Positions 1 to 64,000 of a stretch of 64,000 nt of DNA are shown here, one piece after another. The first letter of the stretch is position 1. Each line of letters opens with the position of its first letter. The notes below the pieces were generated by a model. That model saw only the letters and a program-made list of their open reading frames with translations. It searched no databases and had not been told where the DNA came from. The stretch is from a virus, in the IMG/VR virus record IMGVR_UViG_3300037483_000793, positions 64,001-128,000 of that record. One strand, 5' to 3'. The position numbers were made by a program, and so were the translations under genes.

Positions 1-219
1 GTGTTCAAGAGTCGCGCGAAGCGCGCCGGGATACGTCACGTGTTCCCGCACCTCGCACGGCACAGCACGGTCACGTGGCTGCGTGAAGAAGGTAAGAGCG
101 CCGCCGAGGTCAGCAAGCTGACCGGGCAGACCGAACGAACGATCGAAAACATCTACACGCATGTGCGTACGCGCGGCGCCGTCAGTGCGGCGTTGCCGTC
201 GCTGGTGAAGAAGCCATGA
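1..219 (+). CDS. Tyrosine recombinase/integrase, C-terminal fragment (truncated by window start)
   Basis: HLARH (HxxRH) motif, then TGQ at the usual LGH position and IYTH carrying the nucleophilic Tyr. Confidence 0.8.
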   Translation: MFKSRAKRAGIRHVFPHLARHSTVTWLREEGKSAAEVSKLTGQTERTIENIYTHVRTRGAVSAALPSLVKKP

Positions 220-617
220 AACACGGACCCGGAGAACCGCGGATCAATCCGCAGTGCGGCTCGCAAGGCCTCGATACCGACGGTCACTGCGGGCGCTGCG
301 GCCTGATTCCGATCATGGGCGAACACTGCCCGCCAGGCTTCCTCGATCCGACTGTCGAGATGATCACGCGCGCGGCGATCCGCTACGAAAGCACGGTCTA
401 TTCGACGACGCCACCGGGACGGCACCACAACGTGATCTGGCAGATGTGTGAAGCAGGTTTGCCAAGCGAAGCATGTGCGATGCAGAACCAGGGCTTCGTG
501 ACGAGCGCGGGTCGTTTCGTCGATCGCTACGAGGGCTTTCGGATCGCAAAGGCGGCGGGCCAGCTGTGGCGCTCGCCGACGCCACCGAACATGCTGACGT
601 CCGAGGATGTGTGGTGA
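216..617 (+). CDS. Conserved phage hypothetical protein (GRHH...QGFVTSAGRFVDR...SEDVW type)
   Basis: ATGA overlap with integrase stop; motif pattern recalled from phage proteins. Confidence 0.6.
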   Translation: MKHGPGEPRINPQCGSQGLDTDGHCGRCGLIPIMGEHCPPGFLDPTVEMITRAAIRYESTVYSTTPPGRHHNVIWQMCEAGLPSEACAMQNQGFVTSAGRFVDRYEGFRIAKAAGQLWRSPTPPNMLTSEDVW

Positions 618-780
618 CACGCGCACGTAGGCCACAATCGGTGCCGCGCGAAGCGCACCGAGCGTGGCTCGAACAGAAGCTGCTCACGGATCCGTGTCCG
701 TGTTCGCGTCGTCACGCTGCGCGCGAGCTAGGCAAGGTCTGGGCGGAAGAGACACTTGAAAAGATCCAGAAGGCACTCGC

Positions 781-1119
781 GTGAACCTGAATGATCCAAG
801 TCTTGCAATCGACGTGCGGCAGTGGCGCGACGCGAACCTGCGCTTCGACGGTGCTGCCTACGTGTTCCCCGACGGTACCGACTTCGAGCGTGTACGCGCT
901 GCGATTCAAGTCGCATGGCTTGCGCAGAACTACTTCTTCGCGCTCGACCTCGCGTGTCGCTACGGTATCGACAGCGTGCTGTGCCTGCGCTGTGTGCAGC
1001 GTCACGTGCATCCAACGAACATGACGCTCATCGCGCCGACGCAAGCGACGGGAATTCCTCGCGCAGCGTGGCATTCGCTGTGCGACCACTGTTGCCTCGA
1101 TCTCATGGGTGTTCGGTGA
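781..1119 (+). CDS. AIQxAW-RYG-CLRC family Zn-ribbon protein, copy 1
   Basis: RAAIQVAW...RYG..VLCLRC...LCDHC; GTGA-coupled. Confidence 0.7.
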   Translation: MNLNDPSLAIDVRQWRDANLRFDGAAYVFPDGTDFERVRAAIQVAWLAQNYFFALDLACRYGIDSVLCLRCVQRHVHPTNMTLIAPTQATGIPRAAWHSLCDHCCLDLMGVR

Positions 1120-1367
1120 TTGCCATCCCGGATCCGTTGCCCGATGGAACACCGCTCGCTGATCTGCAGGCGGCGATTCAAGCTGCGTGGATGGCAGGCG
1201 GTCACGCGACGGTCGCGGAGCTGCTGCGACAGTACAAACTGTTCGATTGGATGTGCCCGTGCTGTGCGCGCTTGCGGTCAACACGGTTCACGAGCGCGAA
1301 TGCAGCACATCGCGACGCGCTCCTGGTCCGCCTGTGCGCATCATGCAAGAACACAGGCAAGCCGTGA
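1116..1367 (+). CDS. AIQxAW family protein, copy 2
   Basis: LQAAIQAAW...RQYKLFDWMCPCC...LCASC; GTG start overlapping previous stop. Confidence 0.7.
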   Translation: MIAIPDPLPDGTPLADLQAAIQAAWMAGGHATVAELLRQYKLFDWMCPCCARLRSTRFTSANAAHRDALLVRLCASCKNTGKP

Positions 1368-1564
1368 GCACCGAGCCCAACCTCGACGACATCGTAGCAG
1401 CGATTCAAGCTGCCGCTGCCGTTGACGATAGTCGCCTCGCACGTGAAATCATGGAGCGCTATGGGCTCCGTCTTTGCGTGAGGTGTACCGTGCCGTTGAA
1501 GCATCAACGCGACTGGTGGTTGTGCGGTGAGTGCACGCATACGTGGCCGTGGGTACTGCCGTGA
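1364..1564 (+). CDS. AIQxAW family protein, copy 3
   Basis: VAAIQAAAA...MERYGLRLCVRC...LCGEC; GTGA overlap. Confidence 0.7.
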   Translation: MSTEPNLDDIVAAIQAAAAVDDSRLAREIMERYGLRLCVRCTVPLKHQRDWWLCGECTHTWPWVLP

Positions 1565-1845
1565 AGGCCGACAGCGATCACTTCGGTGCCGCACTCTGGC
1601 CGACGGAGTTTCCCGACGGCGCAAGCAAAGAAAACATCCAGTCGGCGATTCAACTCGCGTGGCTTGCGGGCGATGTGAAGCTCGGCCGCGAGATCGCTGA
1701 GCGCTACGGCGTGTTCGGTCGCGTTTGTCTTCGCTGCGCGACCGGCGGCTTGTCGATCTTGCCGCCCAACAAGAAACGTCCCGACCGGATTCTGTATCAC
1801 CTCTGTGATCACTGTGGACACGACGAGATGCACGGACCTGTGTGA
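1561..1845 (+). CDS. AIQxAW family protein, copy 4
   Basis: IQSAIQLAW...AERYGVFGRVCLRC...LCDHC; GTGA overlap. Confidence 0.7.
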   Translation: MKADSDHFGAALWPTEFPDGASKENIQSAIQLAWLAGDVKLGREIAERYGVFGRVCLRCATGGLSILPPNKKRPDRILYHLCDHCGHDEMHGPV

Positions 1846-2258
1846 TCCAGCGCTACAAGGAACCGGTGTTCGCTGATGACTTGATCATCGATGACAGCGC
1901 GATCGCTGACATCCAAGCGGCGATTCAAGCCGCGTGGCGTGCCGATCCTGCGTACGCTGTGCAGCTCGCGCAGCGCTATGGGCTCTACGACAAGATTTGC
2001 TTGCGCTGCGTCGAGCGCGGGCTCACTGCACTCGAACCGTCATCAATCGTGAAGAGCGCGCTGGGTGCGCTCGCCTATCAGCTCTGCATCAACTGCGTCG
2101 CCTTGGAAGCACGCGAACGCCGCCGACCAGGCAAGCCCGTCAACTTCGGCGTGCCGTGTGTTCAGTGCGCCCAACCGGCAACGCAGCGCGTAGGGGCCTT
2201 CGGCGACCACTTCCACTTTTGCGATCCCTGCTTCGACCGCAAGGTTCGTGGTGGGTGA
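1842..2258 (+). CDS. AIQxAW family protein, copy 5 (extra CxxC pairs)
   Basis: IQAAIQAAW...AQRYGLYDKICLRC...LCINC...CVQC...CDPC. Confidence 0.7.
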   Translation: MIQRYKEPVFADDLIIDDSAIADIQAAIQAAWRADPAYAVQLAQRYGLYDKICLRCVERGLTALEPSSIVKSALGALAYQLCINCVALEARERRRPGKPVNFGVPCVQCAQPATQRVGAFGDHFHFCDPCFDRKVRGG

Positions 2259-2304
2259 ATCCTCTTTTCTGTGCCCCAGGACTGCGATACAAGCAGCGAG
2301 CAAC

Positions 2305-3451
2305 ATGACACCCGAAGTCGAAGTACCTGTACCTGATCACTTGACGCCAACGGAAGAGGCTACGGCCAACGCCGTCGAGGCGGAATTCGAAGCGCTGTTT
2401 GATCGCTGGGGCGAGCGTGGGTTTCCGCGCTCGGTCGTCGTGCCGATGGCGCTGATTGTCGCCGTCGACGCAGCCAAGAAGTCCGGCGTTTCGTTCGAGA
2501 GTGCGGTCGAGACGCTCAAGATGATCTGGCACGGCGCCAACGAGCCGAGCTGAGGCGTCGTGTCTACCAAGCTGATTCAGAAGTGCGACTGCTGCGGCAC
2601 CGAACACAGCTACGACAACGAGAACGGTATCGCCGGTATCACGAGCGTTCCACAGTGGGGCAGCTTGTCGACGATGAGCACGACGATGGGTCCTGCAACC
2701 TTCGATCTCTGCGACGTCTGCACAAAGCGCGTGACGGACCTGCTCGAATTGGCGCCACCGGAACCGCACACGATCAGCCGTCGACTCGGCGGCTACCACG
2801 CGATCCCGATGGTCGGTCAGGTCGGGCGGGTACAGCGTCTTCCTCTCGGTGGACCTGTGCAGTCGATTGGTGGGCTCATGCAGTCGTCGTATCCGCTGCC
2901 ACCACTGCCACCGGGCATGCTGAGCGAGCTGGAAGGCGAGTACGTGTTCGATCCACCAATCGCACCCGGCGTCGACACCAGCACAGGCCTGTTCACGTGC
3001 CCGAAGTGCAGTGCGCAGCGCAACTGCCAGAGCTTCAACCCCGTGTGCATTGCGTGCGGATACCAGGATCCGGATCCGAAGTACCGGTGAGCGACTGGCG
3101 CCAGAACATGGCTGACGCACTCGCTGCGGGTGGCTGCAAATCGCAGACAGAGTGGGTCGCGAAGTTCCCGGGCGTGCATTGTTGGTTTGAATTTCGCGGC
3201 TTCGACTCGTGCGCCAGCTGTGGCGTATGCCGACCGTACGACGACAACAAGTGCAAGCCGTGTCGCGGTATCGTCAAGATCGAGCTGCGATGAAGCACGC
3301 GACCGTCAGCGCCGGGCACGCCACGTACGACGACGCCTTCGCTGTCGCTGTTGGGATCGTCCACACGGCGCGCAAAGAGTCATGGCGGGGCCGTGTACGC
3401 ATCAAGTACCGCAAGCGCACGCAGACCTTCGACGTGCAGGTCCCGGCATGA
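2305..3451 (+). other. Run of small hypothetical CDSs (2305-2553, 2560-3090, 3087-3293, 3290-3451), several with CxxC motifs
   Basis: Closely spaced or overlapping same-strand ORFs. Confidence 0.55.
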
Positions 3452-3642
3452 AGTTCCCCAAGCGGCCCACCGGGCGCCTGCGGCGCGTTGGCTTACGTAC
3501 CAATGCCGGTTGGTGCGTGCCCGTCGACGTCGACGCCAAGGGCTGGGTCTGGACGTCGAGCCCGCGCGAGGTCATGCACCCGTACCGCGTCGAGGCTGCC
3601 CAACGGTGTCCGTTGCCACGTCGATCGCGCACGCGATCGTGA
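3448..3642 (+). CDS. Small basic protein with two Cys and Arg-rich tail
   Basis: ATGA-coupled; MKFPKRP...WC...RCPLPRRSRTRS. Confidence 0.5.
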   Translation: MKFPKRPTGRLRRVGLRTNAGWCVPVDVDAKGWVWTSSPREVMHPYRVEAAQRCPLPRRSRTRS

Positions 3643-3657
3643 TACGCTGAGGCCACC

Positions 3658-4098
3658 ATGGCGCGGTTTCGAGGCACAAAAATCACCGGCAACTGGTGGG
3701 ACAAGCACAAGGATCGCGGCGACGGCAAACGTTGCGAGATCACAGGCGGCGGCGGTGAGCACGGGACGCCCGGCGCGAAGATCGGTATCCACGACGTGAA
3801 GCAGTGTGCGGATACCTGCAAGAGCCACTTCTTCGAGCCCGCCACGATGCGGTTCTTCAGTTCGCGTGTCGCCGATACGGCGTACCAGGATGGCCGTGGC
3901 GGTGCGTTCTTCACGACCAGTGAAAAGGGCCCCAACGGTGTCCGTGCCTACTCGGTGCGGCACTACGACCCCGAGCGCTGCGGCGTCGACACCGTCGGCA
4001 AGTTCCAGAGCTACCACTCGATGGCGGCTGCACAGACGGCCGCGAAACGCGCCGCGAGCAAGGGCGCGCTTGGTCGTCGTCGTCGCAAGCGTCGCTAG
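3658..4098 (+). CDS. Basic protein with HFF..TMRFFSSRV phage motif and ALG-RRRRKRR tail (putative virion core protein)
   Basis: Motif recalled from phage proteins; 4 Cys; preceded by GATCGC-N4-GCGATC and TGA-TACGCT. Confidence 0.65.
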   Translation: MARFRGTKITGNWWDKHKDRGDGKRCEITGGGGEHGTPGAKIGIHDVKQCADTCKSHFFEPATMRFFSSRVADTAYQDGRGGAFFTTSEKGPNGVRAYSVRHYDPERCGVDTVGKFQSYHSMAAAQTAAKRAASKGALGRRRRKRR

Positions 4099-4368
4099 CT
4101 AGGCGCTCTCGGCGTTCTGCGCGCGCTGGATCTCGTCGAGCTTACGCATGATGATCTCGGCGAGCGGCTTGAGCATCTCGAAGAGGTCCGGGCCCGCGCT
4201 TTCGACCTTGCTCGACGACGGCGGTACGTGACTGGAGTCGTACTTGGTCGTGATCGTGATCTTGAGCGGGCCGTGGATCTCGAACGTCCGGGTCTCGGTC
4301 GATGTGTACGGACCGGGCTCGGGGGGCGTTTCGGCGGCAGCCGCGCCGGGCAGGAGATCGGGCATGCG
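4099..4368 (-). CDS. Hypothetical protein
   Basis: Fills gap between convergent genes; plausible composition. Confidence 0.45.
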   Translation of the reverse strand, partial: RMPDLLPGAAAAETPPEPGPYTSTETRTFEIHGPLKITITTKYDSSHVPPSSSKVESAGPDLFEMLKPLAEIIMRKLDEIQRAQNAESA

Positions 4369-4431
4369 TGCCAGGTAAGGCTGAGGCACGTACTGTCAAG
4401 GCCAGAACGTGCGCCGCCGCAGGCGGCCCGG

Positions 4432-4743
4432 TTACTTGTCGTACGCCGAACGGCGCATGCACGGACCCGAACCGAAGCTCGTGACCGCGTCGTGGATCTT
4501 CTGCCCAACGTCGATCATCGACTTCGGGACGCCGTGCTCACCTTGGGATGTCGACACCACATGTTCGTAAGCACGCGCGTAGTTCTGACTCGCGCGATTG
4601 AGCCGACCGTACACAGCGAGACAACTTTCGGTGTCCTTCGCGCTTGCGAGATCGAGCTTGGCGCGGCGCAGATAGTCGCGTGCGAGCTGCTCGTGGGTGC
4701 GGTCCGTGGAGCCGAGGGCTTTGCGTTTACGCTTCCGTGCCAT
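4432..4743 (-). CDS. Basic protein with MARKRKRKALG N-terminus, 2 Cys
   Basis: TATCAT -10 five nt before ATG; palindrome upstream. Confidence 0.65.
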   Translation of the reverse strand: MARKRKRKALGSTDRTHEQLARDYLRRAKLDLASAKDTESCLAVYGRLNRASQNYARAYEHVVSTSQGEHGVPKSMIDVGQKIHDAVTSFGSGPCMRRSAYDK

Positions 4744-4775
4744 GCCCGATGATAGCCGATCGCTCGCGCGATCCG

Positions 4776-5045
4776 CTACCGCCGCGGTGGCGTGACGTAC
4801 CGAGCGCAGGTCTGGAAGTCCTCAACGAAGCCTTCGCTGCCACTGGCTTTGAGATCGGGGATGAGGGTTCCGCGAAGGAAACGTACGAACTTCGCGTCGG
4901 TCTTGCCCGCTGAAATCAGCCGCGCACACTTCTGGAGATCCTGTGCGGTATGTGTACGCCCCGACGCTTTGGTATCGGGGATGATCGTGTGCCGCAGATA
5001 GTTCAGATACGCGCGCCGTTGCTTCGATAGTTTGCGTCTGGGCAT
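4776..5045 (-). CDS. Basic two-repeat protein (LRxTxIPDxKASG...CAR twice)
   Basis: Internal tandem duplication; TACCAT -10 seven nt before ATG. Confidence 0.7.
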   Translation of the reverse strand: MPRRKLSKQRRAYLNYLRHTIIPDTKASGRTHTAQDLQKCARLISAGKTDAKFVRFLRGTLIPDLKASGSEGFVEDFQTCARYVTPPRR

Positions 5046-5092
5046 GTCCATGATGGTACCGGATCGCGGACACGATCTGGTAGGCTCCCAGG

Positions 5093-5326
5093 ATGGCGAA
5101 GCGCAGACGCAAACGAGCACAGATGGCCGGTGACCGCCCACTTGTGGATGCGATTCGTGCCGGTTGTCGCGTGACGATCGTTGATCGATTCGGCAAGCAA
5201 CGCACTGGGCGCGCGGTCATGAAGGGCCCTGCAGGTTGGGTCTTGAACATGGGCGGTCGTTACGGCACGCCGGGCATCGCGAGCGATGACAACGTCACCA
5301 ACGTTCGCTGCACGAAGAGGAAATGA
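5093..5326 (+). CDS. Small basic protein, MAKRRRKR N-terminus, 2 Cys
   Basis: TGG-TAGGCT six nt before ATG. Confidence 0.65.
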   Translation: MAKRRRKRAQMAGDRPLVDAIRAGCRVTIVDRFGKQRTGRAVMKGPAGWVLNMGGRYGTPGIASDDNVTNVRCTKRK

Positions 5327-5601
5327 CCGTGGCCATCAAGAAGATTCACGAGACGCCTGTCGGTGCGAAGTGCGCCGTGCGTATCTATCGCAACTACGAG
5401 TACGACGAGTACATCGTGAAGTCGGTCGTCAACGGAAAGGTTCAAGGCGGTAAGGACGGCGGCTACTTCACGTCTGACAAGGCCGACGCGCACGGCACGG
5501 CTGCCTTTGAAGTGAAGCGGTTGCAGGCACGTCCGGCTTGTCAGGTGTCGCTCGCAGCTCGTCCGCGTCGTCGCCGTAAGAAGCAGAAGCGTCGTGGGTG
5601 A
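5323..5601 (+). CDS. Small basic protein with YFTSDKADAHGTA motif and Arg/Lys tail, 2 Cys
   Basis: ATGA-coupled; ends LAARPRRRRKKQKRRG. Confidence 0.65.
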   Translation: MTVAIKKIHETPVGAKCAVRIYRNYEYDEYIVKSVVNGKVQGGKDGGYFTSDKADAHGTAAFEVKRLQARPACQVSLAARPRRRRKKQKRRG

Positions 5602-5866
5602 CAGTGACATCGGCAACTGCTTTATCTGCGGCGAAAAGGCGCAGTACGCGCACTTCTACGACATCAGCGTCGGTCACTTCGTCAGTGGCGGCGAACCGCG
5701 GACGTGTGCGGCGTGCAGTGACAAACTGCACGAGATGACCGACGAACAACGCCGCAAGCTCTTCGAGATCTTCGAGACGCTGCCCGAAGCGCCAAACGAG
5801 AGCGGCGACCTCCTCGGTGACACGCTCGCGCGCAGCGAAGAATTCAAAAATCGCGGGCGCGCGTGA
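5594..5866 (+). CDS. CxxC...CxxC Zn-finger hypothetical protein
   Basis: CFIC and CAAC pairs; overlaps upstream stop. Confidence 0.55.
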   Translation: MGDSDIGNCFICGEKAQYAHFYDISVGHFVSGGEPRTCAACSDKLHEMTDEQRRKLFEIFETLPEAPNESGDLLGDTLARSEEFKNRGRA

Positions 5867-5900
5867 AGCGGAAGCAGAGCACCTAACTCCACTTCCGCTT
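5866..5900. terminator. Possible hairpin between convergent gene blocks
   Basis: AAGCGGAAG ... CTTCCGCTT inverted repeat; no clear U-tract. Confidence 0.3.
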
Positions 5901-6068
5901 ACGACCTCCTTACGGGCATACAGCTCCTCACTTTCTGGTTCGTCGTCGAGAAAAAGGGTCCGTGGGCGGGATCGGCCCCCACGGTTGAACACACCACCGA
6001 TCTGGCGCCGCGAGCATCCCTGCAATGCTTCGCTCGCGGTCGACTTGCCTGCTTCTGCAGGAGGGCAA

Positions 6069-6485
6069 CTACTTCGACAGTGCGTGCACTGTCCAAAACG
6101 TCCGACTTGCGGACACGTCCTTGCAACCGGGATCATCCGGTTCCTGCGGCGCGAGTGGGCCGCCGTACATCGTAAAAACGATGCACGTATGCTCGTCGTG
6201 CGGTCCGGCGATCACTGTCACCGTACGCATCTGCTGCAGCGGCCGATCGACGAGGCGCGAGTTCCAGGCGCGCGTTCCGCGCTTGGCATACGTGACCTCG
6301 CTCTCCTCGACGGGCGCCCCACCGGTCAACGGGCCGTGTAGTCCACACGGGACAGTTCCCAGTGCTTCCGGCAGCTCGACCGTCTCGATGAAGAACGCGT
6401 CGCGATCTGCGAAGCGCTTCATCATGAAATCGATCTGCTCGGCCGACAGGCCGTGGTCGAAGTGACTTTCTTTGTGTTTCTTCAT
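6069..6485 (-). CDS. Conserved phage hypothetical protein
   Basis: Strong SD (AAAGGAGGTGA); motif VPCGLHGP...RxWNSRLV...TMYGGPLAPQEP. Confidence 0.75.
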   Translation of the reverse strand: MKKHKESHFDHGLSAEQIDFMMKRFADRDAFFIETVELPEALGTVPCGLHGPLTGGAPVEESEVTYAKRGTRAWNSRLVDRPLQQMRTVTVIAGPHDEHTCIVFTMYGGPLAPQEPDDPGCKDVSASRTFWTVHALSK

Positions 6486-6536
6486 GTTTCACCTCCTTTC
6501 TATTTCGTAGACGCCGCTCAGCGGCGTTTCTGACAG

Positions 6537-6875
6537 TCAAACGTTCTTCGTCGTCCGGATCTGAGAGCTGAGATCACGTCGCGCGGTTGCGAGCGCCTCA
6601 GTCCATGCCTTGCGGTTCTGCGCGTCACACGGGCCCACGAGTGCAAGTTCGGCCTTCGCGATGAACACTTCGATCGCGCGCTGCCGTGACGTGAAGTAGT
6701 AGCCGAGCGGGTGCGAACCCTGTGTGTCGAGTTCAGCGACGCGCAAGATCATCCCTGCAATGCCCTTGTAGATCACGATCTCCGTCGGGATTCGGTGCTC
6801 GACGGGATACGTCTGCAACCCCAACAGCGGCTGGTACGTAAACACGCGCTTGATCTTCTTGAACCGCATCTTCAT
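6537..6875 (-). CDS. Hypothetical protein
   Basis: Upstream of 6069-6485 on same strand, divergent from promoter at 7033. Confidence 0.55.
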   Translation of the reverse strand: MKMRFKKIKRVFTYQPLLGLQTYPVEHRIPTEIVIYKGIAGMILRVAELDTQGSHPLGYYFTSRQRAIEVFIAKAELALVGPCDAQNRKAWTEALATARRDLSSQIRTTKNV

Positions 6876-7032
6876 GTCCTATGACGGTGACCGGGTGCTG
6901 CTTCTGACAGCGAAAACGCACGACCCGATCTTTTTCTGAGAGTTGCCGACCACAATTCATAGGACGCACCGAATGCCTCGAATCGGACAGCCGAACGTGA
7001 AAAACTTTTCGTGAGCGGGGATCGCTAGTTAA

Positions 7033-7071
7033 CAACTTACTCTTGCTTTGTAGAATAACCGCAGGCATCAT
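7033..7071 (+). promoter_or_regulatory. Class 1 early promoter cassette CAACTTACTCTTGCTTTG..GAATA (TTGCTT-N17-CATCAT)
   Basis: AT-rich motif repeated at 10743, 11781, 17849, 44989. Confidence 0.7.
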
Positions 7072-7086
7072 GATGTCTACAAAGCC

Positions 7087-7911
7087 ATGAACGTCCTCGA
7101 ACGCATCAAGAAGTTGCTCCGGCTCGCGCAGAACGCGGGCAGCGAGCACGAGGCCGCGAACGCTGCGCGTCGTGCCGCACAGTTGATGGCGCTGCACCAG
7201 ATCCACGAGGCGTCGGTCAACCTCGACGGCCCCGACGAGGTCCGTGCCGTCGAAGAGATCGCGCAGTGCCACGAGGTCACGTACACCAAGAAGCGCGTCG
7301 CATGGCACATCCGGATCGCGTCGGCTGTCGCTGCGAGCTACGGCGCCGAGATGTACACGATGGGTGGTTACAGCGAGGAGCGCGAGAACGGAATTCGGTT
7401 CTTCGGGCGGCTCAGCGCGGTGCAGGCAGCGGCGTACACGACGCAGTACCTGATCCGCGAGGTCGAGACGATCACTGACAAGCAGGCACCCCAGAGTTTG
7501 TACGCGCGCCGCTACCGCAACGCGTTCCGGCTCGGGTGCGCGTCGCGCATCGGCGCGCGCATCAATGAAGAGACGCAGGCCGAGAAGCAGAAGCTCAGCA
7601 AGCGCCGCAAGCAGGCTGAACGGTTCGAGGACACGCACGATGTCTCGGATGAGAGCGGCGACGAGCGGCCCGATCTCGACAATGTCCCGACGCCTCCGGC
7701 GAGTGCGGGCGTGCTCGCGCGCGTCGAGAAGGACCGCGAGGAAGTCACGCAGGCCTACAAGAACTACTCCAAGAAGTGGGGTCGCTCGACCGGTGTCGGT
7801 ACCGTGTCGTCGGGCAGCGGTTACACGGCCGGGAAAGCGGCCGGTGATCGCGTGAAGCTCGGCAACCGTGCGCGTGGTGGGCTGCCCAAGGGTCAGGACG
7901 TGCTGCGGTGA
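7087..7911 (+). CDS. DUF2786-domain protein
   Basis: N-terminal VLERIKKLLRLA...EHEAANAARRAAQLMALHQI typical of DUF2786. Confidence 0.8.
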   Translation: MNVLERIKKLLRLAQNAGSEHEAANAARRAAQLMALHQIHEASVNLDGPDEVRAVEEIAQCHEVTYTKKRVAWHIRIASAVAASYGAEMYTMGGYSEERENGIRFFGRLSAVQAAAYTTQYLIREVETITDKQAPQSLYARRYRNAFRLGCASRIGARINEETQAEKQKLSKRRKQAERFEDTHDVSDESGDERPDLDNVPTPPASAGVLARVEKDREEVTQAYKNYSKKWGRSTGVGTVSSGSGYTAGKAAGDRVKLGNRARGGLPKGQDVLR

Positions 7912-8653
7912 GCAAGCTGTTTCAGACCCGCTGCGCGTGCGGCCGTCGCTGGATCGACTGCAACGGACAACACACCGAGTGCAAGCAGCCGATGTTGTCG
8001 GCTACGGATCGCGCGACGGGTCGCACCTACTTCGACAGTCGTACGACGTCGTATGGGATGCTGGTCGGCTCGCTCGCGTGCGAACACTGCGACGGCGAGC
8101 GCCAGCGCCTCGTGCGCAATGATCACCTGCGCGGCTGGGTTTGCCCGCCGTGCGACAGCTCGCTCGACGAGATGCTCCAGGAAGGAGCGTGCGTGCCATG
8201 AACCCGTACTACAACATCCGGCCGCGTTACACGCCGGGCTCGCCCGCGATGGTCTACGACAACCCGACAGCTTCGCGTGTCGCGAAGTCGGAGAAGGCGT
8301 TCTACGAGGATGCGCTCACCGGCATCCTGGGTGCCGCGCTGAAGGAGCGCGCCGAGCGCGAAGGGCTCAAGGGTATCGTCGAGCGCGTGCTGCGCGAGCG
8401 CCGCGAGAACCGTGTGAACGGCTTCGTCGTGTACGACCTGATCACGTGCGAGGAGTACTGGCGTCCGCAGCGGATGCGCGACGACAGCGACGCCGAGCCG
8501 GACTGCCTCTACGAAGAGGACCATCAGGTTGATCATATGACGCTGCACTTTCAGACGGGTGAGAACAACACGGTGTTGATCGGCGCGAAGTGCAAGCTCT
8601 GTGGTCGCGTCGGTCGCACGCAGCCGCTCGGCCTTACGTTCGGAGAATCGTGA
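7908..8653 (+). other. Two hypothetical CDSs (7908-8201 Cys-rich; 8198-8653)
   Basis: Coupled overlaps. Confidence 0.55.
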
Positions 8654-9072
8654 TGAAGCAGCAGGACGTCATCGAACACTGGGCCGAGCGTTGGCGTAGC
8701 TTGGCGGCGTGGCGTGCGGTGATCCCGATGCGGATCACATGCAAGACGCGCAAGACGAAACGGCGCGCAGGCACCGCATGGAGCCACGAGGGTCGCGCAG
8801 TCGTGTACATGACGAACGATCTCGCGTACGACCTCGCGACGGTACTGCACGAGCTGGCGCACCTCGCCGCACCCAACAGCGAACACCACGGCGAGCACTG
8901 GCGCAAGCTGTTTGTCGCCGCTGCAGTCGAGGCGCTCGGTGGCCCGGACGACTACGAGACCGACGACGTCAGCTACGGCGAGTTGGATGCGCAGGTCGAG
9001 GACGCGGTCCGTGCATGGCTCAAGCGCACCGGCCAAGAGGTTGTCCTGCGCGCAATCGGAGTCGCACCGTGA
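8653..9072 (+). CDS. SprT-like/zincin HExxH metalloprotease-domain protein
   Basis: TVLHELAHLAAPNSEHHGEHWRKLF. Confidence 0.7.
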   Translation: MKQQDVIEHWAERWRSLAAWRAVIPMRITCKTRKTKRRAGTAWSHEGRAVVYMTNDLAYDLATVLHELAHLAAPNSEHHGEHWRKLFVAAAVEALGGPDDYETDDVSYGELDAQVEDAVRAWLKRTGQEVVLRAIGVAP

Positions 9073-9211
9073 AGCGCCGAGGACGGCACACGCCGCAGCA
9101 CGAACAAGCCGTGCAGGAGCAAGCGCAGGCCGAGCGCATTGTCGCGACGCTCGATCGCGTCGAGCACTTCTTGATGCTCAAGAAGAAGTTCGGACCGCGG
9201 AAGGTGACGTC

Positions 9212-9919
9212 GTGAACAAGATTTGGCGTTGTCCCAAGTGCGAGAGCGGCATCCGCGCGCCCGAGCGGTTGCGGCACATCGACGTGCGCCGCTACTGTTT
9301 CGAGTGCAGCACGAAGACCGGCCTGCTCGTCGAGCGCACGATCCCGAGCCGAGATGCCGAACGTGCACGCGCCAAACTCCTGCGCCGCGAGCACGAGGCC
9401 AAGGCGCGCGAGCGCGACGCAGCAAAGCGGACGGCGCACGTGCAGTCCGAGCGCGGGCAGCTCGAAGCGTTTGCGCGGGCCGCGCTCAAGCTCGACGCGT
9501 ACATCGGGCTCGGCTGGCAGATTCTCGACTTCAAGATCCGGCTCGCACGTACGACGCCGCTCAAGACCGAACCGCGCACGCGGATCATCGATGGGCAGGA
9601 AGTCCACGACACGATCACGTACGGCGGTTATCGACAGGAACAGTCGAGCGGTCACGCGTACGGTAACAACCGGTTCGTGATCACGGCGGGTTCGGATCCC
9701 GCAGACGCACGCGCAACGATCCTGCACGAGATCGCGCACTGCGCTGCGGGCTACAACGGCGGCGCCCACAACGACAAGTGGCGCTCGATCTTTACGAGCG
9801 CGACCGTCGAGCTGACTGGCGAGACGCCGCAAGCCACAGGCTCGTCGTATCACGATCTACACACTGCAATTGCTGGGTGCGTCCAGCGCTGGCTCGAACG
9901 AGGAGAAACGTTGCCATGA
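9212..9919 (+). CDS. N-terminal Zn ribbon plus SprT-like HExxH domain protein
   Basis: CPKC...CFEC; TILHEIAHCAAG...AHNDKWRSIF. Confidence 0.7.
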   Translation: MNKIWRCPKCESGIRAPERLRHIDVRRYCFECSTKTGLLVERTIPSRDAERARAKLLRREHEAKARERDAAKRTAHVQSERGQLEAFARAALKLDAYIGLGWQILDFKIRLARTTPLKTEPRTRIIDGQEVHDTITYGGYRQEQSSGHAYGNNRFVITAGSDPADARATILHEIAHCAAGYNGGAHNDKWRSIFTSATVELTGETPQATGSSYHDLHTAIAGCVQRWLERGETLP

Positions 9920-10742
9920 CCGAGATCGCCGACAATCAGAAGTACCGCGTGAACCTGATCTGCCAATGCCAAGACGATGCCGCGTTCGGATACGGCGCGA
10001 CACCGGACGTTGCACGACGGAACGCCGAAGGATTCTTCCGCGAGCATCACGGCGCGAAGGGTCAGTATCGGCAAATCGTTGTCGAGCACGCAGTCGCGCA
10101 CACGGACGGTTCGCACTACGAAGTGTTCGCTGCGGGTATGCGCTACGAGTTCACGCGCGGACTCGGTGCTGCGTTGTACCCGCTGGAACGCTTCGGCAAC
10201 GATCTCTTCAAGCGTGATCACGCGTCGCGCCCGTACGTCTTCGAAACGCACAGCTACCAGTGCGCGAAATCGTTGCGCGAAACGCTGCAGCACATTGCAG
10301 ACGACAAGCGCAAGAACCAGAAGATGCGCGACGCGGCAAAACGCGCACACGACGAGATCACGAAGATTTCGCGAGCTGTGTGGTGAGCACCGGCATGTGC
10401 CCTGCGCTGTTGCACGGCCTCGACTTCGACGGTCAGGCGTGTGACTTCTGCGCCGAGATGGTCAAGCAGGCAGGTCGACTGCAGTACCAGATGACGCAGT
10501 ACAAACCGTTCACCGAGCGGGCATACTGCGTCGCGTGCCCCGAGTGCAACGCACATCCACTGGAAGGTTGTTGTGCCTACGGTGGACGCTCGTGCAAGCT
10601 GCACAGCAAGCGTGAGGCGCGCGCGAACGGGCTCCGGGCGACCCCGCGGCGCGGTTTCTTTCAGCGACCGAAGACCCCGATCCAGTTCAACGAGGCCGAA
10701 CGTCAGGCCTTCCAGCTACTTGGCCTTCCGATCCCCAAATAG
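9916..10742 (+). other. Two hypothetical CDSs (9916-10386; 10383-10742 Cys-rich)
   Basis: Coupled overlaps. Confidence 0.55.
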
Positions 10743-10781
10743 CAACTCACTCTTGCTTTGTTTGAATAGGCTCGGTACAAC
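10743..10781 (+). promoter_or_regulatory. Class 1 promoter cassette copy
   Basis: CAACTCACTCTTGCTTTGTTTGAATAG, TTGCTT-N17-TACAAC. Confidence 0.7.
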
Positions 10782-10796
10782 CGACGTCAGGTCACC

Positions 10797-11741
10797 ATGA
10801 TGAACAACGCGAACAAGCCCGCCACGCCTCAGATCGAAGCGCTGCCCGGCATGACGCCGCTGGGTTTCACGCCGCCGCGCAAGGATGCGCGCCCCGACGA
10901 CATCGCGCTCGATGCTTCGAAGGCCAGCGACCGTGGCGATCACCGCGACGCCGAGCGGCTGTATCTGCTCGCTGCGGCGCGCGCCTCGACCTACACGAAG
11001 GCACCGACGATGCGCAAGAACATGCAGCACTGGGACAAGTGTGCGTCGCGCGAGCGGCGCTTGGCCGAGCTGACCAAGAAGTAGGCGTGTCGTGGCAAAG
11101 AGACCCGCTACCCATCTCCGCATCACGACTTCGTGGGGCAACCACAAGCGAATCTCGCTCTGGTGCGCAGAACGCACTGCAGTAACTGCCTCACGCAACT
11201 TCGACACGACGGAAGATCCCACGAAGGTCAACTGCCGCAAGTGCATCAAGGCGGGCGGCCGCGGCCCAGGATGGAAGTCGTCGTGAACATCAACCGCCTA
11301 CGCCCGACGGGCGTTGAGGATCTCGCCCTCTGGCTGTCGGGTGTCGTCAACGACGCGATCCGCGACGTACGCGAGGCCGGGCTCGACGAAACGTCCATCT
11401 ATCTCCTGCTGAAGAAGTACGCCGAGACCAACCACCCGTACGGGTATCGCAACAAGGATTTTCCAGTGGCACATACACAGCCCGCAACGCTGTTCGAGAT
11501 CCGGGCGCTCGACAACAAGTCCAAGGGCACGCTCTTGATCGCCGACTTCAACGAGACGCGCGGCAAGCCTGCCGAGTACATGGCGACGCTTGCGACCCCG
11601 CCGCTCGTGGCGACGGGTTTCGCGCCCCCGAACGAGTACCGCACGCAGAGCGCAGCCGTCCGGGCGGTCGCTGATCAGGTCAAGAGCATTCTCGACCAGC
11701 TGGGCGAAATTGCCCGCACCCTCGAAGCGAACGGCAAGTAG
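10797..11741 (+). other. Three hypothetical CDSs (10797-11084, 11092-11286, 11283-11741)
   Basis: Operon downstream of promoter cassette. Confidence 0.55.
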
Positions 11742-11747
11742 ACGCTT

Positions 11748-11779
11748 TCCCGGCCCGATCGCTGCCGGGATCACTTTTT
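11748..11779 (+). terminator. Possible rho-independent terminator
   Basis: TCCCGGC/GCCGGGA stem followed by TCACTTTTT. Confidence 0.45.
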
Positions 11780-11780
11780 C

Positions 11781-11807
11781 CAACTTACTCTCGACTTGTT
11801 TGAATAG
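11781..11807 (+). promoter_or_regulatory. Class 1 promoter cassette copy
   Basis: CAACTTACTCTCGACTTGTTTGAATAG. Confidence 0.65.
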
Positions 11808-11871
11808 CTCCGGGGCCCGCCCGTCTCACCTACGAACCCGAGACGCTAACCCCGACGAAAGGCCCGCGACC

Positions 11872-13317
11872 ATGTCCAAGCTCGAACTCTCGATCAACGT
11901 GCAGTACCTGCCCTCCTGGGGCGCCTGGGAAGGCATCCGTGAGCTGATCCAGAACGGCAAGGACGCCGAGACCGAGTTTTCGGCTCCGCTCAAGGTCGAC
12001 TGGCGCGGCGGTCAGGCTATGGCGTGTTCGAGCTGCAAGCGCGTCTCGGCGAGCGCTGCTGCAAATTCGCTTTGTGACGTACCGCAGCCTGATGGGGATA
12101 ACTGCACTGGACATTTCCGTGCGAGCGGCACGCTGCGCATCGAGAACGAGGGTGCGGAGCTGACGCGCGAGGCGCTTCTGTTCGGCACGTCCAGCAAGGC
12201 CGACCGCAGCGACATGATCGGCAAGTTCGGCGAAGGCTTGAAGCTCGGGATCCTGGCGCTCGTGCGCGCCGGTCACCCGGTCAAGATCCGGACGGGCGCT
12301 GAAGTCTGGACGGCCGGTATCGCGCGCAGCGAGCGCTACGACGCGGACGTGCTGTGCTTCGACTGCGTCGGTGGCCGCGAGGCCAAGAAGCGCGTGCGCG
12401 TCGAGATCGAGAACGTGACCGCATTGGAGTGGGAACGGCTCAAGGAGCGGTTCCTGTTCCTGGTCAAGCGTACGGTCAAGGACGCCGAGTCGATGGTTGC
12501 GACGTCGCGCGGCGACCTTTTGCTCGGCGAGAAGTACGTCGGTCAGATCTTCGTCAAGGGCATCTACGTCTCGATGGACGCACGTCTGTCGGCGGGCTAC
12601 AACTTCCGCAACGTAGACCTCGATCGCGACCGCAAGATGGTCTCGTCGTGGGACCTGCAGTGGACCTGCAGCCAGATCTGGACCGAAGCAGCAGCGAGTC
12701 GCCCGGACCTGCTCGGTCAGCTGTTCAGTCACGCACTCGACGGCAAGGCTGACGTCGCAGGCTTGGAGCACAACGCGTCGTACGCACCCGACGCGGTCAA
12801 GGAGTGCATGGCGGCGACGTTCGCGGCGAAGTTCGGCGAGCGCGCGGTGCCGGTCGCGAACCTCGCTGAATCGGCCGAAGTCGAGCACCTGGGACGGCGC
12901 GGTGTCGTTGTCTCCAAGTCGCTCGGCGCGTTGCTCGCGACCACGCTCGGCACCAAGGAACAGATGCACGCCAAGCTCAAGAGCGAAGTCGTGCGCACGC
13001 TGTCGTGGGGCGACATGACCGACACGCAGAAGGCCGACCTGCTCGATGCAGTCAAGCTCGTCGCTGCGGTGCGCTCCGAGTGCACGCTCGATCTGATCGA
13101 CGTCGTCGAGTTCAACTCGGTGGGAACGCTCGGCCAGTTCAAGGACGGTCGCATCCTGCTCGCAGCGCGCATGCTCGACGACCGCGACGAGCTGCTCGCG
13201 ACGATCGTGCACGAGTTTTCGCATCGCTGTGGCGGCGACGGCGAGAAAGATCACGTGATGGCGATCGAGGACATGTGGCGCGACATCGTGAAGCACCTCC
13301 GCAACGGCGGCGTGTGA
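11872..13317 (+). CDS. GHKL (Hsp90/MORC-like) ATPase with C-terminal HExxH motif
   Basis: RELIQNGKDA (ExxxN), IENEG, IGKFGEGLKLG; C-terminal IVHEFSH. Confidence 0.85.
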   Translation: MSKLELSINVQYLPSWGAWEGIRELIQNGKDAETEFSAPLKVDWRGGQAMACSSCKRVSASAAANSLCDVPQPDGDNCTGHFRASGTLRIENEGAELTREALLFGTSSKADRSDMIGKFGEGLKLGILALVRAGHPVKIRTGAEVWTAGIARSERYDADVLCFDCVGGREAKKRVRVEIENVTALEWERLKERFLFLVKRTVKDAESMVATSRGDLLLGEKYVGQIFVKGIYVSMDARLSAGYNFRNVDLDRDRKMVSSWDLQWTCSQIWTEAAASRPDLLGQLFSHALDGKADVAGLEHNASYAPDAVKECMAATFAAKFGERAVPVANLAESAEVEHLGRRGVVVSKSLGALLATTLGTKEQMHAKLKSEVVRTLSWGDMTDTQKADLLDAVKLVAAVRSECTLDLIDVVEFNSVGTLGQFKDGRILLAARMLDDRDELLATIVHEFSHRCGGDGEKDHVMAIEDMWRDIVKHLRNGGV

Positions 13318-16300
13318 TGGACAAGGTCATCACAGACCGCGAGATCCAGATCGCGCGTCAACGTGCCCGCGAGGGTGGGCGTACGGTCTCCGGCGACGGT
13401 GGTGACGTTGCGCTCGTCGAGATGTTGCAGCAGTTGCTCGACTACCGGCGCATCTCGCGTGAGGTCGTCACCAAGCACGATTACCGCGCACACCACAACA
13501 AGTCGATGTCGTACCTCGATTCGCTTGTCGGGCAGAGCGGCTGCCAGTGGTTTCAGTGTACGGCAGAAGCGAAGACGCACCGAATGCGCAACGAGGCACA
13601 CAGCCGCGGTGAGGCTTCTTGTGTGTGCTGCAAGCATGCAGACGAAGGCGAAGAGAAGGGTCTTTGGGACATGCAGCACCCGATGAGTATCGAGTGGAAG
13701 CAGTCGGACATGTCCATGCGCGAGTGGGCACGCAAGCGCGACGAAGAACGCGCACGCGAGGAGGTAAGCCATGGCGCGTAGCGCCCGCAAGACGACGGTG
13801 GCCGACCTCGACAAGCAGCTGGCGAAGCTGCTGGAAGAGAAGCGTCACCAGTTGCGTGACGCTGTGCTCGAAGCGATCGAGGATGGTGTCGAGCAGCTGG
13901 ACGTGGAGCAGGCCCGCACGTGGCTCGCCGACCTGCGCGAGGATTTCGACCTCAAGCTCGCAGCGCTCGACGAACAGATTCAGTGGGCAAAGGAGCACGG
14001 ACAATGAAAAAGTTTGAGCTAGGTCCCAAGGACAAGCACCCCGCGCCACACGGCTTCGGCAGCGACTTTCGGCATACCGAGCCGCAGCGCCGCGTGCCGT
14101 GCATCGTCGGCGACATGCTCGCGCCAGCGAGCGCGGACGACATCCCGCCGATCCCAGAGTCGGCAGCCTACAGCGTGCGCAAAGCGTTCGAGCTGCTCGC
14201 GCAGCTCGTCGGTGACCGCGACCACAACCTGTTCCTTGGCAATGCAGATCACGACGGCAAGGCTACGCGCGAAGCCGAGGCGATCTCGCGGGCGTGTGAC
14301 GGCGTGCTGGCGATCTTGCGCGTCGGGGTGACACCGGAGTTTCTGTACTTCGATCTGATCAACGCGTTGAACATGCTGTCTGCTGATCACAGTCTCCGCG
14401 TCGCTGAGGCCGGTGACGCAGCGCCAGACGTCTGCGGCGGCCCGGTCGCGGACGTCGTGTTTGCGTATCGTCGGTTCAAGGAGAAGCTGTGAGCGTCCAA
14501 AAAAAGAAGCGCAAGTGCTCGCTGTGTCCGTCGACAACGCACCGCGCCGACTTCCACGGCTCGAAGCGTGATCGCGAACTGGCGAAGTACAAGATGCCCG
14601 AGCTGCCGAACGACATCGCGATGCGGACGATGATCGATCCGTTCTACGCGGTTTGGCTCGTCACCGAGGGCAACGTCGGCGAAGCGCTGGCGAATGCGAC
14701 ACGCAAGACCCACGAGGCACGCAAGATCGGCTTCAACGTCAGCGATACGTTGCTGCAGGCACTTGCTGAGCTGGAGTTGCGTGCACGCGACCTTGATCCC
14801 CAACTGCTCAAGCAGGCTCGCGAACTGCGTCACCTGATGGACCTTGCGGTGGTCAAGTACCGGACGGTCGAGATCCAGATCACCGACCTGCTCGGCTATC
14901 CGAGGAAGAGCTAGCCATGGCGAAGTCACAAACGATCATGTTCGCGTTCGTGATCGATTCAGCGCACGTCGACAAACGTGACGCGTTGGTGCGCAAGATC
15001 GACGCTACGCTGATGCTGCAACAGTTCCGCGTCCTAGGCGGCGAATACATCGTCACGATCAAACGCAAGCCGCGTTTGAAGGTGAAGGGAGCGCGGTAGT
15101 CATGGCGACCACGACCGCGTCTGACATCTTGGAAATGATCGAACGGTTGCGTCACGATGAAAGTCTCAGCGCACGCGAGGCGCTCAGTGCTTTGTCGACG
15201 GACCTGCAGAAGCGCTTCGACGACGGTTACCTCGGTGTGCAGTACCGTACCGATTACGTCGTCGAAGGCGAAGAGGACTTTCCGTTCGACATGCTGCGCT
15301 ACACGCAGTCGTGGCCGACAAAGGAAGAGGAAATTCGATTCGTCGAACGTCCGCTCGACGGCTACCCAAAGCGTCGCGTGACGCTGTCGAAGTTTCACCG
15401 CGACCCCAAGCCGAACCTCGCCGAGGATCGTTGGGAACGCAAGTTCGGGTGGAAGGTCGTTGAGATTCTCGACACGGTAGCGGACTAGCTATGGCTGAGA
15501 AACCCCAAGATGTGAAGGTCGTCGAAGACAGCGGCTGGACGCACAACGCGCACACGTCGATCCCGCGCCGCGGCATCAACGACTATGAACGCACGATGAC
15601 GTTCGCCGCCAAACTTACTGACGATCAGCTGAAGGCCTGGTGCCGTTGGTTGGAGAGCGACAATTGCCCCGGCTGGACCGGCGTACGCGGCTACGTGCAA
15701 ATGAACAACGCGTACAAGTTCACCACCACCTACGATTCGAGCGATTGATCATGCACCTCACAGTCACAACGCCCTCGGGTATCAGTCTGGCCATCGACGC
15801 GTGGCCGACGGGGAACATCGATCTCTGCGCCGACGGTTTTACCGTTGCAGCAGTCGAAGTCAGTTTCTTCGCCGCGTGTGTGCGCCTCCAGGGCGACGGG
15901 CTGCACGAGATCAAAGGCCCGAGCTTGTTCTCGCCGCGCGCCGAGAAGGCGCTGTGGGTCAAGCCTGAGGATCTGTCGGCCGATGGCGTACCGTTCAAGC
16001 ACGAGGAGCTGATCGCTGAGGCTGCTCGTGTGCGTGAGCTGGTACGTGAACGTGCGCAGCATGGCTGGTTGGGACCGAACTGGCCATGATGCCCGCGATC
16101 GAGATCAAGATCGTCAAGCCGCGCCCGGTAGCTGCCGCCAAAGGCCAAGTCGACTACGAGGAACGCGACTTCCGCGAGTGGGCCGTGTACGCGATTCGAC
16201 ACCAGGGATGGCGGCAGCACTGTGAGGTCGGCGAGACACGCTTCGGCCCGAATGTCGAATCGGTCGTGATTATCGCAGCACCCGATGGTCGTGTCGCGGT

Positions 16301-17848
16301 CTGGTACGGCCGCACGACACTCCTGCGCCACACCGAAAATCGTCCGCGCCGCGGACGCAAGGACGACACCGCCAATCCGCTCGACGGTGCCATCGCAGCG
16401 TTGCAGCCGTACGGTGACGTCGGGCGGGCCGCTGCCGCGTACTGGGACAAGAAGCGCACGCGAGGTGGCGACCGAGACGTAAGCCAACTTGCGGCCGCGG
16501 CGTGCCGCGTTCTGCACGCAGACGCGTACGGCTACTCGTCGTCGCTCCGCGACCGGCTGTTGGCTGAATTCACGCTGCTCGAAGGCGATCGACCGCCGAC
16601 ACCGCACCTACTGCGCGCGACCGACAATGAACTGCTGGCTGCGAGCGCGCTGCTTGCGGCACGTGAGAACAACGGAGCGCGATCGCTGCTCGCGCGGAAG
16701 GGTGCTGTCGGGGCATGATCACGAACGAACGAAAACTGGAATTGCGGAAAGCCGCTGCCGCACTGGCACGTGTCGCTGTCGAACGTGCAGCCGTTGTTAC
16801 GGTGCGCCCGGCAGCAGCTGCAACGCCCGAAGAGGATCGCTACGCACGCAAGTACCTGGCGTGCCTGGCCAAGAAGATCACCTACAGCGTGTTCATCGAC
16901 GAGGCCGACCTGTGAAACACCACGAGCGCACGAACATGACGCCGCTGGAGCTAGCAGTTTGGGCAGCAGCGTACGTCAACGGCGGCCCAACAATAGAACG
17001 CCAAAGCTATCCCGTCGAGCACGCAGACCAAACTGTCATGAAGCTGCGTGAGCGCCTCGAAGCGAAGCGGCAACAGGAGTTGCTGGACGCGGCGAAGGCA
17101 GCACACCGGCTTCAGATCGTGACGTCGAAGCGTTCCGGGGTCGGTGTACCGGGAACGATGCGCTGCTCGTGTGGCTACGAACCACCCATCACGGACGCGA
17201 CCGACGGCGAGGAGCTGATGGTGCTGCACATGGCGCACGTGCGGGCCGTCGCGCCGACGGAGCACTAACGTGACATCGCACCGCGTTCGACTAGATCGTC
17301 TTGGACTGGAAGTCGGTGATCACACGAGCGGCAGCACGATGCTCATCGCCAAGCACGACAACCGCGAGCTGAACTGGGGAAACGCAAGTCACCGCGGCGG
17401 GACATCCCAGATCGTCGTGCTCAAGTTCGGTGAGCTGGTTGAAATCACCGTCGACGAGGACATCGCGCATAGACCGCTGATGCAAGCACTTCACGACAAG
17501 TTCTACGGACGGCAACGCGACAAGAAGAAAGACGACGCGGTTGTCGAGCGTGTCGCAGACGCGCGGAAACGTCGTGAAGCGGCCGAGGCGGCGCTGCTCG
17601 CGAAGGACTACAAGCTCGGGGCCGAAATCGATTACACGCTCCTGTTCGATACGATCGCGGATGCGATCATCGAGCATTACGCCAAGTACATGGGCAGCGG
17701 CGGTCTTTTGGCGTTGCTCGGCAGCATTCAAAAGACCGTCGATAACGAAACCAAGTACGCATTCGATCGCGGACGTGAAGACGCGAAGGGCGAGCTACGC
17801 GGCTGGCTAGGCGCGGGATCGGGTTGTCGGTTTTTTCGTAACCCTTGA
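13317..17848 (+). other. Run of about 12 coupled hypothetical CDSs (13317-13781, 13771-14007, 14004-14492, 14489-14914, 14917-15099, 15102-15488, 15491-15748, 15751-16089, 16086-16718, 16715-16915, 16912-17268, 17270-17848)
   Basis: Contiguous same-strand ORFs with 1-11 nt overlaps or tiny gaps; 15102-15488 has an FPFDMLRY phage-like motif. Confidence 0.6.
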
Positions 17849-17874
17849 CAACTTACTCTTGCTTTGAATAGTCT
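17845..17874 (+). promoter_or_regulatory. Class 1 promoter cassette copy
   Basis: TTGACA then ACTTACTCTTGCTTTGAATAG; TAGTCT 18 nt after TTGACA. Confidence 0.65.
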
Positions 17875-17880
17875 GGGTCT

Positions 17881-18709
17881 GTGAGACGTCAAGGGTTCAA
17901 CATGTTGGTGGAAATCATCGAGAGCATTCTGCAAGGCGCGCTGGATCATCAGCCGATGAAGGCGTCGGACCCGCCGGAGATTCAAGCACGGAAGTGGGCA
18001 GCGCAGGAGCGTGCGTACGTCGATGACCTGGGCGGTGCGACGTTCAGCTACCGCGCTGTGCCGGTCGATCCGAAGGACTGGCCGTGAAGGTTCGACTCGA
18101 AAGTGGTGAGCGGCTCGTCGTCGAAGTGCCGGTCCGGTTAGCTACTTGTGCAGCTGTATCCATCCAAGCTGAGTCGCTCCCACCCGGCTTCGCTTCGCAG
18201 CTTACTACGCATTTCTCGCAGCACCTCGTCGACGTCACGATCGAGGACGGTTTGATCGACACAGTCAACGAGCGCGTCATTCGCCGTCACGCGGAAGCGC
18301 TGCGCACCGAGGATCGCCTTGTGCTGTGGGGGCACATTATCTCGCAGCACGCGTCGTGTGTTGGGCTCGACATGACGCTCGAAGAGCTGATCAAGCTACA
18401 CGAACACGAGCACGATGGCCCGGGGACGATCCGGAATCATCCACGTACGTCGCGCGAGTACAGCCTCCACAAGATCGGTCAAGTCCTGATCGAGTCGGAT
18501 CGCTGATGTCCCGGCCGATCCGCGTTCAGCTCGACCTCGACACGTTGCCGACGATAATTCGCGAGTCCGTGCAGCAGTGCTTTGCTGTGCACCGTGTGCA
18601 GCTCGCAATCGACGGCCGCGTACTCTCGCCCGAAGAGACTGCGCGCTACATGCGCGAGATGGGTAACAACACCGCTGGAGTGATCGCGCTCCAAGAAGTC
18701 ACGTCATGA
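17881..18709 (+). other. Three hypothetical CDSs (17881-18087, 18084-18506, 18506-18709)
   Basis: Coupled ORFs. Confidence 0.55.
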
Positions 18710-19428
18710 GCAACCTGAAGAACCCACCCAAGCCCGAGCAGCACGAACACCCGTCGTACGGGATGCTGACGATTGGTCGCAGCATGAGCACGCACGCGAA
18801 GCGACTGTTCGGCAGCTCGCTGAAGTCACACCACGGAACCATCACCTTGACGGTGAATCCGGGTTACATGAAGCACGAGCTGAACCACGATTGGTACCAC
18901 TCGACGGCGGCAACAATCTTCGAGATCGAGTTGTCAGCAGCACAGTTCGCCGAAGCGATCACATCGATCAACTCCGGTCATACGCCGTGCACCATCCGAT
19001 TCAACAACGGCTGGATCGAAGATCCGCCCAACATCGAAACCGAAGTCGAGCGCGTCAAGAACCGCTTCGGGGCTGACCTCAAAGACATGATCAAGGTCAT
19101 GAAGGAACGCCGCGCCGAGATTGAGAAGCTGACCGCTAAGCTGTCCGACAAGGCCAAGCAGCAGCTCAAGATCGAGCTGGACGTGATGATCCAACAGATG
19201 ACGTCGAACGCACCGTACGTGCTGGAGCAGTTCGATGCGGCAACGGAAAAGGTCGTTACGTCGGCGAAGACCGAGATCGAGAGCTTCGCGATGCACGTGC
19301 TGCACGCTGCCGGTCTCGAAGCAATCGCCGACGGCAGGTTGCCCAAGATGCTCGCCGCGAGCGCCGAGCCCCGCGTCGCCACCGACGATCAGAACGTCAT
19401 CGACCAGCGAGATAAGGAGAAATCGTGA
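18706..19428 (+). CDS. Conserved phage protein (HPSYG...LFGS...QFAExITS.N.G.TPCTI) with coiled-coil C-half
   Basis: Motif pattern recalled from large phages. Confidence 0.65.
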   Translation: MSNLKNPPKPEQHEHPSYGMLTIGRSMSTHAKRLFGSSLKSHHGTITLTVNPGYMKHELNHDWYHSTAATIFEIELSAAQFAEAITSINSGHTPCTIRFNNGWIEDPPNIETEVERVKNRFGADLKDMIKVMKERRAEIEKLTAKLSDKAKQQLKIELDVMIQQMTSNAPYVLEQFDAATEKVVTSAKTEIESFAMHVLHAAGLEAIADGRLPKMLAASAEPRVATDDQNVIDQRDKEKS

Positions 19429-19702
19429 GCCGTACCAAGAAAAGTGTAAAACAGAAGACCGCACCGGCACCGGACGCCGTCACGAAGGACAAGTAATGCC
19501 ACAAGACAGCACAGGCAAATCCATCAAGGTCGGCGACCGTGTGATGTGGCGCGGGCAGCGCTATACCATCAAAGCATTCGGTGAGCGTGTCGGACGTTTC
19601 GACACGTACTGCATCGAGTTCGAAGAACCGTTGCACTGTCAGGAAGTGCCTGACGAGGTCGCGGTGGATCTTATCGTGGACCTCGTCGGCGGTCGGTGAA
19701 AC

Positions 19703-20215
19703 ATGGCAACGAACGTCGAACCGCAGATCGTCGAGGTCAAGAGTGCGTGCCCCAAGCCGTGCAGCTCGTGCCCGTGGCGCCTCGCGAACCAGGGCAGCAA
19801 GCCCGACCCGCACAAGTTCTACACCAAGGCGAATCTCGCGCGCCTCTGGCGCGGCTTGCGTTCTGGCGCACGTATGTCGTGCCACCCGACGGACCCGCGC
19901 ATGGCCGAGTTCGCAGGCTACGAGGCACTCGCTGATCGCGAGGTCACGCACGAGTGCGCAGGTGCGCTCGTGATCACGCAACGCGAGATGATGCGGTTCC
20001 AGGGCCTCACCGAAGCGAATCCCGGCGGTGCCGCGCTCAAGAACTACAAGCGGCAGCATCCCAAGGGTCTGACACGTGATGGGCTCGTGTCGCTCGTAGA
20101 ACGTTCGGTGTTCGGCGGCACGGGCCTGGATCGCGTCAAGATGGCGCTGCCCGACCTGAACGACACCGAGATCGGCTACGACGTGCTCGGTGCGTGGATC
20201 GTGAAGCAACCGTGA
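19703..20215 (+). CDS. DUF6283-like Cys/His metal-binding protein
   Basis: PCSSCPWR...MSCH...CAGA. Confidence 0.55.
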   Translation: MATNVEPQIVEVKSACPKPCSSCPWRLANQGSKPDPHKFYTKANLARLWRGLRSGARMSCHPTDPRMAEFAGYEALADREVTHECAGALVITQREMMRFQGLTEANPGGAALKNYKRQHPKGLTRDGLVSLVERSVFGGTGLDRVKMALPDLNDTEIGYDVLGAWIVKQP

Positions 20216-21104
20216 ACCTCGTGCACGAAAGCTGGTGCAACGTCAATGCATCCGATGACGCACGCGGTTCGATGTCCGTCGATCGGACAACGTGCGACTG
20301 CGGCGCCGAGCGTCGTCACGACGGTCTCTGGCAGCCACATCGCGATGCTGCGACGGAGGTTGGCGCAGGCTTCAAGAAGTTCCTCGAACGGCTGAAGCTC
20401 GACACGTTCACCGACTCGGTGCACCACACATTCTTCATTCGGGGGCAGGATGGTTGGGCGTTCGGTGCAGCGGTGCGGTTCCAGTCCATCGCGCACAGCC
20501 TTGCGAACGGCAACGAACAGTACTACTGGTCGGGGTATCACCTGCTCGCGCTGATCATCGAACGTGCTCGCAAGGATCTCGTGCTCCTTGAAGCGATCGA
20601 AGCCTTGGCGATCGCGCACGTTCACGGCAATCTGTCCGAGAGCAATGCAGGCACGCAGCTGAAGCAGATGGGAGTGTGGCCGTGAGTGACGAGAAGAACC
20701 CGAAGATCATCGGAGCCGAGATCGAACTGACCGCGTGCGATCGCGGTGGGATGCACGTAACCAACATCCGTCCGATCACGGATGCGGCACTCATCTACGA
20801 CGCACCGGACGCTGACCGCGTTTTGGCCTCGTCCAAGACGTTCGGTTGGACCAGCGCACGCACTTGGAACAAGAACTGGGACACGACGTTCGGTGACACA
20901 CCAGAGCCCGAGCTGAACTAGATGCCGAAGAAACGCCTCAGCGACAAGGTGCGGCAGCAACTCACGCGCGAGCTGTTGGCCGTCAAGGAACGGCTGCGCA
21001 AGCACGCTAGGCAAGTCACGTACGAACGTTACGCACGCTCGCTGAGCGAACACATTGCAGACATCAAACGGCGCGACGAAATCGAAAAGCTACTGACCCA
21101 ATGA
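20212..21104 (+). other. Hypothetical CDSs (20212-20685, 20682-20921, 20922-21104)
   Basis: Coupled ORFs. Confidence 0.55.
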
Positions 21105-21517
21105 AGACGTTCGTGTTCGATACGGGTGCACTGCCGCGCGTGTTGAACACGAAGCAGATCTATTGGATCGAGGATGGCAAGACGACGTCGAAGGTCTTGC
21201 TCGTTTCGACACCCGCGCCGATCGGTGCGACTCTCACCGAGATCGACGACGGCACAGAAGAGCGCGAGATCCGCGAAGCGATTCAAGCCGCGGCGCTCGC
21301 ATGCGACTGGGCACTCGCGTACGAGATCGTCACGCGCTACGGCTTGTCGGCGTGCCTGCGTTGCGGTGAAGACGTCTCGCAGCGTCCGACGTGGCGACTG
21401 CAAAACTTCAGTCGAATGATGTGCGCGATGAAGTACACGTTCCAGACGCCTGAGGTTGCAGGCTGGGGTGAAATTTGTGGCGGGTGTGCAGCGAAAATGC
21501 TCAAGGAAGGCGCGTGA
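21101..21517 (+). CDS. AIQxAW family protein, dispersed copy 6
   Basis: IREAIQAAALACDWALAYEIVTRYGLSACLRC...ICGGC; GCGATTCAAG at 21278. Confidence 0.7.
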   Translation: MKTFVFDTGALPRVLNTKQIYWIEDGKTTSKVLLVSTPAPIGATLTEIDDGTEEREIREAIQAAALACDWALAYEIVTRYGLSACLRCGEDVSQRPTWRLQNFSRMMCAMKYTFQTPEVAGWGEICGGCAAKMLKEGA

Positions 21518-21683
21518 TGGAGCGGCCCTACAATCACGAATCGTGGTGCGCGTACGAGTACGTCGAATGCGAGTTGTGCACGTGCGATCTCGAAGAGCGT
21601 CAAGCACGCTGGGATTGTGAGAATCGCGCGTCGAACGCTGCTGAATTACCACGCGCCATCACACGTCAGCGTCAACGGAGAGC

Positions 21684-22073
21684 GTGATGGAGAAAGCGAA
21701 GCGTCAGAAACTTGAAGCTGCTGGGTGGCGTGTTGGGTCCGCGAAGGCGTTCCTCGCGACGAAAGAGAAACAGCCGCCAAAGCCGCCGATGCGGTACGGC
21801 AAGCATGCGCTGGAACGTTTCATCGAGCGCTGGGGACCGATGCCCAACGCCGAACAAGTGCTCAAGGTCGCTGTCAGCTGCAGCGCCTACCACGTCGAGA
21901 ATGTCCCCGATGAGAATCAAAGCATCTGGGGTTTCGTCGTGCACTACGGTCCGCGCAAGGGCGAGGTCGCGCTTATGGTTGTCGCCGCCGACGGGACGGT
22001 TCGTACTGTTCTACCGTCGGGCTCGCGGCGGCCCGCGAAACGCCGCCCGACGCAACGTCGGAGATCCAAGTGA
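21684..22073 (+). CDS. Chimeric protein: HigA-antitoxin-like N-terminal peptide plus HALERF domain
   Basis: MEKAKRQKLEAAGWRVGSAKAFL then KHALERFIERW...VVAADGTVRTVLP. Confidence 0.45.
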   Translation: MMEKAKRQKLEAAGWRVGSAKAFLATKEKQPPKPPMRYGKHALERFIERWGPMPNAEQVLKVAVSCSAYHVENVPDENQSIWGFVVHYGPRKGEVALMVVAADGTVRTVLPSGSRRPAKRRPTQRRRSK

Positions 22074-22831
22074 AGATCCCGACGCTGGCCGAATGCGAAA
22101 AGGCGATCGGCGAGCCTGCAAGTTCGTGGACCGCGCGCTGCTACGAGATCTCGTGCAAGATCGTCAAGGCAGGTCTCGTGTCGCGCAAGCGCGGGCTCGG
22201 CGGCGAGGCCGTCTACGGCCACTGGCTTGGGCCCGTGTCGCCGCGTAGCCACTTCGCAGATCGCAAACGCACGTTGCCGTTCATCCCGCACGGCTGGATC
22301 TGGGTCGAGTCGCATTCCATGGTCATCGACCCGACACGGTGGGTGTTCGAGGCGCACACGCCGTACCTGTTCGCGGACTACGAGACCGACGAGACAACCG
22401 TCCGCTGCAAGCACTGCCAGATGCTGCAGTGCGAGCATGACTTCCTGGGCGCGAACGACGAATGCATCCTGTTCGAGCCCGAACGCTGGCCGTACGACGA
22501 AGGCGGCAACGCATGGCGTGCAGCAATACACATCCACCGACCGGCACCCGAGCCGAAGGCAAAGGACAAGCGATTCAAGCTCAAGCTCAGCAAGGACGTG
22601 GCGATCCTCGTCGGTGGGCTGCTCGGTCAACGAGACAGTACCAAGGCGACGGCCGAGCAGATCTTCTGGCTGTCGAACCTGCCCTACCAGCAGATCGCTG
22701 GTGGAATCGGTCCGCGCGCTGTCAAGGAGGTCTACGACGCGATCTGCGATGCAGGAAGTTACTACATCGAGTTCATTCCGTTGGATAACAGGGTGAAGGC
22801 GAAGCGCGAGGCCGGTTTCTCGCGCACGTAG
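22070..22831 (+). CDS. Hypothetical protein with CxxC insert
   Basis: 253-aa coupled ORF. Confidence 0.6.
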   Translation: MKIPTLAECEKAIGEPASSWTARCYEISCKIVKAGLVSRKRGLGGEAVYGHWLGPVSPRSHFADRKRTLPFIPHGWIWVESHSMVIDPTRWVFEAHTPYLFADYETDETTVRCKHCQMLQCEHDFLGANDECILFEPERWPYDEGGNAWRAAIHIHRPAPEPKAKDKRFKLKLSKDVAILVGGLLGQRDSTKATAEQIFWLSNLPYQQIAGGIGPRAVKEVYDAICDAGSYYIEFIPLDNRVKAKREAGFSRT

Positions 22832-22834
22832 GAG

Positions 22835-23062
22835 TTGGGAATGAACACGTTCGATAGCCTGAAAGTTTTCTCCGCGTCGCTGTACCGTGACCGCGAAGTA
22901 CTCGGCGAGCGGATCACCGATTGGATCGCAGCGAACGACGTCGAGATCTCGCGCTTCGAGGTCCGGCAGTCGTCCGATCGCGCTTTTCATTGCTTGACGA
23001 TCATCGTGTTCTATCGACAGGCCAGTAAGCCAAACGCTGCCGCCGGAGGCGTTCGTGGCTAG
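22835..23062 (+). CDS. Small conserved protein resembling a myxobacterial family (KVFSA...LGE.IT.W...QSSD..FHCLTI)
   Basis: Motif recalled from Myxococcota hypothetical proteins. Confidence 0.55.
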   Translation: MGMNTFDSLKVFSASLYRDREVLGERITDWIAANDVEISRFEVRQSSDRAFHCLTIIVFYRQASKPNAAAGGVRG

Positions 23063-24791
23063 AGAGCGGCACGGGCGCAAGATCGAGCCGTATGTTCCGT
23101 CGCCCGGTGCCCTGCCGTTGCACGAGGTCGTGCGTGAACTGTTCGAGAGCGCCCGCACGTTGGATCAGCTCGACGACGAAATCGGGCGGCTTTTGCGCGA
23201 GACGCAGGAACTGTTCTATACGCGTCGGCCGACAGGCTACCCTGTCGATGTTCCGTTCCCGCCGTGGGGCAAGCTCGCGTGGAGCGGTCGGCGCGGTCGG
23301 TGGCGTCTCGTTGTACTCGAAGACGAAGATTGCACGGACCTGTTCGACATGCCACGTGAGTGTCGCGCCGACGCGTGCCACTTGCTGGCCAAGCTCGCTG
23401 AAAGGATGAATCTGCTGTGAGGAGCTATGCGTCCCGTAACATCTTCCACGAGACCGCGATGGCGGTCTGGGCCGACGCTGTCGATTTGGTCGATCGCGTG
23501 AGCGATCGGCACCTCGATGAAGTGCGCTGCCACGAGCTGGCGCGTGCTGCATGGGCAGCACTCATGGATCTCAACCTGTACAAGCTCGTCAAGGCGAACG
23601 CGACCCTCGTACTCGTTGACGGTCAGCTCGGTGCGATCGAGCACAGCTGGCTCATGTACCGCTGGCATGATCCGATCGCGCCGAAGCGGTTTATCCTCGA
23701 CGTGTACTGTCCGGGACGGATACCGCAGGTGCAGTTGATCGACACGCACATCTTCATCGCGCGCAACTACGAGCAAGGTCCCGCGCGCACGGACATCTCG
23801 AACGAGATGACGTCGATGCTACTCGCGGAGATGCAACGTGGCCGATAACCTTCCAGCTGGCATGTTCGTCGTTACCGACAACGACATCTCGACGAAGACG
23901 CAGCTTGTCGCTGCGTTGCGGAAGTTTCTCGTGACAGGCAAGACGACGGTGCCGCCCGATAACGGCCGTGACTATCACGCGAGTCCTGGTGAGCTGGTGC
24001 TCGTACACGCGATCGCGGACTACTACGAGTACAACGATGCGATCCCGGACAAAGTCCTCGGCATCGGTGTTTTCCACGATCTGCGCAAGCATCTTGCTGA
24101 AGCGTTCCACGCGTTCCGTACCGAGCCCAAGTACGACGTCGTACGCGAGGCATACAAGCGCGAAACCGGCGAGAGCGACGAGATTCCAGACCTGTTCGAT
24201 GCACGCGGTCGCTGGACGCGACACCGTGTGGTCTACGATTTGTGTCGGCTCATGCCGCTGATCGCGGGTCGCATGGGTGGCGTATGGCTGGAGCGTGACC
24301 TCGAAGGTTACTTCGAATGTCAGGTGCACGTCGTCGAAGCAGCATGGCGTGAGTTCGTGCGGCGGTGCTACCGCGAGATCGCTCCTGTGATCAAAGCAAG
24401 CGGTTCGACTTCGCGCCGCGGGTTGTTCGGACGGACGTATCTGAACGCCGATGCGATGGCAGGCCGCGTCCAGTACACATTCGAGCGCATGACATCGGAG
24501 CCCGACCTAAAGATTCTCGATCAGTTGACGGCCCTGGCCGAGAATCGCGACGCCACCGTCGAGAACAAGTACGCCGCGATCGAGGCGTTGCTGATGACAC
24601 GCCGAGCACCGAAAGAGACGTGGGGGCGCTACGAGATCTCGTTTGCTGCTGACGAGAGCGACCTGCTCGGGATGCGCTCGGGCATGAACTTCCCGGGCTC
24701 AAGTATCACGGACTACAAGTCCTGCGTCGACATGATCGAAGACGTCGTGGCGCACTGGGATCTGTCGAAGCTCGTCGAAGGCCGCTATTGA
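23055..24791 (+). other. Three hypothetical CDSs (23055-23420, 23417-23848, 23838-24791)
   Basis: Coupled ORFs. Confidence 0.6.
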
Positions 24792-24797
24792 GACGAT

Positions 24798-24830
24798 ACT
24801 CTTGACTTGTCGTAGATCGCGCGCTAGCGT
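24798..24830 (+). promoter_or_regulatory. Class 2 sigma70-like promoter CTC-TTGACT-TGTC (TTGACT-N17-TAGCGT)
   Basis: CTCTTGACTTGTC also at 33979 and 36731, each with a 17-nt spacer to a -10-like hexamer. Confidence 0.7.
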
Positions 24831-24850
24831 GGGGTAGGTAGGTAGATCGC

Positions 24851-26212
24851 ATGAGCGACAGCAAGAAGATCCACATCATCTCGGGTGGTACGATCAGTCA
24901 CATCACGCCGCATCTCGGGCTCACGGCCCGCGCCTACGGCAACACGGGTCGTGCGCTTGCGCGGCTGTGCGCCGAACAGATGCCGACTCTCGATGCGTTG
25001 CTGCACCGCACGCGGATGGCAGGCGGTAACAAGCTCGAAACCAACGACGACGTCGAGCAGCTGATCAACAAGCTCAAGGCGGATGCGTCGACGAAGATCA
25101 TCTTCATGCCGGTCGCGCTGTGCGACTTCGATGTCGTCGAAGCGACGCGTACTGTCGAAGAGATGCGCGACGACATGCCGTACATTCGACACGTCAAGCA
25201 CGCACTCGGCAAGGATGCGCCGCGGCTGAAGACGTCCGAGCATGAGCGTCTACCGCTCGGCGAGTATGACTCGGCCGATACGCTCGGTGAGCCATCGCTG
25301 CATCTGGCACTCGTTCCTGCCAAGAAGATCATCCCGATGGGTCGTGACGGTCGCAAGGACATCTTCCTCGTCGGGTTCAAGACGACGAGTGGCGCGACCG
25401 AAGACGAGCAGTACATCGCCGGTCTGAACCTGCTCAAGGGCGCGAGCTGCAACCTCGTGCTCGCAAACGACCTCAAGACGCGCGTCAACATGATCATCAC
25501 GCCCGAGGAGGCGCGCTACCACGTCACGCGCGATCGCGAGACGGTATTGCGTGAGCTGGTCGACATGACAAAACTGCGTTCGCACCTGACGTTCACGCGC
25601 AGTACTGTGATTGCGGGCGAGCCTGTGTCGTGGACGAGCAATTTGGTCCCCGCGTCGCTGCGTCGCATCGTCAACCACTGCATCGAGAAGAACGCGTACA
25701 AGCCGTTCCGCGGTGCGACGGTTGGCCACTTCGCGGTCAAGATCTCCGACAACGAGTTCCTGACGTCGCAGCGCAAGACCAACTTCAACGACCTGCACAA
25801 GCTCGGCCTCGTCCGGATCAAGACCGACGGTCCCGACACCGTGCTCGCGTACGGCGCAAAACCGAGCGTAGGCGGTCAGAGCCAGCGCATCGTGTTCTCG
25901 GAGCACCCCGAGTACGACTGTATCGTGCACTTCCACTGTCCACTGCGTCAGACGTGGGATCTCCCATCACTTAGTGACATCCCCGTCGTCTCGCAACGCG
26001 AATACGAGTGCGGTTCGCACCAATGCGGCCAGAACACGTCGCGCGGCCTCAAGAAGTTCGGCAATCTCAGCTGCGTGATGCTCGATCAGCACGGCCCGAA
26101 CATCGTGTTCAATCACAGCATCGATCCCGACGAGGTCATCAACTTCATCGATGCGAATTTCGATCTGAACGCCAAAACAGGCGGCTACGTGACGCTGGGA
26201 GCGCAGTCGTGA
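24851..26212 (+). CDS. Fusion of CoaB/DFP-like (phosphopantothenate-cysteine ligase fold) and class II aldolase/adducin-like domains
   Basis: ISGGT...GNTGRALA, PVALCDF, LVGFKTT, LVLANDL; then GHFAVK..KPS..IVHFH..LDQHG. Confidence 0.7.
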   Translation: MSDSKKIHIISGGTISHITPHLGLTARAYGNTGRALARLCAEQMPTLDALLHRTRMAGGNKLETNDDVEQLINKLKADASTKIIFMPVALCDFDVVEATRTVEEMRDDMPYIRHVKHALGKDAPRLKTSEHERLPLGEYDSADTLGEPSLHLALVPAKKIIPMGRDGRKDIFLVGFKTTSGATEDEQYIAGLNLLKGASCNLVLANDLKTRVNMIITPEEARYHVTRDRETVLRELVDMTKLRSHLTFTRSTVIAGEPVSWTSNLVPASLRRIVNHCIEKNAYKPFRGATVGHFAVKISDNEFLTSQRKTNFNDLHKLGLVRIKTDGPDTVLAYGAKPSVGGQSQRIVFSEHPEYDCIVHFHCPLRQTWDLPSLSDIPVVSQREYECGSHQCGQNTSRGLKKFGNLSCVMLDQHGPNIVFNHSIDPDEVINFIDANFDLNAKTGGYVTLGAQS

Positions 26213-26649
26213 GCGGCAAAATTGTGATGAGCAAAGACGTTCTGCTCCAGACGCGTGTGCCCGCTGGCGCAGCGCGCGAAGTCAAACGTCGCGCTCGCAA
26301 CAACGGCGACTCCGACGCAGCGTGGTTGCGGCGTCTGTTGCTGGACGTGACCGGCGAAGCAGAAATCGTTCAACCGCGATCGCAATCCGCCGACGAGTTC
26401 TTCGACCTCGGGCAGCTGTTCATTCGCAAGTCGATGATCGTTGCGATGGACTGGATCGACCCGAACAAAGGCTCGTGCGCGTCCGGATCGAAACCGTGGG
26501 AGTTGCGCGTGCAGTTGCGCGACGGTAGCAGTCTGATGCTGTCGACGACACCGGCCAAGATCGTTCTGAAAGCGTTCGGCTTGCCGCACGCGAATCCGTA
26601 TCCGGCGGGCACTGAAGCGGCGCGGAAAGCAGAAAGGAACGCACGATGA
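26209..26649 (+). CDS. Protein with possible N-terminal ribbon-helix-helix domain
   Basis: LLQTRVPAGAAREVKRRARNNGDSDAAWLRRLL. Confidence 0.4.
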   Translation: MSGKIVMSKDVLLQTRVPAGAAREVKRRARNNGDSDAAWLRRLLLDVTGEAEIVQPRSQSADEFFDLGQLFIRKSMIVAMDWIDPNKGSCASGSKPWELRVQLRDGSSLMLSTTPAKIVLKAFGLPHANPYPAGTEAARKAERNAR

Positions 26650-29600
26650 CGGGCGACCTGACCATCCTCGACAAGCTCGCAGCGATCATCGCGAATTCCG
26701 ATGCCAGCGACGAGAACAAGTATGCAGCAATCCAGGTAGTGATGCTGACACGGCGCCCGCCGTCGTCGATGCTGACACTCAGTGCTTACGATCAAGAACT
26801 CGCCAAGAGCGCAGGCAATCCACTGCCTGTTGACGCTCTCGCACTCGTATTCGGTGACGGCCGCGCGTGCGTATGCGTTCGCATCTACGGATCCAGCGCT
26901 TGGCGCGAAATTATGTCCGCGCCGGGCACCACTGAGGATGGTCTGGCGTGTGGCGTCAGTTTGCGTTCGCCGGATGCGTTCGCGTGTGCGCCGTTTGCGA
27001 TCGCTGGAGGGCCAGACGACTTACACGTACCGCTGGCAGTGGCACCGTGAGCGTCAACTGGTCCAAGAAAGAGTTCGCGTCGAAGCTGGTACAGCACGTT
27101 CGGTTTGCATCGGAGCTTCAAATCGGTGACATCGTGTTCGAGGACGGCAACCCGATCGGTGTCGCGAAGGTCGTCGTGGGCAGCCGCGTCCAGATCTACG
27201 ATTGCGACGACAACGGCTGGGAGTACGCGAGCGAAAAGTTGGTCTTCATCGTGCCGCGTGAAATGCTGAGGACTACATGAACACGACACCACAGTTCAGT
27301 TACAACCGTCTCCTGAGCGGCAAAGCGATCGTCACGTGCACGTGCGGTTGGCGTGACCCGCTTGGGCCAATGCCGGTTAGTCCGTTCGATCCTCGCGAAG
27401 CGCTTGCAGCTGCAGCTGCTGAGCACCTGAAGTGCGACCCGCAGCCGCAGCCTATCACCGAGCTGACGACGCTCGGTGAACTAGCTGTACAGCGCAAGAT
27501 GCTTGGCATCACGAGCATGACGCTGTTCATCGACCCAGACGGTCCCCGACGTACGGTCGTCATTTTCAACCACGAGCAAGGTGCGTTGACCGGCGACGGT
27601 GAAACCGAAGCAGCAGCAATCGAAGCTGCATTCTCGGCGCTGCGACGTGCAATGTTGCCGCCGGAGCTGCGTGCGCTGCTCAACGCCCCAGCGCCTGCGA
27701 AGCCGTGACCGCCCCGATCGTCACACCGTATCCGAACACCGAGTTCGAGAACCGTCTGCATCGCTACCAACGTCAGCGCGATCTCGCGCTACGTGGCTAC
27801 GAAAGGAATCGAATGTCGCTTGCACTGGCCGAAGCACTCCGCAACGAAATCCGTGCCGCCCTCGAAGCAGACGGCAAACCGTTCGACATCAACGTCGCGC
27901 GCCACGTCTACGACCTCGCGATCGCCGCCAAGGACATGTGCGCCGCAGCGACGGCAGCGACAGGCGGCGTCGGTGACACGGTCAAGTTGATCGCCGACAA
28001 CAACGGTCCCATCGAGTCGCTCGGCGAGCTGGAGCCCGATGCACCTGCGGTACAAGCGCAGGCGTCTGAGACGTTCGGTGCACGTATCCTGCGCGAGCTG
28101 ATGGCGACGCTCAAGCCGCCACAGTCACTGCCGGTCGAGGACCCGAAGGCGCTCGTGCATGCGCTCGCCGAGGCACGCCGCAACGGCATGACGGACGTTG
28201 CTACCGAGCTGGAGATCAAGCTGTTCGGTCGCGAGCTGCTCAGCAACAAGCCGATCGCGCACGCGATCGATGTTCCGCATGGCAGCTTCGATCACGGCTA
28301 CGCCGACGGCAAGGTCGATCGCCCGCCGGAGTACGGCGATGAGAACAGCGACTACCATCTCGGTTTCCTGCGCGGCACTGAAGCGCGGTTCCTCGAACCG
28401 GTCGGTGGTCGTGCAGGCGCTATCGAGAAGAAACTTGTCGACGACCCGCCGCTCTGCGCGGCGTGCATCAAAGACCCTGATCCGCGCGGCGGCTCAGCGT
28501 GCTTCCGGTGCCGTAAGATCCGGCGGGCCGCTGACCGCGGCTCGGCGCATCCGTTCGTCACGCGCGTTACCGACCGCTTTGCGGGTCCGCCGTCTGAGAC
28601 CTGCGAGGTATGTGGCACTGATCCACGCAACGTGATGCACGAGAACCACGAACAGGCACTGCGCGATGCGCACAGCTCGAACGGAGTCACGATCGTATGA
28701 AAACCTGGTTCATTCCGAGCTGGAACGGCGACTTTCGACTCGTCGCAGGCGACGACGCGAACACGTCGAAGTTGCTCGTCATGGAGCCGACACCGCACGA
28801 GAAGCAACTGCTCGCCGTGTTCATGAAGCAAGCGCGCAAGAAGGGTTGGACCGCCGAGCCGTTCGCGGCCGATGACATCATCGATACGCGGACGATCGAG
28901 TTGAAGACGCCGCTGACCAAGGCCGGTCCCGCGCTCGTCAAGATCGTCAAGCCCAAAGACCGCACGCTAACGGCGGTCAGCTTCAAGAACGGCAAGCTCG
29001 AAGTCGCCGAGGCTGACGGGCTCACAACGCTCGTCGCGAAGGCCGAGAACGACAAAGAGGCCAAGGCTGTCAGCGTGTCGCGTCCGACGCCGTGCTGTCC
29101 GCGCTGTGAGCCAGGTGCAATCGCGCCCGCGCGCGACGTGCTGCTGGCCTTCCTCAACGAGCAGGAACACGCTGACTGGGCCGAGCACCGCGCGATCAGC
29201 GTGACGGGTGGGATGTCAGGTCACCGCTATCTGCTCGCGCACCGCAACAGTCCGACCGCCGGACGGCTCGGTAAGATCTGCTACGACATGGACGAGCGGT
29301 TCGTGTTGCACTTCCACGCGACAGATCTGCCACCTGAGGAAGAAATCCTCGCCGCGAAGCTGATCCTCGAACACCGTGAGCCCTGGCTGCGCAACGAGGC
29401 TACGGTCGTGCAGCAACGCGCTGACGGTACGTGGACGGACCTCGGTTTCATGCGCTACAAGAACCCGTTCGGCGACATCCAAGACGGTCGTGTCGACGCA
29501 GCGATCACAGGCGCGATCGGCGGGTTTGTGGAAATGATGTTGGACGTGAAACCGTGAAGGACGCCAACGGCCTGGAGATCGGCCCCGAGAAGCCGTGCCT

Positions 29601-32513
29601 GATCTGCGGCGAGCCTGCCTCGACACGTCCTGACGGCTCGGTACGCGCGCACTCGCGCTGGAAGGCTGAAGGCGTCCCACGGCTTGGTGTCGAGTCATGT
29701 CCAGGCGGGCACAAGCCGTCAACGACGTGTCCCGAGTGCGGCGTCGAGGACAGTGTCACGTGGCGGCGTGAAGAAGAGAAGTTCCCGTACGGCGCGCCGG
29801 TCGGCTACGGGGCCATCTACGGCGTCGAGCCCGAGATCGTCGAGCTGACCGCGATCGTCGATATGGGCCGCTGCGCCGTTTGCAAGTTCGAGTTCACCGA
29901 TTGGCGTGCTGAAATTGCGCGCGACGCAGCGGTGCAAGTGCACCTGAACGGAGCTGCGAAGTGAGCAACAAGTGCACCTGCGGTCAGCTCGGGCCGCTGT
30001 CACTGCGCAGCGGTGACATCTGCCTCTTCTGTGAACGGCAAGAAATCGAGAACAACTCGACCATCGGTGCGGGTGTTTCATCGAAGTCATACACGCGCGA
30101 CGTGGCGATCGCGACCATCGAGATGCAGCAGGCCCGAGGCGCGACCAGTCGTTGCCTGAAGTGTCGGCATGTGAGCGGCGACAACTGGGAGCAGTGTGAA
30201 GGCACCTGTCCGATGCCGGGCTCGCCGCACTACGACGATCTCACGGCGCACGCGTTTCAGCGAATCCCGTTGCCTCGTGAATAAGTCGAGAGTAACATGT
30301 GTCGTACAAGGGCAACGCTATGAAGTGGCTCAAGTACCAGCACAAGTTCTCGTCGGGGCGCAGCGCATGGCAGTGGAAGCGGCTTCCTGACAACGCGACT
30401 GAAAAATACGTTTGCGAAGAAGGCGTTCTCAGCGAGCTGACCGAGGAGTACAGCTTCTCCGACAAGTACAGCGGCATCGACTACGAGGTTGTTGACAAGG
30501 CCCCGCGCTGGGTAATCGAGGAGAAGATGCGCGCTGCCGCTTCACGTCGAGCTGACGCCGACGCCGATTTTCGCGAGTACGCGAACTTGATCGATGGCGC
30601 TCAATACATCACCTGTCGTCAGTGCGAAGCCGCGACGGTCGCGACCGACGAACACTACCGCACGTACTCGCACGACGGTTCGATCAAGCCGTGCCCAACC
30701 TGTGGACGCAAGGTGATCGCGGACACGATCAAGTTCTGGCTCATGCCAGATGACGAAGACGCCGTCAAACTTCTCGGCTCGCTAGTCGAGCAGGGTGCAC
30801 GCAGCGTCAAGAGCAAGAAGTTTCGTTGGCCCGTCGAAGACAAAGACGAAGAGGAGGCGTACCAGCGCCTCGGCAAGCTCGGTCTTGTCGCCGGTTCGAG
30901 CTACCAGAACGTTCACGAGATCCACGCGACGAGATCCGGCGAAGCCGAGTGGCGCAAACACAAAGGAACTGCAAAGTGAATGACAAGCTCGAACAGCTGC
31001 TCAAGCATCGCCCGTTCCGGATCTCGTTCCTGATCTCGTTCCTCGTCTGCTTCCTCGGTGTGATGAACGGCTTCGAGCGCGCGATTGTCAGCGTGCTCGT
31101 CGTCGCGCTCGGCACGCTGATCGGCTACGGTGGCGCGATGCGGTTCCGGCGCTGGCGTGGAGATTTCGACAAGTGAAGAACGCCGAGATCGTCAAGGCGC
31201 TACCGAACCTCAAGTCGCTTCAGTACGAACACGAGGCATTGAAGCGTCAGATCCAAAACCTGACGAAGCAGGAGCAGCAGCTGCAGCGCGAGATCGGCGT
31301 GCTCGGTCGCGTGACTGAAATCTTCGAAGGTGTCGCGCTGACCGTCAACGAGAAAGCCTACGCCAACGGTCCTGCACTTGACGTGCACGCTGCGGACTTC
31401 AGTCTCGCTCGGTGGGCTGACGTCTACCCGAACGCGCACAACGGCGGCAAGGACTGGGGCCTCAATATGCGCGACACCAGCGGTGCGGGCCCGGCGAGGC
31501 GCGAGAAGTGGGGTGGTACTGGCTGGCCGTTTGCCGAGGCGTGTGCCGCTGCGCGAGCGTACGTGGCTCACGGTACCGAGCCCACTGAGGCGTATATAGA
31601 AATGATCAAGCTGCGACACGCACTCGACCCCGAGCGCAAAGCGCCGAAGCGTCGCCGTGACGCGTTCGAGGCCGCGTACACAGCCGGACACGTCGAGCTG
31701 GCGAAGGAGTTGCTCGTTGGCCGTGCGAAGCTATCCGCCTTCAAGAAGACCGAACGAGAGGATGCGAGTGATGGACAACTACAAGACCAGTGACTACTGC
31801 GCGGTTTGCAACGAGTCACCCGAGTCAGGTACGCACCTGATGGGTCCGCGGCACCATGATTACGTACCGCCGACTGCTGATGACATCTGCACGTGCGGTC
31901 GGCCGCGTGGATCACAGGTACACGCATTCGATGCACCGCAAGGACACAAGTGGATGCCGGAGACGACTGTGCCTGTACCGCTCGAAGCTGCGCTGCGTGC
32001 GTCGACTACGCTGCACAACGACCCGAACATGGTCGCCATCGATGAGCGTGGCCGTGTTCTGACCGCGCCGAGCCTGATGCGCGTGATGGTCGAGGATCGT
32101 CCGGGCATGCCGCAGTTCGGTGTGCTCGTCGGCATGTTGCTCGACGAGCACGGTGACATGCAATCGGTAGTTCGGCTCGATCACTACGGCATGATGCTCA
32201 AGACGTTTCATCCGTCGAAGGTCACGCCCGTCACGCCCGAGCAGGAAGAGAACTACAAGCCGTGAGCCGTTTTCCTGTCGATCACTACTGCCTGGCGCTA
32301 CGTGACCGCGAGCGGGTGCCGCCTGGCGGTATGATTCGCGCACTCGCGAAGCGCTGTGTCTGGTTGGAGCAACGTATCGAAATCCACGCTGCACAGGGTA
32401 AAGCACACCACTTCTATACGGACGAGCTAGCAGCAATTGTCAGCCTCGTCGAGGCGCAACTGAACGTGCCGTTTTTTCAAGAGCGCTTGATAACGGAACG
32501 GAACCGGCCATGA
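26646..32513 (+). other. Run of about 12 coupled hypothetical CDSs (26646-27050, 27047-27280, 27277-27708, 27705-28700, 28697-29557, 29554-29964, 29961-30284, 30320-30979, 30976-31176 membrane, 31173-31793, 31771-32265, 32262-32513)
   Basis: Contiguous 4-nt overlaps; many CxxC motifs. Confidence 0.6.
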
Positions 32514-33037
32514 TCTGGCGCGTGCCGATCGACTTGCAGCTCGTACCGACGTCGGACCGCGATCACGTTGTCAAGCCGCACCAGACACACCTACCACTGT
32601 CGCCGCATCTTGGCGCCTTCGGCGTCAAGCGCACACACCATACACACGAAGGCGTCGATCTCTACTGCCCGTCGGGTACGTCGGTCTTCGCAGTCGAGTC
32701 CGGTACGGTCGTGCTGGTCATGCCGTTCACTGGCTCATGCGCCGATCCACCGTCGCCGTGGTGGCGCGACACCGAGGCGGTGCTCGTTGAGGGCACCAGC
32801 GGTGTCGTCGTGTACGGTGAGGTTCGCAGCAGCGTGACCGTCGGAGATCGCATCATACGCGGCGACATGATCGGCTCCGTGGTCCAGGTCTTGACCAAGG
32901 ACAAGGGCTATCCGCTATCGATGCTGCATCTCGAACTGCACGCGCACGGTACACGCAGTGCATACGACTGGAACGACGAACGGCCGCCGTCGCTTCTGGA
33001 TCCAACTCCGTTTCTCATGGCGAGCTACCTGGAGTAG
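32510..33037 (+). CDS. M23 family metallopeptidase (peptidoglycan endopeptidase fold)
   Basis: HEGVDLY (HxxxD), VFAVESGTV, VGDRIIRGDMIG, MLHLELH. Confidence 0.85.
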   Translation: MIWRVPIDLQLVPTSDRDHVVKPHQTHLPLSPHLGAFGVKRTHHTHEGVDLYCPSGTSVFAVESGTVVLVMPFTGSCADPPSPWWRDTEAVLVEGTSGVVVYGEVRSSVTVGDRIIRGDMIGSVVQVLTKDKGYPLSMLHLELHAHGTRSAYDWNDERPPSLLDPTPFLMASYLE

Positions 33038-33978
33038 TTGTGAGCGACGCACAGAAAATCGCTACGTGGATGCGCAAGACGTTCGGTCACACGATCCGTA
33101 GCGAGGTCTACGACGCGATCGAGCGCGGCGACTGGTGTGAGCCAGAACCAGCGGCGCAGCCGCTCTTGGCCCGCGACCCGAAGGACTTGACGCTGCCGAC
33201 GACGACGAACGAGTTCGCGCAGTGGCTGCGCGACATCGCGACGCAAGTCGATCGCATCCCGGATCGTCCGTTGCAGCTCGATGAAAACGACGTCGAGATT
33301 GGTTTCTACTACGGCAACGTGGTGTTCCCGCGCAAGCCGACGGGTCTGCACTTTGAGGTCAGCTTCGCGACGACCGAGTACGCTGGGCGACGACCACCGA
33401 AAGCGCATGTGAAGTGACGAAGGGTAGTGAGGTGCATGACGAGTTGGGTCGGCACGTGAAGGCGTGTCGCGTCTGCTCGAAGGTCGCCGGTCCGATCCGT
33501 GTGGACCCGCAACCGGTCTGGTTGTGCGTGTCCGGGCAGCGCATCTACAATCGCTGGCGCACGTGGTGCCTGTCGAATGACTGAGATCCACATCTTCCGT
33601 GCTCGTGATCAGCCCGCAACGCGTTACCGGGTTCAGCTCGATCACACGACGTTGACGATCCAGAACCGCCGCCGATCGCAGTTGTGGGCACGGTGCTGCA
33701 AGCGTCGGCGCTACGCGCGGAACCTGTTCGCGCACGTCTACTACGACGGTACGTGGTTCTACTGTCGACCTGGCACGGGTTGCAAGCATGCCCGATGATC
33801 TGTCGGGCTGGGGCTACTGCCGGGCGTGTCACACGATTCATGAGCGTGACGTCGACGGTTTCTTGTGCGGCGATACACGACCGCTGCCGATGGCCGTGAT
33901 CGCCGCGTTACCGTCGCGGGTCCAACGGTTCTTGGATTGGATGCGATCCCGGCTGCGACTGCGACGACTGCGACAACG

Positions 33979-34010
33979 CTCTTGACTTGTCTGTGCCCGC
34001 ACGGCATCGT
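33979..34010 (+). promoter_or_regulatory. Class 2 promoter (TTGACT-N17-CATCGT)
   Basis: CTCTTGACTTGTC upstream of ATG 34020. Confidence 0.6.
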
Positions 34011-34019
34011 GTGAAAGTT

Positions 34020-34397
34020 ATGTCGAGCACGGACAAGCTCAAGAACGTGAAGTGGCGCAAGATCCACGCGCCCACAACCTGGCGGCCGAGTGATACCGGC
34101 GAGGAGCTGATCGGCTTCTACGCAGGGCGTACCAAACGCGACGGCACCTTCGGTCAGTACGACGTCGTGATCATCGCGGTGCCGTACAAGGGCACGTTCA
34201 TGATCAGTGGTACCAAGCTGATCCAACTGTTCGATTCCGCGATGCTCACACGCGGTGAGGCTGTACGCGTGCGTTTTCTCGGGCGTCAGGACATCTCGAC
34301 CCCGGACGAGAAGCGCGAGATGAAGCTGTTCGAGCTGTTCGTCGGCGAGCTGCCGATCGAGATGGACTTGCCTGTGGAAGAGGCGCAGCCGTCGTAG
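34020..34397 (+). CDS. Putative OB-fold single-stranded DNA-binding protein
   Basis: WRP...GEELIGFY...V.V.FLG.Q...MKLFEL beta pattern and acidic C-tail; own promoter. Confidence 0.45.
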   Translation: MSSTDKLKNVKWRKIHAPTTWRPSDTGEELIGFYAGRTKRDGTFGQYDVVIIAVPYKGTFMISGTKLIQLFDSAMLTRGEAVRVRFLGRQDISTPDEKREMKLFELFVGELPIEMDLPVEEAQPS

Positions 34398-35351
34398 TGC
34401 GATGCTGGACCTCGACGACAACGCACTGATCGCTCTCGGGTTGCGCGAGCACGCACAGACCTGCGATCACATTGCACAGAAGTACAACTACGGTCACGTG
34501 AACCGTGCGGCATGGACTGCTCGCGCGGTACGGTGTCGCGAGATCGCGGTGCGCTACGAGACAGCGTCGAATGCGAGCAAGCCGAGGAACCTCGCATGAA
34601 GCCACAGTGTCCATCCGTCGTCGAGGGCACGTCGCGCTTCGTTCACGAGAACTGTCAAACCGCGGCGTGCCACTGGTGGACGAAGCGCTGTACGGCGGCT
34701 GATACGATTCCAGTCGCCGCGTTGATGCGTGGGCGCCTCCGCAAGAAGCGGTTGGCGTGCGCACTCGCAGAACGCTGTCGATGGATGCTGCAAGCGCCAG
34801 ATGGACTGTGCCCGCCCATGAAGATGGGCGAGATCTGCGAACACCAGGGTGGCACGTACAACACATCGCTGCTCGATGGCTACCCAATGTGAGAGAGCTG
34901 GGACCGGTGAAGCTCACTGAGAATCAGCGGCAGTGCCTAGAGTACGTCGCACAAGGTGACAACCCATGGTCGTTCCGTACGACGACGAAAGATTCACTCG
35001 CTCGGCACGGTTTGATCGAGCACACGTCGACAGGTTGGCGCATCACGCCAAGCGGCCGGGATTGGCTCGCGGCACACAAGGATGAATTGTGACCCGACTG
35101 CAGCACCTGCTCTACGTTCTCGGCGCGTGGCGTTTCAAAGGCTATCGCCGTTGGATCGGTGGCCTGTGGCGCGAGCGGTTCATCGAGGCGACGCCGCACT
35201 CGTCTGAGCGCGACTGCTGGCGATGGGAACCCTGCATGCGATTCGATTCCGGCGGTCCCGCGCGCACGTACGCGTTCGAGTCATGGCCGATCAGGCCGAC
35301 CGAGCTGCCGATCGCCCGCGCGATCGCAACTCGTGATAGGAAAAGCGACTG

Positions 35352-35756
35352 ATGTTGGACGACAAGACCAACCCACGCGGCTTCGACGACCCCAACGACA
35401 TGGCGTTCATGCACGGCGAACGGTTCTGTGGCGCTTGCCCTGAAGGCGAGGGCAGCTATCCGAACCACTGTTTGCACGGTAGCGGTGAGAACCTTGCATG
35501 CTGCTGGTGCGGCGACATGTTCGTCAGCGATACGCGACACGCGGTCCACGGCGACAACTTCCACCCGCTCACGCCGCGCGAAGTCGATGTCGTGAGGCTG
35601 ATGGCTGACGGACTCTCGAACAAGTTGATCGCGGATCAGCTCGGCATCAGTAATCACACGACGAAGTTCCACATCAGCAACATCGCGCGCAAGCTCAAGA
35701 AGACCACACGCGCGGGTATGGCGGCTGAAGCGGTTCGCCGAGGCATCTCGTCGTGA
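35352..35756 (+). CDS. LuxR-type HTH regulator with Cys/His-rich N-terminal domain
   Basis: LTPREVDVVRLMADGLSNKLIADQLGISNHTTKFHISNIARKL; N-terminal CGAC..HC.H..CCWC. Confidence 0.85.
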   Translation: MLDDKTNPRGFDDPNDMAFMHGERFCGACPEGEGSYPNHCLHGSGENLACCWCGDMFVSDTRHAVHGDNFHPLTPREVDVVRLMADGLSNKLIADQLGISNHTTKFHISNIARKLKKTTRAGMAAEAVRRGISS

Positions 35757-35949
35757 GTACGCCGCCTGAGCTTTCCGTGCTCCAAGCGCAACTCCGTGCG
35801 CTCACCGAAAAGTATCCCGGCGAAGCGATGTTCGCGATCATGGAAGTCTTGATCGAGATTGCGTGCGGCGACAATCCCGCGCTGCGCGACATCAAGCGTC
35901 GCTGGCTCTACGTCGGCATTCTCACCAAGCTCAAGGCGAAAGGACTCAC

Positions 35950-36696
35950 GTGATCAAGCTCGCAATCGGCCTGCCAGCGTACGGCAGCAAACTCGACGTT
36001 GGTCATGCGGCAATGTGGCTCGGGGTTGGTGCAGCGCTCTGGCAAGCGCACGACAAGATCGAGTTGGCGTGGTTCAGCGAGTACCACGTCAACGGCATTG
36101 ATTTGTGCCGCAACACGATTGTCTACGACGCGATGAAAGCGGGTTGCGACTGGGTACTCATGGTCGATGCCGATACGTTCCACCGCACGACCGGCCAGGA
36201 CGGCGTTTGCGACGCGATCGGTGACGCAGGCGTCGACATCATTCAGATGGTCCGCGACGCGGACCGTGGCCAGTACGCGCACTGGGATGGCGAGAAGCAC
36301 GTGCTGAAGTCCATCGAGATTCCCGGGCCGGAGTATGCCAAGAGCGGTATCGCGTTGATCGGCGCGCCCGTGCGCGGTCGCGGCGTGGGCGACACAGGCG
36401 TCTGCGTGCAGCACAGCGACGGTTCGCAGATTCCGCTCGATCAGCTCGCGGGTAAACTCACTCACGTCTGGCGCATCGGCGGCGCGTGTATCGCCGTGAA
36501 CCTCAAGTGGTTCCGCGAGCATTGGCGCAAGGGACCGTGGTTCGAGATGGAGCACGACTACTCGGAGCGTCCCAAGAACGCGCGCGGTGAGGACTATTCG
36601 ATCTGTGACGGAATCTGGACGCGTCAGGGCGCTGTGATTTGTGATGGCCGCTTCGTGCCCTCGCACGTCGATCGGCGTCGTCTCGTCGGTGAATAG
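35950..36696 (+). CDS. GT-A fold glycosyltransferase
   Basis: IGLPAY, DLCRN, WVLMVDAD (DxD), GGACIAV, GEDYSIC. Confidence 0.75.
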   Translation: MIKLAIGLPAYGSKLDVGHAAMWLGVGAALWQAHDKIELAWFSEYHVNGIDLCRNTIVYDAMKAGCDWVLMVDADTFHRTTGQDGVCDAIGDAGVDIIQMVRDADRGQYAHWDGEKHVLKSIEIPGPEYAKSGIALIGAPVRGRGVGDTGVCVQHSDGSQIPLDQLAGKLTHVWRIGGACIAVNLKWFREHWRKGPWFEMEHDYSERPKNARGEDYSICDGIWTRQGAVICDGRFVPSHVDRRRLVGE

Positions 36697-36699
36697 CAC

Positions 36700-36775
36700 G
36701 ATCGCAAGAGCGATCGCACTTGACAACTAGCTCTTGACTTGTCGCAAAGCAAGAGCCATGCTCAATGTCAAGAGC
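36700..36775. promoter_or_regulatory. Operator/promoter cluster: GATCGC-N4-GCGATC, TTGACA, TTGACT-N17-CATGCT and four CTCTTG/CAAGAG boxes
   Basis: Read directly in the 36697-36833 intergenic gap. Confidence 0.65.
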
Positions 36776-36833
36776 GGAGAGCCGCCTAGGGACCACATGA
36801 AGACTGTACAGTTGACACCCGGAAACGACTTCT

Positions 36834-37190
36834 ATGTCGGATCCTAAACGCATCCAAAGCATCTTCCAACGGCACGTCGACGCCCTTGCGCGAGAGCTGG
36901 CGCAAGAGCTGACGCAGCCCTTGGCAGATCGCTTTGGAATCTCGCTCACCGAAGCTGTAGCGCCCGTCGTCACAGCGCCGTCCACGGTAGCCACCGCGGT
37001 ACCTCTCACGAACGCGTCGCTGATCTATGATCCGCGTGCGCGCAAGTGGGGGTGTCCGAAGTGTCGCGCGTTCTCGGACCTGCGTCGCAGGGCCGTGACT
37101 ACGCACATGCGGTTCTGCACGAAGACAGCGCTTGTGCCACCGGAGCCACCGCCGAAGGTGCGCCGCAAGCCGAAAAAGACCAAGAAATGA
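36834..37190 (+). CDS. Zn-finger (CxxC...H...C) putative DNA-binding protein
   Basis: WGCPKCRAF...TTHMRFC; Lys-rich tail. Confidence 0.55.
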   Translation: MSDPKRIQSIFQRHVDALARELAQELTQPLADRFGISLTEAVAPVVTAPSTVATAVPLTNASLIYDPRARKWGCPKCRAFSDLRRRAVTTHMRFCTKTALVPPEPPPKVRRKPKKTKK

Positions 37191-38089
37191 CCTCGCTCGA
37201 AAACGCAGTCGATCGCAGCTCCGATCTCCGGCCCCGTACCAAGGAACTTTACCTACAGCATGTTCGCGCGTTCCTCGCCTTCGTCGGTGACACACCTACG
37301 CGTGATGTCACCGAAGAACTGGTGAAGTCATGGTGCGTGAACATGCGGCGCCGTCGGATCAGCCCGCAAAGCGTGAACGTTGCGCTCACGGCGCTTCGTT
37401 ACGCGGCTGTCAACGCCCACCACAAACATCTCGCGGATCACGCACTGAAGCTGCGGCTTCCGGTCGCCGAGAACACAGAAGAGATCGACGAGACTGCGCG
37501 TGCGCTGACGTGGGACGAAGGTCGGCAGCTCGTCGGTGCCTGCAACGGGGTGCGCGGACGCGATCTGCGCGACAATGCACTCATCACACTCGGGCTTCGC
37601 ACCGGCATGCTGCGGTTCTCGATGTGCCAGCTCAAGTTCGACGACATCGATCTTCCGCACCTGACGTTTGTCAAGAAAGGCGGCGTGAAGCACGCGATCC
37701 GCCTCGACACCGTCACGACGCATGCACTGCGCGCGTGGATGCGCTGGCTCAAGGAGCGGGACATCACCAAGGGATGTCTGTTCCGTTCGCTTGGACGGCA
37801 ACGTGTCGGTCCGAGCAGCAACGCCGCAATCGGTGATCAGCTGACGCCGGATGGGCTCTACCGGGCGCTACGCGAGCGGGCACGCAAAGCCGGTCTTGAC
37901 GATCTGCACCCGCACGTGTTCCGCAAGACGTTCCTTGCGTGGGCCAAGGAAGTCGGGGCGCAGCCCAGGCAGGTCGCAGCGGTCACAGGTCACAAATCCG
38001 ACGCGGTCGGTGACGACAGCAACGGCACCGGCATCACAGTTCCGGCCAACATGTTGTTCCCGGCGTGGACGGGAAAGAAGCTCGCCTGA
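37187..38089 (+). CDS. XerC-like tyrosine recombinase lacking the canonical C-terminal Tyr
   Basis: SAM-like N-terminus, LRDNALITLGLRTGMLR, KGG, HPHVFRKT, VTGH; no Tyr after GH. Confidence 0.8.
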   Translation: MTSLENAVDRSSDLRPRTKELYLQHVRAFLAFVGDTPTRDVTEELVKSWCVNMRRRRISPQSVNVALTALRYAAVNAHHKHLADHALKLRLPVAENTEEIDETARALTWDEGRQLVGACNGVRGRDLRDNALITLGLRTGMLRFSMCQLKFDDIDLPHLTFVKKGGVKHAIRLDTVTTHALRAWMRWLKERDITKGCLFRSLGRQRVGPSSNAAIGDQLTPDGLYRALRERARKAGLDDLHPHVFRKTFLAWAKEVGAQPRQVAAVTGHKSDAVGDDSNGTGITVPANMLFPAWTGKKLA

Positions 38090-38255
38090 TGTGTTGCCCC
38101 GCCTGTGAGTATCGCGCATCTGACAGGTTCGACTACGCCGCGTGGTTACGTGCAGCGGATCGCGCCATCGACAAGGGTCTCAACGCGAACGCGGTGTGGC
38201 GACTGCACGAGAAGTTCACGCGACGCGGCGACGACTGCGAGATCGGTGGTGAAGG

Positions 38256-38513
38256 ATGAGCTGGGTCGATAACTACTACGCGGCGATCTTCACGTGCGTC
38301 GAGCGCTACCGCACCATGGCAGAAGGGATGCCGGATGTGCTTGCGTTCCTCGACGAGTTCAAGCGCAATGTCCCGATCGTCAAGCTCTCGCGCTGGCTCG
38401 GGTACGTCCAGGGCGTCCTGATCGAACGTGGCAAGACAACGGTCACTGCCGAGCGCGACACGACGCGGTCACTGTTCCGGCCGCTCGACTACCCGCAGTT
38501 AGGCGAAACATGA
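38256..38513 (+). CDS. Conserved phage protein (KLSRWLGYVQGVL...ERDTTR.LF)
   Basis: Motif recalled from phage proteins. Confidence 0.6.
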   Translation: MSWVDNYYAAIFTCVERYRTMAEGMPDVLAFLDEFKRNVPIVKLSRWLGYVQGVLIERGKTTVTAERDTTRSLFRPLDYPQLGET

Positions 38514-39097
38514 TGCGTGAGCTAACTAAGCTGCTCGCGAAGATGGCTGAGATCGCGCCGCTGCCGTGGAAGGCTGACATCGACGACGAGAGCATCGAAC
38601 ACGCTGCGATGTGGACCGGCAAGTTCTACACGGCTGCTACGGACGCGCGCTCGACATGGACCAGCTACGACACGCCAGACGAGCGTCTGACACCCATCGC
38701 ACAGTTCATCGAAGCGGCTGTGAACGCAGTGCCGGAACTGATCGGCCGTCTACTGCCAGCGAAGAACGAGAGCCTGCTCGCGATCGAAGCGCAGAAGCTG
38801 GATCGAAGCGCAGAAGCTGATCGACGAGTGGAATCGTGGCGAGTTGAACCGCGCCGAATTCGAGATCATGATGAAAGAGTTGATCAGGGCTGCGTGATGT
38901 CGCGGAAACCGAAACCGCCGAAGACGCTACCGAAGTGGATCAAGTCGTGGTGCTGCCAAGCAGTTGCACTTCGGATGGGTGGCGATCTCCGGTGCCAGTG
39001 CTGCGGCAACATGCTGTTCGACGACTATGCCGAACAGCGGCTGATCATCGACGGTGAACCGTACGACCCCAGCGAAACTATCCCGGACCCGTTCTAG
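38510..39097 (+). CDS. Apparent fusion of two genes (38510-38897 and 38897-39097) caused by a 19-bp duplication
   Basis: Removing one repeat copy restores TGATG stop-start coupling at 38895-38899. Confidence 0.65.
   Translation: MMRELTKLLAKMAEIAPLPWKADIDDESIEHAAMWTGKFYTAATDARSTWTSYDTPDERLTPIAQFIEAAVNAVPELIGRLLPAKNESLLAIEAQKLDRSAEADRRVESWRVEPRRIRDHDERVDQGCVMSRKPKPPKTLPKWIKSWCCQAVALRMGGDLRCQCCGNMLFDDYAEQRLIIDGEPYDPSETIPDPF
38782..38819 (+). repeat. Perfect 19-bp tandem duplication GATCGAAGCGCAGAAGCTG x2
   Basis: 38782-38800 identical to 38801-38819. Confidence 0.95.
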
Positions 39098-39099
39098 AG

Positions 39100-41885
39100 G
39101 TGAAGATGCTGACGATTGAATGTGACGACGACGGTGGCTGTTACCGCTTGCTCGACGATGGTATCGGGCTCTGTGTCAGCAAATCGCGCAACGTGCTCGT
39201 GCGCGTTCGCGATGCACTCAACGCCGTGCGCGAGACGGGACTCGTCGGGTTGACCGTTGCATGTGGCGCGGACACAGGCGTCGTACTCGCGCTATGTAGC
39301 GGGCCGCCACAGCTTGTTGTCCGACGCGCGAACGGACAACTCCATACGTGGCTCGTAGTTGATTGCTGCGTCGTTGAGCCTGCGCGCCCCGACAAGGACA
39401 CGCCGAGCAATGAACCGGGGATTGGCGTCTACGCTGCGTGTGACTTGCTGCATCGTTGGACTGAAGCGTCGACCGGTTACGGTGTCACGCCCGAACGTGT
39501 CGAACGGGTGATGCAGCTCAAGACTGAGACGGCAAACTTCCTCAAGGCGCGTGCCGACGCGGAGCCTGTGCCGTGACGTTCGAGAACTTCCTCACGCGCA
39601 TCGTCGACGACGGCATCAAGGCCTGCCAGGAGAATTACAAAGGCGGCGATACGAGACAGCAACAGAAACGGGAAGGTGCGACTGCGGGCTTCGAGTCGTG
39701 TCGTGGCAAGACCGTATTCGAGCTTCGCCAGCAGCTCGACATCGCACGCAAGCTCTCGGATCTGGCGTTCGTCGACAAGCAGAACTACTGGTACCACCGC
39801 TGCTTCTATGCGGAGGTCGAGTGGGTTTGCAACGTCGTCTCGGCGGCGTTAGAGAATCAGAAGCAACCCGGGATCGTCCAGGTGACCGCACGCGGCTTTC
39901 TGAAAGCCGCTGAGATTCTCGGCGTGGCACGTAACATGGAGTTGAAGGAGTTCAACTGATGTTGATGTTCGTCATCGCGCTTGTCGTCGTCGGTGTTCTT
40001 GTTTGGGCGTGGACACGTTCGAGCTATCGCGGACACGTCAACGATCTTCGCGAGTCGGTTGCCTACGAGCGGTGTATGCGCCGCCGCGAAGAAGAACGTG
40101 CCGAGGTGTTGAGCGACGCGTTGTTCGGACGCACCAAGACACGGCAACGCAGCGACACGGGGATGCGGAACTGATGACACGGAACATCGTCGATGCCCTC
40201 AAGGCCGTCATCGCGGCGCGCAACTGGGATCTCGCTGGCGAGCTGGCAGACAGCAACGACTTCGTCGACTGCCTGCGCTGCTTCAGTGCGCCACGACGAA
40301 TTCTGTACGACAACGAGACGCCGAGCGTCTACATGTGCCTGTTCTGTGCGAGCTGTTGGTACGCGCACGAGAAGCACACAGGCCCGCGTCTGCTAGGAAA
40401 AGATGGTGTGCGCTACCATCGGCGCAAACCACTCTCTGAGTGCGACGTGTGCGACGTCGTCAAGCACCACTCGATGGAAGAGGTCTGTGGCATCCAGGCG
40501 CTACGTCAAGCTGAACGACGCTACTTGGCCGCACATGGTTGGATTCGTCGCGGCGAGTTGTGGGATCCGCCATCGGATCAGCACTTCAAGTACCAGAGCG
40601 GCTACACACATAACCACGCGGTGAACACGCTCAAGAAACGCCAGGGCGAGTCGAGCCAACCGCGGCAACCGCGGAATCCGCGCTGGTCGAAGCCCAACGA
40701 CGATGAGTGAAACTGGCTTCTGCTCGCGCTGCAAGCTCGTTCGTCAAGACGACGAATACGGTTGGCCGGTCACGCCGTGTGCGTGCTTCGTCGAGCACCA
40801 CGCCGACGACTGCCGCTTGCGCGTCGCGATCCGTGCGCCGATCGGCATCCCGTGTGAAGTACACAGCACTGACTCGTGCCCGACATGCTTCTCGTGCACG
40901 TGCGGCGTCGATCCTGCGCGAGCGTTCGTGTGGGCCAAGCACGTGTTCGAGTGGGAAGACAGTGTCGGACTCATGCCAGTGACGAGAATGTGATGCACGA
41001 CGTTCCATCGTTGATCGAGCTACGCTACGGCCGCGCTTGGCCGCGGATCGCTTGTTTGCTCGCGCACAAGACGCGCCCATACGCATTCTATGGCTGTCAC
41101 AAGTCACATGGTCACTACGGCACGTGTGAACACGAACCGCAACGGACGTTGTGTGTGCATCGCGGCGGTTGCTATCCCTGCCTAGGCGTCAACGGAGAGC
41201 ACTGTAACTGCCCACGGCGCGATCAAGATTCCGGTGACGAAACGTGAGCACAAAGATCTGGGAGGCGTACTGCATCAAGCCTGAACACGACGTCTGGACC
41301 GTCATGTGGGATTTGCGCCGTCGTGCCGAGCAGCGCGTGCGCAAGACACTGACGAAATTTTATCGTGCGCTGATCGAAGACGTGAAGCTACCCGCGAAAG
41401 AACGCGCGTGGCTAATCGGAACTGCAGGCGCTTCGATGGACGCATCGGACTTTACGTACCTGAGCGCGAGTCGGTTTGTTCAGAGCGAGTACAAGCAGAC
41501 CATCGGCCGGTCCGAGCGCAGCATCTGGGACTTGAACGTCAGCGTCGTCGTACGGCGCGCGAGCAGGAAGCGAACGCTGTTGATCCCGTACCCGGGCTCG
41601 GGACTACTCAACGGTTCGCTGGCGTTCATGCGGCGCCACAAGGCACTCGCTGACTACCACTACCAGAATCAGTCCGACCGACCGTCGCACGTGTCAGCCA
41701 GAACGTGGCGCGAACGCGCCCGCACGTGGGATCCGCTACTCGACGACGAGAACTGGCAGGACAAACTCGTGCTCGAAATCGTGTCGATCGACGGTTTCTT
41801 CCGCGTCGACCCGGTGTGGAATCTCATGCGCCGCGAGTTCAGGCGCACCGGCAAACTACCAGAACCACAAGCCGATCGCCCTTGA
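39100..41885 (+). other. Hypothetical CDSs (39100-39576, 39573-39959, 39959-40174 membrane, 40174-40710 divergent AIQxAW-family member, 40703-40993, 40993-41247, 41244-41885)
   Basis: Coupled ORFs; 40174 has ALKAVIAARNWDLAGELA...DCLRC...CLFCASC. Confidence 0.6.
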
Positions 41886-41888
41886 TCG

Positions 41889-41920
41889 CTCTTGCGAGTG
41901 CTTGTAGAGCCGCGTAAGGT
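41889..41920 (+). promoter_or_regulatory. Promoter CTC-TTGCGA-N17-TAAGGT
   Basis: Same CTCTTG core as other promoters. Confidence 0.5.
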
Positions 41921-42290
41921 CCGCGGTCTTATGTGGACCGGATCACCGATCGCACGTGCGATCGACATCGAAGTGCTAGAGCTGCTCGTCATCGAGATGC
42001 AGCTCAACAGCGCCGAGTCCGTGTATAGTCAAGAGCATCATGATCGCAGCGGTCGAACGAGCAGCAACAAAAACCAAACCGGATCGGTTGTGTGTCGTGC
42101 GTTGGACGGGTCGCGTACGATTGCACGTGGAAGTGTTGACGGTCTGCGGTGAGAGTATCGACGCCGCCGATGGTGTCGTGCAGGTTCCCGAGTTCATCTT
42201 GACCGGCCGCGCAGTGCCGAGCATCAGTAATCTCGGCGGTGAGGGCATCAAGGCTCTGAAAATCTGCGAAGACTGCAAGCGCGCGATCGG

Positions 42291-43055
42291 CTAGCGGTGC
42301 TTGATCGCGAACTGCAGTGCTTCGCGGCCGAGCCTGAACGCGAGCGCCTTGCCGCTCGGGCCAAGTCGATACGGGCTCTGCGCAGCCCGCTTGGCGATGC
42401 GTAGCGCGAACCATGAAGCGGCGACGACGCCCACGACACCGAGCGCGCCGAGACCGATCTTGGCGCCCGTTGACATGCCGGTCGAGGCCATCGACGGCTG
42501 GACGCCGAGTGTCGCGAGCGCGGCAGCGATCTGTGGCGCGGCATCGCGTGCACCGTCAGCTGTGAAGTGGATCCCGTCGCCGCTCCGCTGCGCCATCTCG
42601 GTCAGCGGCCGGATGTCGAGCGTGCGGTCGATGCCGTACACGCCTCGGATCGTGTCCAGCATGAGCGGTGCAGCGGTCTCGAACTTGATGGCGTCGTACG
42701 ACGGCGGTCCGAGCGCGACAACTTCGGCGTGCGCGAGCTTGTACGCGTCACGGATTGCTTTCATGGCCGTCGCGGTCCGTGCAAGTTCGGGCGTCGTCAT
42801 GCCGCGATTGATGTCGTTGGTGCCAAGAAAGACGATGACTTTGGTCGGCTTGAACTGCGAGATGTCCGACGCGATTTGCGACAACCCGTTCTCGCCCTGA
42901 ATGAAGCTGATCGCCGAGCGGCCAACGCGCGCATTGATGTGGACGTCCTGTGCGCCAGCACCGTGCAGGAGCTGACCGAGAACGCCGCCCGGCGAGAACG
43001 CGCTCGCCGACAAGCTGTCACCGAGAATCAGAATACGCTCGCCGCGGATGTTCAT
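42291..43055 (-). CDS. SGNH/GDSL hydrolase with C-terminal membrane anchor
   Basis: ILILGDSLS, VGRS, FLGTND, DGIHF; C-terminal GLGALGVVGVVAASWFALR then basic tail. Confidence 0.85.
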   Translation of the reverse strand: MNIRGERILILGDSLSASAFSPGGVLGQLLHGAGAQDVHINARVGRSAISFIQGENGLSQIASDISQFKPTKVIVFLGTNDINRGMTTPELARTATAMKAIRDAYKLAHAEVVALGPPSYDAIKFETAAPLMLDTIRGVYGIDRTLDIRPLTEMAQRSGDGIHFTADGARDAAPQIAAALATLGVQPSMASTGMSTGAKIGLGALGVVGVVAASWFALRIAKRAAQSPYRLGPSGKALAFRLGREALQFAIKHR

Positions 43056-43993
43056 CGGCGCTTCCGCGTGTAGCCGACGAGTGGGCCGCGCGTCGCCAAG
43101 TTCTTGGCAACGTGGAGCGCGAGCCAACCCGCACCGACCAAGCCGCCAATCGCGGCAATCACCGCGAAGAACCTTTTGACGCTACTGTCAGCGTCGGCGG
43201 ATTCGGATGCCGTCGTCGAGCAGATCGGCATGTTCGGCGACCAGTTCGGAGCTGCTTCATTCGACACGGCCGCGATACCGCGCGCGAGCAGCGTCATGCC
43301 TTGTGGCGACGTCGGCTGCACGCCGTACTGGCGCATGAGAAACGTGCGGCGGTGATCGACACCCGGCAGCGGACCGACCCAGTAGTTGCCGCGCGTCGCA
43401 GTACTCTGCAGTGTCGCGGCCGGGTTGGGGTACGCGTTGCGGTTGAACAGATTAGATTGATCGTCTGCGAGCCGCGCGAAATTGTGGCTGCGGCCTGACG
43501 CGATGAGGTCTCCGAGTAGGAGCGTTAGCACGCTCGGATCGAGACGCGTCGAGGCCCAACGACGATACGGCGCCGTCGTGACACCGGTCGGTCCATGGAT
43601 CGGACCATAGAAGCCGTAGTTCGGATGGCCTACGCCCTGGTTGTAGAGCAGGACGTTGAGCACCGACTTGCCGCGGAGCTTGGCGCGGTTGACGGCCGCT
43701 TCACCGACAGCGACGCGTTCTTCGATCGTGCCGTTGCCGATCTCGGACTGCATGTAGCGGGCAAGCGTGTAGGCTTCGAGTGAGAGCTTGCCACTGAACA
43801 GTCCCGGCGCGAGCTGCTTGAGCCGCGTCTCGGCGTTCGCGCGCATGCTCTCTGGCGAGCACGCGATGTTGCCCTGGTCGTTGAGCGCACAGCCCGAGAA
43901 CACGGTGACCTGCGCGCCCCGCGCGAGCGGCGCAAGCATGGCGTGCCATGGCGGATAGCACGTCGTCGGCGTGTCCAACATCGGAGTCGCCAC
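43052..43993 (-). CDS. SleB-like (Hydrolase_2) cell-wall hydrolase with C-terminal membrane anchor
   Basis: LARYMQSEIG...ERVAVGEAAVNRA; TM FFAVIAAIGGLVGAGWLAL; tail LVGYTRKRR. Confidence 0.7.
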   Translation of the reverse strand: MATPMLDTPTTCYPPWHAMLAPLARGAQVTVFSGCALNDQGNIACSPESMRANAETRLKQLAPGLFSGKLSLEAYTLARYMQSEIGNGTIEERVAVGEAAVNRAKLRGKSVLNVLLYNQGVGHPNYGFYGPIHGPTGVTTAPYRRWASTRLDPSVLTLLLGDLIASGRSHNFARLADDQSNLFNRNAYPNPAATLQSTATRGNYWVGPLPGVDHRRTFLMRQYGVQPTSPQGMTLLARGIAAVSNEAAPNWSPNMPICSTTASESADADSSVKRFFAVIAAIGGLVGAGWLALHVAKNLATRGPLVGYTRKRR

Positions 43994-43996
43994 GGG

Positions 43997-44608
43997 CTAC
44001 CTGCTCCGGCGGTTCCGACGGCGATAGGTGCGGCCGAGCCCGTTGCGCTTGGGCTTGCCGAAGCCTTGCGCGAACGCGATGGTCGGCGTGATGACCGGAA
44101 ACACCGCACCCATGACGCCCCACCAGATGCCCCAGCCGAGACTGTCGTTGCGTTTGTAGCCGTGATAAACGCTCGCCGCAAACGAAGCAGTGCTCAGCAC
44201 GCCCCAGATGATCCGGACAGGCATCGACGGCGGTTTCAGGAAATTGGCGCGCCGCTCGAATGCGCGCATGCCCTGCTGTACGAGCAACGGATTGGCGCCA
44301 ATCGCAATCGCGCGAGCCGCGACCTCTTGACGTTCGGCGTCCGTCGAGAGGACTTCGAGAATCGCCTGAACGTCCGCAGCGAACATCGCGCTGCGGATCC
44401 GCTCCGCGAGCTTTTGCAGCTCGGCGTCGGTCAGCGCACCGAGCCCACCGAACACACCACTGTCACCGAAACCGCCCGCACCGATGCGGACGTCGCCATC
44501 GGCGGGCAGATTCCACGGGACGGGCTGGATCCCGCCGCCACCTCCGCGAACGACAAAGGTCTCGTGGCGGTGAATAGGCGAAACGGTCTCGGTACCGAGC
44601 GTCAGCAT
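43997..44608 (-). CDS. Membrane protein with YHGYKRN hairpin and GLG-Arg tail
   Basis: Two hydrophobic segments; ends NGLGRTYRRRNRRSR; TAGAAT six nt before ATG. Confidence 0.7.
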   Translation of the reverse strand: MLTLGTETVSPIHRHETFVVRGGGGGIQPVPWNLPADGDVRIGAGGFGDSGVFGGLGALTDAELQKLAERIRSAMFAADVQAILEVLSTDAERQEVAARAIAIGANPLLVQQGMRAFERRANFLKPPSMPVRIIWGVLSTASFAASVYHGYKRNDSLGWGIWWGVMGAVFPVITPTIAFAQGFGKPKRNGLGRTYRRRNRRSR

Positions 44609-44673
44609 GCATTGATTCTACACCCAAACATTCACTTGATCGCGCGAGCGATCGCGTTGTAGCGTCCGTCGCG

Positions 44674-44895
44674 ATGCCACGAGGAAAGGCCGTTGACTAC
44701 GCGCAACCGCTCACACCGTACGAGCGTTCCGACGAAGAGTACCGGCAGCTGGCGATCAGTACGAAGTTGCGAACCCTGGCTGACATGTCCGAGCGCGAGA
44801 TCCGCGCGCTGGAGCGGTACTACAAGTGCCCCGTGATCAGACCCGAGGTGCGCAACCGGCGCCGCCGGGCCCCCGGCCACGCCGTAGCAGCCTGA
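44674..44895 (+). CDS. Hypothetical protein
   Basis: TTGATC-N18-TAGCGT upstream. Confidence 0.45.
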   Translation: MPRGKAVDYAQPLTPYERSDEEYRQLAISTKLRTLADMSEREIRALERYYKCPVIRPEVRNRRRRAPGHAVAA

Positions 44896-44988
44896 CCCGG
44901 GGATCGCTCTGGGCGCCTGAAATCAGCGAATTCAAGCTGATTTGCGCTGTTTTAGGGTCCTGAAATCGCGTACTTACGAGAAAGTGCG

Positions 44989-45012
44989 CTTACTCTTGCT
45001 TTGTTTGAATAG
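44989..45012 (+). promoter_or_regulatory. Class 1 promoter cassette copy
   Basis: CTTACTCTTGCTTTGTTTGAATAG. Confidence 0.7.
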
Positions 45013-45084
45013 CTTGCTGCGTGGGTCGTCTGTAGGGCAGACTCGGTTGTTGCCAAGTCGCTCTCGACAAGGAGACGCCCCCCC

Positions 45085-45522
45085 ATGAAGCTCGCATCCG
45101 GCCCCGACGCACTCAAGTTCGCTCTGGCAGGCAACGCGCGCCTGACGCTTGTGTCCGAGCGCACCGGCACGCGGTTCACGTTCCGCATCAGGGCAAAGGC
45201 CGTCAAGAGCGGCGAGGCTCCGGCACCGCCCTGGTTCGTGTCGGTGCTGACCGGCCGCGAGAACGAGAGCGACTATACGTTCCTCGGCACGATCTTCGAG
45301 GACCGCGTCACCTACCGCCACGGCCGCAAGTCGACCGTGTCGCCCGAGGCGCCGAGCGCCAAGGGCTTCGCGTGGGCCTGGACGTTCATTGCCAAGGGCG
45401 AGCTGCCGCCGGGCTGCGAAGTCTGGCACGAGGGTCGCTGCGGTCGCTGCGGTCGCGCGCTGACCGTGCCTGAGTCGATTGCGTTGGGCATCGGGCCCGA
45501 GTGCGCGAGCGGAGGGTTCTAG
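45085..45522 (+). CDS. DUF6011-domain protein
   Basis: C-terminal RCGRCGRALTVPESIALGIGPEC. Confidence 0.8.
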   Translation: MKLASGPDALKFALAGNARLTLVSERTGTRFTFRIRAKAVKSGEAPAPPWFVSVLTGRENESDYTFLGTIFEDRVTYRHGRKSTVSPEAPSAKGFAWAWTFIAKGELPPGCEVWHEGRCGRCGRALTVPESIALGIGPECASGGF

Positions 45523-45525
45523 GTC

Positions 45526-48500
45526 ATGTTCGATCTCAATAGTCTCAAGCTCATTCGTCAGCGCTGCGTCGATCCTATGTGCTGCCAGGGCAGCGTTGAT
45601 TGCGAGCGCCCGATTCACGTGTTCACGTACCCCGGTTTCGACGGCTACGTCGAAGCGTGCAGCGAGCACGCCCGCGAGGAACTTGCGACCGCCGTCGATG
45701 AGAACGACTGGCAGATCATCGATGGCAAGCTCGTCGAGCGCACCGACAACCGCTGCCGCGACTGTGGCGTTCTCGGTGAGACGGTCGGACATCAAACCTG
45801 TGCGTACCCGCAGGAGCACCTATGACGATGTTCTACGTCGAGAAGCCTGAATCCCAGCCGCGTGCATACGAGCTGACGGACACGGTGCCCGCGCCCTCGG
45901 GCCCGTACCGTCGCTACATCACGAAGTTCGAACAGACGCCCGCATTCATCGTGCACAGCAAGATGCACGGCACGCACGAGAAGCCGCAGCCGTATGTCGT
46001 GCGTGGCGTATCCAAGCGCGGAGAGCTGCTCGTGCAGGCGACGGTCGAGACCAAGTACGAGCCGATCGGCCGTTGGCTCGAAGTCGAGTGCGGCGACACG
46101 CAGGAAGGCTACCGGTTCAAGCGCCGCCTGCTCAAGCCGATCGCGACGCTGATCAAGATCGCGGCCGATGCCGCCAAGGCGAACGCGCGTGTGCAGAAGC
46201 AGCAGGCGCATCAGGCGGACCGCGACGAAAAGTGCGGCGAGTGCCCGGCCTGCTTCGGTGACTACGTCGTGGTGCCGACCAATGCAGCGCGGCTCAAGTT
46301 GAGCAACGCGGCGCAGTACAAGATGGTTCATCACGGCTACGAGCGGCCTGGTGACGGCATGATTCACGGTGATTGCTACGGCGTTGGTTACGCGCCGTTC
46401 GAGGTCTCGTGCGAAGGCACCAAGTTCTACCGTGGCATCGTGCAGAACTCACTGCAGATGCGTCAGGACGTACTGACGGCGCTGCCAATGTTGGAGACGG
46501 TCAAGGTCGAGGACGGCTCCAAGTTCGTCGGCGGGCGGTTCTGGCCCGTGTACAAGGAAATCAAGCGTGGCGAGTACGGGTTCGACGCCGAAATCGCGTT
46601 GCGCCGTCGGAAGCTCGAAAGCCAAATCGATTCGGCCAGGCATCACCTCGCCGAGCTGAACAAGAAGATCGCGAACTGGAAGCCGCAGCCGTTTCCACGA
46701 CCGATCAAGAAAGGCAAAACGTCGTGACCAAGACCAAGCGTCGTGTTTCCCGTGAACAGCGTCTGCGCGACGACGTTGCGTATGCCGCCTCATGTCTCAA
46801 AGAGGCAGGTGACCCACTTCATCACCTCGGCCCGAGCGGGCAGTACGAGGACGCGTTCCAGCGCTACAGCAAAGCGATGCATGCACTGCTCGCGTTCGAC
46901 TGTCCACTCGGGATCGAGGAGTGGACGTGGGACGGCTATGCCGGGACATTCCACTTCAAGTGGGTGTTCGGTGCGCAGGCGCGCGAGCTGGGATCCGCCA
47001 AGGCGTACGAGACCCGATACATCAACATGACGTCGCACGGGCGCCTCGACGATTCCAAGCTGATCGACGAGGAGCTGGTGCGCCTCCGCGCCGAAGCTGT
47101 GTATCTCGACGAGATGCGCAGGGCCTTGACGCGTTGGTCACACGATCACGTGAAGGGCGCCGCCAAATGAAGTGGACCAAGGTCCGTGCGGGCCTGTACC
47201 GCAGCGGCAAGTACGAGCTGCGTCAGGCACGGTGGCGCGCGTCCAACGACGGTTGGATGATCACGACCGACGACGAATCGTTCCATGACTCGGCGCGGCT
47301 TCTGGTCAAAGCAAAGCGCCGTTGCGAGACGCACGCTGCAGACGAGATCAAGAAGGAAGAGCAGCGTCTCGGTCCCGATTTCGGGACGCGCCTGTTCAAT
47401 GCGCATGCGAAGGTAGCCGCGACCGCGCCAAAAACAACGGAGCCGGTGATCCCGAAGGTCGATTTGCTCAATGCATCGGCGCAGCTGTTCTGCGAGACGT
47501 TGTTCCTGGCATCGAAGATCGGTGTCACGGACGCGATGCAAAAGGTCACGCGAGACGATCACGCGCTCGCGACATTGCTCTGCAAGCCGAAGTGCTACCG
47601 CTACGAACACGTGCGCATGCTTCACGAAGCATACGAGGCGGGCCAAACGTTCATGGAGCTGCAAGGTCAACCGACGAACATGAAGTGGGACAAGTCATGA
47701 GCGACTCCAGACGCATCACCAACGAGACGAAGTCGATCCGTTCGGTTGAGAAGGGATCGCGCCTCACGCGCGAGTGCCGTTCGCAGCGCTTGTACTGGCG
47801 CGGTGTGCTGTTCTCGTTCGCGACAAAGCACCACGGTCACGACTACTTCATCGCCGAGATCGATTGCCTCGGAAGGATCATGTGATGGGAAAAAACCGCG
47901 TCAACATCAAGGCAATTCTTCGCGACCCTGCACAGTGCCGCGAGCTGATGATCGATACGATCATCGCAACACAAGCACGCGAAGGCATCACGACCACGCG
48001 CAAGCAAGCTGCGGCTGCATGGGACAAGGTGCAGATAGAGAAGGCGCAGTACTCACTCAAGCAGCGCTTGGACGTTTCACCACAGCGGCCGTTGCCCGTT
48101 CCGCCTGGGTATCGTGACATCGCCACCGCGTTCGGCGAAGCCGAGTTGGAAGAGCCTGTGATGCGCGAGATCTTGGAGCGGTACCACTTCACCAAGCGCG
48201 AACGCAGGGCGCTCGTGAAGGCGATTGTCGCGGGCTACCTCGAAGGTTGGGTTCGCGCCAACTGCGAGCGCGATGATCTGGCCAATCCCATCCTGATGAT
48301 CAGCGCGCCATAGGAGCTGACCATGAACGACACCACACGCGAACACCTGATGAATCACCGGCACACGAAGAACGACGGCTCGGAGTGGGCATACGACGCG
48401 CAGGGCATCGAGTTGTGCCGCGTGTGTCCCGAGTGCCGCGACGTCAAGCTGTCGCAGTACCGGCCGGAGATCCTGACCGGTTACGACCAGCACGACGTCA

Positions 48501-48756
48501 ACGAACCCATCGAACCCGAACCGGAGTAGCCATGTCACACCAACCGCCGGGATACCCGACCAAGGCCGAGCGTGATGCCGCGCTTCAGGCGCTGAAACAA
48601 ATTCGCGACCACGGCGAGAAGATTTTGATCAACTCGATGCACAGCCAACGTGCACGCAACCTGCTGGTGACACTCTCGACGTGCATCGAGGTTCTGCGAC
48701 GCGATCCGGACATGTACTTCAAGGCGGTGATGGTCGAGATCGAAGGCGAGCCATGA
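45526..48756 (+). other. Run of hypothetical CDSs (45526-45825, 45822-46727, 46724-47170, 47167-47700, 47697-47885, 47885-48313, 48323-48529, 48532-48756)
   Basis: Coupled ORFs; 45822 has CPAC..HHGYERPG..C.G phage motif. Confidence 0.6.
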
Positions 48757-49187
48757 CACGTAAGCCAGAGCGCGGCAGCGCCAAAGACAAACTCGAAACG
48801 GTCAAGCAGTGCAAGTCATGTCCTTGGCGTGTCGACTGCGTGCCTGAGAAAGACATCCCGAACGGCTACTGCGCGAACATGCACGCTGAGCTGCACGGCA
48901 CGATCAAAAGTGGTCTGGAGTCGTTGCCGCGACCGGGCGGCGTCATCCGTGCGATGGCGTGCCACTACAGCAAACCCGGCGAGGAGTTCGTCTGCGCTGG
49001 TTGGTTGGAGAATCAGCTCGGGCCTGGCAACAACATCGCGGCGCGTCTCAAGGTTATGACAGGCGCGTGGCCGGTGCCCGAGATCGACGGCGAGCAACAC
49101 GAGCGCTTCGAGGACACGCTGCCCAAAACTAGCACTCGGGCGCCCAAGCGAACGCGACGGCCCCGACAGCCGCGCCGGTCGCGGTGA
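48753..49187 (+). CDS. DUF6283-like Cys/His protein
   Basis: QCKSCPWR...MACH...VCAGWL. Confidence 0.6.
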   Translation: MTRKPERGSAKDKLETVKQCKSCPWRVDCVPEKDIPNGYCANMHAELHGTIKSGLESLPRPGGVIRAMACHYSKPGEEFVCAGWLENQLGPGNNIAARLKVMTGAWPVPEIDGEQHERFEDTLPKTSTRAPKRTRRPRQPRRSR

Positions 49188-49380
49188 TGCCGACGGCGGT
49201 CGCCAGACCGTCCGAAATCGGTTCGCCGGGCGCCGATCGTGCGAGCCGCCGCAGGGACACGGTCGTGCCCACCACCAGGCCCAAAACGCCACCTACGAGA
49301 CCACCCATGAGCGCCCCAGCTGTGCCGCGGGCGACGCGCGAGCTGCGACTACAGTGCGCGCTGAGCTGACGACGGCGCAT
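49129..49380 (-). CDS. Gly-zipper helical-hairpin membrane protein ending PEC
   Basis: Paralogous to the C-half of 49381-49860. Confidence 0.65.
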   Translation of the reverse strand: MRRRQLSAHCSRSSRVARGTAGALMGGLVGGVLGLVVGTTVSLRRLARSAPGEPISDGLATAVGITATGAAVGAVAFAWAPEC

Positions 49381-49860
49381 CTAGCACTCCGGCTTGGCGG
49401 CGCCGATAGCGAGGCCGCTGACAGCGCCCAGGACCGCGATACCGGACCCGATGAGCATCCAGTGCTTGTAGCGGGCGATGCTAGCGATGGGTTCCGTGAT
49501 GTCGGCCTGCGTGGTCGCGACGGCGACAGCTAGGCCGCCGCCAATCATGCTGCCGATCACGCCGCCGATCAGGGCGCCGAGCCCGCCACGAACGACGCGG
49601 GACGTGTTCGAGCAGGAAGAACTGCCCAGATTCTTGCGATTCCGCACACCATCGAAGTGAATCTTCGCGAGCTTCTTGTAGTAGTTTTTGTCTTCGCACA
49701 GGTGATCGAGCGCGATCTGTTGCGCGATCTTGTGATCGGTGGTGTGTTCCAGCTCGACCGCGGTACCTCGATGTAGCTGCGCAGCGTCGAAGTCCTTTGT
49801 GTGGCATCCGTGACGGCGGGCGTAACCGTTAGGTAGACGGACAGATCGTGCGGGCGTCAT
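49381..49860 (-). CDS. DUF5661-like domain fused to Gly-zipper membrane hairpin ending PEC
   Basis: GTAVELEHT.D...A.QIALDHL.E...YY.KL; two TM segments. Confidence 0.7.
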   Translation of the reverse strand: MTPARSVRLPNGYARRHGCHTKDFDAAQLHRGTAVELEHTTDHKIAQQIALDHLCEDKNYYKKLAKIHFDGVRNRKNLGSSSCSNTSRVVRGGLGALIGGVIGSMIGGGLAVAVATTQADITEPIASIARYKHWMLIGSGIAVLGAVSGLAIGAAKPEC

Positions 49861-49895
49861 GCGCTCGACGATACCATGATCGCGTGCGCGATCGA

Positions 49896-50114
49896 CTAGA
49901 GGGCGTCGGCGGTCGGCAGGCCGAGACCGCGCCGCATAACGTCACGCGCCGCCGACGAGATGTTGGGCTTGCGCTCGTCGTCCCGGCGGATGCCTTCGAG
50001 CTTGCGCGCGTAGGCTTCGAGGCGGTCGTGCAGTGTATCGTCGACGACAACGTGCAGATGACGAACGTGATCGCTGGCGCGACTGGTGGACCGCTTGGGA
50101 CGTTTTGGCTTCAC
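49896..50114 (-). CDS. Ribbon-helix-helix DNA-binding protein
   Basis: HLHVVVDDTLHDRLEAYA...NISSAARDVMRRGL; TATGAT seven nt before GTG. Confidence 0.6.
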   Translation of the reverse strand: MKPKRPKRSTSRASDHVRHLHVVVDDTLHDRLEAYARKLEGIRRDDERKPNISSAARDVMRRGLGLPTADAL

Positions 50115-50147
50115 GCGTGACATCATACTCGCGCTTTGCGCGCGAGG

Positions 50148-50879
50148 CTAGTGTCGCTTGAGCAGGACCGCTGTGACCAGGCCGAGCACGACTGCGCTGC
50201 CAGTCGCAGCAGCGATCACGATCTTCGTCTTGCGTGACATCGGGGGCTTCGAGACGGCAATCGGCCTTGGCGCAACCGGCGTCACGTCGCCCGACTTGAG
50301 CGCGGTGATCATGTTCTCGATCGCCGCTTTGACGTCGTCGAGTGTCCCGAGCGTCGCGATCGCGATCGTCGGGTCCATCATGCGCGCGTTGTTGATGCGC
50401 GCGGTTACGTCGCTGTTGGGGACCTGTGCCGCGACCGTGCCACCTGCTGCGGCAGTTGCCTGCTGCAGCAGCGCCATCGTCCCGCCGTGGACGACCCACA
50501 ACCGGTTGTTGAAGTCGCTGTACGCGCCGGTCGAAGTGCCGACGTCGAACACGACATCAAAGCTGTGGAACGTGGTCACCATCCCAAGGAAGCGCTCGAA
50601 CACCGCGATCGCATCCTCGGCAGACATGCCTGCAGCACCGAATCCGGGCTGCATGTACATGTTCGGATCGTACATGTAGTGGTACCGCGACGTCTCCGCG
50701 TCGGGGTAGTGCTTGCCGATCACGCCCGAGTAGATGCGGCTCTGATCATAGCGCGCCGCGTGCACGGGAAACTCGGCGGCGTAGAAGTCGGGGAAGCCGT
50801 AGCGGTACGGACCCTTTCCCCACTTCGTGACCAGCTCGTTGGCGCTCTCGCCGAAGGCGCCGTAGTGCGCGATCAGCAC
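50148..50879 (-). CDS. Tail-anchored membrane protein with AFG leader (putative virion)
   Basis: MLIAHYGAFG; C-terminal TM IVIAAATGSAVVLGLVTAVLL-KRH. Confidence 0.65.
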   Translation of the reverse strand: MLIAHYGAFGESANELVTKWGKGPYRYGFPDFYAAEFPVHAARYDQSRIYSGVIGKHYPDAETSRYHYMYDPNMYMQPGFGAAGMSAEDAIAVFERFLGMVTTFHSFDVVFDVGTSTGAYSDFNNRLWVVHGGTMALLQQATAAAGGTVAAQVPNSDVTARINNARMMDPTIAIATLGTLDDVKAAIENMITALKSGDVTPVAPRPIAVSKPPMSRKTKIVIAAATGSAVVLGLVTAVLLKRH

Positions 50880-50882
50880 GGG

Positions 50883-51755
50883 TTACCGGCTCCGCGAACG
50901 GCGCCGACCGAGTGCGGGCGACGTGTAGAGGAAGCCGGGCTTGTGCTTGCCCGCCGCGACCGCACCGACGGTGGTGAGGCCGACCATCGCAGCGGCGCCC
51001 ATGACGATTGGCGCCCACTTGCTGCGCTGTTCGCCTGCCTTGGGCACGACGAACGGAATCGTCGAGACGTCGAGCTGCGTCTGGATCGGAACGTTGCCGC
51101 GCTCGTTGAATTGCGACAACAGCGCCGGGAAGTGATCAGCGACGTCGTTGAGGTAGTCGGCGATCTCCGTCGAATACTTGGCGTAGATGTCCGTGCGTGT
51201 CGGCGACACGAATGCGAGGGCGATGCCCGGGTTCGGGAACTTCTTGAGCATGCCCGCGAGTGTCAGCGCGAGTACCGTGAACTGCATCGTCGAAGCACCG
51301 ACCACACCGTCGTAGCCGCTCTGCGCGCCAACTGGGCTCATGAGGTTCGAGGGCACCGTGAAGATCTGCTCGGATGTCGATCCGTCGCCGGACGGCATCT
51401 GACCTTTCATCTGCCGCCCCGCGAGACCGTTGGTCGGGATGAGGTCGATCACGCGGTCGGCAGCGCGCTGCATGTTGCGAATCGGTGCCTTGCCGCTCTC
51501 GCCAGCCTTGTTGAGCACACACTGCGGACGGTTCGCGTTGTCCTTGGTGCAGTACACGAGCCCGTCATCGGACTTGTACGTGGTGCCCGCACCAGCTGCC
51601 TGGAACACGGAAAAGTCCGATACTGCTGCGCCAAAACCGTAGCCGGTGTTGACCCCGCCGCGCATGCGGGCACGGTCCTGCGCGACCTGGATAAGAACAA
51701 GCGCGGAGGGCGCTTGCGACTGCCCAAATCCGTTGCCGTAGGAGCTGACGATCAT
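50883..51755 (-). CDS. Tail-anchored protein with GFG leader and PG-binding-like DGVVG..T motif
   Basis: MIVSSYGNGFG; YDGVVGAST; TM; tail ALGRRRSRSR. Confidence 0.6.
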   Translation of the reverse strand: MIVSSYGNGFGQSQAPSALVLIQVAQDRARMRGGVNTGYGFGAAVSDFSVFQAAGAGTTYKSDDGLVYCTKDNANRPQCVLNKAGESGKAPIRNMQRAADRVIDLIPTNGLAGRQMKGQMPSGDGSTSEQIFTVPSNLMSPVGAQSGYDGVVGASTMQFTVLALTLAGMLKKFPNPGIALAFVSPTRTDIYAKYSTEIADYLNDVADHFPALLSQFNERGNVPIQTQLDVSTIPFVVPKAGEQRSKWAPIVMGAAAMVGLTTVGAVAAGKHKPGFLYTSPALGRRRSRSR

Positions 51756-51795
51756 GTGGTTAGCCTACCACAGAAGCGATCCCAGCAGCGATCGA

Positions 51796-52500
51796 CTACC
51801 GGCGCCGACGACGGCGCGCGAGGTTCGACTTCGACTTCGCTTTCTTGGGCGCGGGCTCACGCAGCACGGCATAACCGACGGCACCGACGACGACGACACC
51901 GGCAACGCCAGCGGTGACCCAGACCCACGTCGGGACCTTGCCCGATGTCGCGATCGGCATGAGCGACGCCGCGGCTGGGTTTGCGCCCGGCATCATGGTG
52001 GGCTGGATCGCTGCGGTCGTCGTTCCTCGTGGCGCCGTCACCATCAGCGACGGTGAAAGCGAAACCGACGTAGGCGGCGTGACGACGGCAATCGGCGTGC
52101 TGGACGGAACCGGCGTCGGCGTCGAGGTCGCAACAGGGAACTGCGATCGCGGCGCGGTCACACCGCCGAGAAACGCTTGCAGCCCGTCCTGAAGGATCTG
52201 TGCGTTCGATGCGATTGCCTCCTTCGTCGAGCCCGGTGACGCGAGCAGCGCTGCCGCCGCGGCCGCGCGTGCGGCCGTGACTGTCTGCGCCCCGATGAAG
52301 CCGTCGACGGTGAGCTGCCCCGTGTACGCAGACAGCCCGAGCTTGGCGTACTGGTTCAGCGTGCCCTGCAGCTGCTGAAGCAGCGCGTGGTTTGCTGCGC
52401 CGATCGCGTAGCAGATGCTGCTGTTGCAGTTGAAGTCGGTGCCTTGCGAGAGCACGCGAGCGGCGCCAAACGCGCCACTGATCGTTGTCGTGAACAGCAC
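51796..52500 (-). CDS. Peptidoglycan-binding-domain protein, Pro/Thr linker, C-terminal TM
   Basis: LTVDGFIGAQTVTA; FNCNSSICYA; tail NLARRRRRR. Confidence 0.75.
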   Translation of the reverse strand: MLFTTTISGAFGAARVLSQGTDFNCNSSICYAIGAANHALLQQLQGTLNQYAKLGLSAYTGQLTVDGFIGAQTVTAARAAAAAALLASPGSTKEAIASNAQILQDGLQAFLGGVTAPRSQFPVATSTPTPVPSSTPIAVVTPPTSVSLSPSLMVTAPRGTTTAAIQPTMMPGANPAAASLMPIATSGKVPTWVWVTAGVAGVVVVGAVGYAVLREPAPKKAKSKSNLARRRRRR

Positions 52501-52503
52501 GGG

Positions 52504-53082
52504 CTAACCCCGTGCCTTGCGACGGTAGACGACGTAGCCGACGCCGCCGACACCGAGCACGGCCACGACGCCGCCAAGGATCCACCACAGCGTCTTGGAC
52601 TTGACCTTCGGCAGCGCCGCGGCAGCAGGTGACATGCCCGGGATCTGCACAGGTCCGATCGTGGTCGTCTGGTGCACGACTGGCGGCGGCTGGTACGCGA
52701 CAGCAGTACCGGACGGCGACGGCCGCATGCCTCCAGCCTGTTGTACGACGGCGAGGTTCTGAAGCAGGTCGATCAGCATGCCCGCGTTTGCGGCGACGGC
52801 TTCTTTCGTCGATGGCGCCGTCGCGAGACCCAGCCTCTTGATCGCTTGCAGCGCCGTTACCGTAGCGGCGCCGATGAAGCCATCGACGGTGAGCGGCTTG
52901 AAGCCTGCAGCACCGGAGAAGACGTTCGTCTTCATCTGCAGCTGCTTGAACAACGCGTCGTTCGTCGGGCCGATCGCGTAGCAGATGGCGTTGTTGCAGT
53001 TGAAGTCCTTGCCCTGTGTCAGCCCGGCGGCGCTGAAGCCGTAGCCGAAGCCGTTACCGCCGCTGTGAGCCTGAATAAGCAT
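52504..53082 (-). CDS. Peptidoglycan-binding-domain protein (paralog of 51796-52500), C-terminal TM
   Basis: LTVDGFIGAATVTA; FNCNNAICYA; GGAG RBS before ATG 53082. Confidence 0.75.
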   Translation of the reverse strand: MLIQAHSGGNGFGYGFSAAGLTQGKDFNCNNAICYAIGPTNDALFKQLQMKTNVFSGAAGFKPLTVDGFIGAATVTALQAIKRLGLATAPSTKEAVAANAGMLIDLLQNLAVVQQAGGMRPSPSGTAVAYQPPPVVHQTTTIGPVQIPGMSPAAAALPKVKSKTLWWILGGVVAVLGVGGVGYVVYRRKARG

Positions 53083-53207
53083 GGATTCTCCTGTCCAAAC
53101 ATGTATCACGCGAGGTCCGGGACGGGCAACGATCGCGCACGCGATCGGCCTGCCAAACGCCTGTCAGGCCCTCCGAAACCTCGATCGCGTCGGCGATCCA
53201 GAGTAGG

Positions 53208-53540
53208 ATGAACGTCAACGTCGTGAACCCCGCCGCCAACGCCCGCACCATCGTCGTGCTGTTCACGATCCCCGGATGTGAAGCGTGCGCGGAGTACAAG
53301 CCGCGCTTTCAGCGCATCGCGCAGCAGTATCAAAACGTCGTGCCCATCTACATGCTCAACGCTAACGACACGCGACCGGACGTCGCGGACCTTGCAAGTC
53401 GTTTGCATGTTGCGAACGTACCTGCGACGTTCGTGTTGCGGCGACCGACCGGCGTGATCCGCGTCGAAGGTGCTATCCCTGATTCTCAAATCGCGTGGCT
53501 GCTTGGTGTCGCTGCGCGCGAAGTGTCGAACCCTTACTAG
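53208..53540 (+). CDS. Thioredoxin-fold protein without signal peptide
   Basis: FTIPGCEAC (CxxC) and VANVPATF cis-Pro loop. Confidence 0.85.
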   Translation: MNVNVVNPAANARTIVVLFTIPGCEACAEYKPRFQRIAQQYQNVVPIYMLNANDTRPDVADLASRLHVANVPATFVLRRPTGVIRVEGAIPDSQIAWLLGVAAREVSNPY

Positions 53541-53553
53541 GAGAGAAACGAGA

Positions 53554-53898
53554 ATGATGTACGCAAACCTTCGCGACGCCAGTGGCAACATGGTCGGCTC
53601 CGTCGCAGTCGATCCCACGCAGGCAGGTGGCCTGCAAGGCGCTCTCAGCGACGCGATGCAGAAGCTGCAGCACGCGCAAGGCCAAGGCGTGCCGCACCAG
53701 GCACGTCCACTGCCGCCCGGTTACCTACCGCCGGGTGCGGGCCAGTCACAGCCGTACTCGCAGTCGCGGCCGTTTGTCTGCCAGATGCGTTACCAGACGC
53801 GCGCGCCGAACGGCCAGGTCGTGTGGGCGACGCAGTCGATCACGTGCCCGCCGGGGATGCCGCCGGGCATCTACATCCACTCGCCCGGCCACCGCTAG
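53554..53898 (+). CDS. Gln/Pro-rich hypothetical protein with 2 Cys
   Basis: GGAG RBS; follows thioredoxin. Confidence 0.6.
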   Translation: MMYANLRDASGNMVGSVAVDPTQAGGLQGALSDAMQKLQHAQGQGVPHQARPLPPGYLPPGAGQSQPYSQSRPFVCQMRYQTRAPNGQVVWATQSITCPPGMPPGIYIHSPGHR

Positions 53899-54434
53899 TT
53901 CTTGGCGGTGGCGGCGGTTCCGCTGCGCGTGTCGGGGAACTTCTTCGACGCGTAGTGGATCGTGGTGTAAAACGTCGCGCACGTGATGACGTCGATCGCG
54001 ACCATCGTTGCGATCGGCCACGACAGCGGCAACGTGGTGGTCAAGTACACCGGCACGTAGATCGCGCGTGTGATCATCACGCAGATGGCGAGGCTGATCG
54101 GGTTACCGCGCGCACGCCACGAGCGGAAGAACCGTAGCAGAACGGGGATCCAGGCCAGAGCGACGACGAGCGTCGCGATGGGTACAGCTTCCTGGTTCAC
54201 GTTGGTTCACGACTTGACGTGCAGGCCAGCGCCGTTGAGGGTGTGCTTGAGGTCGGTGCTGGCCCGACCGAAGCGTTGTACGTGACGCCGCTGGGCGACT
54301 TCAGCCGCCGCGTGGATCTGTTGATCCACTTCGGCTGCAGCGTGCCTGACGGTGCGCCGTGTGCGCCGCTGCCACAGTCCGAGACCGACGACGAGCACGA
54401 TGAAGATCAGAACCGATGTTACGAAGGACCACAT
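53895..54434 (-). other. Two small membrane proteins (53895-54200 multi-TM; 54207-54434 single N-terminal TM)
   Basis: Hydrophobic segments; adjacent to holin-like gene. Confidence 0.55.
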
Positions 54435-54435
54435 G

Positions 54436-54642
54436 TCATTTTCCTTCTTCAGGAGCTGTGCCAGCAGCGAGCGTCACAGCTTCGGGAACATCGAGTGTCT
54501 TCAAGATCACCGCGTTGACGATGGTGAGCTTTTGGATGAGGAGACGAATTTCTCGCAGCTCACGCGTGACGCTCATCATGAGCCACAGCGCAAAGCCGAC
54601 GGGAAATCCCCACCGCTCGATGATGGTTTGGAAGAGATCCAC
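54436..54642 (-). CDS. YvrJ/BhlA-like holin-type small membrane protein
   Basis: IIERWGFPVGFALWLM followed by amphipathic helix. Confidence 0.55.
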   Translation of the reverse strand: MDLFQTIIERWGFPVGFALWLMMSVTRELREIRLLIQKLTIVNAVILKTLDVPEAVTLAAGTAPEEGK

Positions 54643-54658
54643 GAGTAGTTAGTCGTGG

Positions 54659-54943
54659 TTACATCCGAGCGGCGACGCACTTGCGGAACGCCTTGGCACT
54701 CTTGCCCTTGCAGGCACGTGCAGCGGCGGCGAGCTTGCGCTTGTACGGCGCGAGGTGGCGCGTCGATGGCGCGCGACGCGGCGAGCAGCCCGGCCCGGTC
54801 TTGCCCTTGAACGAGATGACCTTGCCACGCTTGGTCTTGAAACGGACGATGCCGCTCCGGCAGCTGGCGCCGCGCGCGCGGCTCCGCTTCTTGCTGCGCT
54901 TCTTCCGTGCACCGAGGGCCTCGAACGTGTTGATACCGAACAT
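54659..54943 (-). CDS. Very basic putative DNA-condensing core protein
   Basis: MFG..EALG-ARKKRSKKRSRAR; Lys/Arg rich; 4 Cys; AGGAG RBS. Confidence 0.65.
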   Translation of the reverse strand: MFGINTFEALGARKKRSKKRSRARGASCRSGIVRFKTKRGKVISFKGKTGPGCSPRRAPSTRHLAPYKRKLAAAARACKGKSAKAFRKCVAARM

Positions 54944-54971
54944 GCTGCTCTCCTGAAGGTTGTGCGCTGCC

Positions 54972-55127
54972 TTAGCGCTTGACGAACGGGTTCGGACGCT
55001 GCACCGGACGCTGCACCGGACGCTGCACGGGCCGCGCGGGTTGCGCAGGCATCGTACGAACGCAGCAATCCTTGCCGGACTGCGGAGCTTGCCGAACAGG
55101 AGCTTTGGGGCTACGGCGACCGAACAT
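54972..55127 (-). CDS. Unannotated 51-aa basic protein MFGRRSPK...(PVQR)3...KR
   Basis: Below ORF-track cutoff; TGG-TAGGAT seven nt before ATG; contains the 12-bp repeat in frame. Confidence 0.6.
   Translation of the reverse strand: MFGRRSPKAPVRQAPQSGKDCCVRTMPAQPARPVQRPVQRPVQRPNPFVKR
54993..55028. repeat. 12-bp tandem repeat CGGACGCTGCAC x3 (encodes PVQR on minus strand)
   Basis: Read directly. Confidence 0.9.
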
Positions 55128-55249
55128 GGCGTTCATCCTACCAGAACATTCGGTCGATCGCGCAAGCGATCGGGTACGCCAACGTGGGCGATCCCTTCAG
55201 GGACTGTTTGACCCGTACTGGCGCTACCCGTACATTCGAGCCCAGCGCC

Positions 55250-56257
55250 ATGACTCAGATCAATCCCCGTTCGTTCGCGGACGCCAAACAGCTCGGCGAT
55301 TCCACCTATGAACTGATCCTGACGAACTGGGGCAACTTCGGCAGTGCGCGCGATCCGAACAACGCCTCCGAGCAGTATCCGCCGATCAAGAGCACTCCGG
55401 CGCCGACACCGCCGGGACCGCTCGCGTTGCCGAACGGCGCAATTCCGATCGTCGGCGAGTGGCTACTGCCGCCGCTTCCCAGCGTCTTCGCGATCGCGAT
55501 TGCACCGCGCAGCGATCTCGATCGTTGCATCTTGAACTTTCCAGCGCTGCCGCAATTTCCAGCGGTCGACACACCAGAGCCGTACGGGCCACGCGGGCTC
55601 ACCGGCAAGAGCATTACGATCGCTGAAGGTTTCGTAAACTACGGCGGCATCCTGGAGACCGAACAGTTTCTGAGCGTGAATGCGCCGTTGATCGGTCAAA
55701 TCAACGGGCCGATCCTCGTTCGTGCTCACACGTTCGCGTGGTTCAAGGACGGTTACACACCGCTCGATCCAGCTGGGACGCAGCGCTTCGGTACTGCCCT
55801 CAACGAACCGTTCAGTACGTCAGGTGTGATCAGCAATTTTCAGGTGCCCGAGCTGCGCCTCTTGCTGTACTTGACCAGCAAGAGCGGGCTGCCGCCACAG
55901 AAGCGTGCGCCACTCCATCGCACCTTCAACATAACGCCAATCTACCCGGCAGCGGGTATCGTCGGCCCGTGGGTCGTACCGATCATGGGACGGCGTCATG
56001 TCGTGATCTCGGCGCGTAGCACCAGCGCCGGACCCGTCACGGTGAACGCAGGCGGTGTCATGAATAGCGAGTTCACCAACTTCGGAAGCACGGCAGACTT
56101 CTCGATGGATGAAGTGCCGCTCGGAACGGTCACGATCGCTGCAAACGGGGGCGGGGTCATCACCATCGACAACCCGGGTTGTCCGTTCCTGACGGTGCAG
56201 GCATCCGGCGGCGGCCTCTTCGATTTCATGACCGTCAACGTCGACGCATTCGACTAA
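55250..56257 (+). CDS. Beta-rich putative virion structural protein (alternative start 55184)
   Basis: Alternating beta-strand pattern, Pro-rich, 2 Cys; palindrome upstream. Confidence 0.5.
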   Translation: MTQINPRSFADAKQLGDSTYELILTNWGNFGSARDPNNASEQYPPIKSTPAPTPPGPLALPNGAIPIVGEWLLPPLPSVFAIAIAPRSDLDRCILNFPALPQFPAVDTPEPYGPRGLTGKSITIAEGFVNYGGILETEQFLSVNAPLIGQINGPILVRAHTFAWFKDGYTPLDPAGTQRFGTALNEPFSTSGVISNFQVPELRLLLYLTSKSGLPPQKRAPLHRTFNITPIYPAAGIVGPWVVPIMGRRHVVISARSTSAGPVTVNAGGVMNSEFTNFGSTADFSMDEVPLGTVTIAANGGGVITIDNPGCPFLTVQASGGGLFDFMTVNVDAFD

Positions 56258-56691
56258 AAGCAAAGCCCGTACGCGTTCCGGCCGGGTGGCGCCGGGCTCA
56301 CCTCGCAGTGGTGGTTAACGCTCGTCGCGCAGTCTGCATCGGTCACGCAGTACGGTTGACACTGTCCGTAAAAGCACATCGTGCCTGCCACGCAGTCGGT
56401 GTTGTTGAGACAAAACGAGTACACCTGACCTGTCCCGGCCGGTTCACAGGACGTGCTGGTGCTGCTGTTCGTGTAGCAGGCCTGCGTCGCGCCGCAGTCC
56501 TGCGCGATTGGGTCACAGCACGTGTCACACGGCGCGTATGAGATCGGCGGGCCGTCGATGCTACCGTCACCGAGTGCGTTGCCGTCGCCGTCGCTGTTAC
56601 CGGCGTCAATGACGTCGTCGTCGTCGCCTGTTCCTGTACTACCGCAACCACACCACGCGACGACTGCCGCGACCCAAATCATGTTTCGCAT
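56254..56691 (-). CDS. Cys-rich secreted/lipoprotein of myxobacterial type
   Basis: Hydrophobic N-terminus ending AWCGC, Asp/Gly linker, CDPIAQDC...C..DC repeats. Confidence 0.7.
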   Translation of the reverse strand: MRNMIWVAAVVAWCGCGSTGTGDDDDVIDAGNSDGDGNALGDGSIDGPPISYAPCDTCCDPIAQDCGATQACYTNSSTSTSCEPAGTGQVYSFCLNNTDCVAGTMCFYGQCQPYCVTDADCATSVNHHCEVSPAPPGRNAYGLCF

Positions 56692-56774
56692 GTTTCTCTC
56701 GACTTGTTGTACTGCAGAGAGACGCGCGAACCGGCTGAATGTTCACGCAGCAATTTCGCTGCGACTTCAACTTG

Positions 56775-57125
56775 TTACAGGTCCGACGACGACAGGATGT
56801 ACCAGGCGACGCCGTCCGAAACTACGTGCATGACGTCGTACTGGTCGGGTAGTGACTGCGTCGGCGCGCCGTCGATCGTGTCGACGCCTGTCGGGTTGAT
56901 CGTCACGGCGAAGGCAGCACTGATGTTCTTGATCCAGTACGCCTTGCCCTTGTTGTCGGCCGCGAGTGGCAGTGTCACCGTGGCGAGCGCATTGACGAGA
57001 ATGACACTGGCGGGTGCATCGACACCGGCAGCGAACGCAGCGGTCACCGTGATGACGCCGTAGTGCAAGTACGGTGCGTTCATCAGCGGATAGCGGTCGT
57101 CCCAGGTCTCCTGATTTTTGCTCAT
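56775..57125 (-). CDS. Spike/fibre-type beta domain protein
   Basis: VTLPLA..KGKAYWIKN...TIDG...QY..VSDG..WYI pattern common in virion fibres. Confidence 0.7.
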   Translation of the reverse strand: MSKNQETWDDRYPLMNAPYLHYGVITVTAAFAAGVDAPASVILVNALATVTLPLAADNKGKAYWIKNISAAFAVTINPTGVDTIDGAPTQSLPDQYDVMHVVSDGVAWYILSSSDL

Positions 57126-57136
57126 GGCGGTCTCCT

Positions 57137-57439
57137 TTACGGAACGGGCAGTGCCTCGGAAGCCGAGACGGAAAGTAGACCGCTGACCGCCGCGCCGACG
57201 GCGTAGAGGCCCTGCTTCGGTGCGAGCACGAACGCGTGCTGTTCGCCGGGAAACACACGGTACGACGCGGTTGTCGGCGCAGGGAACAGATCGGTCGTCG
57301 TCAAGCTGACGAAGATCAGCACAGGGCCGACGTTGTTGACGAGAACACGCAACGGCTTGGTGCTGGCCGCTTTCGCGATCGTCGTCGGCTGCGTGCCGAC
57401 GGCTTGGACGGTGTACGTCTCGAAGTTTGTGTTCTGCAT
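57137..57439 (-). CDS. Small beta-sandwich virion protein
   Basis: VLVNNVGPVLIFV...RVFPGEQHAFVL...LYAV. Confidence 0.55.
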   Translation of the reverse strand: MQNTNFETYTVQAVGTQPTTIAKAASTKPLRVLVNNVGPVLIFVSLTTTDLFPAPTTASYRVFPGEQHAFVLAPKQGLYAVGAAVSGLLSVSASEALPVP

Positions 57440-57456
57440 CGCGAACAGCTACCGCG

Positions 57457-57993
57457 TTAGCGGACCTCGCTCGGGGGGCCGATGATGTCGAGGTAACCCT
57501 GGAAGTTGACCTCGATGCGCACGAACTGCACGTCGACGCGCTCGGGCTCGATGTTGGCGTCAAGGATCACGACCGCCGGGTAATCCTGCGTGTCGATCTG
57601 CACCTGGAAGCCCTCGCTGCGGACGATCGTGTAGGGCTCTTCGAGATCCCACGCGCCTGTGTTCTTCTGCAGCAGCTGGCTGACGAGCGTTGCGCTCTTG
57701 GTCAGGTTCTCGTTCTTCGCGAAATCGAGGATGCGCATACGCACCCGCTTCTCCAGCGTGGTCGGTTGCGGTTCGAGCACCGTTGGCGTTGAAAAGCCGT
57801 CGGGCGTGCCCTTGGCCGTCAGGCCGATCCGGACGCGGTGGATCTCGAACGGCTTGTCGACGTTGTGGAGAAACGACGCTTCGGGGAACACGACGCCCGA
57901 CAGGTTCGGACCGACGTCCAGCTCTGCGGCGACGTTGTACGGAATGCGAAACGTGATGTCCTTGCCCGCAAAAGCTACTGGCAGACGGCCCAT
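57457..57993 (-). CDS. Putative single-jelly-roll capsid-like protein
   Basis: 178 aa, all-beta pattern (FEIHRVRI, VRMRILD, LEEPYTIV..EGFQVQIDT, IEVNFQGY); GAGGAG RBS; heads a structural operon. Confidence 0.45.
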   Translation of the reverse strand: MGRLPVAFAGKDITFRIPYNVAAELDVGPNLSGVVFPEASFLHNVDKPFEIHRVRIGLTAKGTPDGFSTPTVLEPQPTTLEKRVRMRILDFAKNENLTKSATLVSQLLQKNTGAWDLEEPYTIVRSEGFQVQIDTQDYPAVVILDANIEPERVDVQFVRIEVNFQGYLDIIGPPSEVR

Positions 57994-58114
57994 GGGTGTT
58001 CTCCTCGAAGGTCGATCGCTGCTGCGACTGGTGTAGGGTCACCATCGCGCACGCACTGGATCTCCGCAAGGTTGTTCGCGTTTTTTCAGATACGAGCAGT
58101 GGTAAGTTCTACAA

Positions 58115-58519
58115 GTGCCTCAACGAATCGTGAAGACCGTCCTGCCGGTCGACGGTGTGTTTCGTTTCGAGGCGACGGTACGCGCCGAGGGCAACGCACG
58201 TAGCTTGCGCGTCGCAGTCCCGGCCGCGATCGTGCGCGGGCTCGTGCACGTCGGTTGGACCGGCCGCTGGCTCAGCGTGATGCTCGACGCCGCCCCGTGC
58301 TGCCTGTCCGAAGAACCGCGATTTCGCGTTGCTGTTCGCCCGCATCCGACGAGCGTGATGTTCGCGTTACCGCAGCGTGCCCGTGGCGAGCTACGCGCGG
58401 GTGATCGCGTGGCGTTGACGATCGCGGCTGTCGACGGCCCACGTGCGCCAAGGAGCCGCCGCGTACGCGGCGAGATTCGCCGTGCAAACTCGTCGCTGAC
58501 GCTGCCGTGGCTACGCTGA
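58115..58519 (+). CDS. Possible tandem AbrB/swapped-hairpin protein
   Basis: SLRVAVPAAIV and SVMFALPQRARGELRAGDRVALTI. Confidence 0.35.
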   Translation: MPQRIVKTVLPVDGVFRFEATVRAEGNARSLRVAVPAAIVRGLVHVGWTGRWLSVMLDAAPCCLSEEPRFRVAVRPHPTSVMFALPQRARGELRAGDRVALTIAAVDGPRAPRSRRVRGEIRRANSSLTLPWLR

Positions 58520-58546
58520 GGTTGCCGCTCGGGCAGTTCTGTTAGT

Positions 58547-59446
58547 ATGGTGGCTGCGATGGCGCGCGTGCACGGTCGACGGCCACCTCGGCTCGAAGCG
58601 AGAGACCGCGTATGGATTGCGCGGATGCGGCAGCTTGCAGCGGCCGAGGCACGCGCCAACGCCGAAGACGCCGAGTTCGAAGATCGTCCGGTTCGCGCGC
58701 TCGCGCAGCGTGAGCAAGAACTGGCTGCGCCCGCCGTACGCGAGATCATCCGCGAGCGTGCATCGTCATGGATGCCGCTCGCGATTGGCCTGGGCATCGT
58801 TGCCGTGATCGGTGTCGCGGGCGTGGTGATCTACTTGCTCGTGCGGCGCAAGGACGGCCAGACAGCGGTGCTCGGCGAAGTCGATCCGCGCTTCGTGCCG
58901 ACACACATGCAGCAGCAACAGCCGCAGGTCTACCTGATCAACGCAGGCGGCGGTCAAGCGCAGGTCACGCGTGCCGAGCCTGCAAATGCGTCGGCACCCG
59001 CAAACGACGGTGCGATGTTGTCATTGCTCGGCCGCATCGAGGCAGGCATTGGCTCGCTCGTGAATCACAACAAGGTGCCCTACAACCAATCGACGATGCG
59101 AACGTACCGACTGCCGTGGCTTGCCGATGCAGGCAACTCGGCAGTCCGGATCGCGACCGCTGGCAATTCGTCGATGGAAGCTGTCGTGCGCGTCGTTTCG
59201 CCACCGGGCGGTCTTGCAGCATTCTCGTTCTCGCCGAACGAGTTGAATCTCGCGCAGACCGTCGTCGCGCCCGGACTGTCGACGGTACCAGCTGGTGAAA
59301 CGCTCGTGGTGCCCTCGGGGCAGCAACAGCCAATCCATATGAACCCGAAGCAGGTGCTGTACGCCAAGGGCAACCTGTCGAACTCGAACCCGACGGGCGC
59401 CGTCGTCATCTCGATCAGCACCGTTGACAACTACGTCTCGCGATGA
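58547..59446 (+). CDS. Single-TM protein with C-terminal beta-sandwich (putative virion)
   Basis: TM LAIGLGIVAVIGVAGVVIYLLV-RRK; C-terminal strands ending VISISTVD. Confidence 0.6.
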   Translation: MVAAMARVHGRRPPRLEARDRVWIARMRQLAAAEARANAEDAEFEDRPVRALAQREQELAAPAVREIIRERASSWMPLAIGLGIVAVIGVAGVVIYLLVRRKDGQTAVLGEVDPRFVPTHMQQQQPQVYLINAGGGQAQVTRAEPANASAPANDGAMLSLLGRIEAGIGSLVNHNKVPYNQSTMRTYRLPWLADAGNSAVRIATAGNSSMEAVVRVVSPPGGLAAFSFSPNELNLAQTVVAPGLSTVPAGETLVVPSGQQQPIHMNPKQVLYAKGNLSNSNPTGAVVISISTVDNYVSR

Positions 59447-59475
59447 GCGGACGTAGGCACATGATAGGCTGAGCC

Positions 59476-59886
59476 ATGGACCCGGCTCGGGCGCTCGTCA
59501 CATCGCCCACGATCCGTAACGACACGCCCGCCGCGCCAGACGACTGGGCGATGGTCGTGTTGATCAAAGGCGGTGGTGGTATTCCCATCATCGTCACGGT
59601 CGTCGGGCCGACGACCGGTGTCACGACGACGATTCCTGTCTCGGTGGTTCCGGTCGTTTTTTTAGCCGCGAATCCAGCACGGCTCGGCGCGACGATCGTC
59701 AATGACTCACCGAATCGGTTCCTCTACGTCAAGTTGGGTGCGGGTGTCGGACTCGCAAGTTACTCGGTGCGGATCGGGCCGCACAGTTACTATGAGTTGC
59801 CGTTCCCGGCATATACAGGCGTGATCGAAGGCGTCTGGAACGCTGTGACACCAGGAACATTCGCGACCGTCACCGAGTTGACGTAG
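59476..59886 (+). CDS. Small jelly-roll-type virion protein (N..R.GA.I.ND...YTG...TELT family)
   Basis: Paralogous to 61186-61743 and 61764-62138. Confidence 0.6.
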   Translation: MDPARALVTSPTIRNDTPAAPDDWAMVVLIKGGGGIPIIVTVVGPTTGVTTTIPVSVVPVVFLAANPARLGATIVNDSPNRFLYVKLGAGVGLASYSVRIGPHSYYELPFPAYTGVIEGVWNAVTPGTFATVTELT

Positions 59887-59894
59887 GATGAGGT

Positions 59895-60188
59895 ATGCCC
59901 GTTCAAGCCCTCATCCGTAAGCTGACCCGTGCGCAGATCGACAAGGTCGTCGCTGACTCCAAAGCGAAGCTCACCGTCCAGGATCAGAGCGGCGCAACGC
60001 TCGTCATCGTGACCGCTACGATGGACGGCGAGGGTAAGGATCCCGTCGCCAACCTCGCGCTGCAGAAGATCTGCGACATGGATGCTGCCGTTGTGCAGAA
60101 GGAGCGCGAGGAAGAGGCGGCCAAGATTGCGGCCGAGAAGCGGGCCAAGCTCGCTGCAGAAGCGGCGAAGGCCGCCAACAACGGCTAG
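59895..60188 (+). CDS. Hypothetical protein with Ala/Glu/Lys-rich helical tail
   Basis: GAGGT RBS. Confidence 0.55.
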   Translation: MPVQALIRKLTRAQIDKVVADSKAKLTVQDQSGATLVIVTATMDGEGKDPVANLALQKICDMDAAVVQKEREEEAAKIAAEKRAKLAAEAAKAANNG

Positions 60189-61102
60189 GCAACACGCCGA
60201 CGCTTCGGCGGTCTGCGCGACTTGGTCTTTTTCGTTTGTACCTTCGCACGCGCTTTCGCTGCTGCCTCGACAAGACTCGGCGGGTTCTCAGGCAACGGTT
60301 CCGGTGGCGGCGCTGGGGGTGCCGTGTTGAACTTCGCGAGCGCGATGATCTGTTGCACCATGACGATCAGTGGCTTGGGTGGATTTTCGGCGTCAAACCA
60401 GCCGACGCTTTCCCACATCGCGTCGATCGGTTGTGGTTCGCCGCCGACGTACTCGCAGGACATCACCAGCGTCAGGAAGTGCTGACCCGCTTTCTCGACA
60501 AACGTCGAGACGTATGGCGCGAACTTCGAGACCGCTATCCGACCGACGTCGAGACCGGTTGTGACCTTCACGGCACGCTGTACCGCGCTCTCGACGGACT
60601 CGCCGACTTCGAGTGCACCTTCGGGCAGCACATAGACGCCGCTCTTCTTGAGCTTGCCCATGAGGACGTTGCCCTCGTGGATCATGAGCGCTGTGACAGC
60701 GACGCGAACGACGGGCCTGTCGGTGGCGTCGATCTCGCCGATTTTGAAATCGGTCGATACCGGACACGCAGGATCGACTGGCCAGCGCCCCAATGCCCAC
60801 TTCTTGGCGTCGTTGCGATCGAAGAACGTCGCTAGCGGTTCCTGTGAATCGGGCGGCGCGAAGACCGCGGACACACGGCGACCGCCGATTGCCAGCTCGG
60901 GCGGTTTCGAGCCGATTGTCAAGTAGACTGGCTTGCCGTCTTTGCCCTGGTCAAGTACGAGCAGTGCCTCGTCACCCAGCTCGGCGCGCCGCGTCGAATA
61001 CGCCTCGGCCAACATCCGAACTGCCAGTGGCGGCAGCTTTTCAGCAGCGATTCGTTCAGGTGAATCGGCAGCGTGCGGACTGATGCGGATGATCGTCTTC
61101 AC
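60185..61102 (-). CDS. Protein with C-terminal degenerate Nudix domain
   Basis: VAVTALMIHEGNVLM...LPEGALEVGESVESAVQRAVKVTTGL. Confidence 0.7.
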   Translation of the reverse strand: MKTIIRISPHAADSPERIAAEKLPPLAVRMLAEAYSTRRAELGDEALLVLDQGKDGKPVYLTIGSKPPELAIGGRRVSAVFAPPDSQEPLATFFDRNDAKKWALGRWPVDPACPVSTDFKIGEIDATDRPVVRVAVTALMIHEGNVLMGKLKKSGVYVLPEGALEVGESVESAVQRAVKVTTGLDVGRIAVSKFAPYVSTFVEKAGQHFLTLVMSCEYVGGEPQPIDAMWESVGWFDAENPPKPLIVMVQQIIALAKFNTAPPAPPPEPLPENPPSLVEAAAKARAKVQTKKTKSRRPPKRRRVA

Positions 61103-61185
61103 GGACGGACCGTAACACGACACGAAGATGGCCCTGATCGGGTAGACTAGAGGTCGATCGCTGCTGCGATCGAGGAGCACCCAGG

Positions 61186-61743
61186 ATGTCGTTAACCAAC
61201 GCCTACACCGTTCTCTACGATTCAGCTGACGTCGAGACCGGTACAGCCACGAACCCGCTGCGTATCGACCCGACCGGTACGACAACGCAGCCTGTCAGCG
61301 GCACGGTAACGGCCAATCAGGGTACACCTGCAATCGTCGCGAACGCGTGGCCGATCCTGGTCACCGACGGCGTTGACACAGCCGAAGTCGTGAACGCCGC
61401 ACCGGGTGCAGGTGCGTTCGGTCTCGTGGTTCGCATTGCCGGTACGATTACGACGTCGATCGCGCAGCCCGCGACGTCGACGGTCACAAGTGTGGCCGTC
61501 GACGACACCGTTGATACGATTCTCGCTTCAAACGCGAACCGTCTCGGGGCGATTCTGTGGAACGATGGCCCCAACAACGCGTTCGCCAAGCTCGGTGCAG
61601 CCGCGACCACGGCGAGCTTCACGGTTCGTCTGGCGAACAAGAGTGAGTGGGAAATCCCGTTCCCTGTCTACACAGGAATCATCACGGGCATCTGCGCGGC
61701 GACGCAGACCGCGACCGTGCTCGCAACCGAGCTGACGCCGTAG
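61186..61743 (+). CDS. Virion protein: LRIDPTGTTTQPVS stalk plus small jelly-roll
   Basis: C-terminal NANRLGAILWND...YTG...TELT. Confidence 0.65.
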   Translation: MSLTNAYTVLYDSADVETGTATNPLRIDPTGTTTQPVSGTVTANQGTPAIVANAWPILVTDGVDTAEVVNAAPGAGAFGLVVRIAGTITTSIAQPATSTVTSVAVDDTVDTILASNANRLGAILWNDGPNNAFAKLGAAATTASFTVRLANKSEWEIPFPVYTGIITGICAATQTATVLATELTP

Positions 61744-61763
61744 TGGTAACGTCGGGCTGAACG

Positions 61764-62138
61764 ATGCCCGTTAACGACCAGACCCCCGACGTAACGCTGG
61801 TTGACCCCAACGGGGGCGAGGTTGGCACCCTCGCCAGCCCGCTGTTCACCCAAGAGGCGACGGTCGGTACGCTTAACGCGGGCGCACAGGTCGCCTTCGG
61901 CGCGGCACAGGGCTCTATCCTCGCCGCGAACGCCAACCGCAAAGCCGTCATCGTTCAGAACATCAGCGCCACTGCGGCGTGTCGCGTCGGCGTGACCGGC
62001 GTGACCAATGCGACTGGCATCCAGGTCGTGGCCGGTGCAACCCTGATCCTTGAGATGCCGTATTGTCCGACCGCGGAGCTGTTCGCGATCCGCGAGGCCG
62101 CGGTCAGCGGCACCGTTCTGGTCACGGAGATCACATGA
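61764..62138 (+). CDS. Small jelly-roll-type virion protein
   Basis: NANRKAVIVQN...VLVTEIT. Confidence 0.6.
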   Translation: MPVNDQTPDVTLVDPNGGEVGTLASPLFTQEATVGTLNAGAQVAFGAAQGSILAANANRKAVIVQNISATAACRVGVTGVTNATGIQVVAGATLILEMPYCPTAELFAIREAAVSGTVLVTEIT

Positions 62139-62326
62139 GCGTACGCATCATCCTTCCGTCTTCGGGCAGCAGCCCCCCATCGGGCCCGCCTTTCCTCAAC
62201 GACCACGTGCTCACGGCAGACACGACCATCACCGCGGGCACCGCCCTCACGGTCAATCGCTACGTTGAAATCGCGGCGGGCGTGACGCTGCGTATCGAAG
62301 CAGATGCCGATCTGGAGATTTCATGA
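62135..62326 (+). CDS. Small beta-rich virion protein
   Basis: ATGA overlaps at both ends. Confidence 0.55.
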   Translation: MSVRIILPSSGSSPPSGPPFLNDHVLTADTTITAGTALTVNRYVEIAAGVTLRIEADADLEIS

Positions 62327-63522
62327 GCTACGTGACGCAGATGGAGGGTGCTGCACCTGCAACACCCGCTGCTGGCGAAGGCACCTGGTACATCGACACC
62401 AACGGAGAGCCCAAGTTCATCGACGACAACGGCGTCAATGTTTTCCTCGCGCCCAAGTGGAAGTACAACTGGGTGCGCAACGGCGGGATGTGGTTCGCGC
62501 AGCGGCAAGCGCCCGGCACGCTGACCACGTACAGCAACACGACTGGTCGGTCATGCGGAGCGGATGGGTGGTGCATCACCAACGAGAACGCGAGCGTTCA
62601 ATACCAACGCACTGACACGATCACGGCGCCCGAGACCGGGTTGGTCGCGCGCTATTACGGCAAGTTCACCAAGATCACGTCGGCGGGCAAGCTAGTCGTC
62701 TCGCAAGTTATCGAGGGCCTCGACACCGCGAACCTGCGCGGCAGCACGGTGCGCGTTCAGGTGAAGATGAAGAGCATCGTCAATGACCTGACGGTGCGTC
62801 TGGGGCTCGCGTATCTGACCACCGGCACGCCAGACACCGGCATGCCAGCGGTGTTCGTCACTGCGTTTGGTGCCAACACCGTCGATCCGACACTGGGCAC
62901 AAACCTTTCGTACATCGCGCCCAAGGCCGGTGTGAATGCCGATGGCGGAACCGTCGATGGCAACTGCGTCGACTGCGCACTCACCACAACGACATGGACT
63001 CGCTACGGTGCGGTGTTCGATGTGCCGTCGGGCGCGCGCAACCTCGTGCTCTTGATTTTCTCCGACAGCCAGCTCGCTACCACCAACGGCATCGCGATGT
63101 CCGAGGCCACCTTGACCGATGGCCAAGCGATCCAAGACTGGGCGCCGCAGGCGTATCAACAAGAGCTGGCCCGTGTGCAGCGCTTCTACGCCAAGAGCTT
63201 CGACATCGACACGCTGCCCGCACAGAACGTCGGCATCGCCGGATCGGTTCGTGGACACGTGAACGTCGCGGGTGCGACCGCGGGTCAGGTCATGGGCGCT
63301 CGGTTTCCAGTTGCGATGCGCATCGCACCGACAACAGTTACGTTCTTCAACCCGAGCGCGGCCAACGCCTTTGTTCGCAATACGACAGCGGGAACCGACG
63401 CCACCGCAACCAGCTTCGCAAATGCTGCGGAGCAAGCGATGGACATCACGTTCACCGGCATCGCAGCGTGGGCAGTCGGCGCCGCAACCGCCGTTCATTA
63501 CACGGCCGACGCCGAGATCTAA
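62323..63522 (+). CDS. Fibre/receptor-binding protein with carbohydrate-binding-like beta domain
   Basis: NWVRNGGMWFAQR...DGW...TTTWTRY...QQELARVQRFY pattern of phage fibre proteins. Confidence 0.7.
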   Translation: MSYVTQMEGAAPATPAAGEGTWYIDTNGEPKFIDDNGVNVFLAPKWKYNWVRNGGMWFAQRQAPGTLTTYSNTTGRSCGADGWCITNENASVQYQRTDTITAPETGLVARYYGKFTKITSAGKLVVSQVIEGLDTANLRGSTVRVQVKMKSIVNDLTVRLGLAYLTTGTPDTGMPAVFVTAFGANTVDPTLGTNLSYIAPKAGVNADGGTVDGNCVDCALTTTTWTRYGAVFDVPSGARNLVLLIFSDSQLATTNGIAMSEATLTDGQAIQDWAPQAYQQELARVQRFYAKSFDIDTLPAQNVGIAGSVRGHVNVAGATAGQVMGARFPVAMRIAPTTVTFFNPSAANAFVRNTTAGTDATATSFANAAEQAMDITFTGIAAWAVGAATAVHYTADAEI

Positions 63523-63524
63523 AG

Positions 63525-64000
63525 ATGCAGTCGTTCAGGTTCAGGCAGCCGCCCGGAGCGAAGCCTGGGGCGACGCATCGCTACGTCGAGCGTAACCGCG
63601 GGGTGAGTGACCTCGCGACGCTGTCTCAACCGCCAACGCTCTTGCCGTTCGCGCAGGAAGACAGCGGCGCGCGCTACGCGCTGTCACGTGGCAGCTACTA
63701 CAACTACCTCCGCAACTCGGGGTTCTGGTCCACGCAAGTGCGGTCACTCAACAGCACCGCCGGTCTCGGCTTTACGATCCCAGTCAACGAACGCGTGTTG
63801 ACCTACGACGGCTGGTCCATGTGCTCGTCAGATAACGGAGTGAACCAAACCTTCCTCGAAGGGTTAGTGTCACGACAGCCGCTGTACCGATCGCCGTATT
63901 ACTGGGGCGCGTTCGGTATCGACGGCGGTGGTCGCGCGATGGTCTCTCAGGTCATCGAGGCGCAAGACGTGTTCGCATTGCGCGGCAGGATCGTCCGCGC
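63525..64000 (+). CDS. Paralog of the 62323 fibre protein (runs off window end)
   Basis: YNYLRNSGFWSTQ, DGWSM, VSQVIEAQDVFALRG match the upstream gene; open to the window end. Confidence 0.7.
   Translation, partial: MQSFRFRQPPGAKPGATHRYVERNRGVSDLATLSQPPTLLPFAQEDSGARYALSRGSYYNYLRNSGFWSTQVRSLNSTAGLGFTIPVNERVLTYDGWSMCSSDNGVNQTFLEGLVSRQPLYRSPYYWGAFGIDGGGRAMVSQVIEAQDVFALRGRIVR

Follow-up and report, generated by a model that had tools for sequence, protein, structure and literature searches.

A candidate single jelly-roll shell protein in an undescribed lineage of large, putatively tailless bacterial viruses

We propose that gene g234, located in the stretch of viral DNA analyzed here (the window: 64,000 nucleotides, bases 64001-128000 of a 195,792-bp viral record, 62% G+C), probably encodes a single jelly-roll shell protein, i.e., a small capsid or second capsomer protein, or else a penton. 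The gene would belong to an undescribed lineage of tailless bacterial dsDNA viruses with genomes of ~100-220 kb. The most economical virion for this lineage would be a tailless icosahedron with a jelly-roll shell over a membrane, in which another gene, g254, encodes the main capsomer protein. We hold these two proposals as one, with modest confidence. It is important to emphasize that we infer the capsid role of g234, the internal membrane and the mode of packaging for a lineage that is known here from its genes alone. The first-pass annotation of the window had suggested a larger, undescribed, membrane-containing lineage, and had named beforehand two outcomes that would count against it: a fold other than a jelly roll, and an HK97 capsid and terminase elsewhere in the genome. 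The results on both points, given below, support its suggestion, with the membrane still conjectural.

The 195.8-kb genome (G000) has 351 genes by our codon-based gene calling, as distinct from a curated annotation. Its first 177 bp recur at its end with three mismatches, which suggests a complete genome that is circular or terminally redundant; CheckV estimates its completeness at 90%. In IMG/VR, eleven contigs carry a g234 homologue, and we took three relatives in full (G003, G004 and G005), of which G003 (137,914 bp) has direct terminal repeats and is rated 100% complete. Another relative, G002, is 221 kb long. The core genes comprise a replication group (an SF3-like helicase, g006, an SNF2 helicase, an exonuclease, an AAA_24 protein and polymerase A) and a virion block (g205, g206, g224, g233, g234, g254, g263, g273-g275, g277 and g307). 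In addition, a 61-kb block within a 4.7-Mb record labelled Gemmatimonadota (L014 with L017-L019) has ~20 genes, virion and other, in common with the 195.8-kb virus. We rejected the interpretation of this block as a Gemmatimonadota prophage in favor of a viral contig scaffolded into a MAG; the block is flanked by runs of exactly 100 N, and therefore proves neither integration nor host.

Table 1. Positions of the features discussed. Numbers are window positions, except where an L label precedes them.
Feature	Position	Strand	Description
g013	L001:11730-13454	+	574-aa HerA/DUF87 ATPase with C-terminal winged-helix region; outside the window
g205	43052..43993	-	C-terminal membrane anchor and basic tail; 49% identical homologues in G004 and G005
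g230	55250..56257	+	335 aa; candidate vertex or spike protein
g232	56775..57125	-	116 aa; third gene of the operon, 11-nt gap after g233
g233	57137..57439	-	100 aa, beta-rich; second gene of the operon, 17-nt gap after g234
g234	57457..57993	-	178 aa, 19.9 kDa, pI 5.0, ATG start; predicted single jelly roll, candidate shell subunit
Shine-Dalgarno GAGGAG	58001..58006	-	7 nt before the ATG of g234; read from the sequence
19-bp repeat, copy 1	58009-58027		AGGTCGATCGCTGCTGCGA; overlaps the palindrome copy at 58014-58029
Near-palindrome	58014-58029		GATCGCTGCTGCGACT; 2-mismatch copy of GATCGC-N4-GCGATC, 20 nt upstream of the g234 start codon
19-bp repeat, copy 2	61151-61169		AGGTCGATCGCTGCTGCGA; upstream of g241
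Perfect palindrome	61156-61171		GATCGCTGCTGCGATC; overlaps repeat copy 2, upstream of g241
g241	61186..61743	+	185 aa, beta-rich; upstream repeat in common with g234
g249	L007:10533-12866	-	777 aa, VWA domain; highest codon score
g254	L007:15255-16004	-	249 aa; 7.3 kb past the window end; candidate main capsomer protein
g273	L009:7689-10070	-	793 aa; ~100-aa N-terminal domain, PQ-rich stretch, ~250 residues of charged coiled coil; conserved

Fold and gene context of g234

Relatives of g234 are common in metagenomic-scale data: a collection of 5.8 billion proteins contains 218 of them at E<=0.01, many on contigs of 45-241 kb, and an exhaustive search of 1.84 billion representatives gave 127 clusters at 50% identity. 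Because all 127 clusters measure 45-266 aa, the domain is never fused to another. The family conserves its termini (MGRLP at the N terminus, PPSExR at the C terminus) and ten internal positions that are invariant or nearly so, and each of the six related genomes or contigs examined has a homologue. Neither Pfam nor PHROG has a match for g234; the scans, which also covered nine neighbours, yielded only weak ones below the cut-offs, and tblastn found no match to g234 in 50,697 phage records. The family profiles of g234 and g254, compared with all PDB sequences, returned nothing significant.

The fold of g234 was predicted with AlphaFold2 (pLDDT 88, pTM 0.80). The model is all-beta, an eight-stranded jelly roll. 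The first-pass annotation had described a 178-aa frame with alternating beta strands, the pattern PYTI...FQVQI and a terminal FQGY; the frame is as described, the protein carries EPYTIVRSEGFQVQI and ends in FQGY, and nine strands and two short helices can be counted in the model. Foldseek searches of the PDB with the g234 and g254 models gave no match at E<=0.001, and searches of BFVD gave only weak, mixed jelly-roll matches. A structure search of the ESM Atlas retrieved viral clusters at TM 0.62-0.70, which are probably g234's own family.

With VIA-align, the g234 model meets a plateau of jelly rolls at Z 7.0-7.4. Those that match it over nearly the whole chain and at equal length are small capsid proteins, namely those of SPV1 (6oj0_T; Z 7.3, rmsd 3.9, 143 of 178 residues aligned), HCIV-1 (Z 7.1-7.3 over 131-133 residues, e.g., 6h9c_D at Z 7.1 with 133 aligned) and HHIV-2 (6h82_D; Z 7.3, 133 residues). 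SH1 (6qt9_C; Z 7.3) and the second jelly roll of PRD1 P3 (Z 7.4) score similarly, the EhV-201 capsid protein belongs to this plateau too, and P23-77 capsid protein is also among the structural neighbours. According to the tool's own notes, a Z below 8 may reflect a common arrangement only; since all g234 matches lie below 8, they set the fold class and are not decisive for a specific relationship. We regard the jelly-roll class itself as established on the predicted model. Regarding the fold as a point named beforehand, the outcome is a predicted jelly roll with SPV1, HCIV-1, HHIV-2, SH1, P23-77 and PRD1 as neighbours.

The same plateau contains proteins that are not viral: nucleoplasmin and HDT (Z 7.2-7.4) and PHM (Z 7.2). 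We therefore considered a non-structural jelly roll, e.g., a domain that binds sugars or acts as an enzyme, or a nucleoplasmin-like chaperone acting on basic DNA-binding proteins. PHM and the nucleoplasmin-type cores reach the best Z as well (7.2-7.4), and the genome encodes many very basic small proteins that a chaperone of this kind might serve. However, these matches span only 88-116 of the 178 residues, g234 has neither a catalytic motif nor a Pfam family, and its fixed synteny with g254 and a block of membrane proteins points to a role in the virion. We consider a non-structural function very improbable, and continue with g234 as a shell protein.

The gene heads an operon, as the first-pass annotation had claimed, because frames of 100 and 116 aa trail it on the same strand with gaps of 17 and 11 nt. 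The strong ribosome-binding site that had also been claimed is GAGGAG, at 58006-58001. By a per-codon score, which expresses how typical the codon usage is and is no direct measure of expression, g234 is second among 141 genes of at least 150 aa, and its usage is thus highly typical. Homologues of g233 with 36-42% identity lie directly downstream of the g234 homologue in G003, G004, G005 and the 61-kb contig. The domain of g232 is also found within a 1351-aa protein of one relative. Nearby, g230 weakly resembles a gene of the 61-kb contig, the one that comes next after the g233 homologue there (23% identity, E 3e-13), and its counterpart in relatives is a gene of roughly 250-320 aa that trails the g234-g233 pair.

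Upstream of g234, both sequence elements reported earlier are present: the near-palindrome, and a 19-bp direct repeat linking this region to that of g241. The repeat is exact, with two copies in the window and no more (58009 and 61151; 0 expected by chance), and its second copy lies 17 nt before the ATG with which the 185-aa frame at 61186 starts. Copies of GATCGC-N4-GCGATC with <=1 mismatch number 25 in the window, versus 1.3 expected, at sites spanning 2401-61171. A promoter scan found no sigma-70-like promoter near g234. The element before g234, combining repeat and palindrome, is a putative operator or late-promoter element. Each palindrome of this type contains two GATC sites, and a D12-class adenine methyltransferase is encoded in the same genome.

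Hallmarks of tailed phages and of DNA packaging

Scanning every protein of the 195.8-kb genome with 200 aa or more against the whole of Pfam identified DNA polymerase A fused to UDG, Prim-Pol, ThyX, helicases and ribonucleotide reductase, along with integrases, VWA proteins and BclA/C1q fibre domains, and no family of terminase, portal, capsid, sheath or tube. In one of these scans, 25 of the 28 families were among the matches listed, and the other three were weak. PHROG scans of 40 proteins of the genome attached the labels 'tail fiber' and 'collagen-like minor tail' to fibre genes near g234. Portal families were absent from the Pfam and PHROG matches, both for this genome and for the proteins specific to G003.

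Six-frame searches covered the 195.8-kb genome and relatives of 221, 138, 121, 102 and 95 kb. The terminase profiles PF03237 (Terminase_6N) and PF03354 (TerL_ATPase) had no match in five to six genomes, the portal profile PF04860 (Phage_portal) had none in five, with further portal families covered by the scans against the whole of Pfam, and the HK97 capsid profile PF05065 (Phage_capsid) had none in six; controls matched in all these searches. Thus, on the second point named beforehand, no HK97 capsid, terminase or portal was detected in the 195.8-kb genome or its relatives. This absence rests on sequence profiles, structures having been modelled for g234 and g254 only.

It might be supposed that the virus is a tailed phage after all, whose HK97 capsid, portal and terminase have diverged past the reach of profiles, and that g234 is a jelly roll of its decoration, tail or baseplate. 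Automatic taxonomy labels related protein clusters as Uroviricota (tailed phages), and the PHROG labels of the neighbouring genes fit this picture, although tailless viruses bear fibres too. The lineage also has genes in common with tailed phages, i.e., rII genes in G003 and VWA genes in the 195.8-kb genome, and the coiled-coil-rich g273, at 793 aa, could be a tape measure. On the other hand, terminase normally ranks with the best conserved genes of phages, and the Pfam searches for terminase, portal and capsid were empty where controls matched. Moreover, apart from an SF3-like helicase and a coiled-coil protein, the four full genomes have in common no unassigned protein of at least 400 aa, and none of the unassigned conserved proteins resembles a terminase or portal. 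We judge a diverged tailed phage improbable, and retain the reading of g234 as a shell protein of a tailless virus.

The rII genes belong to a group of features that are present in G003 and were not found in the 195.8-kb genome: proteins resembling rIIA and rIIB (PHROG E down to 1e-85), a UvrD-type helicase and an intein.

Several individual genes were considered as hallmarks and rejected. The HerA/DUF87 ATPase g013 matches a PHROG labelled 'terminase large subunit' (9e-19). Its gene lies ~108 kb upstream of g234, flanked by those for ribonucleotide reductase and DNA polymerase. An ATPase of this kind was found in G000 and G002 only, and not in G001, G003, G004, G005 or G006. Given this distribution, and because its closest solved relatives are HerA proteins, we rejected g013 as a core packaging ATPase; these HerA proteins presumably stem from anti-phage defence systems. 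The 569-aa g006 was rejected as a terminase, its nearest named clusters carrying DUF5906 and VapE-like helicase domains. The PQ-rich region and long charged coiled coils of g273 led us to reject it as a capsid or portal protein; it could be a scaffold or length-determining protein. Finally, g249 was rejected as a structural hallmark, since this VWA protein is also present in Ackermannviridae; with a protein found in that family and in other tailed phages, it has 33-34% identity across 96% of its length. VWA proteins (g249 and one of 647 aa at L009:13953-15896 (+)) are among the top four codon-typical genes of at least 150 aa.

ATPases of the kind that package DNA in membrane-containing jelly-roll viruses were sought with PF04665 (Pox_A32) and PF01580 (FtsK_SpoIIIE), neither of which had a match at E<=1 in five genomes. 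Consequently, these profiles, which a divergent ATPase may have escaped, do not show a specific link to Sphaerolipoviridae. The only P-loop ATPases common to all four full genomes are the SF3-like helicase and the AAA_24 protein.

A second jelly-roll candidate and the known virus groups

The first-pass annotation had remarked that no second capsid protein was visible in the window, and a candidate, judged by its predicted structure, was found just outside it. This gene, g254, is the most conserved of the virion block, at 61-71% identity across distant genomes. It has 438 relatives, of which the best 120 are 62-90% identical, and its variation is restricted to one loop. PHROG has no match for it. 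The g254 model, although of moderate quality (pLDDT 65, and below 50 for 55 residues), is again a jelly roll, with P23-77 VP17 (Z 6.9), SPV1 (Z 6.8) and the VP16-VP17 complex (Z 6.4) as best matches. Comparison of profiles gave no sign of kinship between g234 and g254 (hhalign probability 0.1%), and the prediction of a complex between them scored 0.00, which is evidence neither way.

The two genes are linked by their arrangement in the genome. In relatives, the g254 homologue encodes 235-249 aa and lies 0.2-3 kb from the g234 homologue, and in G005 the two are adjacent. G003, G004, G005 and the 61-kb contig all retain the order g255-g254 ... g234-g233, followed by a gene of ~300 aa. An NCBI contig of 150 kb carries homologues of both g234 and g254.

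The presence of g254 raises a further alternative, namely that the shell is built from g254 only, with g234 as an accessory virion protein, e.g., a cement or decoration protein, a vertex adaptor or the base of a fibre. Phage cement proteins match g234 at Z 5.5-5.9 and one tail-fibre domain does so at Z 6.8; the cement and turret jelly rolls of tailed viruses include those of Pam1 (Z 5.5), KHP40 (Z 5.9) and the HFTV1 turret (Z 5.7). An accessory role would also fit a gene that heads an operon of small beta proteins beside fibre-like genes, and that is less conserved than g254: identity of g234 between distant genomes is 38-40%, below that of g254 and no better than that of DNA polymerase. However, the proteins that g234 matches best over its whole length are equally sized and belong to capsomers (SPV1, 143 of 178 residues), the gene is universal in the lineage, and its codon usage is among the most typical in the genome. 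An accessory role therefore seems unlikely to us, though less so than the other alternatives, and we continue to prefer a shell subunit.

If both candidates are shell proteins, they can be compared with those of established groups. Portogloboviridae, represented by SPV1 (6oj0), have small single jelly-roll shell proteins of the same length as g234 (178 aa), and SPV1 is the best whole-length match of the g234 model (Z 7.3, 143 residues) and the second best of the g254 model (Z 6.8). SPV1 is thought to condense its DNA by basic proteins rather than to pump it. The present genome may be similar, although each point is indirect: profile searches found no packaging ATPase in it, and it encodes many membrane proteins and basic proteins that could condense DNA. 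However, SPV1 has no sequence similarity to the genome of g234 and g254, and the structural Z values stay below 8. SPV1 also has an archaeal host and a genome of ~20 kb, whereas the genome studied here is roughly tenfold larger, bacterial in style and equipped with its own replication apparatus.

The Helvetiavirae (Sphaerolipoviridae, Simuloviridae and Matsushitaviridae) resemble our virus in having two jelly-roll capsid proteins, for which the models offer candidates of 178 and 249 aa, and in their internal membrane, which is conjectural here. In that group, two kinds of capsid protein with upright jelly rolls make up pseudo-hexameric capsomers, and an FtsK/HerA- or A32-type packaging ATPase is encoded together with the capsid genes. 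The g254 model is closest to P23-77 VP17 (Z 6.9) and that of g234 is close to the small capsid proteins of HCIV-1 and HHIV-2 (Z 7.1-7.3); both models fall into the single jelly-roll class, with Z <8 to every member of the group. In contrast to the Helvetiavirae, no gene for an FtsK/A32-type ATPase was found beside the capsid candidates, the genome is 196 kb rather than 16-31 kb, and there is no sequence kinship to known capsid proteins in PDB, Pfam or PHROG. Moreover, g234 and g254 have no mutual similarity, unlike the capsid pair of sphaerolipoviruses.

Tectiliviricetes (PRD1, PM2), whose capsids are built of double jelly rolls, have a tailless architecture over an internal membrane, as we propose here, with membrane-anchored virion proteins and vertex fibres, and P3 of PRD1 resembles g234 in its second jelly roll (Z 7.4). 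However, no double jelly-roll Pfam family and no A32-like ATPase (PF04665) was found, and both candidates have the size of a single jelly roll, the g254 model consisting of one jelly roll with pLDDT <50 for 55 residues. The Caudoviricetes differ in that HK97 capsid, large terminase and portal are without a match here at the level of profiles. In outline, then, the 195.8-kb virus as read from its genes may most resemble SPV1 and the sphaerolipovirus group. The case for membership in either is weak, because neither sequence kinship nor an adjacent ATPase was found, the genome is tenfold larger and the setting is bacterial.

The virion block and a proposed architecture

Proteins with a hydrophobic segment are concentrated in the region g204-g278, where they account for 21 of 75, as opposed to 17 of 276 elsewhere (odds ratio 5.9, p 1e-6). 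Mostly, the segment in virion-block proteins is a single C-terminal anchor. An exception is g263, which has an N-terminal anchor; this protein is the likely source of a transglutaminase-like Pfam match. A glycine-zipper protein adjoins g254. The block also includes small, very basic proteins with pI 10.6-12.0 (g229 at pI 12.0, g256 at pI 10.6), and many arginine-rich tails. In g205, a SleB/CwlJ-like cell-wall hydrolase motif is a call made by eye, no family scan having named this gene. A GDSL lipase-like gene precedes g205 (window 42291-43993 (-)), and both are conserved in G004 and G005.

Based on these observations, we propose the following model. Bulk capsomers would be built by g254, and g234 would either join these capsomers or make the vertices. 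The shell would rest on an internal membrane that holds the many tail-anchored proteins of the virion block. Expression of g234 might be turned on late, via the GATCGC-N4-GCGATC site that precedes its start codon by 20 nt. The DNA may be condensed by small, very basic proteins, e.g., g229 and g256, instead of being pumped by a terminase.

A broader hypothesis, which we put forward tentatively as possible but doubtful, is that these viruses form a new high-rank group, i.e., giant tailless bacterial viruses with a large icosahedral shell of two unrelated single jelly-roll proteins, a lipid membrane, and 100-220 kb of DNA condensed by basic core proteins without a terminase or an FtsK/A32-type pump. 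If this were true, the lineage would fall outside Duplodnaviria, and perhaps outside the present jelly-roll realms as well, with g234 as one of its two hallmark genes. Word searches of the literature found no description of such a lineage, and in a 2026 review of jumbo phages a word search found the words jelly, tailless and non-tailed to be absent.

To our knowledge, all bacterial viruses described with genomes above ~100 kb are tailed phages that have an HK97 capsid. Among prokaryotic viruses, single jelly-roll capsids are known from genomes of ~16-31 kb. A jelly-roll shell around 100-220 kb in bacteria would mean that this architecture scales to jumbo genomes outside eukaryotes, and would supply a missing branch in the history of jelly-roll viruses. 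It would also prompt us to ask how this much DNA can be packaged when both known motors are missing. In practice, g234 and g254 would be marker genes for a group that current pipelines label as tailed phages.

Some additional observations concern duplicated genes and tRNAs. The beta-rich g241 is a paralogue of g238 (59476-59886; 39% identity, E 1.6e-18), both being small beta proteins (window 59476-61743 (+)). Further paralogue pairs are the membrane-anchored g222/g223 (39% identical; window 50148-53082 (-)), the fibre-like g244/g245 (35% identical; window 62323-64000 (+)) and, beyond the window, the arginine-tailed g260/g262 (42% identical). A tRNA-Met gene is followed 25 nt on by a tRNA-like gene to which ARAGORN assigns a two-base anticodon (ga) (genome 165980-166157, L010/L011).
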